Part shown: positions 1 through 64,000 of the stretch, in pieces
How the letters are laid out: each line of letters starts with the position of its first letter
Numbering within the stretch: the first letter of the stretch is position 1
Sequence record: NC_049340.1
Strand: one strand, 5' to 3'
Length of the DNA: 64,000 bases
The notes under the pieces: model-generated
What the model was told of the DNA's origin: nothing
Databases searched by the model: none
The model's input: only the letters and a program-made list of their open reading frames with translations
Position numbers and translations under genes: made by a program

Positions 1-768
1 TCTGATAGAATCAAATACAAAAATAAATCATATATACCTAGTGATGTTGTAAAATTATATTCAACAAATACAGATGATTTTGAACCAACCGAAGAAAACA
101 GAGAACATTTATTAATTACATTATTTCCTTTGATTAATGATATTTCTTTTAGAATATGTAAAAGACATGGGTTTAGAATAGAGTATGAAGATTGTATTAA
201 TCAAGGTATGATTGGTGCTTCAATAGCTACTGATAGATACATCAAAAAGTCTAAAGTTAAGAAACAAGTTGCCAAGTTATCATCTTATGCATATCCATAT
301 ATTGATAAGTATATTAATGAGTTTTGTAGAGAGCATTCAAATCCATTATCATACGGAACAACTCAATGGATTGAAGCCAATGAAACAACAAATGTTAATA
401 GTGGTGATGCACCTATAAGTACAGATGATAGTGTTTCTTCTTACTTTGATGTAGCACCTACTAAATTACTTCAAGATGTACAAGATTCTGAATATACAGA
501 AAGAATAGATAAAGCGATTAAATACGCTCGCATGTTATTTGGTGGATTAACACCAGTCCAAAAACAAATAGTATCAATTAATTTCGGCATTACCGAAGAC
601 TCAAAGACACCAAAAGAAATTGCTAAACAACTTAGTATGCGTATTAAGGATGTTGAGTATGAACTTGAATGTTCAGTAGAACAAATGAAAGAAGTTTTCA
701 CAGACCCTGATGAAATTATTGAAGTAATTAACACTATTAAGAACACTAACATTTCTAAATTCATATAG
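1..768 (+). CDS. sigma70-family RNA polymerase sigma factor (5'-partial; frame is open from base 1)
   Basis: Region 2 motifs EDCINQGMIGASIATDRY and LSSYAYPYIDKYI (cf. DLIQEGNIGLMKAVEKF / FSTYATWWIRQAI); region 4 HTH LTPVQKQIVSINFG...TPKEIAKQLSM. Confidence 0.8.
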   Translation, partial: SDRIKYKNKSYIPSDVVKLYSTNTDDFEPTEENREHLLITLFPLINDISFRICKRHGFRIEYEDCINQGMIGASIATDRYIKKSKVKKQVAKLSSYAYPYIDKYINEFCREHSNPLSYGTTQWIEANETTNVNSGDAPISTDDSVSSYFDVAPTKLLQDVQDSEYTERIDKAIKYARMLFGGLTPVQKQIVSINFGITEDSKTPKEIAKQLSMRIKDVEYELECSVEQMKEVFTDPDEIIEVINTIKNTNISKFI

Positions 769-769
769 T

Positions 770-982
770 ATGAGATATTTTATTACTGAGGCTGATATAC
801 TACATATACAACCAACAACGGCACGAAACATAATTAAAGTACATGATGAATATTTAATTGACCTAGACAATATTCATTCTATGTCGATGGATTATGATGA
901 ATCAACATCAGTAAAAATAATAATAAAAGGTTATATACTTTTATTAAAATATTCCACAAAAGAGGTGTTGAGAGAACATTAA
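770..982 (+). CDS. hypothetical protein
   Basis: ORF coupled to the sigma gene stop and followed by a terminator. Confidence 0.5.
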   Translation: MRYFITEADILHIQPTTARNIIKVHDEYLIDLDNIHSMSMDYDESTSVKIIIKGYILLLKYSTKEVLREH

Positions 983-1069
983 TACCTTGTAATGATATGG
1001 AGCATTTAAAACAGACATTTGATAAGCTACATAATGCGTGGATATACAATAATTTAGAGGACATCAATT

Positions 1070-1098
1070 AAAAATCCGAGGCAACGCCTCGGATTTTT
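1070..1098 (+). terminator. intrinsic terminator
   Basis: aaaatccgaggc-aac-gcctcggattttt; near-identical copy at 38813-38843. Confidence 0.8.
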
Positions 1099-1128
1099 CT
1101 TTTAAATACATACAATAAAGACTATATT

Positions 1129-1665
1129 ATGCCAATAACAATAACACTACCTACTGGTACAATCACATTAAAGCGTGGTAAGGTATCAGAAGACCAAGCA
1201 TCATTAATACAGAACCATAATTTAAATGCTGAGGAAATTGAAAAGTGGTTAAGAGATATTAAAGTAGCATTAGAGAAGATTGCTAATGAAGCGAATACAG
1301 GTACAACAACATCTAGTTCAATAACTAAATTTGAGATACATATACCAGTAAATTTAACGGATGGTCAAGAGGTTACGGATTCTAATGGATTTAAGGTTCG
1401 TAGGTTTGGTGTTCCTAGTGGTGGTACATCTGATTCACTAGAATATATTATAACTGATACAAACACTACAAGAAACACAAACTTTCAAAAGGCTATTGGA
1501 TTAACTACACGTTTATTAAACGGTAGGATAGTATATCCAACATTAATACCTAATTTAACTAATTTAAGGGTTGTTTTTGCACACAAATCTGAAATGGCTA
1601 GTACACCAACACATACAGGTTCAGCAACAACAGACCCTAACGTAAAAGTAATTTCATTCATATAA
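1129..1665 (+). CDS. probable virion structural protein
   Basis: Thr-rich, first gene of the baseplate operon, preceded by AAATACAT. Confidence 0.45.
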   Translation: MPITITLPTGTITLKRGKVSEDQASLIQNHNLNAEEIEKWLRDIKVALEKIANEANTGTTTSSSITKFEIHIPVNLTDGQEVTDSNGFKVRRFGVPSGGTSDSLEYIITDTNTTRNTNFQKAIGLTTRLLNGRIVYPTLIPNLTNLRVVFAHKSEMASTPTHTGSATTDPNVKVISFI

Positions 1666-1668
1666 GAC

Positions 1669-3066
1669 ATGGCAAAGGCGACAGTACCTATTTTAAAAGG
1701 ATTAAGGACAGAGGGTGGTACAATGTACACTCTTTCATCATCAATGAATGATGCAATATTATTATTCTCTAACACAAACATACAAATGAACTTTTCGAAG
1801 TTTGCTTGTTTAAAATTACCTCAATGGGCAAATGTTACAACACAGAGGATATATCGTGACCCAAATGATTTAAAATCAACAAACGATACACCAGCATCAG
1901 ATGACCCAAATACGTTTTTTCCAAAGGCGTATATTCAGAATTATATGGAAAATTTCTTATCACATGTTGATGAGGTTAGAACCGACAATGATTTTTCTAA
2001 TTTTAGTGAAGCATCATTTTGGAAAGCGATGCAATCTGTAGCGGATAGTGATAATAACACGGCAACTGATGGTGATAATACCTTACAATTGACCAATGAT
2101 GTTACCTATATTGACCCAACGGGTTCAACAAGACAAAAGTTCAAAGAGAAGTCTGTATCAAGTTCATATTCACCGTTAATTCAGTTTGTTGGTGACATTA
2201 ATATGGTTAATCATAAGAAACACCAAGGTAAAGAATATCTAGAGGTTTTTGCACACATTGCAAATAGTCAAGGTAGAGTTGATGGTACATTATTAAAACC
2301 GAATGATAATTTAACAGGTCAAGTATCAACAGCACAAGTACCAACAACAAGTGGTACAGATTATATTGCTGGGCAACAAACGGCATACACATCAGCACCA
2401 GCATCAGATAAATCATACGCTAAGGCTGTTTATGATACTGCTGATAAGAAGTATAACGTAACAGGTGATAAGGACTTTCTACAGATTGATTGGGATGATT
2501 TATCAGCAACAAGTTCACAATCTAAATACAACAAGGGTAATTTTGATTTCAACTGTATATTATTATATTATGATATACAAGAAAAGGATAAACCAGCAAC
2601 CAAGCGAAGAAATTTATATGGTATATTAGTACTTGATAAAATGACTTCAATTAGTGCTGTTACACATCAAATAAACTCACAAAAGAAGTATCAACCAAAC
2701 GCAAATCAAGCTGGAAATGCATTTGGATTTTTATTTAATTTGATGTTCTCTAACAACACCAATCAAATAACAAGTACCATAACTATAAATGATACAGCAG
2801 TTGTAGCAATGCAAATGTACCAAAAAGCAATGTCGAAATTGCAGGAGGTTATGATTAAGTATGATGGTTATGAGAAAATTATGTTGGGTATGCAAAATGA
2901 TGTTACCCAATTAAAGGCACAGATGTTAGGATTACAGAATAGAATTATAAGTGATAGTGCTTTCAATACATTAAAGAGTCAAGTAAACACTAACACTACT
3001 AATATATCGACCAACTCAACAAACATTCAATCTAACAAAACTAAGATTGATACAAACCACCCATAA
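1669..3066 (+). CDS. probable virion/baseplate protein with C-terminal coiled coil
   Basis: Baseplate operon context; heptad-like C-terminus. Confidence 0.5.
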   Translation: MAKATVPILKGLRTEGGTMYTLSSSMNDAILLFSNTNIQMNFSKFACLKLPQWANVTTQRIYRDPNDLKSTNDTPASDDPNTFFPKAYIQNYMENFLSHVDEVRTDNDFSNFSEASFWKAMQSVADSDNNTATDGDNTLQLTNDVTYIDPTGSTRQKFKEKSVSSSYSPLIQFVGDINMVNHKKHQGKEYLEVFAHIANSQGRVDGTLLKPNDNLTGQVSTAQVPTTSGTDYIAGQQTAYTSAPASDKSYAKAVYDTADKKYNVTGDKDFLQIDWDDLSATSSQSKYNKGNFDFNCILLYYDIQEKDKPATKRRNLYGILVLDKMTSISAVTHQINSQKKYQPNANQAGNAFGFLFNLMFSNNTNQITSTITINDTAVVAMQMYQKAMSKLQEVMIKYDGYEKIMLGMQNDVTQLKAQMLGLQNRIISDSAFNTLKSQVNTNTTNISTNSTNIQSNKTKIDTNHP

Positions 3067-3071
3067 TAAAT

Positions 3072-3443
3072 ATGGATTTTAATTCAAGAGATATAAACCA
3101 ACCACATGTAAGTAAAGAGCCAGTTATTGATGAAATGCTGGCACTTTTCTTACAGGAATTGGATATACTTTTTAAGACACCAAAGAATCATGTTTTTGGT
3201 AATAGAGATTTTGGGCAATCAACCGAGAAACTTTTATGGTCAACTAAGTTTAATGATGAGTATATGAAAGTTTCCATAGCGGAAGATATAAGAAAATCTT
3301 GTTACATGAATGAATATTTTTCATGGACAGTTGATGTTAAGTTATTAACAGGAACAGTTCGTGATATTGCTTTAATAGATGTTGTAATTCGTGATAAGCA
3401 TGATGATTCAGAACTGGCAACTAAGAAGTTCCAATTTAGGTAA
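3072..3443 (+). CDS. baseplate wedge protein, gp25-like
   Basis: 123 aa; ELDILFKT...FGNRDFG..TEKLLW pattern; directly upstream of the gp6-like gene. Confidence 0.6.
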   Translation: MDFNSRDINQPHVSKEPVIDEMLALFLQELDILFKTPKNHVFGNRDFGQSTEKLLWSTKFNDEYMKVSIAEDIRKSCYMNEYFSWTVDVKLLTGTVRDIALIDVVIRDKHDDSELATKKFQFR

Positions 3444-3454
3444 ACAAATAACAC

Positions 3455-5179
3455 ATGGCTAGAATACAAATAAATCAATTTACAGATAAATTTAAATGGT
3501 TAAGTACCGAGGATGGTAAGATTAGAAACTTACGAACCAAGGTAACACAAGTTCTTAATAGATTGTTACCATCAAGAATATTATCTAAGGCTAACATTTT
3601 CAATTTAACATTAGATTTGTCACAGGATATGACAAATATGATGATGTTCTATATTGAGGATTCATTAACTGAGGCTAATATAGAAGTCGCACAAAAGGAA
3701 TCATCTGTACGAGGATTAGCAACATTAACTGGACATAGGGCAACACGTCCAATATCTTCAAGAGGTGTTATTAGATGTACATTTAAAAGTGGGATTCAAT
3801 TGATAACACCAAAATTAGTGTTATCTAATATAATTGCAACCAATAATGAAAATCAATTACAATACACAGCAAATATTGTTGGTGGAGTACGTGAAGTGTC
3901 AACTAGTGTTCAATCATTCGATTTAGAGCTAATTGAGGGTGTTTTAAAGACAGTTAAGATGGTATCTGATGGTTCACCATTATTTAAGGTTGAATTGGAT
4001 GATACAAAGGCTATAGAGCAATATCACATGGTGGTTACTGTAAATAATGAGCGATATACAAAATATGATTCATTATATGACATGGGTACTACAACCAAAG
4101 GATATTATACTAAGAATGGATACGGAAACCAAGTTGATGTTATATTTGGTGATAATGTTCATGGTTCACAATTAGCTGAGGGTGATACAATAACAATTGA
4201 ATATAGAATAACCAACGGTGAAGTTGGAAACTTAACTGGAACAGAAACATTCACATTAACTAGTGGTGTTTATGATGTTAGTGGTTCACAATTTGATATT
4301 GGTGAATATATTGATATAAAAGTTCATAGTGGTTTTCAATTAGGTTCTAATGGTGAAAGTATTGAATTAACTAGAACATTAGCTGGATATAATTCTAGGG
4401 CAAATGTTTTATTAAGACCTGAGAACTTAAAATCATATCTTTCACGACTTACCATATTATCACAGGTTGATGTTTGGACTGAGAATGACGATTTAGTATT
4501 TAATATGCTATTACTACCTAATATTAGTCAAAAATTAAAAAGATTTTCTGATTATTTATATTTAAAGGATTCTGATTTGATGTTAAGTTCAGGGGTTAAA
4601 TCTGATATAAAAACAATGATAAATGCTAGTAAGAGGCAAGCAACATCATCAGAATTGGTAATGCATGACCCAATATTCAAGAAGTATGCTATTTTTGTTT
4701 ATATTGATGCAATTGTTAATGATAAGAATGAACTAAGGACTGAGATATACGACAAAATATCTAGTATTATGTTAAGCCAAACTTTTAAGGATACTTCAAT
4801 AACTTCAACACGTCCAACTGTATCAAAATCAGCTATTGTTGATGTATTATATGATATGGCTGAGATTAGAAACATTTCAATTGATATTGTTTCGGAAGTA
4901 AATGAAAATGCAAGGATAAATGGTTATCACGATTATGTTATAGAAAAGCAGGTTGGAAGTGTTAAGCAGTTGGTTACTGAACGAAGAACAATACCAGCAA
5001 ACACAAATCCAAATTTAGGATTTTCTGAATTAGGTGATATGATACCATTAAATCGTAAGGAAGTTCCAATTCTTAGAGGTGGATTTAAGCGTTTTGTTAC
5101 AAGTACATCTACGGTTGATATAACGAAACCAATTTATATTTTTTATAAGACAACTTCTAATACTTGGGATGAATTATAA
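3455..5179 (+). CDS. baseplate wedge subunit, gp6/baseplate-J-like
   Basis: ESSVRGLATLTGH, VIFGDNVHG, ITIEYRITNGEVGN, GSNGESIE motifs typical of T4 gp6. Confidence 0.8.
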   Translation: MARIQINQFTDKFKWLSTEDGKIRNLRTKVTQVLNRLLPSRILSKANIFNLTLDLSQDMTNMMMFYIEDSLTEANIEVAQKESSVRGLATLTGHRATRPISSRGVIRCTFKSGIQLITPKLVLSNIIATNNENQLQYTANIVGGVREVSTSVQSFDLELIEGVLKTVKMVSDGSPLFKVELDDTKAIEQYHMVVTVNNERYTKYDSLYDMGTTTKGYYTKNGYGNQVDVIFGDNVHGSQLAEGDTITIEYRITNGEVGNLTGTETFTLTSGVYDVSGSQFDIGEYIDIKVHSGFQLGSNGESIELTRTLAGYNSRANVLLRPENLKSYLSRLTILSQVDVWTENDDLVFNMLLLPNISQKLKRFSDYLYLKDSDLMLSSGVKSDIKTMINASKRQATSSELVMHDPIFKKYAIFVYIDAIVNDKNELRTEIYDKISSIMLSQTFKDTSITSTRPTVSKSAIVDVLYDMAEIRNISIDIVSEVNENARINGYHDYVIEKQVGSVKQLVTERRTIPANTNPNLGFSELGDMIPLNRKEVPILRGGFKRFVTSTSTVDITKPIYIFYKTTSNTWDEL

Positions 5180-5373
5180 TGAAAAAATACACACACTTAA
5201 ACTCGAAACGTGATGCTTTAGAGTCTGATTGGAATACACATTTCTTTAGAAAAAAGCATACACCATCAGCATTTGAGAATAATTTAACATCTAATATTGT
5301 ATTAACTGTTGAAAAAATGTTCTCACTTGCAACAGCACAAATAAAATCAATAACAAACTATAGAAAGTTTTAA
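5179..5373 (+). CDS. hypothetical protein
   Basis: Coupled to the gp6-like stop. Confidence 0.45.
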   Translation: MKKYTHLNSKRDALESDWNTHFFRKKHTPSAFENNLTSNIVLTVEKMFSLATAQIKSITNYRKF

Positions 5374-5404
5374 AGAAAGCGCACCAATTGGTGCGCTTTC
5401 TTTT
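5372..5404. terminator. bidirectional terminator between convergent genes
   Basis: aaagaaagcgcacc-aatt-ggtgcgctttctttt. Confidence 0.8.
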
Positions 5405-6138
5405 TATTGGTATCTTTCAACACTAAAGAAAATTGTTCCATTAACGTTAATGAAATAAATATCACCTCTATTCGTTCTTCCAGCCTTTGTGTCGAATATA
5501 TATGGACACCCTACTAAATTTTGACCAATTTTTTCAAAAACATGACGTAAACAAGTAGTGTTTATATACTCATTTGTTTTGTCCAAGAATTTAATAAAAT
5601 TTAATCTATCCTCACGTAACTTTTTAAGTTCTTCTGTTGGTGGTTCTATAATAAAACGATTTCTGTTATATTCACGTGTATAGTACTGGTGATTTGTTAC
5701 ATCGGTATCCACATTAAAACATCCTTGTGCATGTTCAACGAACATTGATGGTAATTTAGAGAAATATATTAATGGACGGTGTGGGTACAATCCACTTAGT
5801 AATTTCTTTGCTGTTTGTACACAAGTTCTTTTATCATAATCATAAATTCTATTTTCGTAACTTTTTAAAGTTTCTTTATTCCAAGCATGAAAACTCATAA
5901 AATCAGCAACTTCATCATCAACCAATTTAGGTAATTTTAATTCACCTGTTCTTAATTTATGATACATTTCGGTTGTTTTCTTATACCTTGATGTTGGTAT
6001 GTGTGGGTTTCCATACGATTGTATGTGTGTGAACATTTTTTCACTTTCCTTAAAATGTTTTAATGTCCACATAGGATTCACACCATAGTATGATTTTATT
6101 TTTGAGGCAAGTCTATACTTATAATCTTTTAATTTCAT
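5404..6138 (-). CDS. hypothetical protein
   Basis: 244 aa ORF in a small minus-strand operon. Confidence 0.55.
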   Translation of the reverse strand: MKLKDYKYRLASKIKSYYGVNPMWTLKHFKESEKMFTHIQSYGNPHIPTSRYKKTTEMYHKLRTGELKLPKLVDDEVADFMSFHAWNKETLKSYENRIYDYDKRTCVQTAKKLLSGLYPHRPLIYFSKLPSMFVEHAQGCFNVDTDVTNHQYYTREYNRNRFIIEPPTEELKKLREDRLNFIKFLDKTNEYINTTCLRHVFEKIGQNLVGCPYIFDTKAGRTNRGDIYFINVNGTIFFSVERYQ

Positions 6139-6372
6139 CTATCTTTCAATTAATTTATTTTCGAATAATGTTAATGTACCTTTATGTACTTCTCTACTAT
6201 CACATGAACCAAATGGTGTTTCTGTTAGTTTTGTGACATTCGCTTGATTGTCATCAAGTGTTCTAAGAAACTCAGCAATCTTTGCTGACTTTACCATGGC
6301 TTCTCTATCATTTCTAGCATATAAATAAGCATCTAATTCTACTGTATATCTTTTTTGTTTTGTGTTACTCAT
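6139..6372 (-). CDS. hypothetical protein
   Basis: ATG at 6372, downstream of a minus-strand TATATTTG (6397-6404). Confidence 0.55.
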   Translation of the reverse strand: MSNTKQKRYTVELDAYLYARNDREAMVKSAKIAEFLRTLDDNQANVTKLTETPFGSCDSREVHKGTLTLFENKLIER

Positions 6373-6440
6373 AATAAATCTTTTTGTTTTACTATACAAA
6401 TATAACAAACTTATTTTTAATAACCAAATACATAGTAAAA

Positions 6441-9400
6441 ATGATAACCATGTTCATAACCCAAGATAATAGAATACTAAATAATAACGACACACTTTAT
6501 TTTGAAAATACTAGTGTAGGATTATCTTCATCTAGAAATGTTTATTTAGTATCTGACACTAAGTTAACATCACTACAGATAAAATATAAATTAGATGATT
6601 CATTCTCTAATGATTTTAAGATATATTCATTAAATCGTTGGTCATATACCATTACAATAACAACTGGAACTGTTGTGGCTGGAACATTTAGCGTTCACGG
6701 TCACTCTATTACAGTTACTGCTACAGATACACCTACAACTGTAGCATCTAAGTTAAAAACTGTTATGGATTCATCAAATAAATATTATTCTGTTAGTGTA
6801 AATGCTGGTGTAGTTACTGTAATACCAACACAAAGTGGACAAACAGTTGATAATCATTTATCGAATGGAACAACAACATCTAATGGTATTACCTTTGATA
6901 CTGCTGGTGTAGCACCAACAGATATATTAACTATAGTATCCGAACAAAACTTAACCAACGTAGATTACTTTGAACGAAGTGGCAAACATGTTTATAAGAT
7001 AAATTTACTATTTTCACCACAATATGAAACTGGTGTACATGATGAGCAATATTCATTTGCACACAATTCACAGGTAGATATTGTATATAATAATGGAACA
7101 GCAAAGACACATTCAATTAAAGTTAATGGTAGATGTCAACACATAGATGGTAAGTTAACCGTTGCGTTACAAAACTTCAAAAAATACTTAAATGAGGATT
7201 ACTATCAGGCATTTTTTGATAGTAAACTAAACACCAATGAACAAGACCAAGTTTTACTAAACAGGAAAAAACGAGAATATTTAATGGTTATGTTCGAAAT
7301 GACAGGTTTTATTGGTGCATATAAGTCACTATTAACAGCTATTGAATATTTTGGTTGGGGTCAATTATTAGAACTTAAAGAATATTGGAAGTCTATAAGT
7401 TCTAATCAATATAAATTAACTAGCATAAAGAATCAGGTACTTGATAAGATTGATAAGCAATTGACAGGGTTTAAGAAATCTAACCAAATGTCGTTAACAT
7501 ATAAGGTTAATGATTTCAAGGGTAATTTTGATTCTGATGGATTACCCATTTATGAAAATGTATTGACAGACACCGACACAGTAATTACTAAATTATATAG
7601 TCTAAAGGCTGTATTGGAGTGTGATTTTTTAACGTTAAATACTAAGATTTTTGATATAACTGGTGAAATACAAGCAGTTGTTGGACATGAGTTAAATATA
7701 TGGTTAAATTCATCAACAATAACAGATGTTAGATTGAATGAAAACGTTAATAGTGATATTGAGTGGAGTGTAAAGGATAAAGTAATAGATATTGAAGAAC
7801 ACCAAGTAATTGTTGATGCATTTGCATTTGAAACAGATAATACAACAGCAGGTTCAGAAAAATTAAAATTCTTAACACCAACACCGACCTCAACCGCATT
7901 TAACAAAACATATTTTGATGTATTAAAGGTTTTAGATGATACAAGCACCTTAGCTGACTTTGAGTATGCTACACAATATGCTAGATTAGATTTTGGTTTA
8001 ATTGAATTAGACGTTACCAAAATAGAAACATCACTATACACATCATTTAGATATCTTGTTTATTTGTGGGGGTCTACCACAGAACTATTTAAGAGTAATA
8101 CTAAGCCTATTTCACAACTTGGTGGAGGTATTAAGTGTGGTATACAAAAAGTTGGTTCATTTAGGCTCGTATTAGCGTTATTTGACCATTATGGTGGAAT
8201 GTCTGTTGTTGGATTAAATGAAGCTATACAAGTAAGAAATAAACCAATAAACTTTAGGATTGCGAAACACTCTATAGTTGATACTGCTGGTGAATATAAA
8301 GATTTACGTTTACATTCAACAATGGAAGATTTAGTTTCAACTGATACGGATAAATCAAATGTTGTTGATAGTATTTCCGAGACACTAGATGTGAACACAT
8401 ACAACCCATTAACCAATATGCCAACAATGACGGTTTTGAAGCACTATGAAACTAAGTTTGATATGCATAGTGTATATTCACAAGTTCGTGAATTAAATTC
8501 TATACCTGCAACTAAAACAAAGGGGTTACCAGTAAGTATATGGGGTTATAAATACGGTACAATGATTTATGATATCATTGGAAATGGTAATCAAGGTAAT
8601 AGATATTTACGTTTACGATTATTCGACCATCATAATTGGAGTGAGGTTAGTTTATCTTATGATACAACAACATACCCAACACCTGAGAGATTCTTAATAC
8701 GTTTTATTGAATTATTAAATGGGCAACCAAGTACGTCACCATTCGCTAAGTTTACGTATGATATAAATTATTATAGTAATAATCCACAAGGGAATCAAAG
8801 TGATGGTAGACCAATGTTAAGGATAAAGGCGAAAGAGCCATCATTCACATTGAATATGTTTAGTTATGATGTACAAAAATCTTTTGCTCATACAGATTTT
8901 ACTGGTGCTATTGATACCACGGATATTATGATATTCTCTACAGTTGATACTAGTAACATTATCCAACATAATGGAAGAAATACAAGGTCTAATTTAGTTG
9001 TTAAGGTTGGTTCTAAAACACTTACAATGGATAAACCTTATGCTAATATTGATGAACTAATTACAGACTTAGATGCATGGAGAACAGCACAATCAGTAAA
9101 AGAATTATCATACTGGAAAGGGGATTCTAATACATTAGTTGTTACATGTCAAGCTGATTTTAGTTTAAAACATAATCAATTTGGACATTATGTTGATATT
9201 TTTAGAGGTGCTGTAGGTACACGATTAGAGTATATTCAAGATGGTACTGATATAAAATTAGGTGAACCAGTTTATGCATTTGTTGATGATAATTCAAAAT
9301 TAAATTCAGCAAACGTTAGTTGGGTGTTAAAGGATTCTTTAACAAATCAAGTTATAACAACTCAATATGCACAAGCATTTAGATATGTTATGGTTAAACA

Positions 9401-9491
9401 AGGTTCATTTACCTTAGAATGTACATCAACTGATAAATACGGAACAACAACCACAATAAAACAAGGTGTATATCTTGTTGATATGGTTTAA
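6441..9491 (+). CDS. large baseplate wedge protein (gp7-like)
   Basis: About 1000 aa; FIGAYKSLLTAIEYFGW tail-P2-I/gp7-like segment; AAATACAT at 6426 suggests a start at 6441. Confidence 0.55.
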   Translation: MITMFITQDNRILNNNDTLYFENTSVGLSSSRNVYLVSDTKLTSLQIKYKLDDSFSNDFKIYSLNRWSYTITITTGTVVAGTFSVHGHSITVTATDTPTTVASKLKTVMDSSNKYYSVSVNAGVVTVIPTQSGQTVDNHLSNGTTTSNGITFDTAGVAPTDILTIVSEQNLTNVDYFERSGKHVYKINLLFSPQYETGVHDEQYSFAHNSQVDIVYNNGTAKTHSIKVNGRCQHIDGKLTVALQNFKKYLNEDYYQAFFDSKLNTNEQDQVLLNRKKREYLMVMFEMTGFIGAYKSLLTAIEYFGWGQLLELKEYWKSISSNQYKLTSIKNQVLDKIDKQLTGFKKSNQMSLTYKVNDFKGNFDSDGLPIYENVLTDTDTVITKLYSLKAVLECDFLTLNTKIFDITGEIQAVVGHELNIWLNSSTITDVRLNENVNSDIEWSVKDKVIDIEEHQVIVDAFAFETDNTTAGSEKLKFLTPTPTSTAFNKTYFDVLKVLDDTSTLADFEYATQYARLDFGLIELDVTKIETSLYTSFRYLVYLWGSTTELFKSNTKPISQLGGGIKCGIQKVGSFRLVLALFDHYGGMSVVGLNEAIQVRNKPINFRIAKHSIVDTAGEYKDLRLHSTMEDLVSTDTDKSNVVDSISETLDVNTYNPLTNMPTMTVLKHYETKFDMHSVYSQVRELNSIPATKTKGLPVSIWGYKYGTMIYDIIGNGNQGNRYLRLRLFDHHNWSEVSLSYDTTTYPTPERFLIRFIELLNGQPSTSPFAKFTYDINYYSNNPQGNQSDGRPMLRIKAKEPSFTLNMFSYDVQKSFAHTDFTGAIDTTDIMIFSTVDTSNIIQHNGRNTRSNLVVKVGSKTLTMDKPYANIDELITDLDAWRTAQSVKELSYWKGDSNTLVVTCQADFSLKHNQFGHYVDIFRGAVGTRLEYIQDGTDIKLGEPVYAFVDDNSKLNSANVSWVLKDSLTNQVITTQYAQAFRYVMVKQGSFTLECTSTDKYGTTTTIKQGVYLVDMV

Positions 9492-9516
9492 AAGTTGAAC
9501 ATATGTTCAACTTTTT
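9490..9516 (+). terminator. intrinsic terminator
   Basis: Palindromic aaaagttgaacatatgttcaacttttt after the stop. Confidence 0.7.
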
Positions 9517-9521
9517 GTTCT

Positions 9522-9529
9522 TAATACAT
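9522..9529 (+). promoter_or_regulatory. candidate phage late promoter TAATACAT
   Basis: Same octamer at 15464, 37528, 42686, 51680, 54743 and at 41145 on the minus strand, all upstream of gene starts. Confidence 0.55.
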
Positions 9530-9642
9530 ATATAACAATTATGCGCATAATATTATTTATTCAACAGACGAGTTCCTAAAGTTCTCGCATTATTTTTTAA
9601 CGACATATTACAACCGATTCGGTTGATGGAAGAACCCTCGAC

Positions 9643-10110
9643 ATGAAAAACAAATCAAATTACCCAATCAAAGAAAGAAATGAAGCACTATTAAACATGT
9701 TCACATCAAATGGCTTTAATGCACAATTAGTAGGTGATATAAATCAACCAGCTATTGTCATTGATGGAAAGTATGCCATTGCTGGATATGTACACAACAA
9801 AGTTTATAATTTTTGTGATAAACCATTTGGTGGTACTGAAATACACTCTGTTACATTATCAGAAAATCCAAACATTTCAAGAACAAAAATCCTAGAATTA
9901 ATTCAAAAATCAGAAGTAAGAAAACTATACAAAATTAAAGTTAATTTTGGTAATCAATCATTATGGTACGCTAACCATAGAAATGACCATATTTACTTTA
10001 GTCCTACCGATACACGCTATTTCTTTTCACACCAAAATGCATTAAATGCATTGAACATGTTACGTGTAAATGGATATATCAATTCAACAATTGAAAGTCC
10101 AATAGTATAA
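9643..10110 (+). CDS. hypothetical protein
   Basis: 155 aa ORF followed by a terminator at 10109-10140. Confidence 0.55.
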   Translation: MKNKSNYPIKERNEALLNMFTSNGFNAQLVGDINQPAIVIDGKYAIAGYVHNKVYNFCDKPFGGTEIHSVTLSENPNISRTKILELIQKSEVRKLYKIKVNFGNQSLWYANHRNDHIYFSPTDTRYFFSHQNALNALNMLRVNGYINSTIESPIV

Positions 10111-10189
10111 AAAATCACGCCCATTAGGGTGTGATTTTTTGTTTATATAAATATTTTTGAAATATTATTGTTCAATTAAAATTATTTTA

Positions 10190-10197
10190 TATATTTG
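10190..10197 (+). promoter_or_regulatory. Bacteroidota sigmaA -7 element TATATTTG (early promoter)
   Basis: Matches TAnnTTTG; also at 15839, 17733, 18864, 24345, 27486, 29853, 30955, 32018, 32279, 32885, 33206, 61467, 63431 and 6397(-). Confidence 0.75.
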
Positions 10198-10217
10198 CAT
10201 TATTAAATATTAAAACA

Positions 10218-11042
10218 ATGAGTATAGAAACATTTTATATTGGTGGTAAGGAATTAACCAAAGAACAACTTAAATCAGATTTTAACATACCTACAGATAA
10301 TATTGATATTGTTGGTGTGAATTTAGTATCAACAAACGCTGATGACTTCATTAGACGTGCAAAGTTCTTAGAGGTTTGGAAGTGTTTTCCAATTGATGGG
10401 TTTGCTGATAAAACATATTTCAAGATTTATGATGGTTTGTTTACTGGTGAAGATAAGCAACCGTTAGATATTTTTAATGATTGTGTTGTTAATTTAAATA
10501 CACTTTCAAATATTGGTCTTGGTGAAAAAACTTCAATTAAATTTGTTGATGGTATTAATGGTCACAAAAACAATAAAATAACAATTGATAAAGTTGTTAG
10601 AATGATGGTTGTTGATGGTGCTGGTGATTCAACCATTGAAGAATTTGCACACTATCTTTGTGATAATCCATATGACTTTAGTGGTAAAACAAAAGTAGTT
10701 ATTGATGAGTTAAAAGGTAGTTCAGGTCGAATTGATGATACTATTGAATACTTAGAAGAGTATGGAATTGTAGTTGAGTCTTTAGCACCAAGAGAAGAGG
10801 CATCTGCTGATGATATTACTTTTGTTATGACAGGTAGACCACAGGCATGTGGATTTGAGGGTACAAAGGCTGTATTCAAATCACAATTACCATCTAACTG
10901 GACAGAAGTTAAGAAATTAACCACAGACACAACCTATTTAATTACTGGTGATTTAAATTCAACAAGTTCTAAGACAAAAACAGCATTAAAGAACGGTACT
11001 AAAATCATCACATACATGCAAGCACTAGAATTATGCAAATAG
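10218..11042 (+). CDS. HhH + BRCT protein resembling the C-terminal part of NAD+-dependent DNA ligase
   Basis: C-terminal BRCT (ITFVMTGR...KKLTTDTTYLITGDLNSTSSKTKTALKNGTKII); HhH-like FPIDGFADKT; no KxDG adenylation domain. Confidence 0.6.
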   Translation: MSIETFYIGGKELTKEQLKSDFNIPTDNIDIVGVNLVSTNADDFIRRAKFLEVWKCFPIDGFADKTYFKIYDGLFTGEDKQPLDIFNDCVVNLNTLSNIGLGEKTSIKFVDGINGHKNNKITIDKVVRMMVVDGAGDSTIEEFAHYLCDNPYDFSGKTKVVIDELKGSSGRIDDTIEYLEEYGIVVESLAPREEASADDITFVMTGRPQACGFEGTKAVFKSQLPSNWTEVKKLTTDTTYLITGDLNSTSSKTKTALKNGTKIITYMQALELCK

Positions 11043-11287
11043 GATTACAGGAATATACAGAATTAATAATTGATGTTACGTTAATGGGTGAATTGTTTTC
11101 AAACACACAAGACCCAACAGACTATGATTATTGTATTCAAGAATGGGAAAATCAGATATCTAGATATGATGTACAATTAGACCCACACTATCATAGTAAA
11201 CTTGAAAGACAATTAGATATTCTAAAACACCTTAAAGAATTAGCCAAGGAAGAGAAATTTATAAACTTTATACCAACAACGGATTAA
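11033..11287 (+). CDS. hypothetical protein
   Basis: ORF in operon. Confidence 0.45.
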   Translation: MQIGLQEYTELIIDVTLMGELFSNTQDPTDYDYCIQEWENQISRYDVQLDPHYHSKLERQLDILKHLKELAKEEKFINFIPTTD

Positions 11288-11288
11288 T

Positions 11289-11933
11289 ATGAGACAAAAT
11301 TTTACAGTTGCTTTATTCGATAAGAATTACAACTTATTTACGAAGACAAATGGTTTACAAAAACCAGTATTTAAAATTCCTGAACATGATACAAGACTTC
11401 ACGAAATTTCAGAAGAGTGTCATTTTTATATTGATGAGGAAATGTACATGACTTTAGATTGTCAAGGTGTTCCATTTAGATACACAAAAGTTTTTGTAGA
11501 TAATCCAAAACAATTCACCAACAATAAGTATTGCACTTTTTATAGAAAGTCTGACTTTGTTGAGCAAGTTAAGAAGTACAACACACTTTATGAAAATAAG
11601 CCATTATTCTTTATGGGTGGTTCGGAGTTCTTATCTGTTGCACTAAAGTTAAGTAATAAACTTTTGGTTACTTATGTTGACACTTCTGTTAGTGGTGCAT
11701 TTGATAAGTTTCCACTAGAGCAAGCTAAAACATTTTTCACAGGACGTAGAAAAATTGAACCTACTTTACTAAAGGAAGTTAGAAAACACCGAAAGGAACT
11801 TAGAAGAAAGCGTAAAAATCAATACGAAATTGCACCTAATGGTATGAAAGTTATTAAGGAAGTTCACTCAGATAAATATACATCAGATGTCTTAAACATT
11901 CCTGATTATATGTTCTACGAATACAGAAGATAA
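11289..11933 (+). CDS. degenerate DHFR-fold protein
   Basis: PLFFMGGSEFLSVALKLSNKLLVTYVDTSVSGAFDKFP matches DHFR IGGxEIY...LYLTxI...GDTFFP; C-terminal YMFYEYRR; GRKT motif is missing. Confidence 0.55.
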   Translation: MRQNFTVALFDKNYNLFTKTNGLQKPVFKIPEHDTRLHEISEECHFYIDEEMYMTLDCQGVPFRYTKVFVDNPKQFTNNKYCTFYRKSDFVEQVKKYNTLYENKPLFFMGGSEFLSVALKLSNKLLVTYVDTSVSGAFDKFPLEQAKTFFTGRRKIEPTLLKEVRKHRKELRRKRKNQYEIAPNGMKVIKEVHSDKYTSDVLNIPDYMFYEYRR

Positions 11934-11934
11934 T

Positions 11935-12255
11935 ATGAAATTAAACGCAAAACACTTAAAGAAAATGTACTTAGATGAAAATGGTCTAAGTACATTCAAC
12001 AAACATAATAACAACCTTTATACTAAATTTCTAGAGGAACGGTTATGTGAATTAATGAACCAATCACACAAAGATTATATTAAGGATAAAATTAAAGTGT
12101 GGTTATCTGATGAGTATAGTGATGAAGAAATTGAAACTTTTTTAACCACTTCAAAAATATATACCATATCACCTACTATTGTAAGAATAAATTATGATAA
12201 TGGACTTTTTGATGTAATTGAAATTAAACGCAAATATAAAAATAGAACACTATAA
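11935..12255 (+). CDS. hypothetical protein
   Basis: ORF in operon. Confidence 0.5.
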   Translation: MKLNAKHLKKMYLDENGLSTFNKHNNNLYTKFLEERLCELMNQSHKDYIKDKIKVWLSDEYSDEEIETFLTTSKIYTISPTIVRINYDNGLFDVIEIKRKYKNRTL

Positions 12256-12264
12256 TCCTAAGAC

Positions 12265-12804
12265 ATGATTAATAAAAAACAAGCACAGTATTACCTAGAT
12301 AATTGTAAAACACACTCACTTATACAAAAAGTGTGTAGAATACAGGGTAATTATATACCAGCAGAGGAAGCAAAGGATAATAAGACCTGTAGATATAAAA
12401 TACAAAGACAAATTTCATTTATACAGGATGGTGTTAGTCGTAAACTTATGGTAGTTAACGAAAACTCTTTGTTATTTTGGAAAAGGTATCTTAACACATT
12501 ATATACACTAAAAAATTGTGGTTTATTAGTTGATGATATAATGAAGATGTTTATGAATGATAGATTCCTAAGCTACAAATCAAGTATTAGTGACATTACG
12601 AACTTTCATACAATAAAACTAACTTCATATAAAAATGAAATTGAATCTTATAAACTAAATAAGGTTGATTCAGATACATTTAATTTGTTTGTTGTGTTTT
12701 ATGATGGTGTATCAATAAACATAACACTAAACAATGCTGAATCTGTTAATGCTTGTTTTAAATCAAAACAAGAAATAGTAATTCATAAATTCAATAACAA
12801 ATGA
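12265..12804 (+). CDS. hypothetical protein
   Basis: ORF in operon. Confidence 0.5.
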   Translation: MINKKQAQYYLDNCKTHSLIQKVCRIQGNYIPAEEAKDNKTCRYKIQRQISFIQDGVSRKLMVVNENSLLFWKRYLNTLYTLKNCGLLVDDIMKMFMNDRFLSYKSSISDITNFHTIKLTSYKNEIESYKLNKVDSDTFNLFVVFYDGVSINITLNNAESVNACFKSKQEIVIHKFNNK

Positions 12805-13781
12805 TGAAAGGTTATTCAGAAACTCAATTAAATAGATACTTAAAGGACTCACCTATATTAAACTATGATGCAACAACACCTGTTGATATACTTCAATACT
12901 ATATAACAAATGTTAGAGCAATTAACGCTGTACAACAATCTAATTCGTTTGTATTAGCTAACCATGATTTTGTTTTAGATTCTGTTGAATTTTTTGATAC
13001 ACACGCCATAGCCAAGATATCTAATGGTTCTATGACATATACTTCAATTTATATTAAAGCTGACCATAGAGGTAAAGGTGTGTATACTGATGTAGTTAAA
13101 TCATTATCATGGGAGGATTCTAAAATACTAACAACTAAATCGTGTAAGTTAGATGTTGATAGATTAGAAAGTAAATTAGGTGTTTCTTTTGTTATAGCAA
13201 ACTCAGCATTGGATGATATTTCTGACAGTCCATATATTAAAATCATAATGGAAGCGTATGGTGACAAAAGAACAAAGAGAACAAACGTTCCTTATATGAA
13301 CCATATCTTTGAGGGTATGCAAGTAATTAATCACTTCAAAAATAAGTATACATTTTATGAATTAAAAACCGCATTATTTGCATACATACTTCATCCAATA
13401 TTCCAAGCATTCGACAACAACCACAAACAAGTAGTTGATAAGTATATAAATTTCTTAAAGAGTGATGTGATATTTAACTCAGTATCATATGGACATGAAG
13501 CGAACAGTTATCTAAGATACCATTATCAAGATGGCAAGGATTTAACTTTTAATAAGTATGAAAACCCTATTGTTGGTTTAGCATTAATTGCAGATAAGAT
13601 TCAAAATTTCAAAGACCTTGAATTGTGGTATGGTAATTCAACACATGAACACTATGATGACCTAGAAGCATATTTTAATGTGTGGTTACAAAACTTAGGT
13701 ATTAGTGAATATGACTATAAAAAATTACGAAATAATTTAATAAAACCAACTAGCTATATCATAACAAATCTTTTTGATTAG
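12801..13781 (+). CDS. GNAT-like + SpoT/Mesh1-like HD domain fusion
   Basis: GNAT motif A IYIKADHRGKGVY; HD-like RTNVPYMNHI, YILHPIFQ, ALIADKIQNF. Confidence 0.55.
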   Translation: MMKGYSETQLNRYLKDSPILNYDATTPVDILQYYITNVRAINAVQQSNSFVLANHDFVLDSVEFFDTHAIAKISNGSMTYTSIYIKADHRGKGVYTDVVKSLSWEDSKILTTKSCKLDVDRLESKLGVSFVIANSALDDISDSPYIKIIMEAYGDKRTKRTNVPYMNHIFEGMQVINHFKNKYTFYELKTALFAYILHPIFQAFDNNHKQVVDKYINFLKSDVIFNSVSYGHEANSYLRYHYQDGKDLTFNKYENPIVGLALIADKIQNFKDLELWYGNSTHEHYDDLEAYFNVWLQNLGISEYDYKKLRNNLIKPTSYIITNLFD

Positions 13782-13782
13782 T

Positions 13783-13805
13783 AAAGCACCCTTTGGGTGC
13801 TTTTT
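13783..13805 (+). terminator. intrinsic terminator
   Basis: aaagcaccc-ttt-gggtgcttttt. Confidence 0.75.
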
Positions 13806-13953
13806 GTTATATAATGATATTTAAGAGACTTTATACAACAATCTATATCAATATACCAAACATATAACAAAAGTCTCTTAAATTACACACCACATTCCAA
13901 ATTAAGGGTGTTCATACATAGATAAAAGGTAATACTATATAAATATTTGAACT

Positions 13954-15473
13954 ATGCCATTAATTACTAAAATAAATAACTATGATGGAACATTTGTACC
14001 ATCTACACCATTATCTGATAGTGCTACTATCAACAGTACATATATAAAACGCTCACAACAAGAAGAGATATTAGTTAAGAGTACTAATCCAATTTACACA
14101 TATACTGAGGATACTTATGAAGCACGTTTATATTCAAATGAAATGAGTATAGTAACTGATATAATTAAGGTTACACATTCAGCAGGTGCTACATACACTT
14201 TTGTACATGACACATCAGATAGTGTAAGAACTTCATATTTATTAACAGTAACATCAGAGAGTGGTAAAACAGTTACCAAACGTAGGATAGTTCCTATTAA
14301 TATTGGTTCTGTTAGTCCAACACTTACAATCAATACAATAACTGATGGTAATTTTTATACATCAAAGCCTAGATATTTTTCCGAGCAAAATGTAACAGTT
14401 AGTAGAAATACGTTAAAGGTTGGTGTTATTGAAGTAACAACATTCAATAATGCTAGTCAATATTTCAATTTAACTATAAAAACATCAAATGCTAGTTCAA
14501 CACTTACATATATTGCTAAAACAACATCAGAACCTAATAGTTTAAATACACACGGTACTACATTAACAGCTTTTAATACGACTGAGGATGCTGTATTAGA
14601 TGATAATTTCGTATATGCTAAAGTTGTTGCTGGTAGTGATATAATCTATTTTAAATTAGTTCAGAGTGGTACAGTATCCAGTACAACCACATTAGATTCA
14701 TTAAAAAAGTTAATGAGCAATAAATGGTTTTATGTTTATAATAACAGAACTGCTGTTAAAGTTAGTGATTTAACAGGCGCACAAGTTGTTGAAGCTGAAT
14801 CTAAGACAGATGCAGATTTAAGAACATGGTTAAGCGGATTAACAAAAACATATCACGATGTATCAACACACTTGGTTACATTAAGGGATTTAACTGCTAC
14901 ACAGAACCAACAAACATTTATTGACTTAAAGGCATACAATGACTCTAATATACAATCTTTCACACAATCTGATGTTAAGGATATGGGTGCAAGTATTGCA
15001 GGTGAATTATATACAATATTTAATGCATTAGATACGGCAACCAAGGCTGGATTTAAACACACATTAAATTGGTTTCAATATATTAGAGATAGAAAATATG
15101 ACCATATTGTATCACCAAACGTAACAGTTAGTGAGCGTAATAGGGTATTATCACAAGCTAAGTCGGACTTCCAAAAGGAGTTTTCACACGCATCTGTATT
15201 ATACAAGTACGTTAATGATAGATATCTTGAACACTTTATAAGAAAATTTAAGTATATTAAGGGATTAATAGATGGTAACAATTGGTTTATGAAACATCTG
15301 TTGATAAAGTTAACATTATTATTCAGGCATTAGAGAGCGTTAAAGCTAAGTCCATTGATGGTGCATCATTCAACGCATTTGTGGAACCATTGGTTTATGA
15401 ATTTGCCAATCAATTAGAATTTATGAAAACCAAAGATAATACCATACAAAGAATTGTATGGGTTAATACATAA
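13954..15473 (+). CDS. probable virion structural protein (one apparent frameshift near 15280)
   Basis: Thr/Ser-rich; restoring one A at about 15280 joins ORFs 13954-15333 and 15282-15473. Confidence 0.5.
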
Positions 15474-15484
15474 AATATAATACT

Positions 15485-15832
15485 ATGGTAGAATTTTTAC
15501 AAAGGGTGGATGTTTGGAAAGTTTTTATGGTGATTACCATGATACTTTCTTTATATACACTATTTAAAAAGAACAGGGGTGAGACTAACATTATGGCATT
15601 GATAAAGGCTATACACTCGCCAAAAAACACACAAGCATCTTGGGTTAGATGGGCATCAAGTATGGTAATTTTACTTACATTTTCACTTGCATTCTATCAA
15701 CAACACTCAAATGGTAGCGTACAAGAAACCTTGGTAATATCTTTAATAGGATTAGCACTTGGTAGTAAGGTTGCTCAAAAAGCTATTGAAACAAGAAATA
15801 AAAATAAAGAAAACGAAGACGAAATAGAATAA
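15485..15832 (+). CDS. putative holin / small membrane protein
   Basis: Three hydrophobic segments and a highly charged C-terminus (TRNKNKENEDEIE); TAATACAT upstream. Confidence 0.5.
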   Translation: MVEFLQRVDVWKVFMVITMILSLYTLFKKNRGETNIMALIKAIHSPKNTQASWVRWASSMVILLTFSLAFYQQHSNGSVQETLVISLIGLALGSKVAQKAIETRNKNKENEDEIE

Positions 15833-15853
15833 AACTTATATATTTGCACACTT

Positions 15854-17695
15854 ATGAAATTATTTGAAACAATAAACGAATCATTCGAACATAACGAACA
15901 ACAAATGGTTTTCGAAAACAACGCTGAGTTTGTTTTCGAAAAACTTGTAACACTTGGCAATAAAGCATATCCTAAATTTGGTAATGTTGTTATTATGGCT
16001 GGTGGAGCAGGTTGTTATCCAAAAGGTACTGAGTTTTTCGATGGTAAAGGATGGAAACCAATTGACCAATATGAAACAGGTGACAAGGTGTTACAATATA
16101 ATATGGATGGTACAACTGAATTAGTACAACCTTTAGATTATATTAACTTACCTGTTGATAAATTCACTAGAATAAAAAACCGAAGAGTTGATTTTGTTAC
16201 ATCAGAAACACACAAACATCTTGTTATTAACGATAAAACCAAGAAGTTAGAAACTAAATTAACTAGTGAACTTAGAAATAAACACGAAAACTTATCTAGA
16301 GGTAACAAGGTTAAATTAGTAACTTCATTCAAATATGGAGGTGATGGTATTAATTTAAGTAATGATGAAATAATGCTTAAAGTTGCTATTTTTGCTGATG
16401 ATCATTTTCTACCAAGAGTTGGTGAACCTAAGTGTAGAGTATCATTAAAAAAGACTAGAAAAATAAAAAGGTTTGAGGATTTATTAAAAAGCAACAACAT
16501 TGAGTATAAAAAATATGAAGAAAATGGATTCCAGCGATTTGAGTTTACTTATAATTCAAATGAAAAGGAATTTGAGTCATATTGGTATAATGCATCAAAT
16601 GACCAATTAAAGGTTATATGTGATGAAGTGTTATTGTGGGATGGTAGTACAGTTAATAGAGATAACAGAAAATCTAGATTATCATATTGTACAACATCTA
16701 AAAAATCAATGGACTTCATACAATTTGCTTTTGCATCATGTGGAATTGATACTAAAATAGGTACTGATGTAAGAGTTGACAGAAAACCATGTTATGAATT
16801 AACAATTAACTATACTAAAGGTGTTGGTATTTCAAAAAATCCTAGGGTAGAAAATACAACATCAATGGAAATTGTTGATATGGGTGATAGGATGTATTGT
16901 TTTACAGTTCCTAGTGGATTTTTTGTTGTTAGACAAAGTAACAAAATATATGTAAGTGGTAATAGTGGAAAAGGATTCATTATCAGTAACTTACTTGGTA
17001 TGGAGGGTAAAACTTTTGATGTTGATGCATTAAAGGCATTAAGTTTAAAATCAACTAAGATTGCTGACAAGGTTAAGCGAGAGTTTGGTGTTGATTTAAA
17101 GAACATGAATTTGAGAACTGCCAAGGATGTTGGAACATTACATGACATTATTGGTGGTGCTTTAAAGTTACCTAAGAAAGCACAACAAGCAACATACGCT
17201 AGTATTTTAACAGCAAATCCTGAAAGAAAACCAAATTTATTATTTGATGTAACCTTAAAGGATATTTCTAAATTATCATCAATTACTCGTGATGTACAGC
17301 AATTAGGTTATGATAAAAAGAATATACATATTGTATGGGTTGTTAATGATATTGAGGTGGCTATTGACCAAAATAAAAAGAGGTCACGAGTTGTACCACA
17401 GGATATTTTACTAGCTACACATAGAGGTGTTGCATTAACCATGAATGATATTGCAACAAACGCACTTGATTTAGGTGAGTATATGGATGGTGATATTTGG
17501 TTTGTGTTTAATAAGCGTGGTGTTGATTCTACTCTACAATTTTCTAAGAAAGGTGGTATGAGTGTTAAGGATGCAGAAACAGTTAAAATTAAGGCTAGTG
17601 GTAAGAAAATTGACCAATCTAAATTAACTAAAGATGTTATAAATAAAATTGTATCATATGTACCAAAAGTTAATAGTTGGAAACACGAAGAATAA
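15854..17695 (+). CDS. zeta-toxin/AAA_33-like P-loop kinase interrupted by an intein
   Basis: Spliced Walker A GGAG|SGKG; Walker B NLLFD; lid VAIDQNKKRSRVVP. Confidence 0.8.
   Translation: MKLFETINESFEHNEQQMVFENNAEFVFEKLVTLGNKAYPKFGNVVIMAGGAGCYPKGTEFFDGKGWKPIDQYETGDKVLQYNMDGTTELVQPLDYINLPVDKFTRIKNRRVDFVTSETHKHLVINDKTKKLETKLTSELRNKHENLSRGNKVKLVTSFKYGGDGINLSNDEIMLKVAIFADDHFLPRVGEPKCRVSLKKTRKIKRFEDLLKSNNIEYKKYEENGFQRFEFTYNSNEKEFESYWYNASNDQLKVICDEVLLWDGSTVNRDNRKSRLSYCTTSKKSMDFIQFAFASCGIDTKIGTDVRVDRKPCYELTINYTKGVGISKNPRVENTTSMEIVDMGDRMYCFTVPSGFFVVRQSNKIYVSGNSGKGFIISNLLGMEGKTFDVDALKALSLKSTKIADKVKREFGVDLKNMNLRTAKDVGTLHDIIGGALKLPKKAQQATYASILTANPERKPNLLFDVTLKDISKLSSITRDVQQLGYDKKNIHIVWVVNDIEVAIDQNKKRSRVVPQDILLATHRGVALTMNDIATNALDLGEYMDGDIWFVFNKRGVDSTLQFSKKGGMSVKDAETVKIKASGKKIDQSKLTKDVINKIVSYVPKVNSWKHEE
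16013..16963 (+). mobile_element. intein (317 aa) with LAGLIDADG-type endonuclease
   Basis: Begins CYPKGTEFF; block B VTSETHKHL; ends CFTVPSGFFVVRQSNKIYVSGN with Ser+1; endonuclease motifs KVAIFADDH and EVLLWDGS. Confidence 0.9.
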
Positions 17696-17764
17696 AAACA
17701 ACAAATTACTAGGCAAATAAAAATAATTGTTTTATATTTGTCTAGTAATTTTAGAAAATAAAAC

Positions 17765-18505
17765 ATGAAAGAATTAATAAAACATATTCAAGAATCTTTT
17801 GATAATACAGATAATGAAGTTGTAATTGACAATTCATTTGTTTCTGAATCAGTAGAACAAATGAATGAGGGTGCTAATGACCCATTATCAGATATTTCTA
17901 AATTACATACATTAGAACCAATTAAGATTAGACGTGCCTTAGTAAAATTACTAAAAATGTTTTACGAAAAACAAGGTTGGGATAAATCTAGTCCAAAGGC
18001 ATATAATGATATTGATGTTGTTAGTATCAAAGGTTATCCTAAACACATTTTAAGAAATGAGTTTAGAAATAATAAAAAAGCTGTTGAGTTATTTTCACCA
18101 ATGTTAAAAGCTAGTGATAAACTTTATGATTTTAATACCGAGTATATCAAAGTACATAATGCTTTATTTGCTGAGTATAGTAAAATTGGTAAGGCTGAAA
18201 TATTAAATGCTGTTGAAGATACAAACATTCAATCAATTTTAAGAAATCAATTAGATGATGAGGGTGATGCTGTTTCAGTATTTGTGTTCCTCTCAGAATC
18301 TGATTTTGCTGAGGTTGGTTTTAGAATGTATTCTGAAAAAGAAATCATAAAGGCACTAAAGCCACTAAAAAAGATTCTTAATGATTATGAGATTAAATCT
18401 GTTCGTGATGGTTTCGCACTTAGTGGTAGCTTAAAATCATTTGATAAGGCTACAAAGAAATTAAGAGCCGATTGGGTTAAGAAAGTAATTAAAAGTGGTA
18501 AGTAA
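17765..18505 (+). CDS. hypothetical protein, possible internal head protein
   Basis: N-terminal IQESF/VSESV/MNEG motifs. Confidence 0.5.
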   Translation: MKELIKHIQESFDNTDNEVVIDNSFVSESVEQMNEGANDPLSDISKLHTLEPIKIRRALVKLLKMFYEKQGWDKSSPKAYNDIDVVSIKGYPKHILRNEFRNNKKAVELFSPMLKASDKLYDFNTEYIKVHNALFAEYSKIGKAEILNAVEDTNIQSILRNQLDDEGDAVSVFVFLSESDFAEVGFRMYSEKEIIKALKPLKKILNDYEIKSVRDGFALSGSLKSFDKATKKLRADWVKKVIKSGK

Positions 18506-18506
18506 T

Positions 18507-18770
18507 ATGGAAAAACAATTTAAAGCACTTGTAACGTCTGTAAAGAAGTCTAAACAAGTTAAATTTGTCGAACACTCTATTTATGATAAGGATGCTATGC
18601 TTATCATAACCGATAGGAAGAGTGTTAAAGTTGGGAAGATTGCTAAAGATACTATAAAAGATTTTGATTTAACAATTGAAGTTGTTAATGATGATATAAC
18701 AAGAGTTATCTTTAATGAAAGAAAATCTGCTGATGCATTTAATGATGTATCTGAGGCAGTAATTGAATAA
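18507..18770 (+). CDS. hypothetical protein
   Basis: ORF followed by a terminator at 18769-18796. Confidence 0.5.
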   Translation: MEKQFKALVTSVKKSKQVKFVEHSIYDKDAMLIITDRKSVKVGKIAKDTIKDFDLTIEVVNDDITRVIFNERKSADAFNDVSEAVIE

Positions 18771-18808
18771 AGTTGGCGCATTTGCGCCAACTTTTTGTTG
18801 TTTTATAA

Positions 18809-18860
18809 TATTACACAATTACGGAATATTTACACATTATTACACAATTACGAAATATTT
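18809..18860 (+). repeat. 2 x 23 bp direct repeat (period 29) upstream of a promoter
   Basis: tattacacaattacg(g/a)aatattt at 18809 and 18838. Confidence 0.8.
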
Positions 18861-18875
18861 TTATATATTTGTATA

Positions 18876-19037
18876 ATGAAAGTAGAACAAACGAAATGTC
18901 CGAACTTATGTTTTAATGGAAGTGTTAAACACTTCACGGAAGATAGAGCATTATTCACAATGGATAATTGTAAGTTTTGTAAAGGTACTGGTACAGTTCC
19001 AAAAGATGAATATGAATCAATTAATAAAAGTATATAG
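18876..19037 (+). CDS. small zinc-finger-like protein
   Basis: CPNLCFNG and CKFCKGTG (DnaJ-type CxxCxGxG). Confidence 0.45.
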   Translation: MKVEQTKCPNLCFNGSVKHFTEDRALFTMDNCKFCKGTGTVPKDEYESINKSI

Positions 19038-19262
19038 ATGAGAAAATTTAAAAGTATTAAGGACTTTAGTAAGTACTTAAAAGAACATAAGCCAAAGGAA
19101 ATTTATTGTGAGTGTTTTTCTGATGAATATCCATATATCATAATATCAAAATACACACACAAAAGGTTAAGTGGTATTTATAATAAACAAGGTGTTATAT
19201 TGGTGGCTGATTTTAGTGACCTTAGTTGGTTATTTAAAGAAACTTTATATGTTATTGAATAA
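19038..19262 (+). CDS. hypothetical protein
   Basis: ORF in operon. Confidence 0.5.
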   Translation: MRKFKSIKDFSKYLKEHKPKEIYCECFSDEYPYIIISKYTHKRLSGIYNKQGVILVADFSDLSWLFKETLYVIE

Positions 19263-19320
19263 TTATTTTGTTATTTAGAATATTATTTGTATATTGCACA
19301 TGTATTAACAAACAAAGATT

Positions 19321-19713
19321 ATGAAAAGAGTTCAAATATCAAATCATTTATTAGATAGACTTAAAGAAAGACTTAACGAATTTTCTGAAATTGATATTCA
19401 GAATAAATTAAGAAACCAATTTTTTAAGAACATCAAACTAGTATCAAACCATCATTTCGAGAATTATATTGATTATGCTGTTAAATTAGGTGAATTTGAA
19501 CCAAACAAAAACTCTAAATATTATTATGAGATTGATGGTAGAGATTATTATCGACTTAATGATTTCTTCGGTAAAGATTCTACAGGTAATGAGATTTGGG
19601 TTATTGTAAGAAGAAACAGATTAATTACTGTAATGTTAAGAAAAACAATACAACCATACAGTAAGATGCGTTGTGATAAAATAATAAGAAATGTTAATGA
19701 ATTAATATTCTAA
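19321..19713 (+). CDS. hypothetical protein, possible BECR/RelE-like fold
   Basis: SNHLLDRLKER at the N-terminus and WVIVRRNRLITVM at the C-terminus. Confidence 0.35.
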   Translation: MKRVQISNHLLDRLKERLNEFSEIDIQNKLRNQFFKNIKLVSNHHFENYIDYAVKLGEFEPNKNSKYYYEIDGRDYYRLNDFFGKDSTGNEIWVIVRRNRLITVMLRKTIQPYSKMRCDKIIRNVNELIF

Positions 19714-19717
19714 GATA

Positions 19718-20137
19718 ATGAAAAATTTAAAAAACATAGATTCAAGAAAATTAGTATCAAGCACACTATTTGATGTTAAAGATGGTGATACATTCCACAC
19801 AAAGAGCATGAGAATTACAGGTTTTGGTACTACGTGGAAAGTTATTAAAGTAACACCTAAATTAATGGAATTACCAAGAATTAATTATTACAAGAACCCA
19901 AAGAACAAAACCTATACTGATAGGAATCCTAAAGTTAGGTGTAATAATTGTAACAGACCAATTAAACAAAATGTAATTGACCGTAAGCAAATAACACCAT
20001 GGTTTTGTTATCATTGTTACTTACGTTTAGTAAAGGGATATTTAAATATCACAATTACACGTAAGAAAAACGGATTAACAAAAACCATTCATTTACCAAC
20101 AAAGATTGAATTAAATAAAAAGAAATTTAGACGATGA
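19718..20137 (+). CDS. hypothetical protein with CxxC pairs
   Basis: CNNC and CYHC. Confidence 0.5.
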   Translation: MKNLKNIDSRKLVSSTLFDVKDGDTFHTKSMRITGFGTTWKVIKVTPKLMELPRINYYKNPKNKTYTDRNPKVRCNNCNRPIKQNVIDRKQITPWFCYHCYLRLVKGYLNITITRKKNGLTKTIHLPTKIELNKKKFRR

Positions 20138-20394
20138 TATATTTTATTTTAGTATTAACAATTTTAAATAGTATTTTAGTATTAACAATTTTAAATATTA
20201 TTGATATATTACTTAGAAAATATTTTAGTTTATTTTATATTTCAAAATATAAATCTAACAGAAATAAGGTATTATTGGGATTTCATGTAATGTATAAAAT
20301 TACAAAACATTCAAGTAAGTCTATTCTCTATATTCCAATAAGAAATAAAGAAAAGATAGAAATTTCAGAGAATTTAGAACGCTTAAAAAAATGA
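20134..20394 (+). CDS. small membrane protein with internal 9-codon tandem duplication
   Basis: ILVLTILN repeated; 26 bp DNA repeat at 20145 and 20172. Confidence 0.45.
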   Translation: MIYFILVLTILNSILVLTILNIIDILLRKYFSLFYISKYKSNRNKVLLGFHVMYKITKHSSKSILYIPIRNKEKIEISENLERLKK

Positions 20395-20584
20395 CAAAAC
20401 AAATCAGGTATATAATATAAATGCCCAAATGTCATGGTTAAAAACCAAGGAGAAACTTGATGAATATAGAAACATATATCGTGAAGTAAATACAAAAGCG
20501 GTTGATGAGGCATACAAACGGTATTTAGATAGATTATATGATGTAAATTAATACGTCATACATAGATTATAAAAATCTTAATAA

Positions 20585-22488
20585 ATGAGTAAAAAGCGAG
20601 AGGAACACAAAGTATTAGATGCTAGGACACAGGCGTATTTGAAGCCAGGTATGTGGATTGGCGAAACAAAAATAACAACATCAACATATGCTATACTAAT
20701 TGATGGATTAATACAACACAAAGAAGTTGAATATGTACCAGCATTAGTAAAGTTAATTGAAGAGATTTACACAAACTCATCCGATGAACATATTAGAACT
20801 ATCAACAATAAAAACTTCGTGGGTGGGTATTAGATAAAGTTTCTATTGATGTACGACTTGATGGATGGGTAACAGTTAGAGATAACGGTGGAATTACAAC
20901 AGAATTACATTCTAGTGGTGTTAGAACACCTAAAGCAATATTCGGTAATTTATTTTCATCATCAAATTATGATGAAAATGAGGCTAAGAAAGTTGCTGGA
21001 ACAAATGGTGTTGGTTCTGCATTAACAAACATATTTTCCAAGGAGTTTAACGTTACTACAGCAGATGGTAAAAATAAACTACATATTCGTTGGAGTGATA
21101 ATATGAAAAAGTGTGAGACTGTATCATATAAGAAATCAAAGGAACATTTCACAGAAGTAAGATTTAAATTAGATTTAGATAGATTTAAACTTAGTGAATT
21201 AAACTATGGAACTATTAAAATGATTGAGGCTAAAGTTATAGCAATGAGTGCATATAACAATGGTTTAACAGTTTCATTTAATGGTGAGGATTATAAGTTT
21301 AAATCATTATTAGACTATGTTAAGTTATATGGTTTTAATGATAGTGAAATTATATATGAAAAGAATGATGATTGGGAACATTGTATAACACCTAATATTG
21401 ATGCAAATGGTTATCATATAGGATTAATTAATGGTGCATTATGTTGTGATGGTGAAATAAAGAAACACCACGAAAAGGCAACTGTTGATAGTATTAGAAA
21501 GTTCTTAAAAACACCAACCTTTAAGAAATATAATGATGGTGAAACAATTGAACCAACATATCAATCAATCACACAAAGATTTAATTCATTCGTAAAGGCT
21601 GAGGTTATTAATCCTGAATATGACTCACAATCAAAAGATAAATTAACAACATCACCATTAATATTAGATGGTGATAAATATAGAGATAGAAAGTTTAATA
21701 TTGATAAAAAGATTAATGTTGAGTTCGCTACAATTGGGTCATTAATTGATTGGTATACACAAAAGAAAAATGCGGAGGAAGCTGGTGAGGTTCGAAAGAA
21801 AGTTAGAGAATTAAAAAAGAAAGATGTTAAATCAGTACGAAAGTTAGTTGATGCTACATCAAAAACTAAATCAACAAGAGCGAAATGTGATTTATTTATT
21901 TTCGAGGGTGATTCTGCTGGTAAGTCTTTCCGTTCAACACGAGAACCAAAAACACAAGGTGCATTATTTCTAAGAGGTAAGTGTAAGCAAGCATATGGAA
22001 TGACAACATTAAACGTACTAAAGAATGAGGAGTTTTCTAATATAGTACTTGCATTAGGTCTTGACCCAACAAAACCTGATGAGGTTGATAACTTACGATT
22101 TAGACGTGTTATTATTTGTACGGATGCAGACCGTGATGGTGATGGAATCTGTGGACAATTATTAACATTCTTCATGGTACATTTCCCAAAGTTAGTTGAA
22201 AAAGGTATGATTTACCGTTCTACAACACCATTATATGTTGCATCAAAGGGTAAACAAAGAAAGTACTTTTATTCACAATCAGAATTTGATTCATTCAAAG
22301 GTAAAGGATGGACAACAAAATATATGAAAGGTTTGGGTTCTTTATTAAAAGAACATTACAAACACATATTAACCGAACCTAGATTGATTAGGTTTAAGTC
22401 AACTGATGATACGTTTAAAATTATTACCGATTGGATGGGTAAGAACTCAACTATGAGAAAACAATATTTATCACAAAAAGTGCAATAG
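20585..22488 (+). CDS. DNA topoisomerase II large subunit (ATPase + TOPRIM; gp39/60-like), apparent frameshift near 20830
   Basis: EIYTNSSDE, RDNGG, SSSNY, AGTNGVGS (GHKL); FIFEGDSA, LRGK, ICTDADRDG, KYMKGLGS. Confidence 0.9.
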
Positions 22489-22505
22489 ATAATTTACACT
22501 TTGAT

Positions 22506-22730
22506 ATGCAAAGTGGAATGTTAGATGATGAATATACAAACTTCACACATCAAATAATGTGGTATGGTAATATGAAAACATATGCTAGATTTTATGACAT
22601 TCCATTTGCATTAATGAAACTTGGTGACCAACTAAGTAAACCTGAGAATAGAAAAATGGAACAGGGTATGTTGTATGCAAAGAAGAAAACAATATACTTT
22701 TTTGGTAACTCTAAATGTGAATTACATTAA
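22506..22730 (+). CDS. hypothetical protein
   Basis: ORF between the topoisomerase genes. Confidence 0.4.
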   Translation: MQSGMLDDEYTNFTHQIMWYGNMKTYARFYDIPFALMKLGDQLSKPENRKMEQGMLYAKKKTIYFFGNSKCELH

Positions 22731-22741
22731 AAAATATAAAT

Positions 22742-24111
22742 ATGAAAGAACAAATTGTAGAAATACCTGATTTTTTCAGGATGAGGATAATGGATATTTA
22801 GGTTATGCTAGATATTCGGTAGAGAATCGTGCATTACCATCTATTATTGATGGTCAGAAGCCAGGTGCTAGGAAGCTATTACACTCAGCATTAAAAACAC
22901 TTAAAGGTGAGCAGAAGTATTTAAAACTTGTTGGTGCTACTTATGAACACTCGCTATACCATCACGGTGATAAGGCATTAATTGATACCATCACCACACT
23001 ATCACAACATTATAGTGATAACTTAGCACCGTTTAAGATTATTGGAGCAGAACCTGAATTACGTTCGCATGGTACGGCATCACCTCGTTACCTTGGTATC
23101 AAGTTATCGAAATATGCTGAATTATATAAGCAGGATTCAAATATTTTGGAACATAAATATGAAGATGGTCAAAAGATAGAACCAAAATATTATCTTCCGT
23201 TAATTCCTATTGCATTAACAAAACGAACTAGTGGTATGGGTCTTGGTTACAAATATGAATCAAGTATATCATATTGCCCTTTGTCTATAATTGATGCATG
23301 TATATCACACTTAAAGAAGTCAAAGAAAGTTTCACAACTTTTACCGTACATTAAAGGTTATACAGGCAACTATAAATTTTCTGAGGATGGTAGAGTATGG
23401 GCATCCGCAAAGTATGTTCATAAAGGTAGTAAAATTACTGTTACTGAATTAGTACCATCGGTTACTTTTGAAAAGTATGAAGAGATTTTAGATAAAGCAA
23501 AAGCCAACGAACATATTCTAGATTGGGAAAACAATTCAAAGGATGATAATATTGAATATGTAATTAAGGGTAATACATCAACTTTTGATAAATTATTCAA
23601 ATCAGGTAGAATATATTCATTATTAAAGTTAGGTGAATATTTCAAGCGACCTACTTTAACCATGCTAGATGAGTTTGGAAAGGTTATCGAATTTGATACT
23701 GTAGAAGAGATTTTAAGGTACTTTACCGATTTTAGGTTACGAATGTACGATAAAACAAAAGAATCGAAAATAACGACACTACAGAACGAAATACAACACA
23801 AGAACCATATCATTAAGTTCATTGAATTGTATTTGAATGGTAAAATTAAGTTAGATAAGAATACACCAATTGAAAAAACAATTTCTGTTCTTGATAAACA
23901 TAAGTTACCACACTTTGTATTAGATATTAAAATTAGAAAGTTAACAAAGGAAGAGTATAACAAACTTAAAGGTGAAGTTAGTGATTTAGAGAATCAATTA
24001 AAGCGTGTTAAAAACACACCAAATTTAAAAATGTATCTAGAAGACTTACATAATCTAAAGAAAGATTTAAAAAATGATTTTTCTAAAATAAACAATTACG
24101 AAAATGAATAG
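22742..24111 (+). CDS. DNA topoisomerase II medium subunit (gp52-like), apparent frameshift in T-run 22771-22776
   Basis: Frame upstream of ORF 23146 reads RALPSIIDGQKPGARK, YHHGD, ASPRYLGIKL (catalytic Tyr), EPKYYLPLIP. Confidence 0.9.
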
Positions 24112-24298
24112 AGAGACTAAAGATTATTTCAGATATATTTTTCATTTTATAACAATATGTTCATTCTTTGGTGGATTTGGTGGGTGGTATTTAGAAAAAT
24201 ATCAATCACTTCCGACAGATAGTTGTATTGGTTTACCATTCATTGCAATTATTGGATATTTGGTTGCATCTTTTATGATTGAGTATATACATAAATAA
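24104..24298 (+). CDS. small two-TM membrane protein
   Basis: Two hydrophobic segments. Confidence 0.5.
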   Translation: MNRETKDYFRYIFHFITICSFFGGFGGWYLEKYQSLPTDSCIGLPFIAIIGYLVASFMIEYIHK

Positions 24299-24371
24299 TA
24301 CGTAGAAAAATTGTAAACATGTTTTGTGTTCCAATTTTTTTGTTTATATTTGTCAAACAAAAGTAAAGGAT

Positions 24372-24563
24372 ATGAACATAAAAAATACAGCATTAAAAAT
24401 CTCAAAGGTTATAAAATCGTGTAAGACACATGGGCAACTAACCTCAGCTAAAAATATGTTTAATGGATTTACAATGTTTTATTATGAAAGTGATAAATAT
24501 TGGGAATATTACAATTCATTACAGATAGAATTTAATGAAGCTAAAAACAAACTAAACCGATAA
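24372..24563 (+). CDS. hypothetical protein
   Basis: Follows TATATTTG at 24345. Confidence 0.5.
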   Translation: MNIKNTALKISKVIKSCKTHGQLTSAKNMFNGFTMFYYESDKYWEYYNSLQIEFNEAKNKLNR

Positions 24564-24752
24564 AAATATGTGTAATTCAATAAAATCATCAACTTTAGAT
24601 AGACAGGCTTTTAATGAGTGGTTTAATGATGGTAACGCTGTAAAGGTAGGAGTAGATAAATATTTAGAACAAACTACTCAATATAGAACGACTTTTACAT
24701 TACGTGAATTAGAATTATTTTTTATAAGAGAATATCAAATACAATAAAGATT

Positions 24753-25040
24753 ATGAGTACATCTAATTTATATAACACAATTCAAGAAAATTTCAATGGT
24801 AAGTCAGTAAAAGTTATTGATGGTCACTTAACAGCAACAGAGAAGAAACACGTACTAGCAATATTAGGTGCTGGGTTAACCGAGGGTTCTGTAAAAAAGA
24901 AATCTTATTGGATTGAGAAGACTGAAAACGAAAATGAATATATTGTTACAGTCGGTGAAATGGGATATGGTTTAATAAAATCATATGGACAAACAAAGAA
25001 GACATTCCAAAAAACAAAATCTAAGGTAATTATTAAAGAA
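24753..25040 (+). CDS. hypothetical protein/domain, in frame with the RtcB start
   Basis: 96 codons with no stop before MITG at 25041. Confidence 0.4.
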
Positions 25041-26769
<1,729 letters not shown>

Positions 26770-26793
<24 letters not shown>

Positions 26794-27090
26794 TAGTGCA
26801 TCAATAACCTCAACACACTTCTTACATTCGTTTATGAAATTTAATGCTTGGTTATCGGTTATAGTAAACCATTCACCACGCTTTCTAGATGATGCATATT
26901 TTAGGTGCATCATCTTTTCAACACGTAAGTAATGTTTTGTCCTGAATGTATCAACAACCATAATTGTAGCTGAATTTCCAGTTTGTAACTGTTTAACACG
27001 CTTATCAACATCACCAGTTGTGAACCCTATTTTAAAAGAGCGTTCATCATTTCTATAATCTTCTAATAAATATATTGTACCTATTTTCAT
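26770..27090 (-). CDS. T5orf172/MUG113 (GIY-YIG-like) domain protein
   Basis: IYLL...FKIGFT...RVKQLQTGN...VEKMMH...RGEWF. Confidence 0.8.
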
Positions 27091-27136
27091 AAATTATGTA
27101 TATGGTTGTTTAATACTATAAACAATTTTATACATT

Positions 27137-27451
27137 ATGAATATTACTAAACTACAAAAAGAATTTACAGGTATTGGTTCTGAGGTTCGTGGATTCAAAT
27201 TTAAACAGGTTCGAGAATCTGATTTAGGTTATATCTACGAAGTTGATAGCGGAACTACAAAATACTTTGAGGTATTTAAAAAGAAAACTGTTGCTGTTTG
27301 TCTAAATTTTGAGCAAAGAATATTTTCTGAAACTGACTTCAAAGAAACATATCCAAAGGCATCTGAGTTTGGATATACTGCATGGACATATGATAAATTG
27401 CAACGTGCAGTTGAAAAATTAGAAACATTTAAGAAAAAATCTGAGAAATAA
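27137..27451 (+). CDS. hypothetical protein
   Basis: ORF with a terminator overlapping the stop. Confidence 0.55.
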   Translation: MNITKLQKEFTGIGSEVRGFKFKQVRESDLGYIYEVDSGTTKYFEVFKKKTVAVCLNFEQRIFSETDFKETYPKASEFGYTAWTYDKLQRAVEKLETFKKKSEK

Positions 27452-27524
27452 TTCTCAGATTTTTTTGTTTTTAAAATAATAGTTGTATATTTGTCAAACA
27501 AAGTCAAAACAAAATATTATAATT

Positions 27525-27731
27525 ATGAAAAATACATTCACATTAATTCTTGTTAAAGATTCATTTGGTAACACAGCTTACAATACTGTAGAAGACACTT
27601 CTGATACAATTATGTTAAGTGATTTAAGAGACAAAGATAATCAACCTATTTATTTTGAATCAGAGGCATATCATGCATGTTCATTAGAGCAAGATGGTTG
27701 TGAAAATGATTTAAAAGTCATTCGATTTTGA
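27525..27731 (+). CDS. hypothetical protein
   Basis: Follows TATATTTG at 27486. Confidence 0.45.
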   Translation: MKNTFTLILVKDSFGNTAYNTVEDTSDTIMLSDLRDKDNQPIYFESEAYHACSLEQDGCENDLKVIRF

Positions 27732-27763
27732 AACTGAATTTAATAACGCATAAAACTAGAAGC

Positions 27764-28402
27764 ATGAATTTACAAGATTTAAAAAACAGTCAAGAGTATA
27801 TATTAAATATTAAAGACGTTAATGGTGCAATAGCATGTGTCGAAAGAATAAAAAACACTAATAGTATTTTATATAAAGTTAATAAACATACATCAGTTTA
27901 TTACAACTATGATGGTACATATGGTATTCATGTTGATTTACATGGATATAAATACAAAAAAGATTATAACGGTGATTGGGTTGTTGTGTTTCCTGATAAC
28001 CAACCACAGAAATTAGATGTTGTTCTTGATGTTGCATCAGTTATTGAATCACACAAGACATATTTATTAGATATACAAAACCAACTAAGAACAACACTAG
28101 CCGAACAATTAAGAAAGCATATGTTGGCTAATGAAATTTCAAAGTTTGGTCACGTACCTTATGATTATAAATGTGTCTTAAATACACTTAAATTAGCTGG
28201 TATTATTACATCCAACCAAGATACAATAAACTCTCACAACGTATTTATTTCAGTTAATAAAAATAATGTTGACCGTGTACAAGAATTAACACATGATAAG
28301 TTCAGTACAAAAAGAGATTGTATGAGTGGTTTGTATAGAAAATTCGTAACACTAGACAAACTAATCAAATTAGTTGAAGAGTATAATTCAATTGAAGACT
28401 AA
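27764..28402 (+). CDS. hypothetical protein
   Basis: ORF coupled to the glycosyltransferase. Confidence 0.55.
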   Translation: MNLQDLKNSQEYILNIKDVNGAIACVERIKNTNSILYKVNKHTSVYYNYDGTYGIHVDLHGYKYKKDYNGDWVVVFPDNQPQKLDVVLDVASVIESHKTYLLDIQNQLRTTLAEQLRKHMLANEISKFGHVPYDYKCVLNTLKLAGIITSNQDTINSHNVFISVNKNNVDRVQELTHDKFSTKRDCMSGLYRKFVTLDKLIKLVEEYNSIED

Positions 28403-29817
28403 TGAAAAGACAAATATTTTGTAGGTTTGATAACCAAGCCGATTTAAATACACTATCCAGCTTTTTACCAAGGAAAATAGACACGACAATAGCTGAATAT
28501 GACCTTGATGATAATAAGGTCTTAAAGTTAAGTAAACGTAAACATTTACCAGTTAACTTTGGTGAGGATAAGTATGGATGGCGACACCATTATAGAGGTA
28601 TGCCAATATTCCAAAGTAAGGAAGTACTACCATATCACCTAATCATATTTCATACGACAAAATCACCAAGTGAATTAACTGAGTTATTTAAACAACAAGT
28701 AACAGACCGAACAAAAAGTATTTGGTTTCCTCAGCTAGAAGTTGGTAAACATTCAAAATATAGATTAGTTTGTGGTGAATCAAATAACAAATATCCAATA
28801 TATGTTGTTTCAAAGGGTCGTTCAAATAACTGTTCAACCTCAAAATACTTATCACAAATGGAAGTAAAACATTTCGTTGCGGTAGAACCAAATGAAGTTA
28901 GTTCATATAAGTCTGAGTTAGATTTGAATTATGCTACCGTATTGGAAATGGATATGTCGTATAAGGATAATTATGATACGTTTAGTGATTTGGGTAAGAA
29001 TAGTAGTACAGGGCCAGGTGCGGTGAGGAATTTTTGTTGGGAACATTCAATAAAAAATGGTCATAAGTGGCATTGGGTTATGGATGATAATGCTATTGAG
29101 GGATTCCATTACTTATACCAAAACACAAAGATTAAATCTAGAACTGGTGCATATTTTAGAGCGTGTGAGGATTTTGTTGATAGATATGATAATATTGCTA
29201 TTGGTGGATTAAATTACACAATGTTTTGTAAGATGACAGATAAAACACCACCTTATATTTTAAACACACGTATTTATTCATTCCTACTTATTAGAAATGA
29301 TATTCCATATCGTTGGAGGGGTAGATATAATGAGGATACTGATTTATCACTTAGGGTTCTTAAAGATGATTGGTGTACTATTCAATTCAATTTCTTTTTG
29401 GCTGGTAAATCTACCACACAGCGAGTTAGTGGAGGTAATACAAAAGAGTTCTATAAAGAAGAGGGTACTAAGAATAAATCACAAATGTTGGTTGATATGC
29501 ATCCTGATGTAGCCAAAATGATTTGGCGTTTTAATAGATGGCATCACACAGTAGATTATTCAGGATTTAAACAACGTTTGAAACTTAACGATAACATTAA
29601 CCTAAAAGGAATACCAAAGGTTGATAATTATGGTACAAAAATTATAAAAACTATTGAAGAAGAAACAAGCCATTCAAAGATGTGGTTAGAATCTAAATAT
29701 AGTTCACAATTATCTAATTACAAACCACCAGTATTCAACACATACGATAAAGAACCTAGTAGAAAAAAACCTTTATCATTCGCAGAATTAATGCGAGCAA
29801 AAAAATCCAAGAAATAA
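28402..29817 (+). CDS. TAGT/GREB1-like GT-A glycosyltransferase with fused N-terminal accessory domain
   Basis: PIYVVSKGR, GPGAVRNFCW, WVMDDN, RGRYNEDTDLSLRVLK, KSTTQRVSGGNT; N-terminal YRGMPIFQ...TDRTKSIWFP module. Confidence 0.75.
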   Translation: MKRQIFCRFDNQADLNTLSSFLPRKIDTTIAEYDLDDNKVLKLSKRKHLPVNFGEDKYGWRHHYRGMPIFQSKEVLPYHLIIFHTTKSPSELTELFKQQVTDRTKSIWFPQLEVGKHSKYRLVCGESNNKYPIYVVSKGRSNNCSTSKYLSQMEVKHFVAVEPNEVSSYKSELDLNYATVLEMDMSYKDNYDTFSDLGKNSSTGPGAVRNFCWEHSIKNGHKWHWVMDDNAIEGFHYLYQNTKIKSRTGAYFRACEDFVDRYDNIAIGGLNYTMFCKMTDKTPPYILNTRIYSFLLIRNDIPYRWRGRYNEDTDLSLRVLKDDWCTIQFNFFLAGKSTTQRVSGGNTKEFYKEEGTKNKSQMLVDMHPDVAKMIWRFNRWHHTVDYSGFKQRLKLNDNINLKGIPKVDNYGTKIIKTIEEETSHSKMWLESKYSSQLSNYKPPVFNTYDKEPSRKKPLSFAELMRAKKSKK

Positions 29818-30041
29818 TTCTTGGATTTTTTTGTATTTTAAAATTAAAGTTGTATATTTGACTTGTCAAAAGAGAGATAATTAAATTAAAACAAATTAAT
29901 CATGTCAAATAAAAAAGCATTAGTAAGAAAGTTTAAAGCAATGTCTAAACTGGCACAAGAATTAGGTTACTCAAATGTAAGAGAAGCTGAAAGAGCAGGT
30001 CAAGGTCATAAATTAAAAAGAGAATTTAATTTAGCAAGCTA

Positions 30042-30326
30042 ATGGGTTTATATAAAGATTATATCAAACACGGCTTATTCTTCAATGGTGAGCAATTAAC
30101 CCAAGAATCAATCGACAAATGTATTGAACAATGTATACAAAACAAACAGGGTTGTATTGATGAGGTTCAAAGAGGTGAAGTTACTGTTAATGATAAAGAA
30201 AAATATTTCGAGTGGTGTAATAGTAACATCAAAAAGTATGAGAATAGAGACTTCAAAATTAGTCTAAGTTTCCTACAAAAAGCATATTATATACAAACAG
30301 GTAAGTGTGTAGCACTTTTACCATAA
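30042..30326 (+). CDS. hypothetical protein
   Basis: Early-type operon. Confidence 0.5.
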   Translation: MGLYKDYIKHGLFFNGEQLTQESIDKCIEQCIQNKQGCIDEVQRGEVTVNDKEKYFEWCNSNIKKYENRDFKISLSFLQKAYYIQTGKCVALLP

Positions 30327-30336
30327 ATAAAAAGTA

Positions 30337-30903
30337 ATGACAACAAAAGAATTAAAGACAAAAGTAATAGGGCATATAGATTCGATAACCGAAAAGAATG
30401 AGATTCCTGAACTATATCCATTCACAAAAGTTATTGAATTTCTTAAATCTTTAGAGGGTATCAAAGGGTTACCACTAGAAAAAGGTTTAGATGGTATTTT
30501 ATTTAATTATAAAAATGCCTTTGAAAGTCTCAAAGCATTAGATGGTGATGAACATAACTATTTAGCACATAAAACAAAATTCAAGACAACAATACACAGT
30601 CTTAGATATTTCTGTTCATGGTGTCTTAAATTGGTTAAATCAAGACCTGATATTACAGATGCCGAGTTAGTTGATGAATTTAAGTGGTATGTTGATTTCA
30701 GAGCAAATAAATTGATTACTGAAATTCTAGAGAATAATCCACGAATGAACTCAACAAATCCAATTTCTAATTTAAAAGATGTTTATGGGAATGATACAAG
30801 AATCAGACTATATAAAGAATTGTTTTTACCATTGCAGTTGGCAAAGAATGGTGAATCATTCGACTCATTCCTAGCAATGCAACGAAAGTTCCTTACTAAT
30901 TAG
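30337..30903 (+). CDS. hypothetical protein
   Basis: ORF followed by a terminator at 30922-30955. Confidence 0.55.
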   Translation: MTTKELKTKVIGHIDSITEKNEIPELYPFTKVIEFLKSLEGIKGLPLEKGLDGILFNYKNAFESLKALDGDEHNYLAHKTKFKTTIHSLRYFCSWCLKLVKSRPDITDAELVDEFKWYVDFRANKLITEILENNPRMNSTNPISNLKDVYGNDTRIRLYKELFLPLQLAKNGESFDSFLAMQRKFLTN

Positions 30904-30987
30904 TAAATATTATAAATAAGCAAAAAATCCTTTTGATATTTCAAAAGGATTTTTTATATTTGAAGTGTCAAACAAAAAGAGATACTT

Positions 30988-31489
30988 ATGAATAGTAAAC
31001 AATTAGAAAACGTTAAGGTAGCAGTAAAAGAATTACAAGACTTATATCATGCACAATACGACACTAAGAATGAAATATGTGTTGATGCGTTGACAAAAGA
31101 TGTTGAAGTTGTTAGATTCCTTAGTAAAAAATCATTTTTGATTCTTATGATATTAAAGTTCCTAAGGTTAAGCCATTCACAGCCGAGTATGTTTTAGAGC
31201 GTATTAGTAAGAAACAAAAATTGTGTATGTTAATTACACAGATGTTTTCAAGACTATAATTGATAAAATTGAATTACCTAGACGTGTTAGCGCAACATCT
31301 TATGGTTTAGGTATTGAGGCAATATTTGGTACACGTGAAGAGAATTTTAAAGACATGCATGCGGTTGGTGATAAACTAAAAGAATATGGTATTGAGTTCA
31401 CATACGGTGCATCTGAGGCTGAATGGGTACGTCAAATAAGAATAAGTAAGAAGCAAAGTAATATAGACAGAATTAAAGCATTAAAATAA
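30988..31489 (+). CDS. hypothetical protein (two apparent A-run frameshifts near 31128 and 31218)
   Basis: Restoring one A in each run joins ORFs 30988 and 31223. Confidence 0.45.
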
Positions 31490-31671
31490 TGAGTTCAACT
31501 AGAAACGAATCAATGACATGGTGGCATAATATGTCTTTGGAAGAGCAATTTTATAAAACAATAAAACACAATTCACTAATTGCTGGCGATAATACAAGAC
31601 ACCCACATACATTAACATCATCAGAAATTATTAAAATATACGATGCAGAAAACGATACAAATCCAAGTTAA
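31489..31671 (+). CDS. hypothetical protein
   Basis: Coupled ORF. Confidence 0.45.
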   Translation: MSSTRNESMTWWHNMSLEEQFYKTIKHNSLIAGDNTRHPHTLTSSEIIKIYDAENDTNPS

Positions 31672-32005
31672 AATCTTTGTTGGTGACCTAGAACCAAAAG
31701 TTATTCGAAAGGTATTTAAATCAGATTCTGATAGTATTAAATTTCTAGAGAAGTTAAATACTGATAAACTACAGACCATATATGAATTAACTACAGGCAA
31801 TAATGATACATTTAAGCCATCAAAATATTTAATTAATAGTACATCACCATACGGTACTAATTTTAATAGAAATCGGTATTTTAATGCTGATGCATACAAA
31901 ACTATTAAAGTTCGTGATTTATATCACCAAATGGCAAATGAAAATAACATCCGCACCGAGGTTAAAATTTTAACAAAGAAAACTAATAAAACTTTTGGTA
32001 AATAA
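31643..32005 (+). CDS. hypothetical protein
   Basis: ORF. Confidence 0.45.
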   Translation: MQKTIQIQVKIFVGDLEPKVIRKVFKSDSDSIKFLEKLNTDKLQTIYELTTGNNDTFKPSKYLINSTSPYGTNFNRNRYFNADAYKTIKVRDLYHQMANENNIRTEVKILTKKTNKTFGK

Positions 32006-32049
32006 AATAACATTCGCTATATTTGTATAGTAATTAAAAAGCGATAACA

Positions 32050-32250
32050 ATGTTAAACATAGTTCAAAATATTTCAGAAAACAATAATGGTGGTGAAGTT
32101 AAAGATTATAACATGCAAATCATACAAGACAAATTAAATGAGGTTGGTGTTGAAGAGGCTAAAGAGTGGTTACATTACCAAGCATTAATAACTTTAATGT
32201 ATTCTGTTGAAGAGCGTGAAGAAATGTTAAAAAGAAAAAATATTAATTAA
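32050..32250 (+). CDS. hypothetical protein
   Basis: Own TATATTTG promoter. Confidence 0.5.
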   Translation: MLNIVQNISENNNGGEVKDYNMQIIQDKLNEVGVEEAKEWLHYQALITLMYSVEEREEMLKRKNIN

Positions 32251-32309
32251 AACATTTCCTCAATTAAAAGTAAAACATTATATTTGTATAGTAATTAAAA
32301 CGATAAGAC

Positions 32310-32858
32310 ATGAAAAATTTAATAGACCAACAATTTCAACAAGCTAGATTAATCGGTATGAATGATTATAAAAATGGTATTATTAGAGCAAGTGCACAAA
32401 GTACTGAATTGAATAAAATGTTTATCGGTAGAAATGTTGGTGAAACACCTGAGGGTGAAGCATCATCAATAGATTTAATGAAATTATGGTATGCAGGGTG
32501 GGATAAAGCTAAAGAATTAAAAGAAGACGAAATGAATAAAGCCGTAGAATATAAAAAAGGTATGTTAGTTAATATTTTAGTTGGTGGTTCACACGAACCT
32601 GTGGCGAAATATAAAAACCTTATTTTAGTTGGTGATAACGTTCCACAAATCCACGAAGTTCACGTAGATGAACCACACTTAGAAATTGGTCATATTAATT
32701 TCCGTGGTGAAGTTAGTACACACGCTAAATTGGTTACACCTGAACTTAAAGGTAAATGGCTTATGTTCTGTGGTAACTTCTGCACAACAACAGATTCAAG
32801 ATTCAAAGAAATCTGTGGTCAAGATTGTATTAAAATTTTCAGTCGCCACGAGGGGTAA
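32310..32858 (+). CDS. hypothetical protein
   Basis: Own TATATTTG promoter. Confidence 0.55.
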   Translation: MKNLIDQQFQQARLIGMNDYKNGIIRASAQSTELNKMFIGRNVGETPEGEASSIDLMKLWYAGWDKAKELKEDEMNKAVEYKKGMLVNILVGGSHEPVAKYKNLILVGDNVPQIHEVHVDEPHLEIGHINFRGEVSTHAKLVTPELKGKWLMFCGNFCTTTDSRFKEICGQDCIKIFSRHEG

Positions 32859-32912
32859 TACTTGCATATTAAAAAACAATTTTTTATATTTGTATAACAA
32901 AAAACAAAGAAA

Positions 32913-33116
32913 ATGATTCAAGTAAATATTCCATCAACAGAAGTTAACAACATAAACGACCTAAAAGAATTAGACTATTTTCATCATGGTGGTAATATTT
33001 TTGAGTACTGTAAACAAGGTATTGAACAACTAGAAAAGCAAGGCATTGAGCCAACAGCATATAAAAATTTATTAATCATTGCCAATGAGATTAAAGAACA
33101 CTTGGCGGAAGATTAA
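32913..33116 (+). CDS. hypothetical protein
   Basis: Own promoter; terminator at 33134-33158. Confidence 0.5.
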   Translation: MIQVNIPSTEVNNINDLKELDYFHHGGNIFEYCKQGIEQLEKQGIEPTAYKNLLIIANEIKEHLAED

Positions 33117-33238
33117 ATATTTTGTTTGACGACAAAAACGCACCAAATTGTGCGTTTTATTTTTTATATTTATTAAAATTATTTTGGTATTAAAAATAAA
33201 AGTGTTATATTTGAAGAGTCAAACAAAAAGAGATAACC

Positions 33239-33508
33239 ATGAAAAAATATAATTTAAGTTTAAACAACGAGATTAACAAATTGTATAACACTCTTGAAGA
33301 GGCTAAGGCAGTTTATGATAGATACATCAGATTAGCTAGAGTTTATCAGAGTCAATTTGATGGGTATCAACATTTCGACCATATTGCAATTGATTTGGTT
33401 CATGTTGATGAGAATGGTGGTTTAGCACCGATTGAGTATTTAGAGTATTTTGATGGTGCTAAATTAGCCAACAATAGATGTGATTTAACAAATATTTTAG
33501 TAGCATAA
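33239..33508 (+). CDS. hypothetical protein
   Basis: Promoter with TTTG (33183) 19 nt upstream of TATATTTG (33206). Confidence 0.55.
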   Translation: MKKYNLSLNNEINKLYNTLEEAKAVYDRYIRLARVYQSQFDGYQHFDHIAIDLVHVDENGGLAPIEYLEYFDGAKLANNRCDLTNILVA

Positions 33509-33511
33509 GTT

Positions 33512-33871
33512 ATGAAAACATTAAGAAACATTTTAATATTTGTATTGATGTTTGTAGCATCATATACGTTTGGTCAAGAACCAAACCAAGAACAAAAAAA
33601 TGACATCAGTTTAATAATTCAGAAGAACACCAATGATTTATCCAAGCATATTGAAGTTAGATTTTTTGATGGTGACCTAATAGAAATTAAATCAACAAAG
33701 AATATTGAATATATTAGTGTTTTTAATTCAAATCAAAATATCTTCATCAAATATGGTGTTAATGATACTGTTAAATATATTCCAGTAAAATCATTAAACA
33801 AGGGTAGAAATATATTTGAATTGAAAGAACGAAAATATTATATAATGTTCAGCATAATAAAAAACAATTAA
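33512..33871 (+). CDS. secreted protein with T9SS type-A CTD-like domain
   Basis: Signal peptide MKTLRNILIFVLMFVASYTFG; C-terminal IEIK...ISVFNSN...IPVKSLNKG...FSIIKNN. Confidence 0.5.
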   Translation: MKTLRNILIFVLMFVASYTFGQEPNQEQKNDISLIIQKNTNDLSKHIEVRFFDGDLIEIKSTKNIEYISVFNSNQNIFIKYGVNDTVKYIPVKSLNKGRNIFELKERKYYIMFSIIKNN

Positions 33872-34031
33872 ACATTTATGAGTGTAATTTTAATGCATGA
33901 TACGATTAAGAACATCGAATCAAAAAACAGGCAAGATATTTTAGTTTATTTACAAAATAACTTCGATATCGTAAAAGAGAACGCACAATGTAATCGAAAT
34001 GGTGCAAAGTATTACTTATTAAAATCAAAGG

Positions 34032-34075
34032 AATAATGAATAACACAGAATTAATATTAAACTTATTACAAGGTA
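34032..34075 (+). repeat. 44 bp direct repeat, copy 1 (copy 2 at 35555-35598)
   Basis: aataatgaataacacagaattaatattaaacttattacaaggta is identical in both copies. Confidence 0.95.
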
Positions 34076-34239
34076 TCAGAATACAGGCAACGTTAAAAAC
34101 AATTTACGAAGGAGTAAAAGGGCAATATTATGGAGGAGAAGAAGCTTGGGAATTTATTAAAAATTATAGTGGTTTTGACTTAAAAGAGATTTTAACAAAA
34201 ATAGCTAACAAAAGAACACTAGAATATGGAGCTAAATAA
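34036..34239 (+). pseudogene. chimera: phage gene start fused to the C-terminal fragment of an ApaLI/XbaI-family restriction endonuclease
   Basis: First 13 codons equal those of ORF 35559; the remainder IRIQATLKTIYEGVKGQYYGGEEAWEFIKNYSGFDLKEILTKIA resembles RE_ApaLI-family C-termini. Confidence 0.6.
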
Positions 34240-35473
34240 AATATACAAAGGGAATTGCATAAAAAGATTAGCTGAATTAGAATCTAATACAGTTGACTTA
34301 ATATATTTTGACCCACCATTTTTTACACAAAAAAACACACTTTAGTAACAAGAGACGAAAGTAAAAAATATGAATTTAGTGATAATTGGCAGTCTTTAGA
34401 GGATTATCTACATTTAATAGAATCTTGTCTTATTGAGTGTAAACGAGTGCTTAAAAATTCAGGAAGTGTTTTTCTACACTGCGACAAAGTTGCTTCTCAT
34501 TATATTAGAGTAAAGTTAGACAAAGTTTTTGGTATGAAAAACTTTAGAAGCGAAATTATTTGGAGTTATAAAAGATGGTCAAATTCAAAAAAAGGTCTTT
34601 TAAACTCTCACCAAAATATATATTTCTACTCAAAAAGTAAAGATTTCAAATTTAATAAATACTTCACAAATTACGCACCAACTACCAATATTGACCAAAT
34701 TTTACAAGACAGAGCAAAAAACGTCTAATGGAAAATCTGTTTATAAAACAGATAAAAATGGAAAGATTGTTTTAGGTAAAGAGAAAAAAGGCGTTCCATT
34801 GTCTGATACTTGGGAAATTCCATATTTAAATCCTAAGGCAAAAGAAAGAGTTGGTTATCCAACCCAAAAACCAGTTTTATTACTTAAAGAGATTATTAAG
34901 ATTGTTACAAACAAAGGAGATTTAGTTGTTGACCCATTTTGTGGTAGTGGAACTACTTGTGTTGCTGCAAAATCAATGGAAAGAGATTTTATTGGAATAG
35001 ACGTTTCAAAAGATGCTGTAGAACTCGCTAATAGAAGATTAGAAGAAATGATTATTACTGACTCTGCTCTTTTAAATAAAGGTTATCAAAGTTATCTTGA
35101 AAAGTCAGATTACGAATCAGCTCTTTTAAAAAGTATAGACGCTTTACCTGTACAAAGAAATTCAGGGATTGACGGTTTTTTAAAAAATCATTTTAACGAA
35201 AAACCAGTTCCAGTAAAAATTCAAGGTAAAAATGAAACCTTGAATTATGCAATCAAAAAACTTGAAAAATCTTGTCAAGGAAAAGATTATGATTTAAAAA
35301 TTGTTATTCAAACTAGAAAAGAAGCTAAAGGAAACCGATTATTTGAATTAGTATCTGACGTAGAAATAATCAAGTCCGATAAATTGAAAATTGAGGAGTT
35401 GAAAACAAAGAGTACTGTGCCATTAAAAGAATATAAAGACCGTGAACCTGATTTCATGGAAAAAGACGATTAG
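34226..35473 (+). CDS. beta-class N6A/N4C DNA methyltransferase (bacterial R-M origin), two apparent A-run frameshifts
   Basis: DLIYFDPPF (motif IV) before YPTQKP and VVDPFCGSGTT (motif I); frameshifts at 34329-34335 and 34716-34721. Confidence 0.9.
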
Positions 35474-35556
35474 AATCCATGATAAAAACAACAATAGAAA
35501 TAACATTAGCATCCTCTAGTAATTCACATGATAAAAGGATGAATTTAATAAATAAA
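35421..35556 (+). repeat. 136 bp direct repeat, copy 1 (copy 2 at 36031-36166, one mismatch)
   Basis: cattaaaagaatataaagaccgtgaacc...gaatttaataaataaa. Confidence 0.95.
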
Positions 35557-35558
35557 TA

Positions 35559-36083
35559 ATGAATAACACAGAATTAATATTAAACTTATTACAAGGTAAA
35601 CAGTTTAAATATATGTTTACAGGAATGGTTGATGTAAATGAACGTATGTCCGAATCATATGAATTAAAAACGTATGATAATACTGGTACAGATACTATTC
35701 ATAGATTAAAGGTAGTTCCAACTAAATATAGTGCATCTGAATACACTAACATGAGAGAGTGTAAATGTGCTAATGTTGTTGTTGGTGGAGTTAAAGAAAT
35801 TCTAACAGGTAAACCATTTGGTGTTGGTTCTGAAATATATAAGGCTAGAATTTTAGTACATAACATAATTTTAGACCAATATTGTTCTATTCCAGTATTT
35901 GAGTTATATAATGATAATATCAAAGAAGTAAAAGTATTTAACATGGATGTCAAGCGTGGTGAGCAATCATTACATAGTATTACCATTACAATGTTTAGTG
36001 GTATTGAGATAAGATTATCTAGTATTGAAACATTAAAAGAATATAAAGACCGTGAACCTGATTTCATGGAAAAAGACGATTAG
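35559..36083 (+). CDS. hypothetical protein (intact copy of the duplicated gene)
   Basis: Its first and last codons are reused around the MTase insert. Confidence 0.6.
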   Translation: MNNTELILNLLQGKQFKYMFTGMVDVNERMSESYELKTYDNTGTDTIHRLKVVPTKYSASEYTNMRECKCANVVVGGVKEILTGKPFGVGSEIYKARILVHNIILDQYCSIPVFELYNDNIKEVKVFNMDVKRGEQSLHSITITMFSGIEIRLSSIETLKEYKDREPDFMEKDD

Positions 36084-36088
36084 AAACC

Positions 36089-36514
36089 ATGATAAAAACA
36101 ACAATAGAAATAACATTAGCATCCTCTAGTAATTCACATGATAAAAGGATGAATTTAATAAATAAAAGCCAAACAAAAATTTTGGATTACCTTGATAAGA
36201 GGTTATTTAAGTATAATGTAAGAACAAGTGATTCTGATAATATACTACAAATAGTTAATAGTAGTATAGAGGACACTAAAGGTACTTACGAGGTATATCC
36301 AACAAAGTTAACATTCAATATAGAATATAAAACACAAAGTGAATTAGGTTCTTTATTGAAGACCAATGAACGAAATAAGGTTAGGTTATTAAATACTTAT
36401 GTATCAAAAAATAACCAAGAAATTACATCAATTGTAAATAAGTTGGTTAAAAATCTTAATAGATGGTATTCAGGTAATTTAATTAACCAAGAAATTAAAA
36501 TCACAAATGAGTAA
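36089..36514 (+). CDS. hypothetical protein
   Basis: ORF coupled to DHFR. Confidence 0.5.
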   Translation: MIKTTIEITLASSSNSHDKRMNLINKSQTKILDYLDKRLFKYNVRTSDSDNILQIVNSSIEDTKGTYEVYPTKLTFNIEYKTQSELGSLLKTNERNKVRLLNTYVSKNNQEITSIVNKLVKNLNRWYSGNLINQEIKITNE

Positions 36515-37078
36515 AATAAAATTAATATCAGCAGTATCAAGAAACGGAATAATAGGAAAGAATAATACTCTTATTTGGAAGTTAAGAAAAGACCTAGCTT
36601 GGTTTAAGAAACAAACATTAAATACTGTTATGATAATGGGTAGAAGTACATTTGAATCACTTCCATCATTATTACCAAATCGTGAGCATTGGATATTATC
36701 TAGAACCATGAATATACAACCAATGGTAGAGTAAATTCAAAACAAAGAGTAAGAGTATTTAGGTCATATGAAGAAGCTATTACAGAAGCAAAAGAGCGAG
36801 GTTTAGACGTTTCTGTTATCGGTGGGTCAAAAGTTTATGAAACTGCCTTAAATCTACATGAGAAAGGCAAATATAAGCTGTATGAAGTTCTATTAACTGA
36901 ATTAGAATCTATTGTTCTTGGTGATACTTACTTCCCACATTTTGAGAAGAAGAATTTTCATAAACATACTCTTGGAGTTGAAGAAGAGTTTTGTGATATA
37001 ACCAAGGTTAATTATAAAATGTCATTTACTAAGTATGTTCCAAAAACTATTGTTCGTAAATTGGGTGAAAAGTATTAG
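36507..37078 (+). CDS. folA: dihydrofolate reductase, apparent frameshift near 36711
   Basis: LISAVSRNGIIGKNNTLIW, DLAWFK, IMGRSTFESL, LLPNRE; after the shift SVIGGSKVY and GDTYFP. Confidence 0.9.
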
Positions 37079-37197
37079 GTAAAAATGTTGTAGTCAAAGA
37101 TAATTCACCAAAATCAATTGAGAATATTGCATTAGATTTTTATAAATTTCCATTCAAACTACATAACGAAATTAGGGTTTTATGTGATGATAATTCA

Positions 37198-37509
37198 ATG
37201 GCATTTGATTTTTGTCATAGGGTTACACAAAATGCATTTGGTGGTAAAGGTATAGTGTTGGGTCAGCAGACCAAAGATAAGATTGTAAGACGTATTAATA
37301 ATGACCATACAGTTACATTTAATACAAAGTTTAGGTACAACAAATCAAAACAACACTTAGAGTGTTTAACGGACATTAATAATGATGAATGGAAGCCATT
37401 TGCATTAGTTCGTGGGTGGGGTAAATTACACACTAAGATGTCAATTGAAGACTCTGCAATAGTTCAGGATACATTCGCACAAATGATAGTTAATAAACTA
37501 AACGCATAA
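37198..37509 (+). CDS. hypothetical protein (frame open further upstream)
   Basis: ORF. Confidence 0.45.
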   Translation: MAFDFCHRVTQNAFGGKGIVLGQQTKDKIVRRINNDHTVTFNTKFRYNKSKQHLECLTDINNDEWKPFALVRGWGKLHTKMSIEDSAIVQDTFAQMIVNKLNA

Positions 37510-37549
37510 ATTAAAACATACATTGTTTAATACATAAAAAGATAATATT

Positions 37550-38139
37550 ATGGAAATGGTAATAGATTCATTAGAGAGAAGAGCAAGAGAATTTTTCTTT
37601 AAAGCACACAATGACACAAATCATACATACGGTGATAAACCATATACATTCCACTTGGAACATACTGCGGATGTTGCTAGAAAGTTCGGTTATATTTTAG
37701 AAACACCTGAACGCATTTCAAAAGCTATCGCATGTGCATATGGACATGATGCTGTATCTGATGCTAGGGTATCACGCAATGATATTTATAAAAATCTAGG
37801 TGATATTGATGTTGCTAATATTTGTTCTGATTTGGTTGAGGATATGCATGGATATGTTCGTGATGATAGAAATAGTGATGCATATTATGCTAGAATTAAG
37901 AAGACTGTAATTGGTGTTTTCGTAAAATTGTGTGACCGAATTGCCAATTTAGAAAATGGTATTTGGGAGGGTGGTACAATGTCAATAAAATATAAACAAG
38001 AGATTTTCAAGTTTTATGAAAATTATATCATCCACTTTTTGATGATATGTGGGAATATTTATTCTCATTAGTGGATAATGTAAATTTACCATCAATTGAA
38101 AACTCATATAAACAATTAAGAAATAATTATAAACAATAA
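37550..38139 (+). CDS. SpoT/Mesh1-like HD hydrolase (small alarmone hydrolase-like), apparent frameshift near 38020
   Basis: KAHND...YGDKPYTFHL, AYGHDAVSD, VKLCDRIANL. Confidence 0.75.
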
Positions 38140-38149
38140 ATTATATAGA

Positions 38150-38809
38150 ATGAAGTTACGAGTATTACAAGTTGGTAGCGAAAACCAAGTAAAAATTAAA
38201 AAAGCAACAAGTTCAGTTGTTGTTGAAACATTTAGTGGTGTTGAGAATGAAAGTGTTATTTCTGTAACAGAAGAGAACACAACACCAAAATTAAATGATA
38301 TTTTAACAGCACAAGTTGATGTTACAGGATTTTCAGATTTAATGTTGACCGATGCATTAAATGTTGTTAATGTTTATGATGAGACAAGACAACGATTAGA
38401 GAATACATATGCTATTTTACAAACAACTGCTGATGGTACAAAACAATTATCTTTTGTTATTGGTGGTGCTACTGGTGAAGTAAAAGAAACCAAATTAAAG
38501 AAAGGTGAGTATTTTATTGACGTTGCTATGATGGTTGAAGATAAGTCAATTTCAATGGATGCATATACATTTATGGTTGCACGTGTTCAATCTGTAGAAA
38601 AGGAATTAAGTGACATCCAAGAAGTTATTTATGGTGATTGTGTACAACGTGTTAACAATTTATTACGTGAGGGTACACCTATCAAAGATGTTAAAAATTC
38701 CGTAAGAGAATATTTTGAACCATTAGATGGTACTAAATTAGAAGATTTATCAAATAAAGTTATTGCTGAAATTAATTTAGCTGTAGCAAAACAAGCTGAA
38801 CAAATATAA
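38150..38809 (+). CDS. hypothetical protein
   Basis: 219 aa ORF. Confidence 0.55.
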   Translation: MKLRVLQVGSENQVKIKKATSSVVVETFSGVENESVISVTEENTTPKLNDILTAQVDVTGFSDLMLTDALNVVNVYDETRQRLENTYAILQTTADGTKQLSFVIGGATGEVKETKLKKGEYFIDVAMMVEDKSISMDAYTFMVARVQSVEKELSDIQEVIYGDCVQRVNNLLREGTPIKDVKNSVREYFEPLDGTKLEDLSNKVIAEINLAVAKQAEQI

Positions 38810-38812
38810 TAG

Positions 38813-38843
38813 AAAAAATCCGAGGCATTGCCTCGGATTTTTT
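38813..38843. terminator. bidirectional terminator between convergent operons
   Basis: aaaaaatccgaggc-att-gcctcggattttt. Confidence 0.8.
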
Positions 38844-39126
38844 ATTTACTTTTAATAACACCACTTACCGGGCCGTTAGGCGCACTAAGACCACTAACAT
38901 CAAAATCTTGACTAGTGATATAATCATCAATTATTGTTGCTAGTTTATTAGATAACACATCAGCAAACGTATTTGCTGTAGCCTCACTAACCTTACTGAT
39001 AACTACTTCCATACTATCATTTTCATTTACGATATTTGGGTCAAATGATTTTGCGGTTGCTTGTTTCTGTGCATCTTTAAAGACACTCTTTAAATCTGAA
39101 CTCAATTTATTTTTATTTCTAGCCAT
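38842..39126 (-). CDS. small baseplate/spike-associated protein
   Basis: Immediately downstream of the gp5-like gene; ends GLSAPNGPVSGVI. Confidence 0.4.
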   Translation of the reverse strand: MARNKNKLSSDLKSVFKDAQKQATAKSFDPNIVNENDSMEVVISKVSEATANTFADVLSNKLATIIDDYITSQDFDVSGLSAPNGPVSGVIKSK

Positions 39127-39128
39127 GA

Positions 39129-39914
39129 TTAACTTGGTTTTGTTTTATCCACGGTAACAACTTGTGATTTAGTTTCGGGGAAAAAATTATTATTTTCTGA
39201 ATGTAAACTATTTATTTTTGATTTAACCTCAGCACCAAATCCTTTAAATATTGGTTTAAGTGGTTTAAGAACTGATACGAAACTACACACGGTTGCTAAT
39301 CTACTTGTCCATTTTTCAATCAATTCTGCAAGGGTTTTTATTTCATCATTAAGTTTCTGTAGTGCGGTCATATTATCATTTCCAACAACTGCTGGTTGTT
39401 GTGATTTATCCTCACGTCCTATTGAAATATTATCCTTTGCTAAGTGTACTACTTGGTTACTACCTGCATTCTTAATAAATATTGTATTATCAGGACGAAT
39501 AATAAATGTACTATTTTTATTATTCTTTTCAAGTTCTAACACAACACCCTCACTTTCAGTAAAACTAACTCTAACTTTACCTTTGAGGTTATAACGTTCT
39601 AGGTCTTTTTCTAGTAATATTGATGCTGTTGTATAATCATCTTTCTTAACTTTACCTTTGTATGTACTTCTCTTTCTATACCATACAGGCATATAAGCAA
39701 CATTATATGGAAATTCAACGAATACAATTTCACCTTGTGCTGGTAGGTCGTGTTCTATTATATCTTGTTTTGATTCTGCCCATGGAATTAATTCAACATC
39801 CAAATCATCAAAAACAGTTTGTACACGCACTTTAATTCGACCAGCTTGTAGTGGGTCATCCGTTTGCACAACTACACCAAAAAATACTTCACTATTATTA
39901 ATTTTTTTAAACAT
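39129..39914 (-). CDS. baseplate central spike, gp5/VgrG OB-fold
   Basis: FFGVVVQTDDPLQAGRIKVRV...IPWA, P..GEIVFVEF. Confidence 0.8.
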   Translation of the reverse strand: MFKKINNSEVFFGVVVQTDDPLQAGRIKVRVQTVFDDLDVELIPWAESKQDIIEHDLPAQGEIVFVEFPYNVAYMPVWYRKRSTYKGKVKKDDYTTASILLEKDLERYNLKGKVRVSFTESEGVVLELEKNNKNSTFIIRPDNTIFIKNAGSNQVVHLAKDNISIGREDKSQQPAVVGNDNMTALQKLNDEIKTLAELIEKWTSRLATVCSFVSVLKPLKPIFKGFGAEVKSKINSLHSENNNFFPETKSQVVTVDKTKPS

Positions 39915-39922
39915 ATTGTATC

Positions 39923-41128
39923 TTAATTATAAACGTTACCAAGGTCTCCACCAGTTCTTTGGTTGTGCTTTAAACTTGGTATATCACTCATTTGACCTAG
40001 TGTTTGTCCTGCATTTATAACATCATCAACACCAAATCCATAAACATTACCTAAATATAAACCACTAACAGCACCTCGTATTCTTTCTATTGCATCAGAT
40101 GCTGTTGCTGTACCGAAGTCTTCAACTTTAGTACGCCACTTATCAACATCAAGAAAGTCATTTACATTTACTTTGGTTCTAATAATATCCACACCACTAC
40201 GACTTAATAGGTTTCTTTTAGAGAAAAATGAATCATCTGTAACAACATTATTTACATTTGTGGTAGCCATTGATGCTAATGCTTTACTTCCAATTTGTGC
40301 GTTACCTAATAGTGATTTAAATAAACCACTTATATCATATTGTTCAAATTTAATTGCCAAGTTATTAAGGTTTGCATCCGACCTATTATTTGAAACACTT
40401 TCAAAGAAAGCACCACCACTAGGTGCATCGAATTGACAATAACCTAAATCAAATAGTGTGTGATTTAATTGAGTGATATTCGTATTTTCAATTGTTTGTA
40501 GAAATTCTATAGATGATGCATTCAAATCACTAAATACTCTATAATCATATACGAATATTGACATTGAAAACTGCCTTAAATTCTTTGGTAATATCCACTT
40601 TCTATTGTGGTGGTCATATGCTATAGATTTATACATTTGCGCAATACTACCAATTTTATTATCTACAGTTTCAAGGCATAAAATATTTAGTTGATGTTCT
40701 TTATAAATTTCCTCGAATGGTTCTGTATATAATTCTTGCAATCCCTCAACATCCTGAAAAATCCATGGAGTTATTGAATTTACTTTAGAAAGTACATTAA
40801 TAAACCTTTTAAGTAATTCATACTTTTCTGTATATCCAATTCTTTTTAGGTATGCTAGAGCAGAATCAATATAAGTTTCATCAGCAAGTAAACCACTTGT
40901 TGCATCAAAATGAAAGAACAATTTAAATCCTGAATATGTTGGGTCTGTAAGTACTTTAAACGTATCAAGAGAATTATCAATATCAGATACTACATTAACA
41001 AAGTTCTCTATTCCGTAATTAGAATTGTAAAGAATATTTTTATTTTTGTAGTTTAATATTTTTGAATCGGTTAAACGTTTTATCAAAGATTTTTGACCCT
41101 CAGAAATTGGTGTTAGTAAATTAGACAT
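39923..41128 (-). CDS. probable tail tube initiator/baseplate-tube junction protein (gp48/54-like)
   Basis: Tail context; LNILCLETVDNKI...LRQFSMSIFV tube-like pattern; TAATACAT upstream on the minus strand. Confidence 0.45.
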   Translation of the reverse strand: MSNLLTPISEGQKSLIKRLTDSKILNYKNKNILYNSNYGIENFVNVVSDIDNSLDTFKVLTDPTYSGFKLFFHFDATSGLLADETYIDSALAYLKRIGYTEKYELLKRFINVLSKVNSITPWIFQDVEGLQELYTEPFEEIYKEHQLNILCLETVDNKIGSIAQMYKSIAYDHHNRKWILPKNLRQFSMSIFVYDYRVFSDLNASSIEFLQTIENTNITQLNHTLFDLGYCQFDAPSGGAFFESVSNNRSDANLNNLAIKFEQYDISGLFKSLLGNAQIGSKALASMATTNVNNVVTDDSFFSKRNLLSRSGVDIIRTKVNVNDFLDVDKWRTKVEDFGTATASDAIERIRGAVSGLYLGNVYGFGVDDVINAGQTLGQMSDIPSLKHNQRTGGDLGNVYN

Positions 41129-41173
41129 AGGTTTGTTTTATACTATGTATTATATAAAACAATTATACAAAAT

Positions 41174-42667
41174 ATGCTTATAAACGTAACACAACAAGAT
41201 GCATCAGTAACATTATCATATGTTAAGAATAATCTTATAGAGGTTAAGACCTATCCAGTTTATCAATATAATGGTATAGGTACATATGATTATCGTATTG
41301 CTAGATATGATGGTGACCCTGATATCGTAAATAACTTGGTTCATTATAAAGATGATAAGAAAGTTAAGCGTGTCATGTCATATAAATTCGATTTTGATAC
41401 ACTAAGAGAATTTATCACACAAGTAATACCTGAGGAAGATAGAAATGAAATATTCACACTAGAAATGCCTGGCGCATATAAATGTGATATTGAAATTGCT
41501 GTAGGTGATGGTGAGATATTCCCTGACCCATATTTAGCCGAAATGGTTATTGATAGTATTCAAATAACCGCACCTAACCTAAATACGGTAACAATTACAT
41601 GTAATCCAAGAGTTAAAAAAGCTGGTACACCTGAGGGTGATAAACAAATAAATGATATTGAAGATGCCATAAATAAGCATTTTGAACAAGTTGATTTTGT
41701 TAAAACATTAACTGATAGGATTAAGTATTCACATATTGTATATGATACGGAAACTGAAATGTTAGAACGTTGGTGGCGATTAATTAATACAACATTACAT
41801 GCTGTTGGATTTTGGAATGGTAGTGGATTTGATGTTCCATACTTATGGAATAGGTGTAAAAAATTAGGTGTTGATGTTGGTATGGGTTCACCAACTGGTG
41901 AAGTATCTAATCGTGAAATGTGGTGTAGACATAGACATATTGTTGATGATATGCAGATTGTTGAAAACTTCTCACATGATTTGGGAACAAAACAATCACT
42001 TTCATTAGATTATATTAGTAATAGAATTTTTGGGGTTGGTAAAATACCATATGATGGTAGTTTTAGTGACTTATATAATGGTTGTATTATTAGATATATG
42101 ACGTATGGTGCTGTTGATACCATATTACAACAATTAATTGAACAAAACCGAAAATACTCAGCAGGTTCTGAGGCGATGGCATATTATTGTAAAATACCGA
42201 TTGTTGATGTTGGTAAAACAACTGCATTAGTTCACGCTGTTATTTGGGATGAGTTATATAAGCAGGGTAAGATAAATGCTGAGGAATATTTCAAAAAAGA
42301 AAAAACACCGTATGGTGGTGGTTTTGTTAAACAGCCAACACGAAAGTTTTGTATGTATCCAGTTGGTGTTGATTTTTCTGCACTATATCCAAGAGTTATA
42401 CAAACATGTAATATATCTTTTGAGAATTATATGGGTAGAGTTCGTGATAAAAAACATGCTGAGGAATTACGTGCGCAGGGATATTTTGTTGCTGTAAGTG
42501 GAAACTATTACAAGAATGATAAAACATATTGTTTAAAATCGGTACAAGATAAGTTTCTATCTGAGCGATATTTGTATAAGGACTTACAGTTTGCAATATG
42601 GCAAGAGGTTGTTCCAACACTAGAGGCTGAATTAAAACGTAGGGGAATAAACCCAAAGAAATTATAA
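41174..42667 (+). CDS. DNA polymerase B, part 1 (3'-5' exonuclease + motif A)
   Basis: CDIE (ExoI), WNGSGFDVPYL (ExoII), YGAVD (ExoIII), YGGGFV, VDFSALYP (motif A); ends within the fingers. Confidence 0.9.
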   Translation: MLINVTQQDASVTLSYVKNNLIEVKTYPVYQYNGIGTYDYRIARYDGDPDIVNNLVHYKDDKKVKRVMSYKFDFDTLREFITQVIPEEDRNEIFTLEMPGAYKCDIEIAVGDGEIFPDPYLAEMVIDSIQITAPNLNTVTITCNPRVKKAGTPEGDKQINDIEDAINKHFEQVDFVKTLTDRIKYSHIVYDTETEMLERWWRLINTTLHAVGFWNGSGFDVPYLWNRCKKLGVDVGMGSPTGEVSNREMWCRHRHIVDDMQIVENFSHDLGTKQSLSLDYISNRIFGVGKIPYDGSFSDLYNGCIIRYMTYGAVDTILQQLIEQNRKYSAGSEAMAYYCKIPIVDVGKTTALVHAVIWDELYKQGKINAEEYFKKEKTPYGGGFVKQPTRKFCMYPVGVDFSALYPRVIQTCNISFENYMGRVRDKKHAEELRAQGYFVAVSGNYYKNDKTYCLKSVQDKFLSERYLYKDLQFAIWQEVVPTLEAELKRRGINPKKL

Positions 42668-42718
42668 ATTTTTACTAACATTGTTTAATACATTAAAACA
42701 AAAATAATTTTATTCAAA

Positions 42719-43558
42719 ATGGAAAGTACACAAATCGTAAAATTAAAAAACGTAAAGTTAAGTGAACTACAGACAGCATTCAAACGTTCTTTATCTATTG
42801 GTGGTGAAACATTAAATTTTAAAATCACACCAACATCAATAACAAATGTAGCTGAACATTCAAGTCAATCATTATATAAAAAATGGGAATTGTCTTTAGG
42901 CGATGTTTGTGATAGTGTTGATGGTCAATTCAGAGAATTAAAAGTTGCTATCTATAGTGGTAATGAATTTGTATCAAAGATTTTAGGATTCTTTGGACAA
43001 TTAGCTGACTTAGAAATTCAACACGAAAATGGTAATGTTAATAAAATTAACATCATTAAGTTAGATGAAAAAGGTAAAAGACTTTTAAGGATTGCATTAG
43101 TTACGGCATCTGTTACATCTTCATATAAAGAAATTGATTCTGATATGGTTTCAAACATCTTTAATCCTGATATGGAAACAAAGGCTAGTTTAATTTTATC
43201 ACCTGATGATTTAAAACAATTAAATAACTTAGCTAAGTTAACAACGAATCCTGAGGAACAAACAAACTATATAACTATAAAATCAGAGAATGGTCAATTA
43301 GTTGCTACTGATGGTGCATTTGATATTGCATTACGTGATAGAACAGAAGAGTTGGATGCTATTGAGATTGATAAAGAATTATTCTCATGTATTGAGCATG
43401 AAAATTATACTGCATCTGTTTATGACCTTGGTGAGAGTGGTATGTTATTATTAAATTCTGAAAATTCAAATTCACAAATTGCTGTAGTATTATTATCTGA
43501 TGCTGATGATTCGGTATCATGGGATGATTTTGAAACTGACACAAACTGGGATAATTAA
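42719..43558 (+). CDS. probable sliding clamp (gp45/PCNA-like)
   Basis: 279 aa two-domain size; LSPDDLKQL..LAKL and ITIKSENGQLVATD resemble T4 gp45; acidic tail; polymerase context. Confidence 0.55.
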   Translation: MESTQIVKLKNVKLSELQTAFKRSLSIGGETLNFKITPTSITNVAEHSSQSLYKKWELSLGDVCDSVDGQFRELKVAIYSGNEFVSKILGFFGQLADLEIQHENGNVNKINIIKLDEKGKRLLRIALVTASVTSSYKEIDSDMVSNIFNPDMETKASLILSPDDLKQLNNLAKLTTNPEEQTNYITIKSENGQLVATDGAFDIALRDRTEELDAIEIDKELFSCIEHENYTASVYDLGESGMLLLNSENSNSQIAVVLLSDADDSVSWDDFETDTNWDN

Positions 43559-43628
43559 TTTATGTAGTTTATTCTAAATATTATTAGGGCGCACTTCGTG
43601 CGCCCATTCATTAACTAAAACTATATAA

Positions 43629-44684
43629 ATGAGAGCAGAAGATGTGAATGATAGAATACATGAATTGGAGTCTAAAATATGCATTAATCCAATAAAATAT
43701 TTTGATGATATTAACACATCATGTCTAACCGAATTTGAATTAATTTATTTCAAAAAGTATTTAACTGATTACATTTCGAATAAGTTGAAAGATGGTGTTT
43801 TAATTGACCCAAAATCAAGAATCGGAATGAAGATGTTTAAGAATATTGAAATACTTTTGGATAAGTGTCTTTCTAGAGTTGAATTATATTCATGGAAACA
43901 TTGTGACCATACAATAAAGGGGTTCTTGGTTTATAACAAAATAAAAGAAATAAGATGTCCTAATTGCGGAACACTACAAAATCCACCAAAAAATATAAGT
44001 AGTTTTGTACATACATTTAATGATTTTAGAGTATATTTCAATGATTTATGTAATTCAAAACACACAAATATTTCAAGACAATTAACGAATTTGAAGAAAT
44101 ATGGATATGCATCACATTTCTCAACAAAAGAGACTCGTGAAAAAATCCGAAAAACTAATCTTATTAAATATGGTGTTGATAATCCAACAAAATATAAAGA
44201 AATAAATGATAGAATAATAGAAACAAAATTAAAAAGGTATGGTACATTAAGTTTTAATAAATATGTTAATGATGGAAACTTTGTTAGAAAGCAATATACA
44301 TCCAAAGAATGTGAACAATTTCTATCTACATATATAACACCATTATTTAAATATTATGGCGTGGATGATAACATAATGTTTGGTGATAAAGAGTATTCTG
44401 TATTAATACCAAATACATTTAACGATGTACTAAAACACGTAACAATGTATGATTTTTATTCACCAAAATACTCTATTATTTTTGAATATCATGGTTCATA
44501 TTGGCATAATAATGAAAAAGCCAAGATAAAGGATAGGGAGAAATTAGAATTTGCTAGAGATTATTTAGGGATTATGAACTATTTCACAATATGGGATTAT
44601 CAAGCAAAGGATAGTAAATTAATTAAAGAAGTACAGAACGAAATTATAAAAATAATAGATGAATATGAGAGCAGAGTTAGCTGA
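43629..44684 (+). mobile_element. free-standing Vsr-like (EDxHD) homing endonuclease
   Basis: TNLxKYG repeats; SKECEQF, YDFY, IFEYHGSYWH, FTIWD. Confidence 0.75.
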
Positions 44685-45486
44685 ATACAAAACCATGGTA
44701 GGTTCGGAATATAATAACCTAATGCAAAAAAATGAACATGATGACTTAATGAACATTCTAATTGCTGGTGATTATACTACAATGTCTGATGATGATTTGA
44801 TAAAGACATACAAACATGCAAAAAAGATGCAAGATTTTTATAAGATGATGCAACTTTGTTGTAAGCTATTATGTAATTCTGTATACGGTGGATTTGGTAC
44901 GGCATCATTACGATATTTTTTACAAGCTGTTGCATCAGATATTACTGCTGAGGGTAGAAATGTTACTCAGTTAGTTGATAAGATGGCAAATCAATATTTT
45001 CAAAAATCTTGGCAAAAGGATTCTAATTGGTTCAATGAGTTAAAAGATAAGTTTCCAAATATCATACCTGATTCATTACAAGCACCGCACCCAATCAAAA
45101 AAGACATATGTATTTATGCGGATACGGATAGTGTTGTTGGTGATTCTATACTAAGATTGTCTGATGGTAGGTCTATTAAAATAGAAGATTTATTTAAAGA
45201 ATCAAAATATACACATACAGACCATAAGGGTAATGAGTTTGCAACACCTACCGTTAATATACTAAATTATACTAAGGATAATGAGTTATATTATGCGAAA
45301 CCAAAACACATAGTTAGACATAAAGTATCCAAGGCAAAATGGAAGTTAAAGACCAAAAGTGGCAAAGAAATTATAGTCACTAACGACCATTCTATGATTG
45401 TGTTTAGAAGTGGCGAACAACTAACAGTTAAACCAAGTGAAATACTAAAGACTGATAAAATTTTAGTTATTAAAGATGGTAGATAA
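44659..45486 (+). CDS. DNA polymerase B, part 2 (motif B, motif C N-half) fused to split intein N-fragment
   Basis: KLLCNSVYGGFG, ITAEGR, IYADTD followed by the intein start SVVGDS. Confidence 0.9.
   Translation: MNMRAELAEYKTMVGSEYNNLMQKNEHDDLMNILIAGDYTTMSDDDLIKTYKHAKKMQDFYKMMQLCCKLLCNSVYGGFGTASLRYFLQAVASDITAEGRNVTQLVDKMANQYFQKSWQKDSNWFNELKDKFPNIIPDSLQAPHPIKKDICIYADTDSVVGDSILRLSDGRSIKIEDLFKESKYTHTDHKGNEFATPTVNILNYTKDNELYYAKPKHIVRHKVSKAKWKLKTKSGKEIIVTNDHSMIVFRSGEQLTVKPSEILKTDKILVIKDGR
45130..45483 (+). mobile_element. split intein N-fragment (118 aa, Ser1)
   Basis: SVVGDSILRL (block A), IIVTNDHS (block B); stop codon follows. Confidence 0.9.
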
Positions 45487-46519
45487 CATAAAGATTTTAA
45501 TAAATAAACATAGAACAACAAAAGATACCAAATATCTTTTGTTGTTGTTTAATTTATATGAAAAATATCATAATATAATTTTACCTAGATGTAAAGTTAC
45601 TGGCGGTCATATATATTGGTATGATACTCGATTCTCTTGGTATAATAACACATTAAATATAAAGGGAAAGTCCAGCTATTCAAATAAAATTGTTAATGGT
45701 AATAAGTATTATTTAACAGTATCTGAACATGGATTGTTTATTAAATTTGGTGACGATTTTAGTAGAATAAATAAACATAGGTTATTCAACACTATAAATA
45801 AATTAACTAAATTTTCTTTTGGCATAAATAACATTGATGCAAAAGCACAAAACAAAAAATGTGCAATAACATTGGATAATATGATTTCTAAATACGGTGT
45901 TGAAATAGGTACAGATAAATATAATGCCTATTGTGAAAAGCAAAGAATAACTTCAACTGATAAATATATTCGAAATAAGTTTGGTGAAGAATATTTAACA
46001 AAGGTTAAAGATGCTAAATCACATAATTTTAATTATTATCTTAGATTATCTAATGGTGATGTTGAGGTTGCCAAAGAATTACATAAAAAATACCATGAGC
46101 AAAGAATTAATAATATTGGTTCAATTTCAAAAAATTCTTTACACTTATTTAATACAATAATAAATAAATTCAATATTTTATCAGACTCATATTACGGTGA
46201 AAATGAATTTGGATTATATGATAAAGAGTTTAAGCGATATTATAAATATGACTTTACATCAACAAAATATAAATTCATTATAGAATTTAATGGTGATGTT
46301 TTTCATGGAAATCCAAAAATTTATAATGAAACTGATAGACCAAATTTTTTTAATACTAAAAAAACATGTTCTGAAATATGGGCATATGATAAACAAAAAA
46401 TAAATTTAGCTAAAGAGCATGGTTTTGATGTTTTTGTTGTATGGGAAAGTGAATTTAATAATGAATATATAGAACTAGTGAATAGATTGTTTAATACTAT
46501 AAAACATAAAATAAAATAG
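45476..46519 (+). mobile_element. free-standing Vsr-like (EDxHD) homing endonuclease between the intein halves
   Basis: ISKNSLHLF, YKYDF, IIEFNGDVFHGNP, VFVVWESE. Confidence 0.8.
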
Positions 46520-46520
46520 G

Positions 46521-47501
46521 ATGGAATATTTATTTGATGAAATAGAATCAATTGAGTGTATAGGTGAATTTGAAAATGAATTTGTATATGATATTGAAAT
46601 GGAAGACGAATCACACACATTCATAGCAAATGATATACTTGTACATAATTCAAATTATTTAACATTTGATGAGATATTCAAATCAATTGATTGTGATTAT
46701 GAAAATACGCCTACAAAAGAATGTGTTGATTTTATCGAATACTTCTTTAAGAATAAGATGAACGCAATGTATGATAAATTCCTAACAAAATACTATGATA
46801 GTAGAGGGTGTGACAACCATCATATTTTTGAATTAGAGGTTATTGGTGGGTATGGTGTATTTATTGCAAAAAAGAAGTATATCTTTAGTAAATTATGGGA
46901 TGATGGTAACTATGTTGCTAGTAAAGGTGGATTGAAGACAACAGGTGTTGAAATTATTCAATCAAGTACATCAAATTTTGTTAGGAGTAGTATAAAAACT
47001 TTTGTAAATTTGATATTCTCTAAAAGAGGGAAAATATCTAGTGATTTATTCTTTAATATGTGTAATGCACTTAGACGTAAATTAGAAACAGTACCGATTG
47101 ATGATATATCTAAAATTAGTGGACTAAAGACATACGATAAATATGTTGTTGAGTGGAAAGATAGAATTATTCTAGAAAAGAAATGTCCAGCACCAGTTAG
47201 AGGTGCAGTTAGATACAATCATTTAATCTATCAAAAAGGTTTGCAGAATAAGTATGCATACTTAAAGAATGGTATGAAGTGTAAAATGTATTATGATAAG
47301 CAAGGGAATCCATTTGCATACCATGATGAATCATTTCCACATGAAATTGCACCACCAATATCTAGAGAAATTCAGTTAGAGAAATTAATATTTTCACCAG
47401 TAAAACGATTGGTTAGTGGTGGAATGATTGAGGGAAGTTTATCAAACATGGGAACTGGTAAGAATTTACCAAGTTTTAAGAACATGTTTAAGAAGAAATA
47501 A
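46521..47501 (+). CDS. split intein C-fragment (43 aa, 46521-46649) fused to DNA polymerase B part 3 (palm/thumb)
   Basis: VYDIEMEDESHTFIANDILVHN|SNYL; AKKKY, LKTTGVEIIQSS. Confidence 0.9.
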   Translation: MEYLFDEIESIECIGEFENEFVYDIEMEDESHTFIANDILVHNSNYLTFDEIFKSIDCDYENTPTKECVDFIEYFFKNKMNAMYDKFLTKYYDSRGCDNHHIFELEVIGGYGVFIAKKKYIFSKLWDDGNYVASKGGLKTTGVEIIQSSTSNFVRSSIKTFVNLIFSKRGKISSDLFFNMCNALRRKLETVPIDDISKISGLKTYDKYVVEWKDRIILEKKCPAPVRGAVRYNHLIYQKGLQNKYAYLKNGMKCKMYYDKQGNPFAYHDESFPHEIAPPISREIQLEKLIFSPVKRLVSGGMIEGSLSNMGTGKNLPSFKNMFKKK

Positions 47502-47573
47502 TAAATATTTGGTGTTTTTATATTCTATACATAATATAAAGACATCAAATATTTAGAATTAAAAACAAACTAA

Positions 47574-48902
47574 ATGAAACAATACAAGAACATAGAGGAT
47601 GCTAGAGTTAGTATTCTAGAGGCTGTTAACCTTGGTTTATTAATTGAGAACATTAAACCATTAACAATGCAAGGTACTTCTACTAAGAAGCATTTAATTA
47701 AATTACAGAATGAGAATCAATTGACTTCAATGGTATCTGTTAGTACCGCAATTTTTGAGACTAAGCAAATACAAAACATTGATGAGCAATTAAAAAAATT
47801 CACCAACGAGGCTACAAATGCTATCTTAGACCAAGGTGTAAAGGCATCTATTGTTTATGCATTTGAATGTATTGAAAGACAAAGACAAACTGAAATTACC
47901 GAAAGTGCATTAAGTACTTTAGATACTTTGGTTGCATTATCTGAGTCTGATATTAAAAATAGTGTTCGTGCTGGAAAATTAAATCCATTTAGAACATTAC
48001 CATTTGTAACAAACATTATCGAATCATGTAAAATTGTTGAGGATGATGTTGTTGAAACAAATGAAACTGTTGTTAGTCATCCAGTATCTTATATTGAAGA
48101 GTCTGAGGGCGGTGTGTTCTTTAGAAGTGGTGATAAAGTTTATTGTATTAATGAAAGTGGTATTCGTGAGACATCTGCACCAAGTGAATCATTTTCATAC
48201 TTATCATCAATTGTTGAGAGTTTAACATATGCTGACAACAAACTATCTTATGTGCATGAATCATTAGGTTCATTTGAGATTGATAGTAAGGGATTAAGAA
48301 GAAAGAGTTCTGATGGTATTTTTGAATCATTTGATGCTTATGCATTCACAAACAAAATGAGTACTATCGTTGAGTCAATGAGTTACCGTGATGGTGTAGT
48401 TGGTAGAAGAGATAGAAAAGCTAATATTGCTGTATGTGATGCATTGGTTGCTGTTTCTGAAAACTTTTCTAATGTTGCACAATTAGATAATGTATTTGAG
48501 GCAGTTAATAAACGTAGTGGTGATAAAGTTTTATTTGTATGTAACGAAAATAACTATCACGTATTAACTGTTCAATCAATCAGACAAGCTAAAATAGTTG
48601 AATCATTTACTGATATTCGTGATGCGATTGCATTATTCGATAAGAAAGTAGGTGTTAACCTTAGTGAGCAATTATCTGAATTAGTTGCTGAGGCTGTTTC
48701 TGATGATGCACAAAAAGTAAAAGACATTACAGAGTGTAAAGAGTTAATAAAAGGTCTAAATGAACAAAAGGTTGATTTAGAAAAAGAAATTTCTGAATGT
48801 AAAAATGAAGAAATTAGAGAAGAATTTGTTGATACTCTTAAATTAGTTGAACAAACTATTATTGAAACACAAACAAAAATACAAGAATTAACAAGTATTT
48901 AA
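47574..48902 (+). CDS. probable head-associated (core/internal) protein
   Basis: About ten [ILV]xES motifs; C-terminal coiled coil; terminator at 48903-48928. Confidence 0.45.
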   Translation: MKQYKNIEDARVSILEAVNLGLLIENIKPLTMQGTSTKKHLIKLQNENQLTSMVSVSTAIFETKQIQNIDEQLKKFTNEATNAILDQGVKASIVYAFECIERQRQTEITESALSTLDTLVALSESDIKNSVRAGKLNPFRTLPFVTNIIESCKIVEDDVVETNETVVSHPVSYIEESEGGVFFRSGDKVYCINESGIRETSAPSESFSYLSSIVESLTYADNKLSYVHESLGSFEIDSKGLRRKSSDGIFESFDAYAFTNKMSTIVESMSYRDGVVGRRDRKANIAVCDALVAVSENFSNVAQLDNVFEAVNKRSGDKVLFVCNENNYHVLTVQSIRQAKIVESFTDIRDAIALFDKKVGVNLSEQLSELVAEAVSDDAQKVKDITECKELIKGLNEQKVDLEKEISECKNEEIREEFVDTLKLVEQTIIETQTKIQELTSI

Positions 48903-48964
48903 TAAAAAGCACCGATAGGTGCTTTTTTCCAACAAAAATTAATAAATTAATAAATTATACAACG

Positions 48965-49327
48965 ATGAGTGAAGTAGTAAAAAAGAAGCGTAGAAAGAAT
49001 TATTTAACAAGTGATGAAATTAGAGCCGAATTGCAGGTTTGTCATGTAAGGGATGGATTAACCAATAGGATGGTTGATATGTTCTGTTTAATGATAGACA
49101 AAATACAAGCACCGTTTAAATATCCTAGCGATGATGTTAGGATGGATATTAGGTCATTTGCGATTGAGCAATTAGTTAAAAAATGGAAGTCATGTGATAT
49201 AAACAGACCTAATTTATTTTCATTTTTCACACAAGTTATAAAGAATGATTTATATGCTGGATGGAACTCATATAAACGTGGTTGTGCTGATTTTTCATAT
49301 AGCACAATATTCACGGATGATGTATAA
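48965..49327 (+). CDS. T4 gp55-like late sigma factor
   Basis: KNYLTSDEI, MFCLMIDKIQAPFKY, DIRSFAIEQLVKKW, NLFSFFTQVIKN align with gp55 NYVNNKEL / IMLIAEGLS / EMIADGIE / NPHAYITQACFN. Confidence 0.7.
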   Translation: MSEVVKKKRRKNYLTSDEIRAELQVCHVRDGLTNRMVDMFCLMIDKIQAPFKYPSDDVRMDIRSFAIEQLVKKWKSCDINRPNLFSFFTQVIKNDLYAGWNSYKRGCADFSYSTIFTDDV

Positions 49328-49342
49328 TAAAAACAATACTTT

Positions 49343-49933
49343 ATGTTTTCATTAGACCCAAGACCTGATTTATTCAGGACACGGTTGCCTGATAAATTCA
49401 TAGAACCAAATATTTTAACTAAATATGATGCTTTTATAAAACAAAAACCTTTTGTATTTGATTCGTTTATAGATGTTATGAACGAATCAATACAATCTTT
49501 TGATATACCAGCATTTGGTTTTTCGGCAACAATACAAGATGGTAATCGAGATAATGCGCTTGGTGCTATAGAAAGAGTTCATGTACCACATCAATCAGTA
49601 CAAAAATTTATTGATAATACATTTACCATCACATTTAAACATACTGAGGCTTATATGTCTTATTGGTTTATGGTGGAGCATTGGTTCAAGAAATATCAGT
49701 TAGGTAAGGATGGTAATAGAGTTCCAATGGATTTTTTGTTACTTGAATTACTTGATTATAAACTAAATTCTATTGTAAGAATAAAATTTAATAAAGTTTT
49801 ATTCACAGGTGTTGATGGGGTTTCATTTGCGTATAATAATATTGATAGGACATCTGATACATTTACGGCAACATTCCAGTATGGTACATTACAACCAGTA
49901 TTTGATATACCTACATTAAATATAAAAACATGA
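49343..49933 (+). CDS. tail tube-fold protein (gp19/gp54-like)
   Basis: FTITFKH, IKFNKVLFTGVDGVSFAY...FTATFQY. Confidence 0.6.
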   Translation: MFSLDPRPDLFRTRLPDKFIEPNILTKYDAFIKQKPFVFDSFIDVMNESIQSFDIPAFGFSATIQDGNRDNALGAIERVHVPHQSVQKFIDNTFTITFKHTEAYMSYWFMVEHWFKKYQLGKDGNRVPMDFLLLELLDYKLNSIVRIKFNKVLFTGVDGVSFAYNNIDRTSDTFTATFQYGTLQPVFDIPTLNIKT

Positions 49934-50361
49934 CAGAATCAACCATATTAGAAAATAAAAAATTAATACACAACATATTAGATTTACAATCTGAGGTTAT
50001 AAAAATAAACAGGGATGCTGTTACCATAGATAGACATGTTTTAGTTGAGAAACAATATGAAATGGATATTGATTTAATTTCTAAGGTTGCTTATGGTACT
50101 AATGAAGCGATTGATATTCTTTGTAAATTCAATGGAATATCAAATCCTTTAAGTATTAAAGCTGGTGATGTTATATTCATTCCGAATCTAAATTCTTTAT
50201 TCTCAAATATGAAGAAGTTGAACTATAAATCAATGACATTGAGTAAAAGTTCAGGTTCATTACTTAAAACAACTCTAAAGAGTTCACAAACAAATCCTAG
50301 TAAGAAACAACAACCATCAAAAAATTTCACAAAATCGAATGATGGTATAATTATATTCTAA
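49930..50361 (+). CDS. LysM-type baseplate wedge protein (gp53-like)
   Basis: DIDLISKVAYG...ILCKFNGISNPLSIKAGDVIFIP. Confidence 0.75.
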   Translation: MTESTILENKKLIHNILDLQSEVIKINRDAVTIDRHVLVEKQYEMDIDLISKVAYGTNEAIDILCKFNGISNPLSIKAGDVIFIPNLNSLFSNMKKLNYKSMTLSKSSGSLLKTTLKSSQTNPSKKQQPSKNFTKSNDGIIIF

Positions 50362-51652
50362 TGATTAATAAATTCAAACACACACTTCAAACAAATCCTA
50401 TAGTTTTAAGACAGGATGATGATGAGTCTATATTTATTGAAGAACATGGTGGAGTTTATTATCCTTTAATTAGAGTAAAGGATACCGTAGTACCATTCAC
50501 ATCAATAGTTTCATTTAATTTAGAAGTTGGTACATCATTTTTACCTAAATTAACATTCTCTATTGATGATGATGATTTTCATTTTAGAGAAACTGATTTT
50601 ATTGGTGGTATTGACACATCAACAATATTTATAGGTTCTGCGAAGGATGATATTAATGAGCCAATAAAGAATGATTATTTAATTCTTAGTGTTACATCAT
50701 CTGCTGGTAGTTCAGTATTAACATTTGAGTGTGAATTACATGTTCCTAAATTATATACATCAACAAATAGGGTTATAACTGGTAGTTCACTTGATGTTAT
50801 TGAAGCTGTTAGTAAAGAATGTGGTTTAGGATTCACAAGCAACATACAATCGACATCAGATAGTATGAATTGGATTCAATATCAAAATAATATTGACTTT
50901 ATACATGAGGTCGCATTACATTCATATATTGATAATGACTCATCAATTATGTTATTTATTGACCAATTTGCGAATTTATGTTTTCTTAATATTAAAGAAG
51001 CATTGAAAGGTTCTAGTTCACATACATTAGAGATTAATCCAGTTAATGGAAATCATCTTGAAGAGCCTATTAACTTGTTATTAACAAACAATAAATTAGA
51101 TACAGATAATCCAGCAAAAATATCATCATATACACCTATCAATAATTACGGTGTGTTAGCAAAAAAATACACATCACAACAAAATAAAGTTGGTATTTCA
51201 TACACAGATTATACACAACTAACGAATGTTACTGATACACAAAAAAAGTTCAATTAGATAATTCATCTACATTTACATTTAGTGGTTCAGAGAATGCACA
51301 TCAATTTTTTATGGTTGCGCCAGCAATACACCAAAATAATAAGCAATTATTACAAGGTATTCAACATTTAATTAATATTGATTGGTCGATTCAATCATTA
51401 TTTATGTTTCAGGTGCTACCTATTGATATTTATAATATTGCTAAACGACCTTATAAAAAATCAACAAACACCACAGTTAATTTGGATGAATTAACCGACC
51501 AAGAACCACAACAAACATCAAACTCACATACTAGAAATGAGCAGTTGAGTGGTGATTGTTTAATACTTGGTATAACATATACATACTTTAGAAAACTAAC
51601 TAAAAGTAAGGAATCTAGACTTAGACAGAAGTTAAAAGTATTCAAAATATAA
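50361..51652 (+). CDS. baseplate hub protein (gp27-like), apparent frameshift in A-run 51242-51248
   Basis: Follows gp53-like; restoring one A joins ORFs 50361 and 51311. Confidence 0.55.
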
Positions 51653-51675
51653 ACGCACCAAACGGTGCGTTTTTT
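51650..51675 (+). terminator. intrinsic terminator
   Basis: aaacgcacc-aaac-ggtgcgttttt. Confidence 0.75.
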
Positions 51676-51725
51676 CCTTTAATACATACTTTAAAGGAGA
51701 AATAGAATTTACACATCATTGTTAT

Positions 51726-52337
51726 ATGAACTTAATAGTAAACAACCATTCTATATTAATATACAATGGTATCAATTTAGTAAGACAGATTTTAAAACAA
51801 GAAATAGTTGAGGCTACCGTATTACCAAATCAGCAGATAATTAGATTTGAATTTAATGGTACTAAATATTCTGATTTTGATATTGATTTTAATACGGTAA
51901 AAACAATAAATGAGAAGTCATTTGATGCTAGTATTACATCATCAGCAACATATGGTAACTTAACCGTTCAACCAAGTTTGACATTTCCAGCATTTGTAAA
52001 GGAGTTACAAACACATGTTGAGATAATGATACAGAGTGATTCGGTTTCAGCATCAACACCAACATCAACATATGCAAAAAGAGTTATTACAATAACTGGA
52101 TATACTGCAAATGGTACGACATTAAACACAACTGCTGTTAGTGGTGGTACATGGACTGCAACAGGAACAGTTGATTTTGTATCAAGTTCTAATTTCAATG
52201 ATGAAAGAAGAGTTAAGGTATTAATCAACAACAGGTATGCTATGAAACCTGATGATATTGTTTATTTATCAAACACCACATTTATAATTAACATAGATTT
52301 AGATGCAGGTGATAAAATTACAATATGGACATTATAA
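51726..52337 (+). CDS. virion/fibre-associated protein
   Basis: N-terminal module shared with 54783; C-terminal V.IN...LDAGDKITI fibre-type repeat. Confidence 0.5.
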   Translation: MNLIVNNHSILIYNGINLVRQILKQEIVEATVLPNQQIIRFEFNGTKYSDFDIDFNTVKTINEKSFDASITSSATYGNLTVQPSLTFPAFVKELQTHVEIMIQSDSVSASTPTSTYAKRVITITGYTANGTTLNTTAVSGGTWTATGTVDFVSSSNFNDERRVKVLINNRYAMKPDDIVYLSNTTFIINIDLDAGDKITIWTL

Positions 52338-52381
52338 AACAAAGAACAAACATTAAAAACAATTTATAAAATAATTAATTT

Positions 52382-53353
52382 ATGATTAATAGTAGAGCAG
52401 TCGCACTAAATAGAGCAGATGCAACAAGTTTATATGTATCTTTATTCGATAAGATGCGTGCAGGGCAAGTTTATAACGTGCCTAAAGTTTCAGCAAATAC
52501 GGTAACACCTGTTAATGTTGACCACATGACCCTTACAACAGCCCAATTACCTGGCGGTGTTATCGGTGTTTATGGAGGTTCATCAGCAACACTACCAGCC
52601 AATAACTCGATAGTAATGTCAAAGTTAGCTGGTGCTGTAGGTACAGGAGCAACAACAATAGTAACTGATAATTTCGGTAACATTCTTAACCTAGTACCAA
52701 TTACTGATGCGACAACAAATGATGATATTATTGTACCAAGTAATTATGCAACAACAGCGTTACGTGAAAGAAAAGTTTATGGACTTTTACAAACAGCTAG
52801 TACGGTTACTGATGGAACAGCAGTACATGCTACAGTAGCTAATTGTCAAATTTCATTTGTTGTATTTGATGCAACAAACACACTTCAATTGGTAACACTT
52901 AATCAAGCTATTGAATTTGGTACTACACAATTCCGTGATGGTTTACATGTACCAGCAATTGTTAGACATGGTTCAGACCAATTAGATGATGCATTAAGTG
53001 GTGGTAATATTGAGTATATTGAAAGAACATTTACGGTTACTGCTCAGGTTGCCGTAGGTGAGCAATTAAATGTTAATACAGGAGCAACAAACGGTAATGG
53101 AACAGTAACAACTAACACAGTTGTTGATGGTGGTGTTACAGTAACAAATGTTAACATACAAACATCATCAGCTAACTTTATAAGTTCACCAAGTTTAGAG
53201 ATTTGGGATAATGGTGTACCAATGGTAAAGGGTGCATCACCACTTTCATCACCAACTGAGGTTGCTTGGGTAAGCGCAACAGATATTTCTTTTTATAGAG
53301 TTTTAGATGTTGGTGATATTATTACATTAAAGATACCATTAAAGAATAACTAA
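52382..53353 (+). CDS. virion fibre-like protein
   Basis: Thr/Val/Gly-rich; C-terminal IWDNG...LDVGDIITL. Confidence 0.5.
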   Translation: MINSRAVALNRADATSLYVSLFDKMRAGQVYNVPKVSANTVTPVNVDHMTLTTAQLPGGVIGVYGGSSATLPANNSIVMSKLAGAVGTGATTIVTDNFGNILNLVPITDATTNDDIIVPSNYATTALRERKVYGLLQTASTVTDGTAVHATVANCQISFVVFDATNTLQLVTLNQAIEFGTTQFRDGLHVPAIVRHGSDQLDDALSGGNIEYIERTFTVTAQVAVGEQLNVNTGATNGNGTVTTNTVVDGGVTVTNVNIQTSSANFISSPSLEIWDNGVPMVKGASPLSSPTEVAWVSATDISFYRVLDVGDIITLKIPLKNN

Positions 53354-53355
53354 TA

Positions 53356-53928
53356 ATGATTAATAGAAAACAGATTAGAAATGGTGCAATTCAATTTAGG
53401 ATGGTATCTAATGAAACCGAAAGGTTATTATTAAAAGATGTTGAAATAGGTGATATAATATACCAAAATCAAGATAATAGACGATATGAACTTTTATCAT
53501 TACCAGCATCAAATCCTGTTAATTGGAAATTATTACTTAATACAATTTCGGGTGTTTTTAATTCAAGCGTTTCTCAAACATTATATACTGATATTAATAG
53601 AAATTTAACAATATCATGGGATAGTGTTAATTTTCAACCAACATATACAGTAAATGGTTGGGGATGGATTGATGGTGCAATAATAAAAGTTGATGGAAAT
53701 AGTTCTACTATAAGAATTAATGCTGATGATAAAAGTTCAGTTGATGGTACTTTTTACTTTACAAATAATGGTGCATTAAATACTGCATTTAATATGGAAA
53801 ATTATGGGTCATATACATTTTGCACATTGGTTAAAGAAAGTTATGATCCAAATTATCCAGCAGTAATGATTCATATGAATTTAGGAAATACTGGAACATG
53901 TGCATATATAATTAATATAATAAATTAA
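53356..53928 (+). CDS. tail fibre-like protein
   Basis: SNETERLLL...GDIIYQ.QD...YEL fibre N-terminal motif. Confidence 0.45.
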   Translation: MINRKQIRNGAIQFRMVSNETERLLLKDVEIGDIIYQNQDNRRYELLSLPASNPVNWKLLLNTISGVFNSSVSQTLYTDINRNLTISWDSVNFQPTYTVNGWGWIDGAIIKVDGNSSTIRINADDKSSVDGTFYFTNNGALNTAFNMENYGSYTFCTLVKESYDPNYPAVMIHMNLGNTGTCAYIINIIN

Positions 53929-53931
53929 TGT

Positions 53932-54725
53932 ATGAAAATTTATTTTAATAAACAGTCTATTGATAAAAATAATTTAGATATTTCATTGGATGAATTATTT
54001 TGTATTAATCACAAATGGGATTATGGTGTTTATGAAAATATATCATTTAATATAAATGAACACCAACTTAAATTGGAAAATGATACCATAACTATTATTA
54101 ACAAAACAAAAACAAAACAAGAAAAATCACAATTATTAATAAAAAAATTTTATCAAAATATTCAAATTTTGATATACTTAATTATGATTTTACACTTTTG
54201 ACAGAATTAGAAAAAGAAAGTCCTTTATATGATAAGGGTAGAAAAGTTAAGTCATCTTATATAAAAAATGGACATGTTTATATAGAAAAAATATTCAAAG
54301 ATGTGTATTCAGATGATAATAAATTAACTGGAATACTTATGGATATAAATTGGTATAATGAAGATGGTAGTATTGGTTTAACAAAACAACAATTAATAAA
54401 AAAGTTTAATTCTGCTGAACTAAAAACAGAATTAAGAAAAAGAAGAAATCGAATAATAGATTATTTAATAGCTAGAGCAGAAGACCTTAATATTGATTGG
54501 TTTATTAACATACTTTTAAAAGAATTAAAAACAGAAATAGAACTTTTTATTGAAAATAAAACGTCAGATTTTTATAATTCAATAATAAGTGAGCTAGATA
54601 ACGAAAATAGTAAATCAATCACAAACCCAAATAATGGTTCACAAACAACAATAAGAGATTTTTTAAAAACAAATTTAGGAAATGGTCAGTTTTTATATGA
54701 AGCCATTCTAGAGGATTTGGTGTAG
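53932..54725 (+). CDS. fibre-associated protein (apparent A-run frameshift near 54144)
   Basis: Restoring one A joins ORFs 53932 and 54198. Confidence 0.45.
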
Positions 54726-54782
54726 ATTTAATTATTCAATATTAATACATAATTATTTATAATATAATTAAAAACACATTAG

Positions 54783-56069
54783 ATGAAACATTTAATAATT
54801 AATGAAAATCTTATTGTTGTATTTTGTGAAAAACAAAACCCAATAAGACAAATTTTCCAAGAAGATGTACTATATGGTACAATAGAATTGGAATCCGAAA
54901 CGATTTATTTAGAATTACAGGATAGTACCACTTATAATATTAAATTTAGTGAAATAAAAGCAATAAACACTACATCATTTGATAAGAACTTTAATAAAAT
55001 TACTGTAGCTGGTAACGTTGAATTTAAATCATCAAACTTTATAGACTTTATAAAAGAGTTACAAAGTCTTTGTCAATTTAGATTACATGCTGATGCAAAT
55101 TCAATGTTTAATATGCTTAATGATTTATCAAAAGCAAATGAAACTGCATTACAAACCAACAAAAAATTTGACAACTTCTTAGATGATTATAAGAAATTTC
55201 CGAGTCCTATTTTAAATAAAATTAAACTAACACAAGCGTTTAATGAAGTTAAGAAATTTAGGTTATATGGTAGTTACTTAACACCAGTAACAAAAATAGT
55301 AATTGATGATTTAACTGTTGTTACAGATTTCATATCATCTGAGATTATTGAAGTTACAATAACAGCAAAAGATATATTAAAGAAATACAATTTGACAATT
55401 ATTTCTGAATTTGGTGAAAATACATATAATGAAATGTTAGATGTAAGGGAATCAAATTGGATTGATTTACGTGAGGGTGGTTCGGCAATAAAGGCTGGTA
55501 TTACTGATGATAAAGACCTTATTATTCGTAGTGGAATGGTTTATATTAGAGATAAACGAGGAATTTATTTTATGGGTATTCAACGCTGGAAAACAATCGC
55601 TAGATTTAATAAATTAAAATGGAAGCGTAGTGAAGAAACAAAGACCATAGAATTTATTATGACAGCACCCCAAGGTGCAATGATGTTAGGTTTAGGAACT
55701 GATGAAAGAAATAATTTAAGTACTTCTCAATGGAAAGAACACGATTTAACATTATTTTTCAATAGTCCAACAAGTTATTGGGGTTTATATGGGCATAATG
55801 TTATACCAAATTCATATGTTAGGGTTGGTAGTTATGCTAAATTTGACCCTAATTCGGTATTAAAAATAAGAATCGAAAATAACGGTAATGTTGGTGCATA
55901 TGTTAAGGTTTATGTAATGCCAAATGAAACTGATTGGGATGCAGAGGGAACATTGATTGTAAATCAAAAAGTATCTAATAAATTTCCAGTTAATTCAGAA
56001 ACTATAATGCCAGTATTAATGCCATTTAGTGGAGTTTCACAAAGATTTATAGCAATAAAAGTAGAGTAA
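54783..56069 (+). CDS. virion protein with beta-sandwich C-terminal domains
   Basis: N-terminal module shared with 51726; TAATACAT upstream. Confidence 0.5.
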   Translation: MKHLIINENLIVVFCEKQNPIRQIFQEDVLYGTIELESETIYLELQDSTTYNIKFSEIKAINTTSFDKNFNKITVAGNVEFKSSNFIDFIKELQSLCQFRLHADANSMFNMLNDLSKANETALQTNKKFDNFLDDYKKFPSPILNKIKLTQAFNEVKKFRLYGSYLTPVTKIVIDDLTVVTDFISSEIIEVTITAKDILKKYNLTIISEFGENTYNEMLDVRESNWIDLREGGSAIKAGITDDKDLIIRSGMVYIRDKRGIYFMGIQRWKTIARFNKLKWKRSEETKTIEFIMTAPQGAMMLGLGTDERNNLSTSQWKEHDLTLFFNSPTSYWGLYGHNVIPNSYVRVGSYAKFDPNSVLKIRIENNGNVGAYVKVYVMPNETDWDAEGTLIVNQKVSNKFPVNSETIMPVLMPFSGVSQRFIAIKVE

Positions 56070-56070
56070 T

Positions 56071-56820
56071 ATGAACAAGAGATACACAATATACGATTAT
56101 ATCGACTATACGGATGGATTTTTTACACCATCTGATGAAAGCACCGTACCAAAAAGAGTTAACCCAAAGAAAGATTTAATAATAAGACCATACGAGGAAA
56201 TTCTATTATCTGAAAGTGGTGAAGTTAATGAAATTGTACATTGGGATAGTCCTGAAAAAAATGTACCGTTATTACATGAATTTATATCATATGAGCGTGA
56301 TAAGGTCGGAACTAGAACCAAAGGATTGGCACTAACACAAACAAAAGTTTTAAAGTGGTATTACCATGATGAAGAAACCAGTTCATATTCTTTAGATGAA
56401 GATGTAAATAACCATAAAACGCTAATAAAAGATTATTCAAAGGGTGCTGTTGTTGATAGTCAAGGTAATAAGCTACCGACAGCAGAACAGACAAGTGAAT
56501 GGAAAAGAAAATCACAGAATGTTATATCATATATGTTAACAAATGAGGTTGCTGGTACATTAATAGACCAAGCAGTATTTCAATTATTTGATAACATAAT
56601 GGTAGATATTCAAAAGTGGCAAAATAATCCAGTTTCAACAGCTTTTATGGATGCTGTAAATGAAAAGAAAGGTGGTTTTGAATTACAATTATCACCTACA
56701 GTAAAATTAAATATTTGGGATATAAATGTTTCTAGGAATCCTGAAAAGCAATATAGCTTACAATATTTTATGCAAGAGCGATTAAGGGCAATAATGAATG
56801 ATGTAAAATCACCAGTTTAA
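56071..56820 (+). CDS. fibre-associated hypothetical protein
   Basis: Loose similarity to 54198-54725. Confidence 0.45.
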   Translation: MNKRYTIYDYIDYTDGFFTPSDESTVPKRVNPKKDLIIRPYEEILLSESGEVNEIVHWDSPEKNVPLLHEFISYERDKVGTRTKGLALTQTKVLKWYYHDEETSSYSLDEDVNNHKTLIKDYSKGAVVDSQGNKLPTAEQTSEWKRKSQNVISYMLTNEVAGTLIDQAVFQLFDNIMVDIQKWQNNPVSTAFMDAVNEKKGGFELQLSPTVKLNIWDINVSRNPEKQYSLQYFMQERLRAIMNDVKSPV

Positions 56821-56909
56821 TATTATTCCCAATAGACCCTGAATTATTCAATCTATTGGGTTTGGTTTTACATATAACTAATAACCCCACATCAATACTA
56901 AATTTAAAC

Positions 56910-57515
56910 ATGATAGAGAATACTAAAGGTTTATTAGAATCTTTGAGTGCGTTTATTAGAAGACTTAACCAAACTTCACTAAAACGCATTATTATATACG
57001 TCATAATCATTTACCCACTAGTTTTTGGAATCTACTATAAAAAAGAAATATTGGAACTTTTTAAGAGTCATAAAGACAATCAAGTAAAAGTTAGAAAATT
57101 AGATGTCGCAAACAATAGATGTTTTGAACTCAGAGAAATTTATGGTGCTGAGGCTGTAATGTTGTATGTTTATCAACCAAATAGCAGTAGAAAAACATCA
57201 AAGGAACGTATTGCAATATCGGTTGGTTCTGTATATAAACCACTAGAAGAAAATAACAGGGTTGAATTGATTACTAGAACACACGTTATTGAAGACCTAA
57301 GAACAGATGGTGTTGCAAAAATTACTAAGTCTAGTGGACATGTATTATCAAATGTTATATTTTCATATGGTCTAGATGTGGCATACATAGTTCCGATAAA
57401 GGATATCGGTTCTAATTCAATAATCGGTGAAGTTATTTATGTATTTAAAGAGGATAAAAACTATGATATAAATGCATTAATAACAAGCGCACAAATGTTT
57501 TCATATGATATATAA
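56910..57515 (+). CDS. T4 holin T-like protein (single TM + GAF-like periplasmic domain)
   Basis: TM RIIIYVIIIYPLVFGIYY; GAEAVMLYVYQP and AYIVPI...IIGEVIYVF resemble T ADFSAVYSFRP / YSCPY...AGTITMYW. Confidence 0.5.
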   Translation: MIENTKGLLESLSAFIRRLNQTSLKRIIIYVIIIYPLVFGIYYKKEILELFKSHKDNQVKVRKLDVANNRCFELREIYGAEAVMLYVYQPNSSRKTSKERIAISVGSVYKPLEENNRVELITRTHVIEDLRTDGVAKITKSSGHVLSNVIFSYGLDVAYIVPIKDIGSNSIIGEVIYVFKEDKNYDINALITSAQMFSYDI

Positions 57516-57546
57516 ATCACTTAAATTGGTAGCAGAGGGTGTATTA

Positions 57547-57663
57547 ATGCCCAAAGATATAGGACAACAAGATTCTGAATTACAAGAATTAATTAATAAA
57601 GATGTTGAGAGAACACGAATATCAACATTCAGACAATCTAAAAACACGGAAAGATGGAAATAA
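57547..57663 (+). CDS. small hypothetical protein
   Basis: 38 aa ORF whose stop lies in a terminator loop. Confidence 0.35.
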   Translation: MPKDIGQQDSELQELINKDVERTRISTFRQSKNTERWK

Positions 57664-57713
57664 TCTTTCCGTGTTTTTTCGTCTACTTTGTTTTATACAA
57701 AAAAGTTTAAAAT

Positions 57714-58612
57714 ATGATACACACATTTTGGCACAATACGGATACAAACAAAAAATTACCATTCAATAACGTTAATTGCATAAAATCTTGGATACACCAA
57801 GGTAAAGAAATTAATATATGGGTATATGATGATAACATATTAACATCAGAGTTCAAAACTTTTTGTAACAATAATGAATTAATATCAATAAATGATGCAG
57901 ACCAAATAATACCATACGATGAATATACAACAATTGATTATGGGTCAAACGGTCATTCATTCGCATCATTTTCAGATGTATTTAGATACAAGGTTTTAGA
58001 TATTTTTGGTGGTTGGTGGTTGGATACTGATATTATATTATTGAATAGGAATTTAGATGTACTAGAAAATGATTTAGATGATGATTCTGAGCCACTTTTT
58101 TTCATAGAACGATACTCAACCCACCAAGACCACTTAAAGTTGAATAATGCGGTTATATATGCACCAAAAAAAGGTATTATGGATTCATTTTATAAAGAAT
58201 CATTAAGTATCTTAAATGATATGATTGAAAATAAAAGATTGGTAGTGTTTGGGGTAATACTGGGCCAGACCTTATTACGGATAGAAAAAATGATGTTAAT
58301 CATGGTGATTATAGGGATTTCTATCTGATAGACTTCTATACATACACAGGAAGTTTATATAGCTATGCATATAGTCAATTAACCATGGATAACTTAGTTA
58401 GATTCTTTAAACAAAAACCATTTGGAATACACTTATGGGAATCTTATTTATATAAACATGGTAATATTAAGAGATTTTCATTATTTGATTTATGTTTTAG
58501 ACTATCACACAAAGGTAAAGAAATTACAATAGAAAATATAATTGATGAACTACCACCACATATGGTCGGTGTGTTCCCAAATGTAACTAGACCAAATCAC
58601 TTAGATGGATAA
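57714..58612 (+). CDS. GT32-like (DxD) glycosyltransferase, apparent frameshift in G-run 58251-58254
   Basis: IHTFW, SFSDVFRY...GGWWLDTD, NNAVI; after the shift GNTGPDLIT and IHLWES. Confidence 0.8.
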
Positions 58613-59234
58613 AAAAATAAGAATTTTTGATGGAGTTGATGGAGTAGGTAAAACAACATCATTATTATGGTTAAAGAAATATTACGAAAACAAGGGCAAT
58701 AATGTTGTAGTTTTACATGAAAAAAATAGAAAACAATTACTACCATATAAATACTTTATTCAAAATAGAACAACCATAAAGGACTATCACGAAAAGCAAA
58801 TACTTTCACTAGACTCATATTCATATTTCATACAAATATTATTTGAGCAAGGTGTTGATGTTATTCTTATTGATAGAATGTTTTTAACACAGAAGTTCTA
58901 TGCGGATATAAATAGACCAAAATCAATAGAGCGTGTTTTTGGTTCTAGTGAAACATTTATAAAGTATATCAATGTTTTTGAAAAGCAACTACTTAGAATA
59001 ACAGATGATGTTGAATTATATTGTTTTGTTAAAGAGATAAATTCAAAATTTGTTGATGATACTGATGATGTGCGGTGGACACAACAAGCACAAAAACTAG
59101 AATGTATAAATAAATTATTTGCAACTGATTATAATAAAATCACCAAGCATATAAAGTCTGTTAAATTTACATGTACTGATGTTGGTGGATATTATGATGC
59201 AAAAGAACAGCTTATTAATTATATAACCAATTAA
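58605..59234 (+). CDS. thymidylate/dNMP kinase-like protein
   Basis: IFDGVDGVGKTT P-loop; ILIDR motif. Confidence 0.75.
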   Translation: MDKKIRIFDGVDGVGKTTSLLWLKKYYENKGNNVVVLHEKNRKQLLPYKYFIQNRTTIKDYHEKQILSLDSYSYFIQILFEQGVDVILIDRMFLTQKFYADINRPKSIERVFGSSETFIKYINVFEKQLLRITDDVELYCFVKEINSKFVDDTDDVRWTQQAQKLECINKLFATDYNKITKHIKSVKFTCTDVGGYYDAKEQLINYITN

Positions 59235-59238
59235 AATT

Positions 59239-59772
59239 ATGAAAGTAGCTATAGCAACACTTAAACGTCTATCGTTACAAAAGAAACGTTTATTAAAATA
59301 CAAACTAAAGCAAACAAGGATAAAATTACCAAAACATTTTGATAAGAAAATGCATACACTTGTTTATGATGCAGTAAAGAATGAAATTTACGAATCACAA
59401 ATGCATGATTTACGTGACCCTAATTCGGTAATTTTCGTTAAGTATGAACAACTTGTTCAATGGTTATTACATGGTGCTGTTCCCAATCAAGTTAAAAATG
59501 CTATACAAAGATTTGTTAAGATTAATGAAGAATCGAATATTGATAATTCTGTAGCTGTTATTGAGGATGTACATACAGCAAATAATGAAGCAATTCAAGA
59601 CCATGCAAAGAACAAACCAATGCTAAGAAATAAATTGAAGCGCATGAAACGTGATGAGTTAATATCAATAGCAAACAAACGCTCAGTTGATTTAGAACAT
59701 ACTGGAAGATTAACCAAGCAAGTAATAATGGATAAAATTATCAATAAAATGGTTATTGATGAAGAGTTTTAA
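59239..59772 (+). CDS. protein with C-terminal Rho-N-like domain
   Basis: LKRMKRDELISIANKRSV...LTKQVIMDKI. Confidence 0.5.
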   Translation: MKVAIATLKRLSLQKKRLLKYKLKQTRIKLPKHFDKKMHTLVYDAVKNEIYESQMHDLRDPNSVIFVKYEQLVQWLLHGAVPNQVKNAIQRFVKINEESNIDNSVAVIEDVHTANNEAIQDHAKNKPMLRNKLKRMKRDELISIANKRSVDLEHTGRLTKQVIMDKIINKMVIDEEF

Positions 59773-59855
59773 ATAAACTATATGTATATGCATATAAAAT
59801 GACATAATTAAACAATTTTATATGTATATACATATAATAAATAAATCATATTAAT

Positions 59856-60293
59856 ATGAGAAAATTCATAATCAAAAACTACTATCTAGATGCGTATTTT
59901 AGATGTGGTTCAATAAAAAAACAATTTCCACGTTGTGTTAAATTAATAGTTCCAACATTTTGTTTATTACCATTTTTGGAATTACTTATTGGATATAACT
60001 CTACATTCTCAATAATTGCAATTGCATTATTAGCTGTTGTTTTTAGTCCTTTATTATATCTTAGTAGATTTCCAGTAAGATGGTTTGAAATGGATACTTT
60101 ACAGAAGTTCCAATCATATTATAAGTATGTTGAAAAAAATGGTACATCAGATACCATTGACCGTGAGTATAAGGAAGCATTAAGTTGGGTTAATAAAAAT
60201 CTAAAGAACGGAACGTATTATAATGCATTTTGGTTATTCTTTTATCCAATTTTACCTTTTGTTGTTGGATTTGTTTATGTTGCATTAAAATAA
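59856..60293 (+). CDS. membrane protein
   Basis: Three hydrophobic segments. Confidence 0.55.
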   Translation: MRKFIIKNYYLDAYFRCGSIKKQFPRCVKLIVPTFCLLPFLELLIGYNSTFSIIAIALLAVVFSPLLYLSRFPVRWFEMDTLQKFQSYYKYVEKNGTSDTIDREYKEALSWVNKNLKNGTYYNAFWLFFYPILPFVVGFVYVALK

Positions 60294-60300
60294 TTTAGTT

Positions 60301-60750
60301 ATGTTAAAGGGTAAGTTCGCAAAAGATTTTAGTATTGATGAATTGCACTATGCGTTAGATGCAATGGCAAATGATATCAAACGAAAAGGTTTAGGATATG
60401 ATGTAGAACGATTGTTTGAAATGGCATTCAATGATTTTATGAAAGGTAAATTTTCATTTGATGGAGCAACATTCTTTCCTGAAAGAGCATATGATATATG
60501 GGAATGGCAATCATTTATACATGATTGGTATAACGGTATTGGTTATGTTAGTTATTTCGTTGATTCTGTATTTAAAAAATTAATGAGAATGTCTAATATG
60601 CACCCAATGCAATATTATGGGCGTTCATGTGTTATGTTTTTATTTACATGGGTTAATATCATAAGACATAAGTACTTCTTAAAGGACTTAAAGAAATTTG
60701 ATAAGGATTCACCAATCTATAAATTATCAAAAAAGATATTAAAGAAATGA
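60301..60750 (+). CDS. DUF1353-like protein
   Basis: FDGAT...IHDWY...VDSVFKKLM pattern. Confidence 0.5.
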   Translation: MLKGKFAKDFSIDELHYALDAMANDIKRKGLGYDVERLFEMAFNDFMKGKFSFDGATFFPERAYDIWEWQSFIHDWYNGIGYVSYFVDSVFKKLMRMSNMHPMQYYGRSCVMFLFTWVNIIRHKYFLKDLKKFDKDSPIYKLSKKILKK

Positions 60751-61307
60751 TTACAGTACCAAAAATATTAAAATCACTAACACTAAAGAGTGTTGGTGAT
60801 TTTATCACATTACTCATATTTATTACACTAACATATATTGTGATATTGAAATTGAATACAATAAACGATTCAATAAAATATAAAAACCACACTAGACTTG
60901 AAGTAATAGACATTAATCAATGTGAAACAATTGTACACGATTTGACAAACCGTTGGGGTGCTAATACCTCAGCACTTTACGTCCTACAACCAAAAAACTA
61001 TAAGAAAGTTTATAAGGAGTTGGTAATACCAAGCAAAAGACACATATTACCAACTAGAGTTTCATTATCCAATGAAATTGAATTTGAATTGGAATTATAT
61101 GAACAAAAATATGTAATATTTAACACACAAGACAATTTCAATATATCAAATGATGATGTATGTGTAGTTATTCCAATATATCATCACAGGGTTATAATTG
61201 CTGAACTATATGTATTTTTTGATACATATGATAAGGCATCAACTTTTGTTGAATGTGTTGGCAATAGAACAATCGAATCACAGATAATAGGAAAATTAAT
61301 ACGCTAA
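60747..61307 (+). CDS. second holin-T-like paralog
   Basis: N-terminal TM; GANTSALYVLQP and VVIPIY...IIAELYVFF parallel 56910. Confidence 0.45.
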   Translation: MITVPKILKSLTLKSVGDFITLLIFITLTYIVILKLNTINDSIKYKNHTRLEVIDINQCETIVHDLTNRWGANTSALYVLQPKNYKKVYKELVIPSKRHILPTRVSLSNEIEFELELYEQKYVIFNTQDNFNISNDDVCVVIPIYHHRVIIAELYVFFDTYDKASTFVECVGNRTIESQIIGKLIR

Positions 61308-61406
61308 GATGACTTCATTATATGAACAAATCCAAGAGGGATTTGAAACAACACAAGCCGAAAAGGATAGACAACAAAGAATATATTATATTAATAAATA
61401 TTATTA

Positions 61407-61437
61407 AAAAATCGCACCCAATGGGTGCGATTTTTTA
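61407..61437 (+). terminator. intrinsic terminator
   Basis: aaaaaatcgcaccc-aat-gggtgcgatttttt. Confidence 0.8.
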
Positions 61438-61502
61438 ATAATATTTTGTAGTTTAAAAATAAGTGTTATATTTGTAGTGTAATAATTTAATAACTATAGA
61501 AT

Positions 61503-61699
61503 ATGAAAACTTTAAACAACTTAACACCAACAGAAAAAAAGTATATAAATTAGAAAAAGGTTATAAAGTTTGGTATTATCTATCTCCAATGGAGAGATAT
61601 AATAAAGTAATGAAAAATTTTACACCATCTGAAAGAAAAGGAGTTAACGGCTTAAGGAAAATGGCTCAATATATAATTGATAACAATATTACTAAATAA
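61503..61699 (+). CDS. hypothetical protein (apparent A-run frameshift near 61535)
   Basis: Follows TATATTTG at 61467. Confidence 0.4.
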
Positions 61700-61787
61700 T
61701 GGAATGTAAAAATAGGTAAATAACTATTTAATTATAAAGTAACAGGTTTATAATTCCAACCTAGTGAGCGTTCTTTTTATTTGTAGT

Positions 61788-61910
61788 TAACGTGATTGTA
61801 TAAGGTGTGTTGCGACCTTGATTAAGCAACAAATTAATAAATATAAACAAACCTTTAGACAGGTAATAAATTAACAAATATGCACAAGCAATACACTTTA
61901 TACGGTGTTA
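61788..61910. repeat. Flavobacteria-type attC-like (Flavo-1-like) imperfect inverted repeat
   Basis: TAAC...GTATAAGGTGTGTTGC (61798-61813) pairs with GCAATACACTTTATAC (61888-61903)...GTTA. Confidence 0.55.
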
Positions 61911-61939
61911 TATGTAGTGCGTTTTTAAAAGACAAAATT

Positions 61940-62188
61940 ATGACAGAATGTAAAAACCACGGGCAAAATACTTATATACCTGAATTAACAAGTAAACCTT
62001 GTTGTTCTAATTGTTTTAGGGAAATTAAAGAAGAAGTGAAGGAAATTGTAAAAGACGTTACTTCTATAAAAGAAACTGAGCAAGAGTACCTTGTATTAAA
62101 AAACAATGAAATAGTAAAAAGCTTTAATAAATACGCTGATGATTTTGCATTTACAAATGCAAGGAACTTCATGAATACAATAACTTAA
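61940..62188 (+). CDS. hypothetical protein with Cys cluster
   Basis: CKNH...CCSNC; starts 30 nt after the hairpin. Confidence 0.45.
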   Translation: MTECKNHGQNTYIPELTSKPCCSNCFREIKEEVKEIVKDVTSIKETEQEYLVLKNNEIVKSFNKYADDFAFTNARNFMNTIT

Positions 62189-62198
62189 AATTAAGAAA

Positions 62199-62459
62199 AT
62201 GAACATATTAAATTACACAGATGAACCTGTTATAATTGATAAAATAACAGAAAGTGCCAAAACGGTATACGAGAATTATAATAAACACCTTTTAGAAAAC
62301 ATAAAATCCGATATTAAGTTATTACATGAGGATATAATTGAAGAAACTAAGTTTATGACCACACGTTTTCAAAGACCTGAACAGGTTAATAAGAAACGAA
62401 ACAAGAATCGTAGGAAGAATAAACATTCAAGAAAACAACGTAAAAGAAATCGGAAATAA
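62199..62459 (+). CDS. hypothetical protein with basic C-terminus
   Basis: NKKRNKNRRKNKHSRKQRKRNRK. Confidence 0.5.
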   Translation: MNILNYTDEPVIIDKITESAKTVYENYNKHLLENIKSDIKLLHEDIIEETKFMTTRFQRPEQVNKKRNKNRRKNKHSRKQRKRNRK

Positions 62460-62548
62460 GAAACGAATTTATAGAACCAACAGAATCTAAAATCAAAGTA
62501 CATGGTGCGAGTGTTGTTGAAAATGCACGAAATGGTGGTGTAACACAA

Positions 62549-62809
62549 ATGTTAATTGATGAGAAAAATAACATTTGGAAAACCGTAAACCCACAATGGG
62601 CAACAAATATAAAATATCGTGTTAGATATGTAGAACACCATCCATGTGATTCTGTATCTTTAGTTGAAAACCCCGAATCAAATAACTTGGTTGAATTAGC
62701 AATTCCTGTTAATAATAGAGAGTATGCAGAATCTATGCTAACTTATGATAATTTAATAAAGTTGCGTGATAGTATAATTTTAATTCTTAAATCAAATAAT
62801 GTAGAGTAA
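62549..62809 (+). CDS. hypothetical protein
   Basis: ORF. Confidence 0.45.
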   Translation: MLIDEKNNIWKTVNPQWATNIKYRVRYVEHHPCDSVSLVENPESNNLVELAIPVNNREYAESMLTYDNLIKLRDSIILILKSNNVE

Positions 62810-62865
62810 TTAGTTGCACAATATTTAAATGTGTATTATATTTACCAAACAAAATTACAAAAGAC

Positions 62866-63396
62866 ATGAACAAACGACCAATTATATCATATGACTGTGA
62901 TGGAATCATTGCAAATTTTTACAAAGCAATTTGTGATAGATACAATAAACCAATGAAGAAAATTAACGACTTCTATGTACCTTGGATTGGTAAGGTTTAT
63001 GAAGAGGTTGCGAATGACCCTGAATTTTGGCGTGAAATGCCAACCATGATTCAACCAAACGAAATGCCATATATTGATTATTACATTTCTACTATCAGAG
63101 AATCAAACAAACTACATAGAGAGTATTGGTTAAACAAAAATGGTTATCAGAATAGACCATTGTATGTTAGTGATGATAAACACATCTTAATAAATGAACT
63201 TGGTGTTAATATTCATGTTGATGATAAATTAGAAACTATCATAAACATCACCAACGAGTGTCCTGATTGTACGCCAATTTTACACCAGCCATGGTACTTA
63301 AAATACAAGAATGTTCCTGAGGGAATTATTGTAACAAACTCAACAAAAGAGTTAAATTCTACTATTCAAGCTATCAGCAGAAACTATAGAAAATAA
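62866..63396 (+). CDS. HAD-family 5'(3')-deoxyribonucleotidase-like protein
   Basis: ISYDCDGIIANF (motif I), IHVDDK (motif IV). Confidence 0.8.
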   Translation: MNKRPIISYDCDGIIANFYKAICDRYNKPMKKINDFYVPWIGKVYEEVANDPEFWREMPTMIQPNEMPYIDYYISTIRESNKLHREYWLNKNGYQNRPLYVSDDKHILINELGVNIHVDDKLETIINITNECPDCTPILHQPWYLKYKNVPEGIIVTNSTKELNSTIQAISRNYRK

Positions 63397-63479
63397 CTCA
63401 AAAAGTTTTGTATATTCTTTTTCAAAAATATACATTTGCACCATAATTAAAAACAACGTAACGTATATAATTTAAACGT

Positions 63480-64000
63480 ATGAACAAACAAGAAGTAAAA
63501 GCAGAGTTAAGAAGTATTGTAGGTATACAATTAATCGTAGGAACATATTCACTAACAGTTGATAAAGTTGCAGATAAAAGAGTTACTATCACAGAGAATA
63601 TTAATGGGTTTGAATTTACACATAGTAAATTAGATATTATTTCTGCTAAAGCATATATTGAGTACAAAAAACGATTAAACCAAGAACTAACAAATAAAGC
63701 ACTTGACGTAGAAAAGCACCACGCATCAGCAGAGTATAGAACACAATTAGATTCATTAGCTGAAATTAAACAAGAATTTTTATTTAATGTTATTGATTTA
63801 ATTGAATCTAATGAGAATAATACACACAATATATTATTCAATACACCATCTGAAATTGATTTTGAGTGGTCATCAGGTGAGAGAATTACAATTAAGGTTC
63901 GTGATAATGAAGACCGACCATTCATTACATTAAGTAAGATAAAGAATACACCACTTACCAAAGAAGATACATTCCCATGTATAACATTCGGTAGTTTATT
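63480..64000 (+). CDS. hypothetical protein (3'-partial)
   Basis: MNKQEVKAELRSIVG... open to the window end after TACATTTG at 63431; the listed minus-strand ORF 63422-63961 is its shadow. Confidence 0.55.
   Translation, partial: MNKQEVKAELRSIVGIQLIVGTYSLTVDKVADKRVTITENINGFEFTHSKLDIISAKAYIEYKKRLNQELTNKALDVEKHHASAEYRTQLDSLAEIKQEFLFNVIDLIESNENNTHNILFNTPSEIDFEWSSGERITIKVRDNEDRPFITLSKIKNTPLTKEDTFPCITFGSL

Follow-up and report, generated by a model that had tools for sequence, protein, structure and literature searches.

PTm1_ORF-209, a gene of Tenacibaculum phage PTm1, codes for a genuine TAGT-family GT-A sugar transferase with a fused partner module, as its family, fold, and catalytic motifs indicate. 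It most likely glycosylates the phage's own 5-hydroxycytosine (5hoC) DNA, or the first sugar on that base, after replication, a reading that we put forward tentatively. The gene occupies positions 28402–29817 (+) of the window, a 64,000-nt stretch corresponding to PTm1 genome positions 124001–188000, and encodes 471 aa; its bounds in the preliminary description were confirmed exactly. A major defence of phages against restriction enzymes, CRISPR nucleases, and DNA glycosylases is the coating of DNA bases with sugars.

The protein consists of the partner module, the TAGT GT-A domain, and a C-terminal extension, and in its AF2 model (mean pLDDT 91.8, pTM 0.88) the N-terminal module packs on the GT-A part. 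The catalytic domain (residues 131–344; 28792–29433, +), initially proposed from its GT-A motifs, was borne out by Pfam family PF20691 (TAGT; 131.5 bits against a gathering cut-off of 27.5, E = 5.3e-38, profile positions 1–204 of 205) and by PHROG 842 (E = 4e-48), while an NCBIfam profile search gave no family for ORF-209 and a PDB sequence search with the ORF-209 family profile gave no match. Foldseek related the domain with a probability of 1.0 to GT2-type GT-A enzymes, including heparosan synthase, chondroitin polymerase, SpsA, and TarP, and its fold neighbours also include the protein- or nucleoside-directed GT-A enzymes SunS, COLGALT1, and AvpGT. The DxD motif, D228-D229 within W-V-M-D-D-N (29083–29088, +), is invariant in 44 aligned homologues, as is E311-D312; the GT-A fold and DxD motif that mark TAGT membership are both present according to the AF2 model, Foldseek, and the alignment. 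The conserved C-terminal extension (residues 345–440; 29434–29721, +), delimited by alignment and model, carries HPD and RWHH motifs with near-invariant H367, P368, R379, H381, H382, and Y386, and pLDDT exceeds 90 to about residue 440. It is followed by a lysine-rich variable tail (29722–29814, +; pLDDT 46–73) with no conservation in the alignment.

Residues ~1–125 form the N-terminal module, which has no family name. Its core (residues ~55–125; 28564–28776, +) is defined in the alignment by W..H[WY].GMP.F ... T[KR]SIW[FY]P, with the GMPxF...TKSIWFP stretch of ORF-209 at residues ~55–112 and near-invariant M67, P68, Q98, T104, S106, W108, and P110. The core had no Pfam match in the profile search, and the ESM Atlas returned only unnamed viral clusters for the module. 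A fold search with the predicted structure of the module alone reached a best Z of 2.8, against assorted small ferredoxin-like domains, and Foldseek gave nothing below E 2, so far as the model goes leaving the module with no structural relative found and no fold assigned. The second partial copy proposed earlier corresponds to a beta-alpha-beta-beta unit at residues 1–45 (28402–28536, +), which may be a weak internal repeat of the core: in an hhalign profile–profile comparison residues 4–33 matched residues 80–107 with a probability of 78% (P = 1.7e-5; control segments <0.3%), and the AF2 model shows a beta-alpha-beta unit in each of the two segments. This unit was seen in fused forms only, the stand-alone modules matching just residues ~50–125.

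Elsewhere the module is indeed a small neighbouring gene, as had been proposed. A search gave 116 representatives, many of 76–145 aa, and in both informative contigs (2/2) the small gene overlaps the start of the 286/306-aa TAGT gene by 4 nt. With a median pI of 5, the stand-alone modules are acidic proteins that do not look like DNA binders, and this was counted against 5hoC DNA as the acceptor. The partner module is also fused to a second GT-A family (protein P0141). ORF-209 is the sole copy of both the module and TAGT in the PTm1 genome. Because ~8000 homologues are fused module+TAGT proteins (identity 50–63%, coverage 92–95%), the fusion in PTm1 is not exceptional, and the fused form is the common state of the subfamily, with no special event in PTm1.

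ORF-209 probably shares one transcription unit with the annotated hypothetical genes ORF-207 and ORF-208 (27525–28402, +), the ORF-208 stop overlapping the ORF-209 start (taATG at 28400–28404). An intrinsic-terminator-like hairpin after ORF-206 (27433–27466, +; a 15-bp stem, then a T-run) ends the preceding unit, and a promoter-like 14-mer, TATATTTGTCAAAC (27486–27499, +), with a Bacteroidota-type TAnnTTTG box inside, lies 25 nt before ORF-207. Three exact copies of this 14-mer occur in the PTm1 genome, all on the + strand and each 20–30 nt upstream of an ATG; it is a putative promoter by its likeness to the Bacteroidota −7 consensus. A sigma-70 promoter scan, whose consensus is ill-suited to a Bacteroidota host, gave nothing usable. 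ORF-207 and ORF-208 had no match in Pfam, PHROG, or NCBIfam, and an Rfam search of the whole 64-kb window returned no match.

The preliminary description had reported no TET or hydroxymethylase gene in the window, which is correct for the window itself, but a thymidylate-synthase (TS) homologue, ORF-167, lies 150 nt before its first base. ORF-167 has L143E/D169N/N177D, the signature of 5-hydroxy-dCMP (5hodCMP) synthases: the residues at ThyA positions 143/169/177 are E/N/D in ORF-167 and the Thanatos enzyme, D/D/D in T6 gp42, and L/D/N in canonical ThyA. Aligned with Thanatos TH062, T6 gp42, and canonical ThyA, it shows the motifs EYPC and RSNN...LD. Its identity to the Thanatos enzyme is 40%, and it matches PDB 9iqu/9iqc at E 3e-42; entries 9IQU/9IQC/9IR2 presumably represent the enzyme of HY126 studied by He et al. 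The diagnostic change is D169N, and in vivo the Thanatos enzyme produced 5hodC (PMC13326640). ORF-165 is AfhE-like, with an NTP-transferase plus kinase architecture (weak NTP_transferase and kinase-like Pfam matches), 27% identity to Thanatos TH060 over 565 aa (E = 2e-27), and a match to phrog_4098 (E = 1e-75). The cluster also holds a phosphatase of the histidine phosphatase type and ORF-163/164, the two halves of a TH063/phrog_3891-type GT-B that is frameshifted in the PTm1 and PTm5 records by an apparent 1-nt gap at genome position 120121. One extra A in three independent metagenome runs yields a single 346-aa GT ORF, and the GT-B is intact in environmental relatives.

The suggested genome search for a TET or hydroxymethylase gene gave no match to TET (PF12851) in the PTm1 genome and led to the TS homologue with its 5-hydroxy-dCMP synthase signature. 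The PTm1 genome also gave no match to alpha-GT or beta-GT (PF11440, PF09198) or to the SIS/arabinose-5-phosphate isomerase family (PF01380; controls positive, 14/14), and the isomerase gap may reflect host supply or a different sugar. A literature search returned no report of nucleoside chemistry for PTm1 DNA. Since PTm1 encodes a 5hodCMP-synthase signature and an AfhE-like enzyme, 5hoC DNA or the first sugar on it, rather than hmC, is the likeliest acceptor. The DNA hypermodification proposed at the outset thus stays plausible as a role, with 5hoC as the candidate base in place of a hydroxymethylpyrimidine.

Under this preferred reading, ORF-167, of the flavin-dependent hydroxylase type, would convert dCMP to 5-hydroxy-dCMP, the hydroxylated nucleotide would be phosphorylated and incorporated into DNA, and the 5-hydroxyl, or the first sugar on it, would be glycosylated after replication. 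ORF-209 would be an active two-part Leloir glycosyltransferase, in which the TAGT domain takes the sugar from an NDP-sugar of host or phage origin. The virus-specific module packed on this domain would be an obligate accessory part, in many other phages a translationally coupled separate subunit, and probably shapes acceptor binding. We infer DNA as the acceptor and 5hoC or its sugar as the acceptor group, and likewise the identity of the sugar and the role of the module. A role on DNA accords with T2/T6 Ggt, which belongs to PF20691 and adds glucose to glucosyl-hmC in DNA (PMC13216743, PMC13390438). It also accords with the gene context in other phages, where homologues lie among genes for DNA replication or recombination, with DNA methylases, or immediately ahead of the terminase. 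Counting against 5hoC are the 28.5 kb between ORF-209 and the 5hoC cluster, the GT-B rather than GT-A type of the known 5hoC glycosyltransferases (PMC13326640), and the TAGT member GREB1, which glycosylates a protein (PMC7968844).

Up to three candidate transferases would be available to the phage: ORF-209, the frameshifted GT-B ORF-163/164 of the 5hoC cluster, and the GT32-like ORF-257. The last (57714–58328, +) is a second GT-A glycosyltransferase, of the Gly_transf_sug/Caps_synth type (PF04488, E = 2.3e-6; PF05704, E = 1.2e-5), and is 25% identical to the GT part of P0141 (E = 5e-6, pairwise). Among the genes earlier listed as consistent with a modified-nucleotide pathway, this second GT held up, but the DHFR (36507–36734) is a 75-aa N-terminal fragment only, and the putative nucleotidase (37550–38071) has no Pfam match. 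The kinase, ORF-259 (58605–59234, +), is a thymidylate-kinase-like P-loop kinase with 24.3 bits to PF02223, below the cut-off of 27, and a weak TIGR00041 match. By analogy, it may correspond to the Tmk-like "nucleotide kinase" that known 5hoC clusters encode, as RB69 gp45 and DLP3 gp78 (PMC13326640 Table 1).

The proposed tie of the subfamily to TET enzymes and pyrimidine hydroxymethylases failed. The TAGT family was reportedly defined by Iyer et al. in 2013, and its name derives from an association with TET/JBP dioxygenases that the HMM does not require. TS-family genes were found in none of the 68 viral contigs with close ORF-209 homologues (IMG/VR records, 0/39 + 0/29), 14 of which are at least 90% complete, one a 414-kb phage, and many others fragments. 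TET above the cut-off was found in 0/44 records with ORF-209 homologues, with a weak control and a last search that had no positive control, and DpdA/TGT in 0/39 contigs with such homologues. Genes 42 and 56 are absent from the isolates Aeh1 and 65. In Kuja, Aeromonas 65, POP12, and GD1 every TS looks ordinary; those of Kuja and Aeromonas 65 were considered as dUMP hydroxymethylases and rejected, as they retain L143/D169/N177 and their nearest TS are from T5-like phages. ORF-167 homologues occur in 382 phage records, and only PTm1 and PTm5 among them also have an ORF-209 homologue; the reverse test, for TAGT in records with ORF-167 relatives, gave 0/4, all four being fragments of 24–32% completeness. 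Judged from these sequence records, no link was found, and the ORF-209 subfamily appears to be neither evolutionarily linked to 5hoC or hmC synthesis nor tied to TET, which is the chief point against the 5hoC reading.

This distribution favours a second reading, in which ORF-209 is a DNA glycosyltransferase acting at another position unrelated to 5hoC, such as a canonical or another modified base, as its homologues would in the many phages lacking a hydroxylated pyrimidine, and PTm1 has two independent modifications. The subfamily lies overwhelmingly in phages without TS-family, TET, or DpdA/TGT genes, and in PTm1 itself ORF-209 is unlinked to the 5hoC cluster. Its loci in those phages are also typical of DNA-modification genes. 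In ~30/64 loci the homologue is directly upstream of a 106-aa ORF and TerL, in Vibrio phage 1.124.O it is beside a Dam methylase, and in GD virus 1 it follows helicases. However, canonical bases offer no hydroxyl group, and DNA bases without a modification are not known to undergo Leloir glycosylation; the absences are, moreover, weakened by the fragmentary state of many contigs and the control lacking in the TET search, and an unrecognised hydroxylase could be encoded. We regard this second reading as unlikely. The general proposal that module+TAGT enzymes, which occur in thousands of mostly marine phages, may sugar canonical or host-modified DNA where the phage itself makes neither a hydroxylated nor an exchanged base, with the module serving acceptor recognition, would amount to a type of glycosylation not described so far and strikes us as quite improbable.

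The acceptor could instead be a protein of phage or host, a small molecule, or a nucleotide, with the module as an adaptor or even the carrier of the acceptor. GREB1 O-GlcNAcylates ER-alpha (PMC7968844), the stand-alone modules are small and acidic with a near-invariant Thr/Ser in T[KR]S, and the independence of the subfamily from base-modifying enzymes would fit such a role, as would the fold neighbours SunS, COLGALT1, and AvpGT. These neighbours, however, are so distant that they say nothing about the acceptor; the surrounding genes belong to DNA replication, recombination, and packaging, not to structure or lysis, and DNA is the acceptor of T2/T6 Ggt and of the base-J glycosyltransferase (JGT) of kinetoplastids, the two microbial relatives that have been characterised. 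A non-DNA acceptor therefore seems rather unlikely.

The RefSeq product name, beta-glucosyl-HMC-alpha-glucosyltransferase, would make ORF-209 a T2/T6-type enzyme that adds a second glucose onto alpha-glucosyl-hydroxymethylcytosine, a reading favoured by the shared Pfam family and by PHROG 842, which bears that name, but which is refuted as far as sequence reaches and is highly improbable, since PTm1 has no alpha-GT or beta-GT match and its sole divergent TS homologue has the N169 of a 5-hydroxylase, not the D of hmC synthases. The name is unjustified because the distance between ORF-209 and T6 Ggt is beyond the reach of BLASTP (E = 4.4); only WxxDD, the DxD segment, aligns, the architectures differ, and orthology was rejected. 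T2/T6 Ggt does resemble ORF-209 in being a phage-encoded PF20691 protein with a GT-A fold and DxD, and its work as a post-replicative DNA sugar-transferase beside other GTs can be likened to the role proposed here. Unlike ORF-209, T6 Ggt, at 261 aa, has neither an N-terminal module nor a partner gene, and it adjoins gene 42. Glucosyl-hmC, on which T6 Ggt acts, cannot occur in PTm1 because the phage has no hmC-type synthase and no alpha/beta-GT.

Glycosylation of 5hoC is described for RB69, DLP3, Thanatos, HY126, and RL38J1 (PMC13326640, Lee et al. 2026). PTm1 shares with these pathways a 5hodCMP-synthase-type TS homologue, an AfhE-like kinase/nucleotidyltransferase, a TH063-like GT, and a Tmk-like kinase, and its ORF-165-166-167 have the gene order of Thanatos TH060-061-062. 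It differs in having a histidine phosphatase in place of a HAD phosphatase, no SIS/arabinose-5-P isomerase, a frameshifted cluster GT, and a host that is a Bacteroidota species. The transferases of the known systems are GT-B, whereas ORF-209, a cluster-unlinked GT-A/TAGT enzyme, would be a new kind of component. Kinetoplastid JGT and animal GREB1 have the TAGT domain in common with ORF-209 at the family level (Pfam and PMC7968844), but both are large eukaryotic proteins in which the phage partner module is not known. JGT acts on hmU that JBP, a TET/JBP oxygenase, produces, and the acceptor of GREB1 is a protein.

With no alpha-GT or beta-GT alongside, ORF-209 belongs to the solitary TAGT homologues, whose role is undefined and which were found in 288 of 753 GT-bearing phage genomes (PMC13216743); neither the partner module, in split or fused form, nor the lack of base-hydroxylating enzymes is described in that study. 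PTm1 differs from other solitary-TAGT phages by its 5hoC pathway. As solitary TAGT enzymes occur in more than one third of GT-bearing phage genomes (PMC13216743), ORF-209 informs a very large branch of the family. This branch, found mostly in marine phages, comprises two-part enzymes whose helper module, not described before, occurs either fused or as a separate protein, and it does not travel with the known base-hydroxylating enzymes. PTm1 is a cultured phage infecting a fish pathogen considered for phage therapy, and it combines a TAGT enzyme with a 5hoC pathway whose own transferase appears broken, which makes it a tractable system for learning what solitary TAGT enzymes glycosylate. With PTm1, the range of 5hoC-type DNA may also reach phages of Bacteroidota.

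PTm1_ORF-209 (28402-29817, + strand), an ORF of 471 aa in the 224,680-bp genome of Tenacibaculum phage PTm1 (NC_049340.1/AP019524.1), coincides exactly with the reading frame of the preliminary description, and the sister phage PTm5 has an identical copy. The window corresponds to positions 124001-188000 of the PTm1 genome. The TAGT-like glycosyltransferase proposed there was borne out, as residues 131-344 match TAGT (PF20691; Pfam, 131.5 bits, E 5e-38), and the core of an AlphaFold2 model built from 44 homologues (pLDDT 91.8, pTM 0.88) resembles GT2-type GT-A enzymes (Foldseek, probability 1.0). A PDB search with the family profile detected no related solved structure by sequence. Across the aligned homologues, conservation is complete or almost complete in the DxD motif (W225-x-x-D228-D229-N230), in the block R306-G-x-Y-N-E311-D312-T, and in additional motifs as far as about residue 390, so that ORF-209 looks catalytically competent, judged from its sequence. 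The family-conserved region extends to about residue 440, and the final 30 residues form a variable basic tail.

The stop codon of ORF-208 overlaps the start codon of ORF-209 (TAATG), and a strong terminator-like hairpin (27433-27466) followed by the 14-mer TATATTTGTCAAAC precedes these genes; ORF-207, -208, and -209 therefore probably form a single transcription unit. The 14-mer has three exact copies in the genome (window 24345-24358, window 27486-27499, and genome position 64969), all on the + strand and each 20-30 nt upstream of an ATG. It contains a TAnnTTTG box, which we take to be a Bacteroidota-type promoter element, and is likely a phage promoter motif of this type.

For residues 1-125 of ORF-209, the partner module, searches of Pfam, PHROG, and NCBIfam gave no matching model. 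When residues 1-133 were searched exhaustively with HMMER, 116 cluster representatives were returned, of which the top matches are N-termini of TAGT proteins and the remainder mostly stand-alone proteins of 76-145 aa; these cover only residues ~50-125, with W..HW.GMPEF...T[KR]SIW[FY]P as their common consensus. In both contigs with readable context, the stand-alone gene overlaps the start of a short TAGT gene (286 or 306 aa) by 4 nt, and the earlier mention of the module as a small neighbouring gene was thus correct. Its fusion in ORF-209 also stands, but not as a special event: about 8000 database proteins span 92-95% of ORF-209 at 50-63% identity, and the fusion is commonplace. ORF-209 is a bona fide TAGT member, in a large and architecturally distinct branch whose helper module is split or fused. 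In P0141, a metagenomic protein of 315 aa, the module (residues 21-93) is joined not to TAGT but to a GT-A domain of the Gly_transf_sug/Caps_synth/TcdA-like kind. It is therefore a partner of glycosyltransferases as such, in more than one family. The second partial copy suggested earlier is weakly supported by residues 4-33 and 80-107, both beta-alpha-beta units in the AlphaFold2 model, which align with a profile-profile probability of 78% (controls <0.3%). No structural relative of the module alone was found (best Z 2.8; no Foldseek match better than E 2), and its matches in the ESM Atlas were limited to unnamed viral clusters. Most of the stand-alone modules are acidic (median pI 5), a property that speaks against a simple DNA-binding domain. 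A separate arrangement occurs in Vibrio phage Kuja (Ackermannviridae), where two tandem overlapping module-plus-TAGT paralogues of 452 and 446 aa (L008:8001-10689) adjoin a DNA end-protector gene, and the only thymidylate synthase (TS) homologue resembles an ordinary TS of the T5 type.

The preliminary description saw no TET or hydroxymethylase in the window and proposed a genome search for TET. This holds for TET, as the PTm1 genome has no Tet_JBP match, but a TS-family gene of the 5hodCMP-synthase type, ORF-167 (genome 123174-123851), stops 150 nt short of the window. The only other TS-family gene of PTm1, ORF-285 (genome 199563-201146, L007:1563-3146; PF00303, E 4e-82; 527 aa), which bears just the annotation 'HNH endonuclease', is a canonical ThyA lengthened by a large insertion, probably an intein or a homing-endonuclease insertion. 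ORF-167 reaches no more than 34 bits against the TS model, matches PDB 9iqu/9iqc (E 3e-42), and shares ~40% identity with the TS homologues of Shewanella phage Thanatos, Dhaka-, Marfa-, and Tegunaviruses, and Acinetobacter and Rhizobium phages. These homologues are flavin-dependent 5-hydroxy-dCMP synthases, with D169N (numbered as in E. coli ThyA) as the diagnostic change and N177D and L143E beside it, and the Thanatos enzyme yields 5hodC in vivo (Lee et al., NAR 2026, PMC13326640). At positions 143/169/177, ORF-167 has E/N/D as in Thanatos, T6 gp42 D/D/D, and canonical ThyA L/D/N. Immediately upstream lie ORF-165, homologous to Thanatos TH060 along its entire length (E 2e-27) and built, like AfhE (arabinose-5-P kinase/UDP-arabinose pyrophosphorylase), of a nucleotidyltransferase and a kinase, and ORF-166, a histidine-phosphatase-family enzyme. 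The order ORF-165-166-167 mirrors TH060-061-062, although Thanatos has a HAD phosphatase in the place of ORF-166. No SIS isomerase is encoded in the PTm1 genome.

The same 5-hydroxycytosine (5hoC) cluster includes ORF-163 and ORF-164 (genome 119654-120693, L006:9654-10693; 3.3-4.3 kb before the window start), the halves of a Thanatos-TH063/phrog_3891-type glycosyltransferase. They correspond to the N- and C-terminal portions of a single PHROG (3891), are colinear with TH063 (E 4e-5 and 6e-7), and overlap in different frames, as in PTm5. The split is due to a 1-nt gap after genome position 120121, common to both phages, where PTm1 relatives in contigs of three independent public metagenome runs carry one extra A; the other indels of these contigs are 9 nt. 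The extra A restores one 346-aa frame. The cognate enzyme is thus whole in nature, and both deposited genomes carry a frameshift after its codon 156, be it a genuine lesion or a sequencing error common to the two.

The other glycosyltransferases found in PTm1 are ORF-209 and ORF-257 (57714-58328; Gly_transf_sug). The latter, the second glycosyltransferase already noticed in the window, is distantly related to that of P0141 and lies two genes before ORF-259, a weak Tmk-like kinase to which the supposed dNMP kinase comes down. A Tmk-like kinase is also part of known 5hoC clusters (PMC13326640). The annotated DHFR, also listed there, amounts to no more than an N-terminal piece of 75 aa (Pfam positions 2-69 of 159). 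In the ~460 nt after it, up to 37197 in a region that starts at 36507, no + strand ORF of at least 30 aa occurs, and an Rfam scan of the whole window found no match, such as a group I intron. At 24753-26413, a 174-aa ORF that weakly matches a tRNA-nucleotidyltransferase domain comes before an RtcB RNA ligase (PF01139, E 6e-36), and the two may act as a pair in RNA repair.

The ORF-209 subfamily shows no genomic association with hydroxylated-pyrimidine synthesis, and the acceptor assignment for PTm1 therefore remains uncertain. A TS-family gene occurs in none of 68 IMG/VR records with close homologues, 14 of them with a completeness of 90% or more (30 kb up to a jumbo phage of 414 kb), a TET match above the cut-off in none of 44 records with homologues, in a search with a weak control, and DpdA/TGT in none of 39. 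The isolates Kuja, Aeromonas 65, POP12, and GD virus 1 have TS of the ordinary type only, and Aeh1 and 65 are on record without genes 42 and 56 (PMC2993671). Conversely, of the 382 phage records that contain ORF-167 homologues, those of PTm1 and PTm5 alone also hold one of ORF-209. The neighbourhoods nevertheless point to DNA: the homologue lies downstream of replicative helicases in GD virus 1, adjoins a Dam methylase and a dUTPase in Vibrio phage 1.124.O, and in one further case is flanked by the genes of a DnaB-like helicase (Rad52 further upstream) and a DNA pol III beta clamp. Within ~50 nt after the TAGT gene, about 30 of 64 IMG/VR loci (L020-L083) have a conserved 106-aa ORF that matches no Pfam family, and behind this ORF the large terminase; a DUF1376 protein is often encoded ~1 kb upstream. 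The position just before the terminase is a common site of orphan DNA-modification genes. A DNA glycosyltransferase with an acceptor other than 5hoC is possible but a weaker candidate for PTm1.

The TAGT family is versatile in its acceptor, and the base-J enzyme acts on hmU in DNA. T2/T6 Ggt transfers glucose to glucosyl-hmC DNA (PMC13216743, PMC13390438), and GREB1 transfers O-GlcNAc onto protein (PMC7968844). A non-DNA acceptor, for which GREB1 is the precedent and against which the gene neighbourhoods speak, is slightly less likely again for ORF-209. The RefSeq product name 'beta-glucosyl-HMC-alpha-glucosyltransferase', inherited from PHROG 842, is effectively excluded, since T6 Ggt, of 261 aa and without the module, cannot be aligned with ORF-209 by BLASTP and its function is not transferable.

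Overall, the observation is confirmed and its interpretation is in part supported; ORF-209 in PTm1 may act on 5hoC DNA or its first sugar, which is the leading reading but a tentative one. If the frameshift of ORF-163/164 is real, 5hoC must either be the substrate of another glycosyltransferase or remain without a sugar. PTm1 is a cultured phage, so the acceptor question can be addressed there.

What the first reader, a model, noticed from the sequence alone, without database searches (positions are those of the whole stretch)
34032..36166. Recent capture of a bacterial R-M methyltransferase inside a duplicated phage gene
A ~610 bp phage unit (35555-36166) is present twice. In the first copy only the 44 bp head (34032-34075) and 136 bp tail (35421-35556) remain, and the middle is replaced by 1345 bp (34076-35420). 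That insert carries the 3' end of an ApaLI/XbaI-family REase gene and a complete beta-class MTase. The original gene stays intact, the nuclease is truncated, and the MTase gains the phage gene's last 16 residues (LKEYKDREPDFMEKDD). One mismatch in 180 bp implies a very recent event. An amino-MTase partner fits XbaI-type TCTAGA better than m5C ApaLI (from memory), and TCTAGA is common here (e.g. 2238, 6531, 11159). This looks like a snapshot of anti-restriction gene capture by duplication-insertion.
Basis: partly seen in the sequence, partly recalled or inferred. Interest (0 to 1): 0.8.

Follow-up and report, generated by a model that had tools for sequence, protein, structure and literature searches.

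The report
Host methylase fragment in duplicated phage gene
Tenacibaculum phage PTm1 carries a 1.3-kb piece of a bacterial restriction-modification operon spliced into one copy of a freshly duplicated orphan gene, but the captured methylase gene is interrupted in the deposited sequence, so this is a clear footprint of gene capture and not a demonstrated anti-restriction weapon.

Summary
The window is Tenacibaculum maritimum jumbo phage PTm1. Its sister PTm5 has the same structure.

**Confirmed**
- The repeat is real: head 44/44 and tail 135/136 in PTm1, and 136/136 in PTm5.
- A 610-bp unit (orphan ORF-227 plus the start of ORF-228) is tandemly duplicated. In copy 1 the interior is replaced by 1345 bp.
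- That insert is 94.3% identical in DNA to an intact ApaLI-like R-M operon in a Tenacibaculum MAG.
- It keeps the last ~54 of 264 REase codons. It also keeps the beta-class amino-methyltransferase minus 3 codons, fused in frame to ORF-227's last 16 codons.

**Corrected**
- The methyltransferase is not complete as deposited. Two single-base frameshifts, identical in both phages, split it into three open pieces.
- One is a length difference in a long homopolymer run, and these assemblies show homopolymer-length noise. The other is not. Gene integrity is therefore unresolved.
- The XbaI/TCTAGA assignment has no support. Specificity is unknown.

**Verdict**
The capture and its recency are well supported. 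Function is unproven and, as the records stand, probably lost. This is a new member of a known kind (phage orphan methylases of R-M origin) and of moderate interest.

The parts
33135..33158 (+). Terminator-like hairpin that ends the preceding transcription unit
33183..33219 (+). Promoter-like intergenic motif (TTG ... TTATATTTG core, Bacteroidetes-type -7 element). It is the nearest upstream candidate promoter for the unit that contains the insert.
   Evidence: The promoter role is inferred.
34032..34075 (+). Head of copy 1: 4 nt upstream plus the first 13 codons of ORF-227
   Evidence: 44/44 identical to 35555-35598
34036..34239 (+). Chimeric ORF (PTm1_ORF-223, 67 aa): 13 phage codons fused in frame to the last ~54 codons of an ApaLI-like REase. 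It overlaps the methyltransferase start by 14 nt, as in the intact bacterial operon.
34076..35420 (+). 1345-bp insert of bacterial origin (fragment of an R-M operon)
   Evidence: 94.3% nt identity to L003:3462-4814; junction alignments
34226..35473 (+). Beta-class N6/N4 amino-methyltransferase gene. It is broken by 2 single-base frameshifts as deposited. Its native last 3 codons are replaced by the last 16 codons and stop of ORF-227.
   Evidence: the insert is identical in PTm5
35421..35556 (+). Tail of copy 1: last 16 codons and stop of ORF-227, the spacer, and the first 26 codons of ORF-228
   Evidence: 135/136 to 36031-36166; 136/136 in PTm5
35479..35559 (+). Truncated duplicate of the ORF-228 start (26 codons). 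Its stop overlaps the ORF-227 start codon at the tail-to-head joint.
   Evidence: read from the sequence
35555..36166 (+). Complete duplicated unit (copy 2); period 610 bp with a 2-nt overlap at the joint
35559..36083 (+). Intact orphan gene ORF-227 (174 aa), function unknown
36089..36514 (+). ORF-228 (141 aa), function unknown; its first 78 nt belong to the duplicated unit
38813..38843 (.). Strong bidirectional terminator hairpin (14 pairs), the likely end of the transcription unit

Best explanation
In the common ancestor of phages PTm1 and PTm5, three illegitimate joints with short microhomology produced the present structure. (i) A 610-bp segment holding the orphan gene ORF-227 and the start of ORF-228 was duplicated head to tail. 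(ii, iii) The 430-bp interior of the first copy was replaced by 1345 bp from an ApaLI-like Type II R-M operon of a Tenacibaculum-like bacterium. The order of events cannot be told, and one multi-switch replication event is equally possible. The duplication left one intact ORF-227, so the capture cost the phage nothing. The fragment holds a dead REase stub (about 20% of the gene) and almost the whole beta-class amino-methyltransferase. Both are fused in frame to phage coding sequence and sit inside a phage transcription unit. As the two deposited genomes stand, the methyltransferase is interrupted by two frameshifts. The most likely present state is therefore a recently acquired but already inactivated passenger gene, not a working anti-restriction methylase. 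Shown here: the structure, the bacterial origin, the truncation, the fusions, and the interruptions as deposited. Inferred: the mechanism of joining, expression by read-through, and loss of function.
For: - Repeat identities. It is the only such repeat in the window.
- The same structure, with an identical insert, is in PTm5.
- Intact R(264 aa)-M(402-404 aa) operons with the same overlap occur in bacteria. DNA identity is 94.3% to a Tenacibaculum MAG.
- No close phage homologue of M or R exists outside PTm1/PTm5.
- Junction microhomology: 6 of 7 nt on the left, 1 nt plus 8 of 12 on the right, and 2 nt at the tail-to-head joint.
- Two single-base length differences appear against every intact relative. 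The catalytic DPPF motif and the SAM-binding FxGxG motif lie in different open pieces.
- One of the two differences is not a homopolymer-length change.
- A second gene of the same operon, DHFR, is also split, away from any long run, in both phages. Real decay of accessory genes here is therefore plausible.
- Operon context.
Against: - The assemblies carry homopolymer-length noise. PTm1 and PTm5 differ by 12 one-base indels against only 15 substitutions over 63.6 kb. Nine of the 12 lie in runs, and PTm1 is the shorter in 9 of 12.
- The window has no run of 8 or more, where about 12 would be expected from the bacterial ratio.
- One of the two methyltransferase breaks is exactly such a long-run length difference.
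- On the phage branch the gene shows 10 synonymous to 5 non-synonymous codon changes in 396 codons and no stop in the bacterial frame. That is indistinguishable from the intact bacterial copies.
- The REase stub changes about 3 times as densely as the methyltransferase (p = 0.03).
- Both fusions are in frame (chance 1 in 9). The left one preserves the native R-M overlap, as expected if methylase expression was once selected.
- The two breaks cancel in length.
Confidence: 0.58

Rival explanations
1. The two frameshifts are base-calling artefacts. The phage encodes an intact hybrid methyltransferase (about 399 bacterial residues plus 16 phage residues) that is translationally coupled to the chimeric leader ORF. 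It methylates phage DNA and protects it from ApaLI-like R-M systems, which are common in Flavobacteriaceae.
For: - Homopolymer-length noise in both assemblies.
- One break is a long-run length difference.
- The purifying-selection pattern and the absence of stops in the bacterial frame.
- In-frame junctions that keep the native 14-nt R/M overlap.
- All motifs are present.
Against: - Both breaks are identical in two separately deposited genomes.
- The second break is not a run-length difference.
- PTm5 does call runs of 8 elsewhere.
- DHFR in the same operon is also split, away from any run.
- GTGCAC, the ApaLI site, is mildly depleted (1 observed, 6 expected). That would be unnecessary if the site were protected, though the real specificity is unknown.
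Confidence: 0.3
2. The insert is old. The repeats look young only because gene conversion between the tandem copies keeps them identical.
For: - The insert is 5.7% diverged from the nearest known bacterial copy, and about 1.6% of that lies on the phage-side branch.
- The REase stub carries 6 changes in 55 codons on that branch.
Against: - The branch also includes the unknown donor lineage.
- 44-bp and 136-bp direct repeats would be expected to delete the structure over long times.
- No diverged relative with the insert exists in any collection searched.
Confidence: 0.08
3. The structure is an assembly or host-contamination chimera.
For: Only that the insert is bacterial-like, and that raw reads could not be inspected.
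Against: - It is present in PTm1 and PTm5, which differ elsewhere by large indels and were therefore assembled separately.
- The tail-to-head joint has only a 2-nt overlap, which no assembler would create.
- The scan of one genome per bacterial species returned no Tenacibaculum maritimum locus, and the closest bacterial DNA found is 94% identical.
- Insert GC is 29.0%, the same as the phage's 29.2%.
Confidence: 0.02
4. The retained, in-frame C-terminal REase stub (chimeric 67-aa ORF) is itself the useful part, for example a decoy subunit that interferes with the host's homodimeric REase.
For: The ORF is open across the joint and keeps 87.5% identity to the REase C-terminus.
Against: - An in-frame fusion has a 1 in 3 chance.
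- The stub shows 4 non-synonymous to 2 synonymous changes and the highest change density on the phage branch, as expected for neutral decay.
- No structural information exists for this REase family.
Confidence: 0.02

Closest known systems
Phage-borne orphan DNA methyltransferases derived from bacterial R-M systems (a concept reviewed widely, e.g. PMC12707154 and PMC10286901, found)
   Same: A methyltransferase gene without a working cognate nuclease sits in a lytic phage genome. It is clearly of bacterial R-M ancestry and lies in an accessory-gene operon.
   Different: Here the nuclease stub is still attached and the three recombination joints are still readable. The gene is interrupted as deposited, and no methylation or protection has been shown.
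ApaLI-like (PF09499) REase plus beta-class N6/N4 methyltransferase operons of Flavobacteriaceae (L003 Tenacibaculum MAG, L007, L032 and others)
   Same: 94.3% nt identity, the same R-then-M order, and the same 14-nt overlap.
   Different: The phage copy lacks the first ~210 REase codons and the last 3 methyltransferase codons, is fused to phage coding sequence at both ends, and carries two frameshifts. In L003 the operon sits between transposase remnants.
Beta-class amino-methyltransferases with solved structures: CcrM, M.MboIIA, M.RsrI, DpnA
   Same: The motif order is IV (DPPF) before I (FxGxG), and these are the best PDB sequence matches.
   Different: The similarity is distant (E 1e-16 to 1e-22). 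This family has an extra ~125-residue C-terminal region with no Pfam match. The recognition sequence is unknown.
Microhomology-mediated tandem duplication and foreign-DNA capture in phage accessory regions (for example modular shuffling in the hyperplastic regions of T4-type phages; from my own knowledge)
   Same: Short or no homology at the joints, small accessory ORFs, and a head-to-tail duplication.
   Different: No repeated regulatory cassette lies at the joints here. The captured DNA is bacterial, not phage.

Membership tests
ApaLI-like restriction endonuclease (Pfam PF09499) | Significant match to the family profile | tested here: met
   E = 2.2e-9, 37.8 bits against a cutoff of 25, for the phage stub. 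The intact L003 protein gives E = 3e-84 over profile positions 2-187.
ApaLI-like restriction endonuclease (Pfam PF09499) | Full-length catalytic domain present | tested here: not met
   Only profile positions 152-187 of 189, equal to residues 209-264 of 264, are present. It is a remnant, not a nuclease.
Beta-class N6-adenine/N4-cytosine DNA methyltransferase (Pfam PF01555) | Motif IV (D/S-P-P-Y/F) N-terminal to motif I (FxGxG), with the whole profile covered | tested here: met
   DPPF is in the first open piece and FxGSG in the last. Together the pieces cover the profile. The best structural relatives are CcrM, M.MboIIA and M.RsrI.
Beta-class N6-adenine/N4-cytosine DNA methyltransferase (Pfam PF01555) | One uninterrupted reading frame | tested here: not met
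   There are two single-base frameshifts as deposited, identical in PTm1 and PTm5. Whether both are real is open.
Phage orphan (anti-restriction) methyltransferase | Methyltransferase without a functional cognate REase in a phage genome | tested here: met
   The REase is reduced to about 20% of its length, and tblastn with the intact REase finds no other copy in the PTm1 or PTm5 records.
Phage orphan (anti-restriction) methyltransferase | Phage DNA methylated at the cognate site, giving protection from the matching REase | not testable with these tools
   No methylome or read data are available, and the site statistics do not discriminate.
XbaI-type R-M (TCTAGA) | REase or MTase related to R.XbaI or M.XbaI, or the site shown to be TCTAGA | tested here: inconclusive
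   - No named XbaI hit came back from Pfam, NCBIfam or the PDB.
- XbaI and ApaLI are separate clusters in PMC2441816.
- TCTAGA is at expectation in the phage and only mildly low in carrier loci.
Tandem duplication by illegitimate recombination | Head-to-tail repeat of one contiguous unit with a novel joint of 0 to a few nt of homology | tested here: met
   The period is 610 bp, tail end and head start overlap by 2 nt, and the copies are 179/180 (PTm1) and 180/180 (PTm5) identical over what remains.

The most novel reading that the evidence does not exclude
The frameshifts are artefacts, and the locus is a working, very young hybrid gene. In this reading, a bacterial methyltransferase was captured together with the last fifth of its nuclease gene. 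The phage start codon drives a chimeric leader ORF whose stop still overlaps the methylase start, so the native translational coupling is retained. A tandem duplication kept an intact ORF-227. This would be a rare, fully readable intermediate showing how a lytic jumbo phage turns a host R-M operon into an anti-restriction gene.
Probability: 0.25. Interest if true: 0.5.

Novelty: new member of a known kind. Interest (0 to 1): 0.3.

Why it matters
Phages are known to carry methyltransferases of R-M ancestry, but the act of capture is rarely visible. Here all three joints, the nuclease stub, the donor family and the buffering duplication can still be read at single-base resolution. The locus is therefore a useful worked example of illegitimate gene capture in a jumbo phage of a fish pathogen. 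It also warns that the deposited PTm1 and PTm5 sequences contain homopolymer-length uncertainty that affects gene calls. It does not reveal a new mechanism, and the functional claim is unproven.

Tried and rejected
- **Sister phages lacking the insert.** None exist. ORF-227 is found only in PTm1 and PTm5 in the phage collection, IMG/VR and the 5.8-billion-protein collection.
- **Exact left-junction scan of metagenome contigs.** No match.
- **Closer donor on plasmids.** No match.
- **Closest protein relative.** It is 95% identical, but its ENA contig has no DNA on file.
- **AlphaFold on ORF-227.** Mean pLDDT was 31, which is unusable, so no fold search was run.
- **PHROGs, Pfam and NCBIfam on ORF-222, ORF-227 and ORF-228.** Nothing.
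- **Recognition site from palindrome depletion.** In 156 kb of loci carrying orthologous operons, GTGCAC and TCTAGA are both only mildly low (z about -2.0 and -1.6), and GTATAC is lower (z -3.7). This is not decisive.
- **Literature on the M.ApaLI type.** Nothing is held. The original PTm1 paper (Kawato et al. 2020) is not held, so the sequencing platform is unknown.
- **XbaI assignment.** Rejected as unsupported.
- **Assembly chimera.** Rejected (see rival explanations).
- **Transfer from phage to bacteria.** Rejected. The intact operon is widespread in Bacteroidota, and only a truncated copy is in the phage.
Full report
**Identity of the window.**
Megablast of 33000-37500 gives a 100% match to Tenacibaculum phage PTm1 (AP019524 / NC_049340; 224,680 bp; host Tenacibaculum maritimum). 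It gives 99.9% to its sister PTm5 (AP019525). Window position equals record position minus 124,000. Both records annotate the region as 'type II restriction endonuclease', then 'DNA methyltransferase', 'hypothetical protein' and 'DNA methyltransferase', then a hypothetical protein (PTm1_ORF-223 to ORF-227).

**The observation.**
- The head 34032-34075 equals 35555-35598 (44/44).
- The tail 35421-35556 matches 36031-36166 at 135/136. Identity stops abruptly on both sides.
- In PTm5 the two tails are 136/136. The single mismatch is therefore private to PTm1, and the common ancestor had 180/180.
- A scan of the whole window finds no other long near-perfect direct repeat.
- The period is 610 bp. 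The end of tail 1 and the start of head 2 overlap by two bases.
- The structure is therefore a head-to-tail duplication of one contiguous unit. That unit runs from 4 nt upstream of ORF-227, through ORF-227 and a 5-nt spacer, into the first 78 nt of ORF-228. In the first copy, 430 bp of interior are replaced by 1345 bp.
- The joint creates a 26-codon stub of ORF-228 whose stop overlaps the ORF-227 start codon.

**What the insert is.**
- The 67-aa ORF across the left joint matches only the last part of Pfam RE_ApaLI: profile positions 152-187 of 189.
- The rest of the insert matches Pfam N6_N4_Mtase and, below their cutoffs, NCBIfam adenine-methyltransferase models.
- The largest open piece finds more than 7000 relatives. 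Full-length ones are 401-405 aa, are mostly from Flavobacteriaceae and other Bacteroidota, and reach 95% identity.
- In one genome per species, 28 loci carry a relative.
- At the DNA level, window 34069-35421 aligns to L003 (an uncultured Tenacibaculum MAG) at 94.3% and to L007 at 88.5%. It aligns to about twenty other Bacteroidota loci, mostly Flavobacteriaceae, at 74-81%.
- In L003, in L032 and in the contig of P0002, the operon is intact: a 264-aa REase followed by a 402-404-aa methyltransferase, with the REase end overlapping the methyltransferase start.
- In L003 the operon lies between an integrase-core fragment and an IS110-type transposase fragment.
- Among 50,697 phage records the REase is found only as the PTm1/PTm5 stub (residues 209-264 of 264). 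The nearest phage methyltransferases are at most 36% identical.
- The direction of transfer is therefore from bacterium to phage. The donor was a Tenacibaculum-like flavobacterium, and no exact donor is known. No T. maritimum locus was returned, and there is no plasmid match.
- Insert GC (29.0%) equals phage GC (29.2%), so composition says nothing.

**The joints.** Three-way alignments are.
- On the left, phage and donor share 6 of 7 bases around the crossover.
- On the right they share one base at the crossover and 8 of 12 just before it.
- The tail-to-head joint shares two bases.
- Both fusions are in frame. Phage codons 1-13 continue into REase codon 211 onward. The methyltransferase runs to its third-last codon and then into the last 16 codons and stop of ORF-227.
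- The chance of both being in frame is 1 in 9.
- Because the left fusion is in frame, the chimeric ORF still ends inside the methyltransferase start, as in the native operon. Translational coupling would thus be preserved. This point is inference.

**Correction: the methyltransferase is not one ORF.**
- As the sequence stands, the PF01555 profile is covered by three open pieces, and the middle one is in a different frame from the outer two.
- Against L003 and L007 there are exactly two internal single-base length differences of opposite sign, so the net length is unchanged.
- The catalytic DPPF motif and the FxGSG SAM-binding motif lie in different pieces.
- The whole insert is base-for-base identical in PTm5.

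**Are the breaks real?**

Evidence that they may be artefacts:
- Over 63.6 kb PTm1 and PTm5 differ by 15 substitutions but by 12 one-base indels. Nine of these are in runs of four or more, and PTm1 is the shorter in nine.
- The window has 25 runs of 7 and none longer. Pooled bacterial loci have about half as many runs of 8 or more as runs of 7, which predicts about 12.
- One methyltransferase break is a length difference in a long run.
- On the phage-side branch the methyltransferase has 10 synonymous and 5 non-synonymous codon changes in 396 codons and no stop in the bacterial frame, like the intact bacterial copies. The REase stub has 2 synonymous and 4 non-synonymous changes in 55 codons, a density about 3 times higher (Fisher p = 0.03).

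Evidence that they are real:
- They are identical in two separately deposited genomes.
- The second break is not a run-length change.
- PTm5 does call runs of 8 elsewhere.
- The DHFR gene a few hundred bases downstream is also split into two frames in both phages (Pfam positions 2-69 and 66-157), with no run of 5 or more in the zone.

I put about 0.6 on at least one break being real, in which case the gene is inactive. I put about 0.3 on an intact, possibly working, hybrid gene.

**Context.**
A terminator-like hairpin (33135-33158) and a promoter-like motif with a TTATATTTG core (33183-33219) precede ORF-220. That motif recurs in front of neighbouring genes. A 14-pair bidirectional terminator lies at 38813-38843. 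The insert brings no obvious signals of its own, so any expression would be by read-through in this accessory operon. This is inference.

**Recognition site.**
- TCTAGA occurs 21 times. The expected count is 10.7 from dinucleotide shuffles and 21.6 from a Markov estimate, so it is not avoided.
- GTGCAC occurs once against about 6 expected.
- In 156 kb of loci carrying orthologous operons, both are only mildly low.
- Orlowski & Bujnicki 2008 list XbaI and ApaLI as separate REase clusters (PMC2441816).
- No tool returned an XbaI-named relative, and no solved structure exists for the REase family.
- DPPF and the best PDB relatives (CcrM, M.MboIIA, M.RsrI, DpnA) favour N6-adenine methylation, but the site is unknown.

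**Recency.**
Zero differences in 180 bp gives a 95% upper bound of about 1.7% divergence between the copies, unless gene conversion homogenises them. The 44-bp and 136-bp direct repeats should also make the structure unstable by homologous deletion. Both points argue for a young event.

**Comparison with what is known, and verdict.**
Phage orphan methyltransferases of R-M ancestry are a well-known class. This locus is a new member of that class, with unusually legible capture scars: a nuclease stub, three joints and a buffering duplication. The genes themselves were already annotated. The architecture does not appear in any of the held papers I read that mention PTm1. The capture is solid. The anti-restriction function is unproven and, as deposited, probably lost.

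The pieces were searched apart.
- I did slip in one respect.
- I have not repeated those details here, and I have deleted nothing.

Noticed in passing
window 36483-37075 (+): The dihydrofolate reductase gene is split into two reading frames (Pfam DHFR_1 positions 2-69 and 66-157). That is one frameshift, present in both PTm1 and PTm5, with no homopolymer run of 5 or more in the zone. Only the first part is annotated in GenBank.
   Followed up: partly
whole window: Several 6-bp palindromes are strongly depleted against a Markov expectation: GAATTC 0 vs 22.5, GGTACC 0 vs 9.5, TCATGA 1 vs 11.6, CTTAAG 2 vs 11.3, TACGTA 2 vs 10.1. This suggests the phage escapes several Type II systems by site avoidance.
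   Followed up: partly
whole window vs PTm5 (L033, L034): PTm1 and PTm5 differ by 12 one-base indels against 15 substitutions, mostly in homopolymer runs. PTm1 has no run of 8 or more in 64 kb. This probably reflects homopolymer-length error in the deposited assemblies and would affect several gene calls, for example the differing ORF lengths of PTm1_ORF-230 and ORF-231 and their PTm5 counterparts.
   Followed up: partly
window 29830-29866, 30924-30992, 31987-32039, 32248-32300, 32866-32910, 33175-33243, 61444-61480: A recurring intergenic motif with a TTATATTTG core lies upstream of + strand genes. It resembles the Bacteroidetes -7 promoter element TAnnTTTG (from my own knowledge) and is a likely phage promoter family.
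   Followed up: partly
window ~22482-22514 and ~32986-32993: PTm5 carries about 825 bp where PTm1 has 33 bp, directly after the topoisomerase II/GyrB-like gene. The two PTm5 ORFs there have no Pfam match. PTm5 also has about 150 bp extra inside the homologue of PTm1_ORF-219.
   Followed up: partly
L003:2285-2722 and L003:4969-5547: In the Tenacibaculum MAG the intact R-M operon is flanked by an integrase-core (rve) fragment and an IS110-family transposase fragment, so it sits in a mobile context in the bacterium.
   Followed up: no
L003:4447-4824 (equivalent to the last third of the window gene 34226-35473): This methyltransferase family has an extra C-terminal region of about 125 residues after the PF01555 domain, with no Pfam match.
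   Followed up: partly
window 1070-1104 and 38814-38848: The same GC-rich hairpin terminator sequence occurs twice, 37.7 kb apart, at 89% identity.
   Followed up: no
window ~41170-47500: According to the PTm5 annotation, the DNA polymerase is encoded in several separate pieces. They are interspersed with an 'intein-containing split DNA polymerase precursor' and a VSR-type endonuclease gene. This suggests mobile-element invasion of an essential gene.
   Followed up: no

Follow-up and report, generated by a model that had tools for sequence, protein, structure and literature searches.

The locus examined here raises the question of how a PolB replicase can be made when its coding sequence is divided among three genes and two of these are separated by a gene for an endonuclease. 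The window, a stretch of 64,000 nucleotides, is a 100% match to Tenacibaculum phage PTm1 (AP019524), and three ORFs on its + strand, ORF4 (44659-45486, 275 aa), ORF5 (45476-46519, 347 aa) and ORF6 (46521-47501, 326 aa), follow one another in the successive frames 0, 1 and 2. Judged from their sequence features, the polymerase pieces encoded by ORF4 and ORF6 are almost certainly joined by a naturally split, Ser-based intein, with splicing as the predicted outcome, and the locus very probably harbours the PTm1 counterpart of the naturally split PolB1-type intein of Aeromonas phage Aes123. The analysis establishes how the locus is built and to what it is homologous, that its catalytic residues are conserved, that the exteins fit together exactly and that the split is real.

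The intein halves and exteins were searched as separate pieces. IntN (45130..45483, + strand, 118 aa, followed by a stop codon at 45484-45486) scored 43.8 bits against TIGR01445 intein_Nterm (cut-off 24.5) and matched the crystal structure of the Aes123 PolB1 intein (PDB 9HTH, E 7.5e-11); IntC (46521..46649, + strand, 43 aa, ending ...ILVHN) scored 23.8 bits against TIGR01443 intein_Cterm (cut-off 15.6), matched the PolB16 intein structures 8CPN/8CPO (E 9e-5) and could be aligned with IntC of Aes123 and of the metagenomic relative L009. Taken singly, the two halves score 32.1 and 22.0 bits against Pfam Intein_splicing, short of the gathering score of 35.8, as would be expected of half-domains. 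Within IntN, block A lies at 45130-45165, the NX motif RH at 45316-45321, block B with TNDH within 45364-45402 and block N4 at 45418-45468. The residue at intein position 1, directly after YADTD, is a serine that aligns with Ser1 of Aes123 and relatives, and the block B/N3 motif TNDH (IntN residues 84-87, within KEIIVTNDHSMIV) is invariant in the IntN alignments with the same sequences. The NX motif, located upstream of N3, is a conserved His that follows an Arg or Lys, and this His marks Ser1 inteins (PMC10189870); in PTm1 it is R63-H64 (VRHKV), aligned with K-H of Aes123. The C-terminal His-Asn followed by Ser+1 (...ILVHN/SNY) is likewise invariant in the IntC alignment. Ser1, TxxH, the C-terminal HN with Ser+1 and matches to curated N- and C-terminal profiles together place the PTm1 intein in class 1.

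These features are shared by a large set of homologues. A search returned 461, and 113 of the best 120 terminate 114-133 aa past DTD, with Ser at the first intein position in 112 of those 113. All 114 homologous IntN fragments scored contain TxxH and [KR]H, and 113 of them carry a net positive charge. The PTm1 IntN itself contains no Cys and is basic (pI 9.67, net charge +7.9), and IntC is acidic (pI 4.05, net charge -14.3) with one Cys at position 13 (46557-46559), outside the catalytic blocks. The sequence-only reading had placed the two halves in separate genes, with serine as both nucleophiles, no Cys in IntN, a single non-catalytic Cys in IntC and opposite charges; the ORFs, the intein profiles and the computed composition bear this out.

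The two exteins join precisely within motif C. The N-extein (44659..45129, + strand, 157 aa, the middle fragment of PolB or gp43B1 extein, with Pfam DNA_pol_B on residues 54-160) ends ...CIYADTD, and the C-extein (46650..47501, + strand, 283 aa, the C-terminal fragment or gp43B2 extein) begins with Ser+1 as SNYLTF, giving the junction YADTD/S...VHN/SNY. Intein-less metagenomic relatives (P0055, P0056 and P0076) read contiguously over the splice site as Y[AC]DTDSNYL; homology of ORF4 to them ends at DTD and that of ORF6 begins at Ser44. Up to DTD the N-extein is 58-60% identical to intein-less gp43B relatives, and from the Ser onward the C-extein is 67-77% identical. The C-extein also aligns with residues 623-844 of RB69 gp43, S44 corresponding to RB69 S624, directly after D623. 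The earlier proposal that trans-splicing would rebuild polymerase motif C as YADTD/SNY is therefore consistent with the extein sequences.

In the proposed mechanism, two precursors, N-extein-IntN and IntC-C-extein, would give rise to the C-terminal polymerase subunit. Electrostatic attraction between the basic IntN (+8) and the acidic IntC (-14) would bring the halves together, and in the class 1 HINT domain that they form, oxyester splicing is expected to proceed by an N-O acyl shift at Ser1, trans-esterification to Ser+1, cyclisation of the terminal Asn and an O-N shift. The product, ...IYADTD-SNYLTF..., would have motif C (DTDS, RB69 D621-S624) restored within a gp43B chain of ∼440 aa, with DICIYADTDSNYLTFDEIFK as the predicted junction peptide. 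PolB would thus come from three genes, the gp43A-like N-terminal subunit remaining a separate chain with which spliced gp43B works. This is the three-gene, two-chain replicase of the sequence-only reading, and it agrees with gp43A/gp43B1/gp43B2 of Aes123. It is conceivable that splicing has been lost and that the intein halves act only as non-covalent association domains in a three-chain polymerase complex. Fragmented phage enzymes that assemble without splicing do exist, such as the NrdA of phage Aeh1, which is assembled by interaction domains (PMC3045599; cited in PMC2677866), and gp43A and gp43B themselves pair non-covalently. However, Ser1, the NX His, TNDH, the penultimate His, the terminal Asn and Ser+1 are all kept in PTm1, the catalytic residues are invariant across 114 homologues, and the orthologous Aes123 intein splices (PMC11923092). 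Moreover, the break lies within the metal-binding DTDS of motif C, where appendages of 118 and 43 aa would be hard to tolerate. We therefore regard a loss of splicing as improbable.

A split gene can also result from sequencing errors, and the three ORFs, which lie in successive frames and abut or overlap, could in principle represent a single continuous intein that contains an endonuclease domain and that two frameshift errors have broken up. The endonuclease gene starts (ATG at 45476) within the IntN gene, with 11 nt in common, and its stop codon (TAG, 46517-46519) is followed by a 1-nt spacer and the IntC ATG (46521), so that these genes are adjacent without overlap. Since the open frame upstream of the ATG extends for only 3 codons in the endonuclease gene and 2 in the IntC gene, a single-frame fusion requires that 1 base be removed (or 2 added) within 45467-45483 and again within 46515-46519; these 17-nt and 5-nt intervals contain no homopolymers longer than 3. 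This agrees with the earlier statement that two separate corrections would be needed. Both junctions have the same sequence in sister phage PTm5, a weak independent check when taken alone, as that phage is 99.9% identical to PTm1 and comes from the same laboratory. Its record does differ by 1 nt in a homopolymer at 46868, which frameshifts the C-terminal gene, and indel errors or variants therefore do occur in these records. Further support comes from the metagenomic relatives L008, L009 and L010, independent assemblies with IntN identity of 56-62%, which are split at the same place with differing spacings: in L009 a 41-nt gap takes the place of the 11-nt overlap at the 5' junction and a 35-nt overlap that of the 1-nt spacer at the 3' junction. 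In Aes123, AS-gz, CP21 and PA5oct, likewise, the reading frame stops after block N4 and the endonuclease has an ORF of its own, and the common end position in 113 of the best 120 homologues points the same way. The sequence comparisons thus effectively refute an artefact, which we consider scarcely credible, and the split with ATGs coupled at its junctions is real.

The PTm5 frameshift, together with the crowding of the locus by two endonuclease genes and an intein, might instead suggest a polymerase gene that is in decay and no longer functional after disruption by selfish elements, with replication carried out by another polymerase. This is very unlikely, as the PTm1 exteins are intact, retain 58-77% identity to intein-less relatives and preserve motif C, many viable phages share the layout, and PTm1 is an isolated lytic phage.

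The split intein is best understood by comparison with Aes123. PolB1-type inteins are found in the Aeromonas salmonicida T4-like phages Aes123, Aes508 and AS-gz, and that of Aes123 is naturally split and active, with an IntN of 120 aa and an IntC of 39 aa; the engineered CL and CLm inteins derive from it (PMC11923092). The corresponding PTm1 halves are 118 and 43 aa. Both inteins interrupt the same host protein at the same point, DTD/S of motif C, in the gene order gp43A, gp43B1-IntN, Vsr-like endonuclease and IntC-gp43B2 (annotated in Aes123 with explicit N-intein and C-intein notes), and both have Ser1 and Ser+1, a terminal HN, a basic IntN and an acidic IntC. On sequence grounds the PTm1 intein is an orthologous allele of the Aes123 PolB1 split intein, beyond mere similarity. 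The two have nevertheless diverged, with only ∼32% identity between the IntN sequences, and they reside in different phages, a Bacteroidota-infecting jumbo phage and a T4-like Aeromonas phage. The Aes123 genes gp43A and gp43B1 abut, whereas in PTm1 they are separated by a clamp gene and a second endonuclease gene. The sequence-only reading likened the PTm1 intein to the cysteine-less one of Aes123; IntC Cys13 is Leu in Aes123 (and Cys in L009), so that the PTm1 intein is not strictly cysteine-less although its IntN lacks Cys.

Other PolB inteins place PTm1 in a wider context. The jumbo phages MIJ3 and PA5oct, CP21 PolB1, LCGC14 PolB2 and PolB16 share the DTD/S site, Ser1/Ser+1 and blocks A, N2, B, N4, F and G with PTm1 (PMC6892783, PMC12707363, PMC10189870). 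MIJ3 and PA5oct differ in having an HNH/Hef-like rather than a Vsr-like endonuclease and a polymerase with no additional A/B split, and PolB16 is split atypically, with a 15-aa IntN. Campylobacter phage CC_R7 has a homologous, contiguous mini-intein at DTD/S with the same blocks and an ...ILVHN/S end as in PTm1, carried on one polypeptide with no endonuclease gene, presumably the state before invasion; Salicola phage SCTP-2 has a contiguous mini-intein at the same PolB site (PMC6892783). The PTm1 break, with its stop past N4 and a fresh ATG ahead of block F, falls in the loop between these two blocks, and it is exactly this loop that the CC_R7 mini-intein bridges.

The gene between the intein halves (ORF5, 45476..46519, + strand, 347 aa) is supported, on the basis of sequence and fold comparisons, as encoding a free-standing Vsr-like (EDxHD-type) homing endonuclease, whose activity and mobility are presumed. 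It is 29% identical to the 'putative VSR endonuclease' of Aes123 (E 4e-23) and matches phrog_22677 over residues 66-345 (E 3e-32). In a 29-sequence family alignment D259, E270, H277 and D305 are invariant, and a profile alignment to Vsr equates D259 with D51, E270 with F62 and H277 with H69; D305 would correspond to D97 in the same alignment, less certainly. The protein has equivalents of Vsr D51 and H69, and probably of D97, together with an invariant Glu at the F62 position. Its sequence relation to Vsr is weak (profile E 0.02-0.3), with no Pfam match and no phmmer match in the PDB at E<=1, and the pointers to Vsr are the family profile, NCBIfam at E 0.02 and a fold search. In the AF2 model the C-terminal domain has pLDDT >90, and the top Foldseek matches in the PDB are 1VSR (E 0.012, probability 1.0), 1CW0 and I-Bth0305I (3R3P, probability 0.97, TMt 0.67), although these Vsr-fold matches are themselves weak (E 0.012-0.2, none at E<=1e-3). 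With the Aes123 homologue and with Vsr and I-Bth0305I as best structural matches, the earlier proposal of a Vsr-like endonuclease between the halves is supported. The endonuclease would be a selfish passenger that presumably split a contiguous mini-intein by invasion and may spread the whole cassette.

This arrangement recalls the fractured-gene model of Dassa et al. 2009, to which the locus had been assigned. In that model (PMC2677866) the host gene is divided into two ORFs, with one intein half on each and a free-standing Vsr-like endonuclease encoded between them in the same orientation; the halves are of complementary charge, and the break falls where endonucleases are canonically inserted, all as in PTm1. 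The assignment holds for the split halves, the intervening endonuclease and the opposite charges, but not for two features described there as frequent yet not universal, a hairpin upstream of the endonuclease gene and an overlap of its 3' end with the IntC gene. RNA hairpins at the three gene junctions were in no case better than in shuffled sequence; at the two junctions flanking the endonuclease gene z was -0.45 (upstream) and -0.31. Among the GOS loci of that study that were considered, the PolB motif C site does not figure. A tblastn search of the window for further intein pieces or paralogues returned only weak similarity between the cores of ORF3, the second endonuclease gene, and ORF5.

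Upstream, the gp43A-like PolB subunit (41174..42667, + strand, 497 aa) comprises an exonuclease domain and the start of the polymerase domain, with full-length similarity to phrog_2062 (E 4e-72), Pfam DNA_pol_B and exonuclease domains and a match to RB69 gp43 residues 114-490; it ends where the homologous Aes123 gp43A ends. The next gene (42719..43558, + strand, 279 aa) has no Pfam, PHROG or NCBIfam match, and its product is a predicted PCNA/gp45-like sliding clamp: its AF2 model (pTM 0.75) matches PCNA clamps in a Foldseek search of the PDB (E 2e-10, probability 1.0; 422 matches at E<=1e-3), and the gene occupies the same position between polymerase subunit genes in three relatives (L007, L008 and L010). 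It is followed by ORF3 (43629..44684, + strand, 351 aa), a second free-standing homing-endonuclease-like gene with DUF7487 and matches to the PHROG 'homing endonuclease' families 3339 and 12131. The C-terminal core of the ORF3 product can be aligned with the profile of the Vsr-like family (hhalign probability 81%, E 1.3e-5), and the last 26 nt of ORF3 also belong to the following gene. ORF3 is absent from the same three relatives and, by this comparison, is a putative Vsr-like endonuclease gene inserted specifically in PTm1. An origin of the upstream A/B split in ORF3 was also considered and is ruled out by relatives without ORF3, which keep the split and have the clamp gene between the two parts; the end of gp43A is also at the same position in Aes123.

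The split-intein reading, though supported, is already contained in GenBank, where PTm1 genes are named "intein-containing split DNA polymerase precursor" and "VSR endonuclease", and it concerns a well-studied family (Aes123 PolB1). The locus therefore adds little new biology, being one more Bacteroidota jumbo-phage case of a widespread and well-described selfish cassette that has hundreds of metagenomic homologues and an Aeromonas-phage orthologue studied biochemically and structurally. The PTm1 intein is nonetheless a candidate addition to the few (nearly) cysteine-less split inteins that serve as tools, and its divergence makes orthogonality to Aes123 plausible. Among relatives with 58-77% identity in the exteins, some have the IntN/Vsr-endonuclease/IntC cassette and others lack it, and this presence and absence among close relatives provides natural 'filled' and 'empty' sites for homing tests of a split-intein cassette. 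We suggest only tentatively that, in the lineage of marine Bacteroidota jumbo phages to which PTm1 belongs, the cassette may still home as a unit and that the PTm1 intein could be efficient, orthogonal to that of Aes123 and tolerant of oxidation; if so, it would offer an efficient, oxidation-tolerant split intein from a mesophilic marine host.

The gains for annotation are two start codons, a label for the IntC gene and the PCNA-like clamp between the polymerase subunit genes. In GenBank the IntC-bearing gene (46521-47501) is without an intein-containing label and the gene at 42719..43558 is a 'hypothetical protein'. Two GenBank start codons also appear, from homology, to give proteins that are too short: similarity to P0051 favours a start of the N-extein gene at 44659 or 44665 over 44695, and the homologue P0002 favours the long endonuclease ORF from 45476 over the TTG at 45734.

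Region 41000–47600 matches Tenacibaculum phage PTm1 (AP019524.1 / NC_049340.1), a jumbo phage with a 224.7 kb genome, at 100% identity and the sister isolate PTm5 at 99.9%. In this region the polymerase gene is broken by an intein whose two halves are encoded separately, with ORF4 (44659–45486), ORF5 (45476–46519) and ORF6 (46521–47501) occupying frames 0, 1 and 2, respectively. IntN (45130–45483, + strand, 118 aa) forms the end of the ORF4 product and matches TIGR01445, the intein N-terminal region (residues 159–248, 43.8 bits; cut-off 24.5), while IntC (46521–46649, + strand, 43 aa) opens the ORF6 product and matches TIGR01443, the C-terminal region (residues 21–44, 23.8 bits; cut-off 15.6). 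The Pfam Intein_splicing matches, each alone below the full-domain threshold, are complementary halves of one domain (profile positions 4–94 on ORF4 and 118–155 on ORF6). Residues 155–269 of ORF4 match PDB 9HTH (E 7.5e-11), a crystal structure based on the PolB1 intein of Aes123 (PMC11923092), and residues 5–47 of ORF6 match the PolB16 intein structures 8CPN/8CPO. The full set of intein blocks was found in the two halves: A (SVVGDSILRLSD), N2, B/N3 (TNDH), N4, F (VYDIEMEDESHTFI) and G (ANDILVHN), together with the NX motif (R63-H64), which is specific to Ser1 inteins (PMC10189870). As the sequence-only reading had described, IntN is basic and free of cysteine (pI 9.67, net charge +7.9) and IntC is acidic with a single cysteine (position 13; pI 4.05, net charge −14.3).

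ORF4 reads CIYADTD/SVVGDS and ends 118 residues further on; ORF6 begins MEYLFDE and passes from IntC to the C-extein at ILVHN/SNYLTF. Three intein-less metagenomic relatives of 430–464 aa (P0055, P0056 and P0076) read VVYCDTDSNYLTWD, AVYADTDSNYLGFD and VIYCDTDSNYLTFD, respectively, across the insertion site. ORF4 is 58–60% identical to them, stopping at DTD and a common Ser, and ORF6 is 67–77% identical from N43/S44 onward; in RB69 gp43 it is S624, directly after D623 of motif C, that pairs with ORF6 S44. Given these homology limits and this pairing, splicing would rebuild DTDS with no residue added or lost, which upholds the proposal that trans-splicing would reassemble motif C as YADTD/SNY, the extein homology meeting exactly at DTD/S. 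Since the break sits within the catalytic DTDS motif, polymerase activity most probably needs splicing. By analogy with the family, IntN and IntC would pair by opposite charge through the 'capture and collapse' demonstrated for the Aes123 and DnaE inteins (PMC11923092, PMC12707363), and class 1 splicing would follow, with oxyester intermediates at Ser1 and Ser+1 and cyclization of Asn43. The spliced product would be a gp43B chain of ~50 kDa with the junction peptide DICIYADTDSNYLTFDEIFK.

The endonuclease ATG (45476) lies inside the end of the IntN gene, giving an 11-nt overlap, and one base separates the endonuclease stop from the IntC ATG. The proposed coupling of ATGs therefore stands at both junctions, the second being adjacent rather than overlapping. 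The frame is open upstream of the ATG for just three codons (endonuclease) and two codons (IntC), so that fusion needs one base out or two in at each junction; no notable homopolymer was found in the fusion windows of 17 nt (first junction) and 5 nt (second). Both junctions are the same in PTm5, which differs from PTm1 within 44600–47550 only by substitutions at 46756 and 46934 and by one A less in an A6 run at 46868, inside the C-extein (PTm5 AP019525 ~171927). Because of this missing A, the C-terminal polymerase gene is entered as two ORFs in the PTm5 record (PTm5_ORF-239 and ORF-240), and the difference is due to a sequencing error or else to a genuine inactivating variant.

Independent assemblies of related loci (L008–L010) are stronger evidence for the split than PTm5 is. 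L008 and L009 have the order polA(501) – 254 aa – B1+IntN(248) – endonuclease(399) – IntC+B2(317), where 41 nt lie between the IntN and endonuclease genes and the endonuclease gene runs 35 nt into the IntC gene, and the N-terminal part of L010 is arranged likewise. The IntN fragments of all three are 56–62% identical to that of PTm1 with the same stop point after block N4, and the L009 IntC is almost identical to the PTm1 IntC, including the cysteine. A search of a 5.8-billion-protein collection returned 461 ORF4 homologues; among the best 120, 113 have their C-terminus 114–133 aa (median 118) past DTD, and all but one of these (112/113) have Ser at IntN position 1. All 114 scored IntN fragments have TxxH and [KR]H, and 113 of them are net positive. 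The split can thus be regarded as genuine, the junctions being the same in PTm5 and the break being shared by L008–L010 and by 113 of the best 120 homologues. Campylobacter phage CC_R7 (PQ092953, L005 5220–5840) carries at the same DTD/S site a contiguous mini-intein, without endonuclease, in a single 1035-aa polymerase gene; it spans precisely the loop broken in PTm1 and is presumed to be the ancestral state of the split cassette.

ORF5 has no match in Pfam, and phrog_22677 covers its residues 66–345. With the Aes123 'putative VSR endonuclease', whose gene lies between the Aes123 intein halves, it shares 29% identity (E 4e-23), and its homologues adjoin an IntN match in Lak megaphages, Campylobacter phages CP21 and F379, Aeromonas phages and a Nitratidesulfovibrio phage. 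D259, E270, H277 and D305 are unchanged throughout a 29-sequence alignment of the family. The family profile aligns weakly to Vsr (E 0.1–0.3), pairing D259 with D51, E270 with F62 and H277 with H69; this type of pattern, with Glu at F62, is the signature of Vsr-like homing endonucleases (Dassa et al., PMC2677866). The C-terminal domain is confident in the AF2 model; Vsr (1VSR, 1CW0) and the catalytic domain of I-Bth0305I (3R3P) head its PDB matches, none of which reaches E<=1e-3. The Aes123 homologue supports a free-standing Vsr-like endonuclease between the halves, and the fold matches point the same way.

ORF1 (41174–42667, + strand, 497 aa) is a gp43A-type N-terminal subunit (phrog_2062, E 4e-72) that ends at the position homologous to the Aes123 gp43A C-terminus, and the suggested three-gene, two-chain replicase is the same as gp43A/gp43B1/gp43B2 of Aes123. 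The A/B separation is old and unconnected with the intein, since the intein-less relative L007 also has the two apart: polA(501) – dUTPase – 83 aa – 280 aa – polB(464). ORF2 (PTm1_ORF-237; 42719–43558, + strand, 279 aa) has no family match in Pfam, PHROG or NCBIfam, and its position between the polymerase subunit genes is kept in metagenomic relatives. Its AF2 model (pTM 0.75) matches PCNA clamps in Foldseek (E 2e-10; 422 matches at E<=1e-3), and its product is probably the PTm1 sliding clamp, or one of several. ORF3 (43629–44684, + strand, 351 aa), between the clamp gene and polB1, overlaps the ORF4 start by 26 nt, matches DUF7487 and PHROG homing endonucleases, and aligns through its C-terminal core to the ORF5-family Vsr-like profile (hhalign probability 81%). 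No counterpart was found in L007, L008 or L010, where the corresponding stretch has a dUTPase gene or is empty; ORF3 is a second homing-endonuclease-like gene inserted in PTm1. The cassette of intein and endonuclease is itself polymorphic among close metagenomic relatives with exteins 58–77% identical, L007 (without) and L008–L010 (with) providing its natural empty and filled sites.

The split-intein/free-standing-endonuclease arrangement was described as a class in 2009 (PMC2677866). Split PolB inteins at the same site are documented with free-standing endonucleases in Aeromonas phages (GenBank JN377899 notes; PMC11923092), and also in Campylobacter phage CP21 and marine metagenomes (PMC12707363) and in jumbo phage MIJ3 and PA5oct-type phages (PMC6892783). 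For this reason, and because the GenBank product names correspond, the PTm1 split intein is of an already known kind, and the sequence-only reading of it is correct. A search of literature other than the original genome paper turned up none on the PTm1 intein specifically. What is particular to PTm1 is an IntC with one cysteine, an IntN clearly diverged from that of Aes123 (~32% identity), and the clamp and second endonuclease genes between the polymerase subunit genes; corrections to annotation come in addition. GenBank names the products of PTm1_ORF-236 and ORF-241 'DNA polymerase', ORF-237 and ORF-238 'hypothetical protein', ORF-239 'intein-containing split DNA polymerase precursor' and ORF-240 'VSR endonuclease'; ORF-241 has no intein label despite the IntC in its product. 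The GenBank start of ORF-239 (ATG 44695; 44722 in the PTm5 record) looks truncated relative to the upstream ATG 44659, up to which the homologue P0051 reaches. The start of ORF-240 (TTG 45734) likewise looks truncated, and ATG 45476 is preferred because the homologue P0002 matches ORF5 from residue ~38 on and because of the phrog_22677 coverage.
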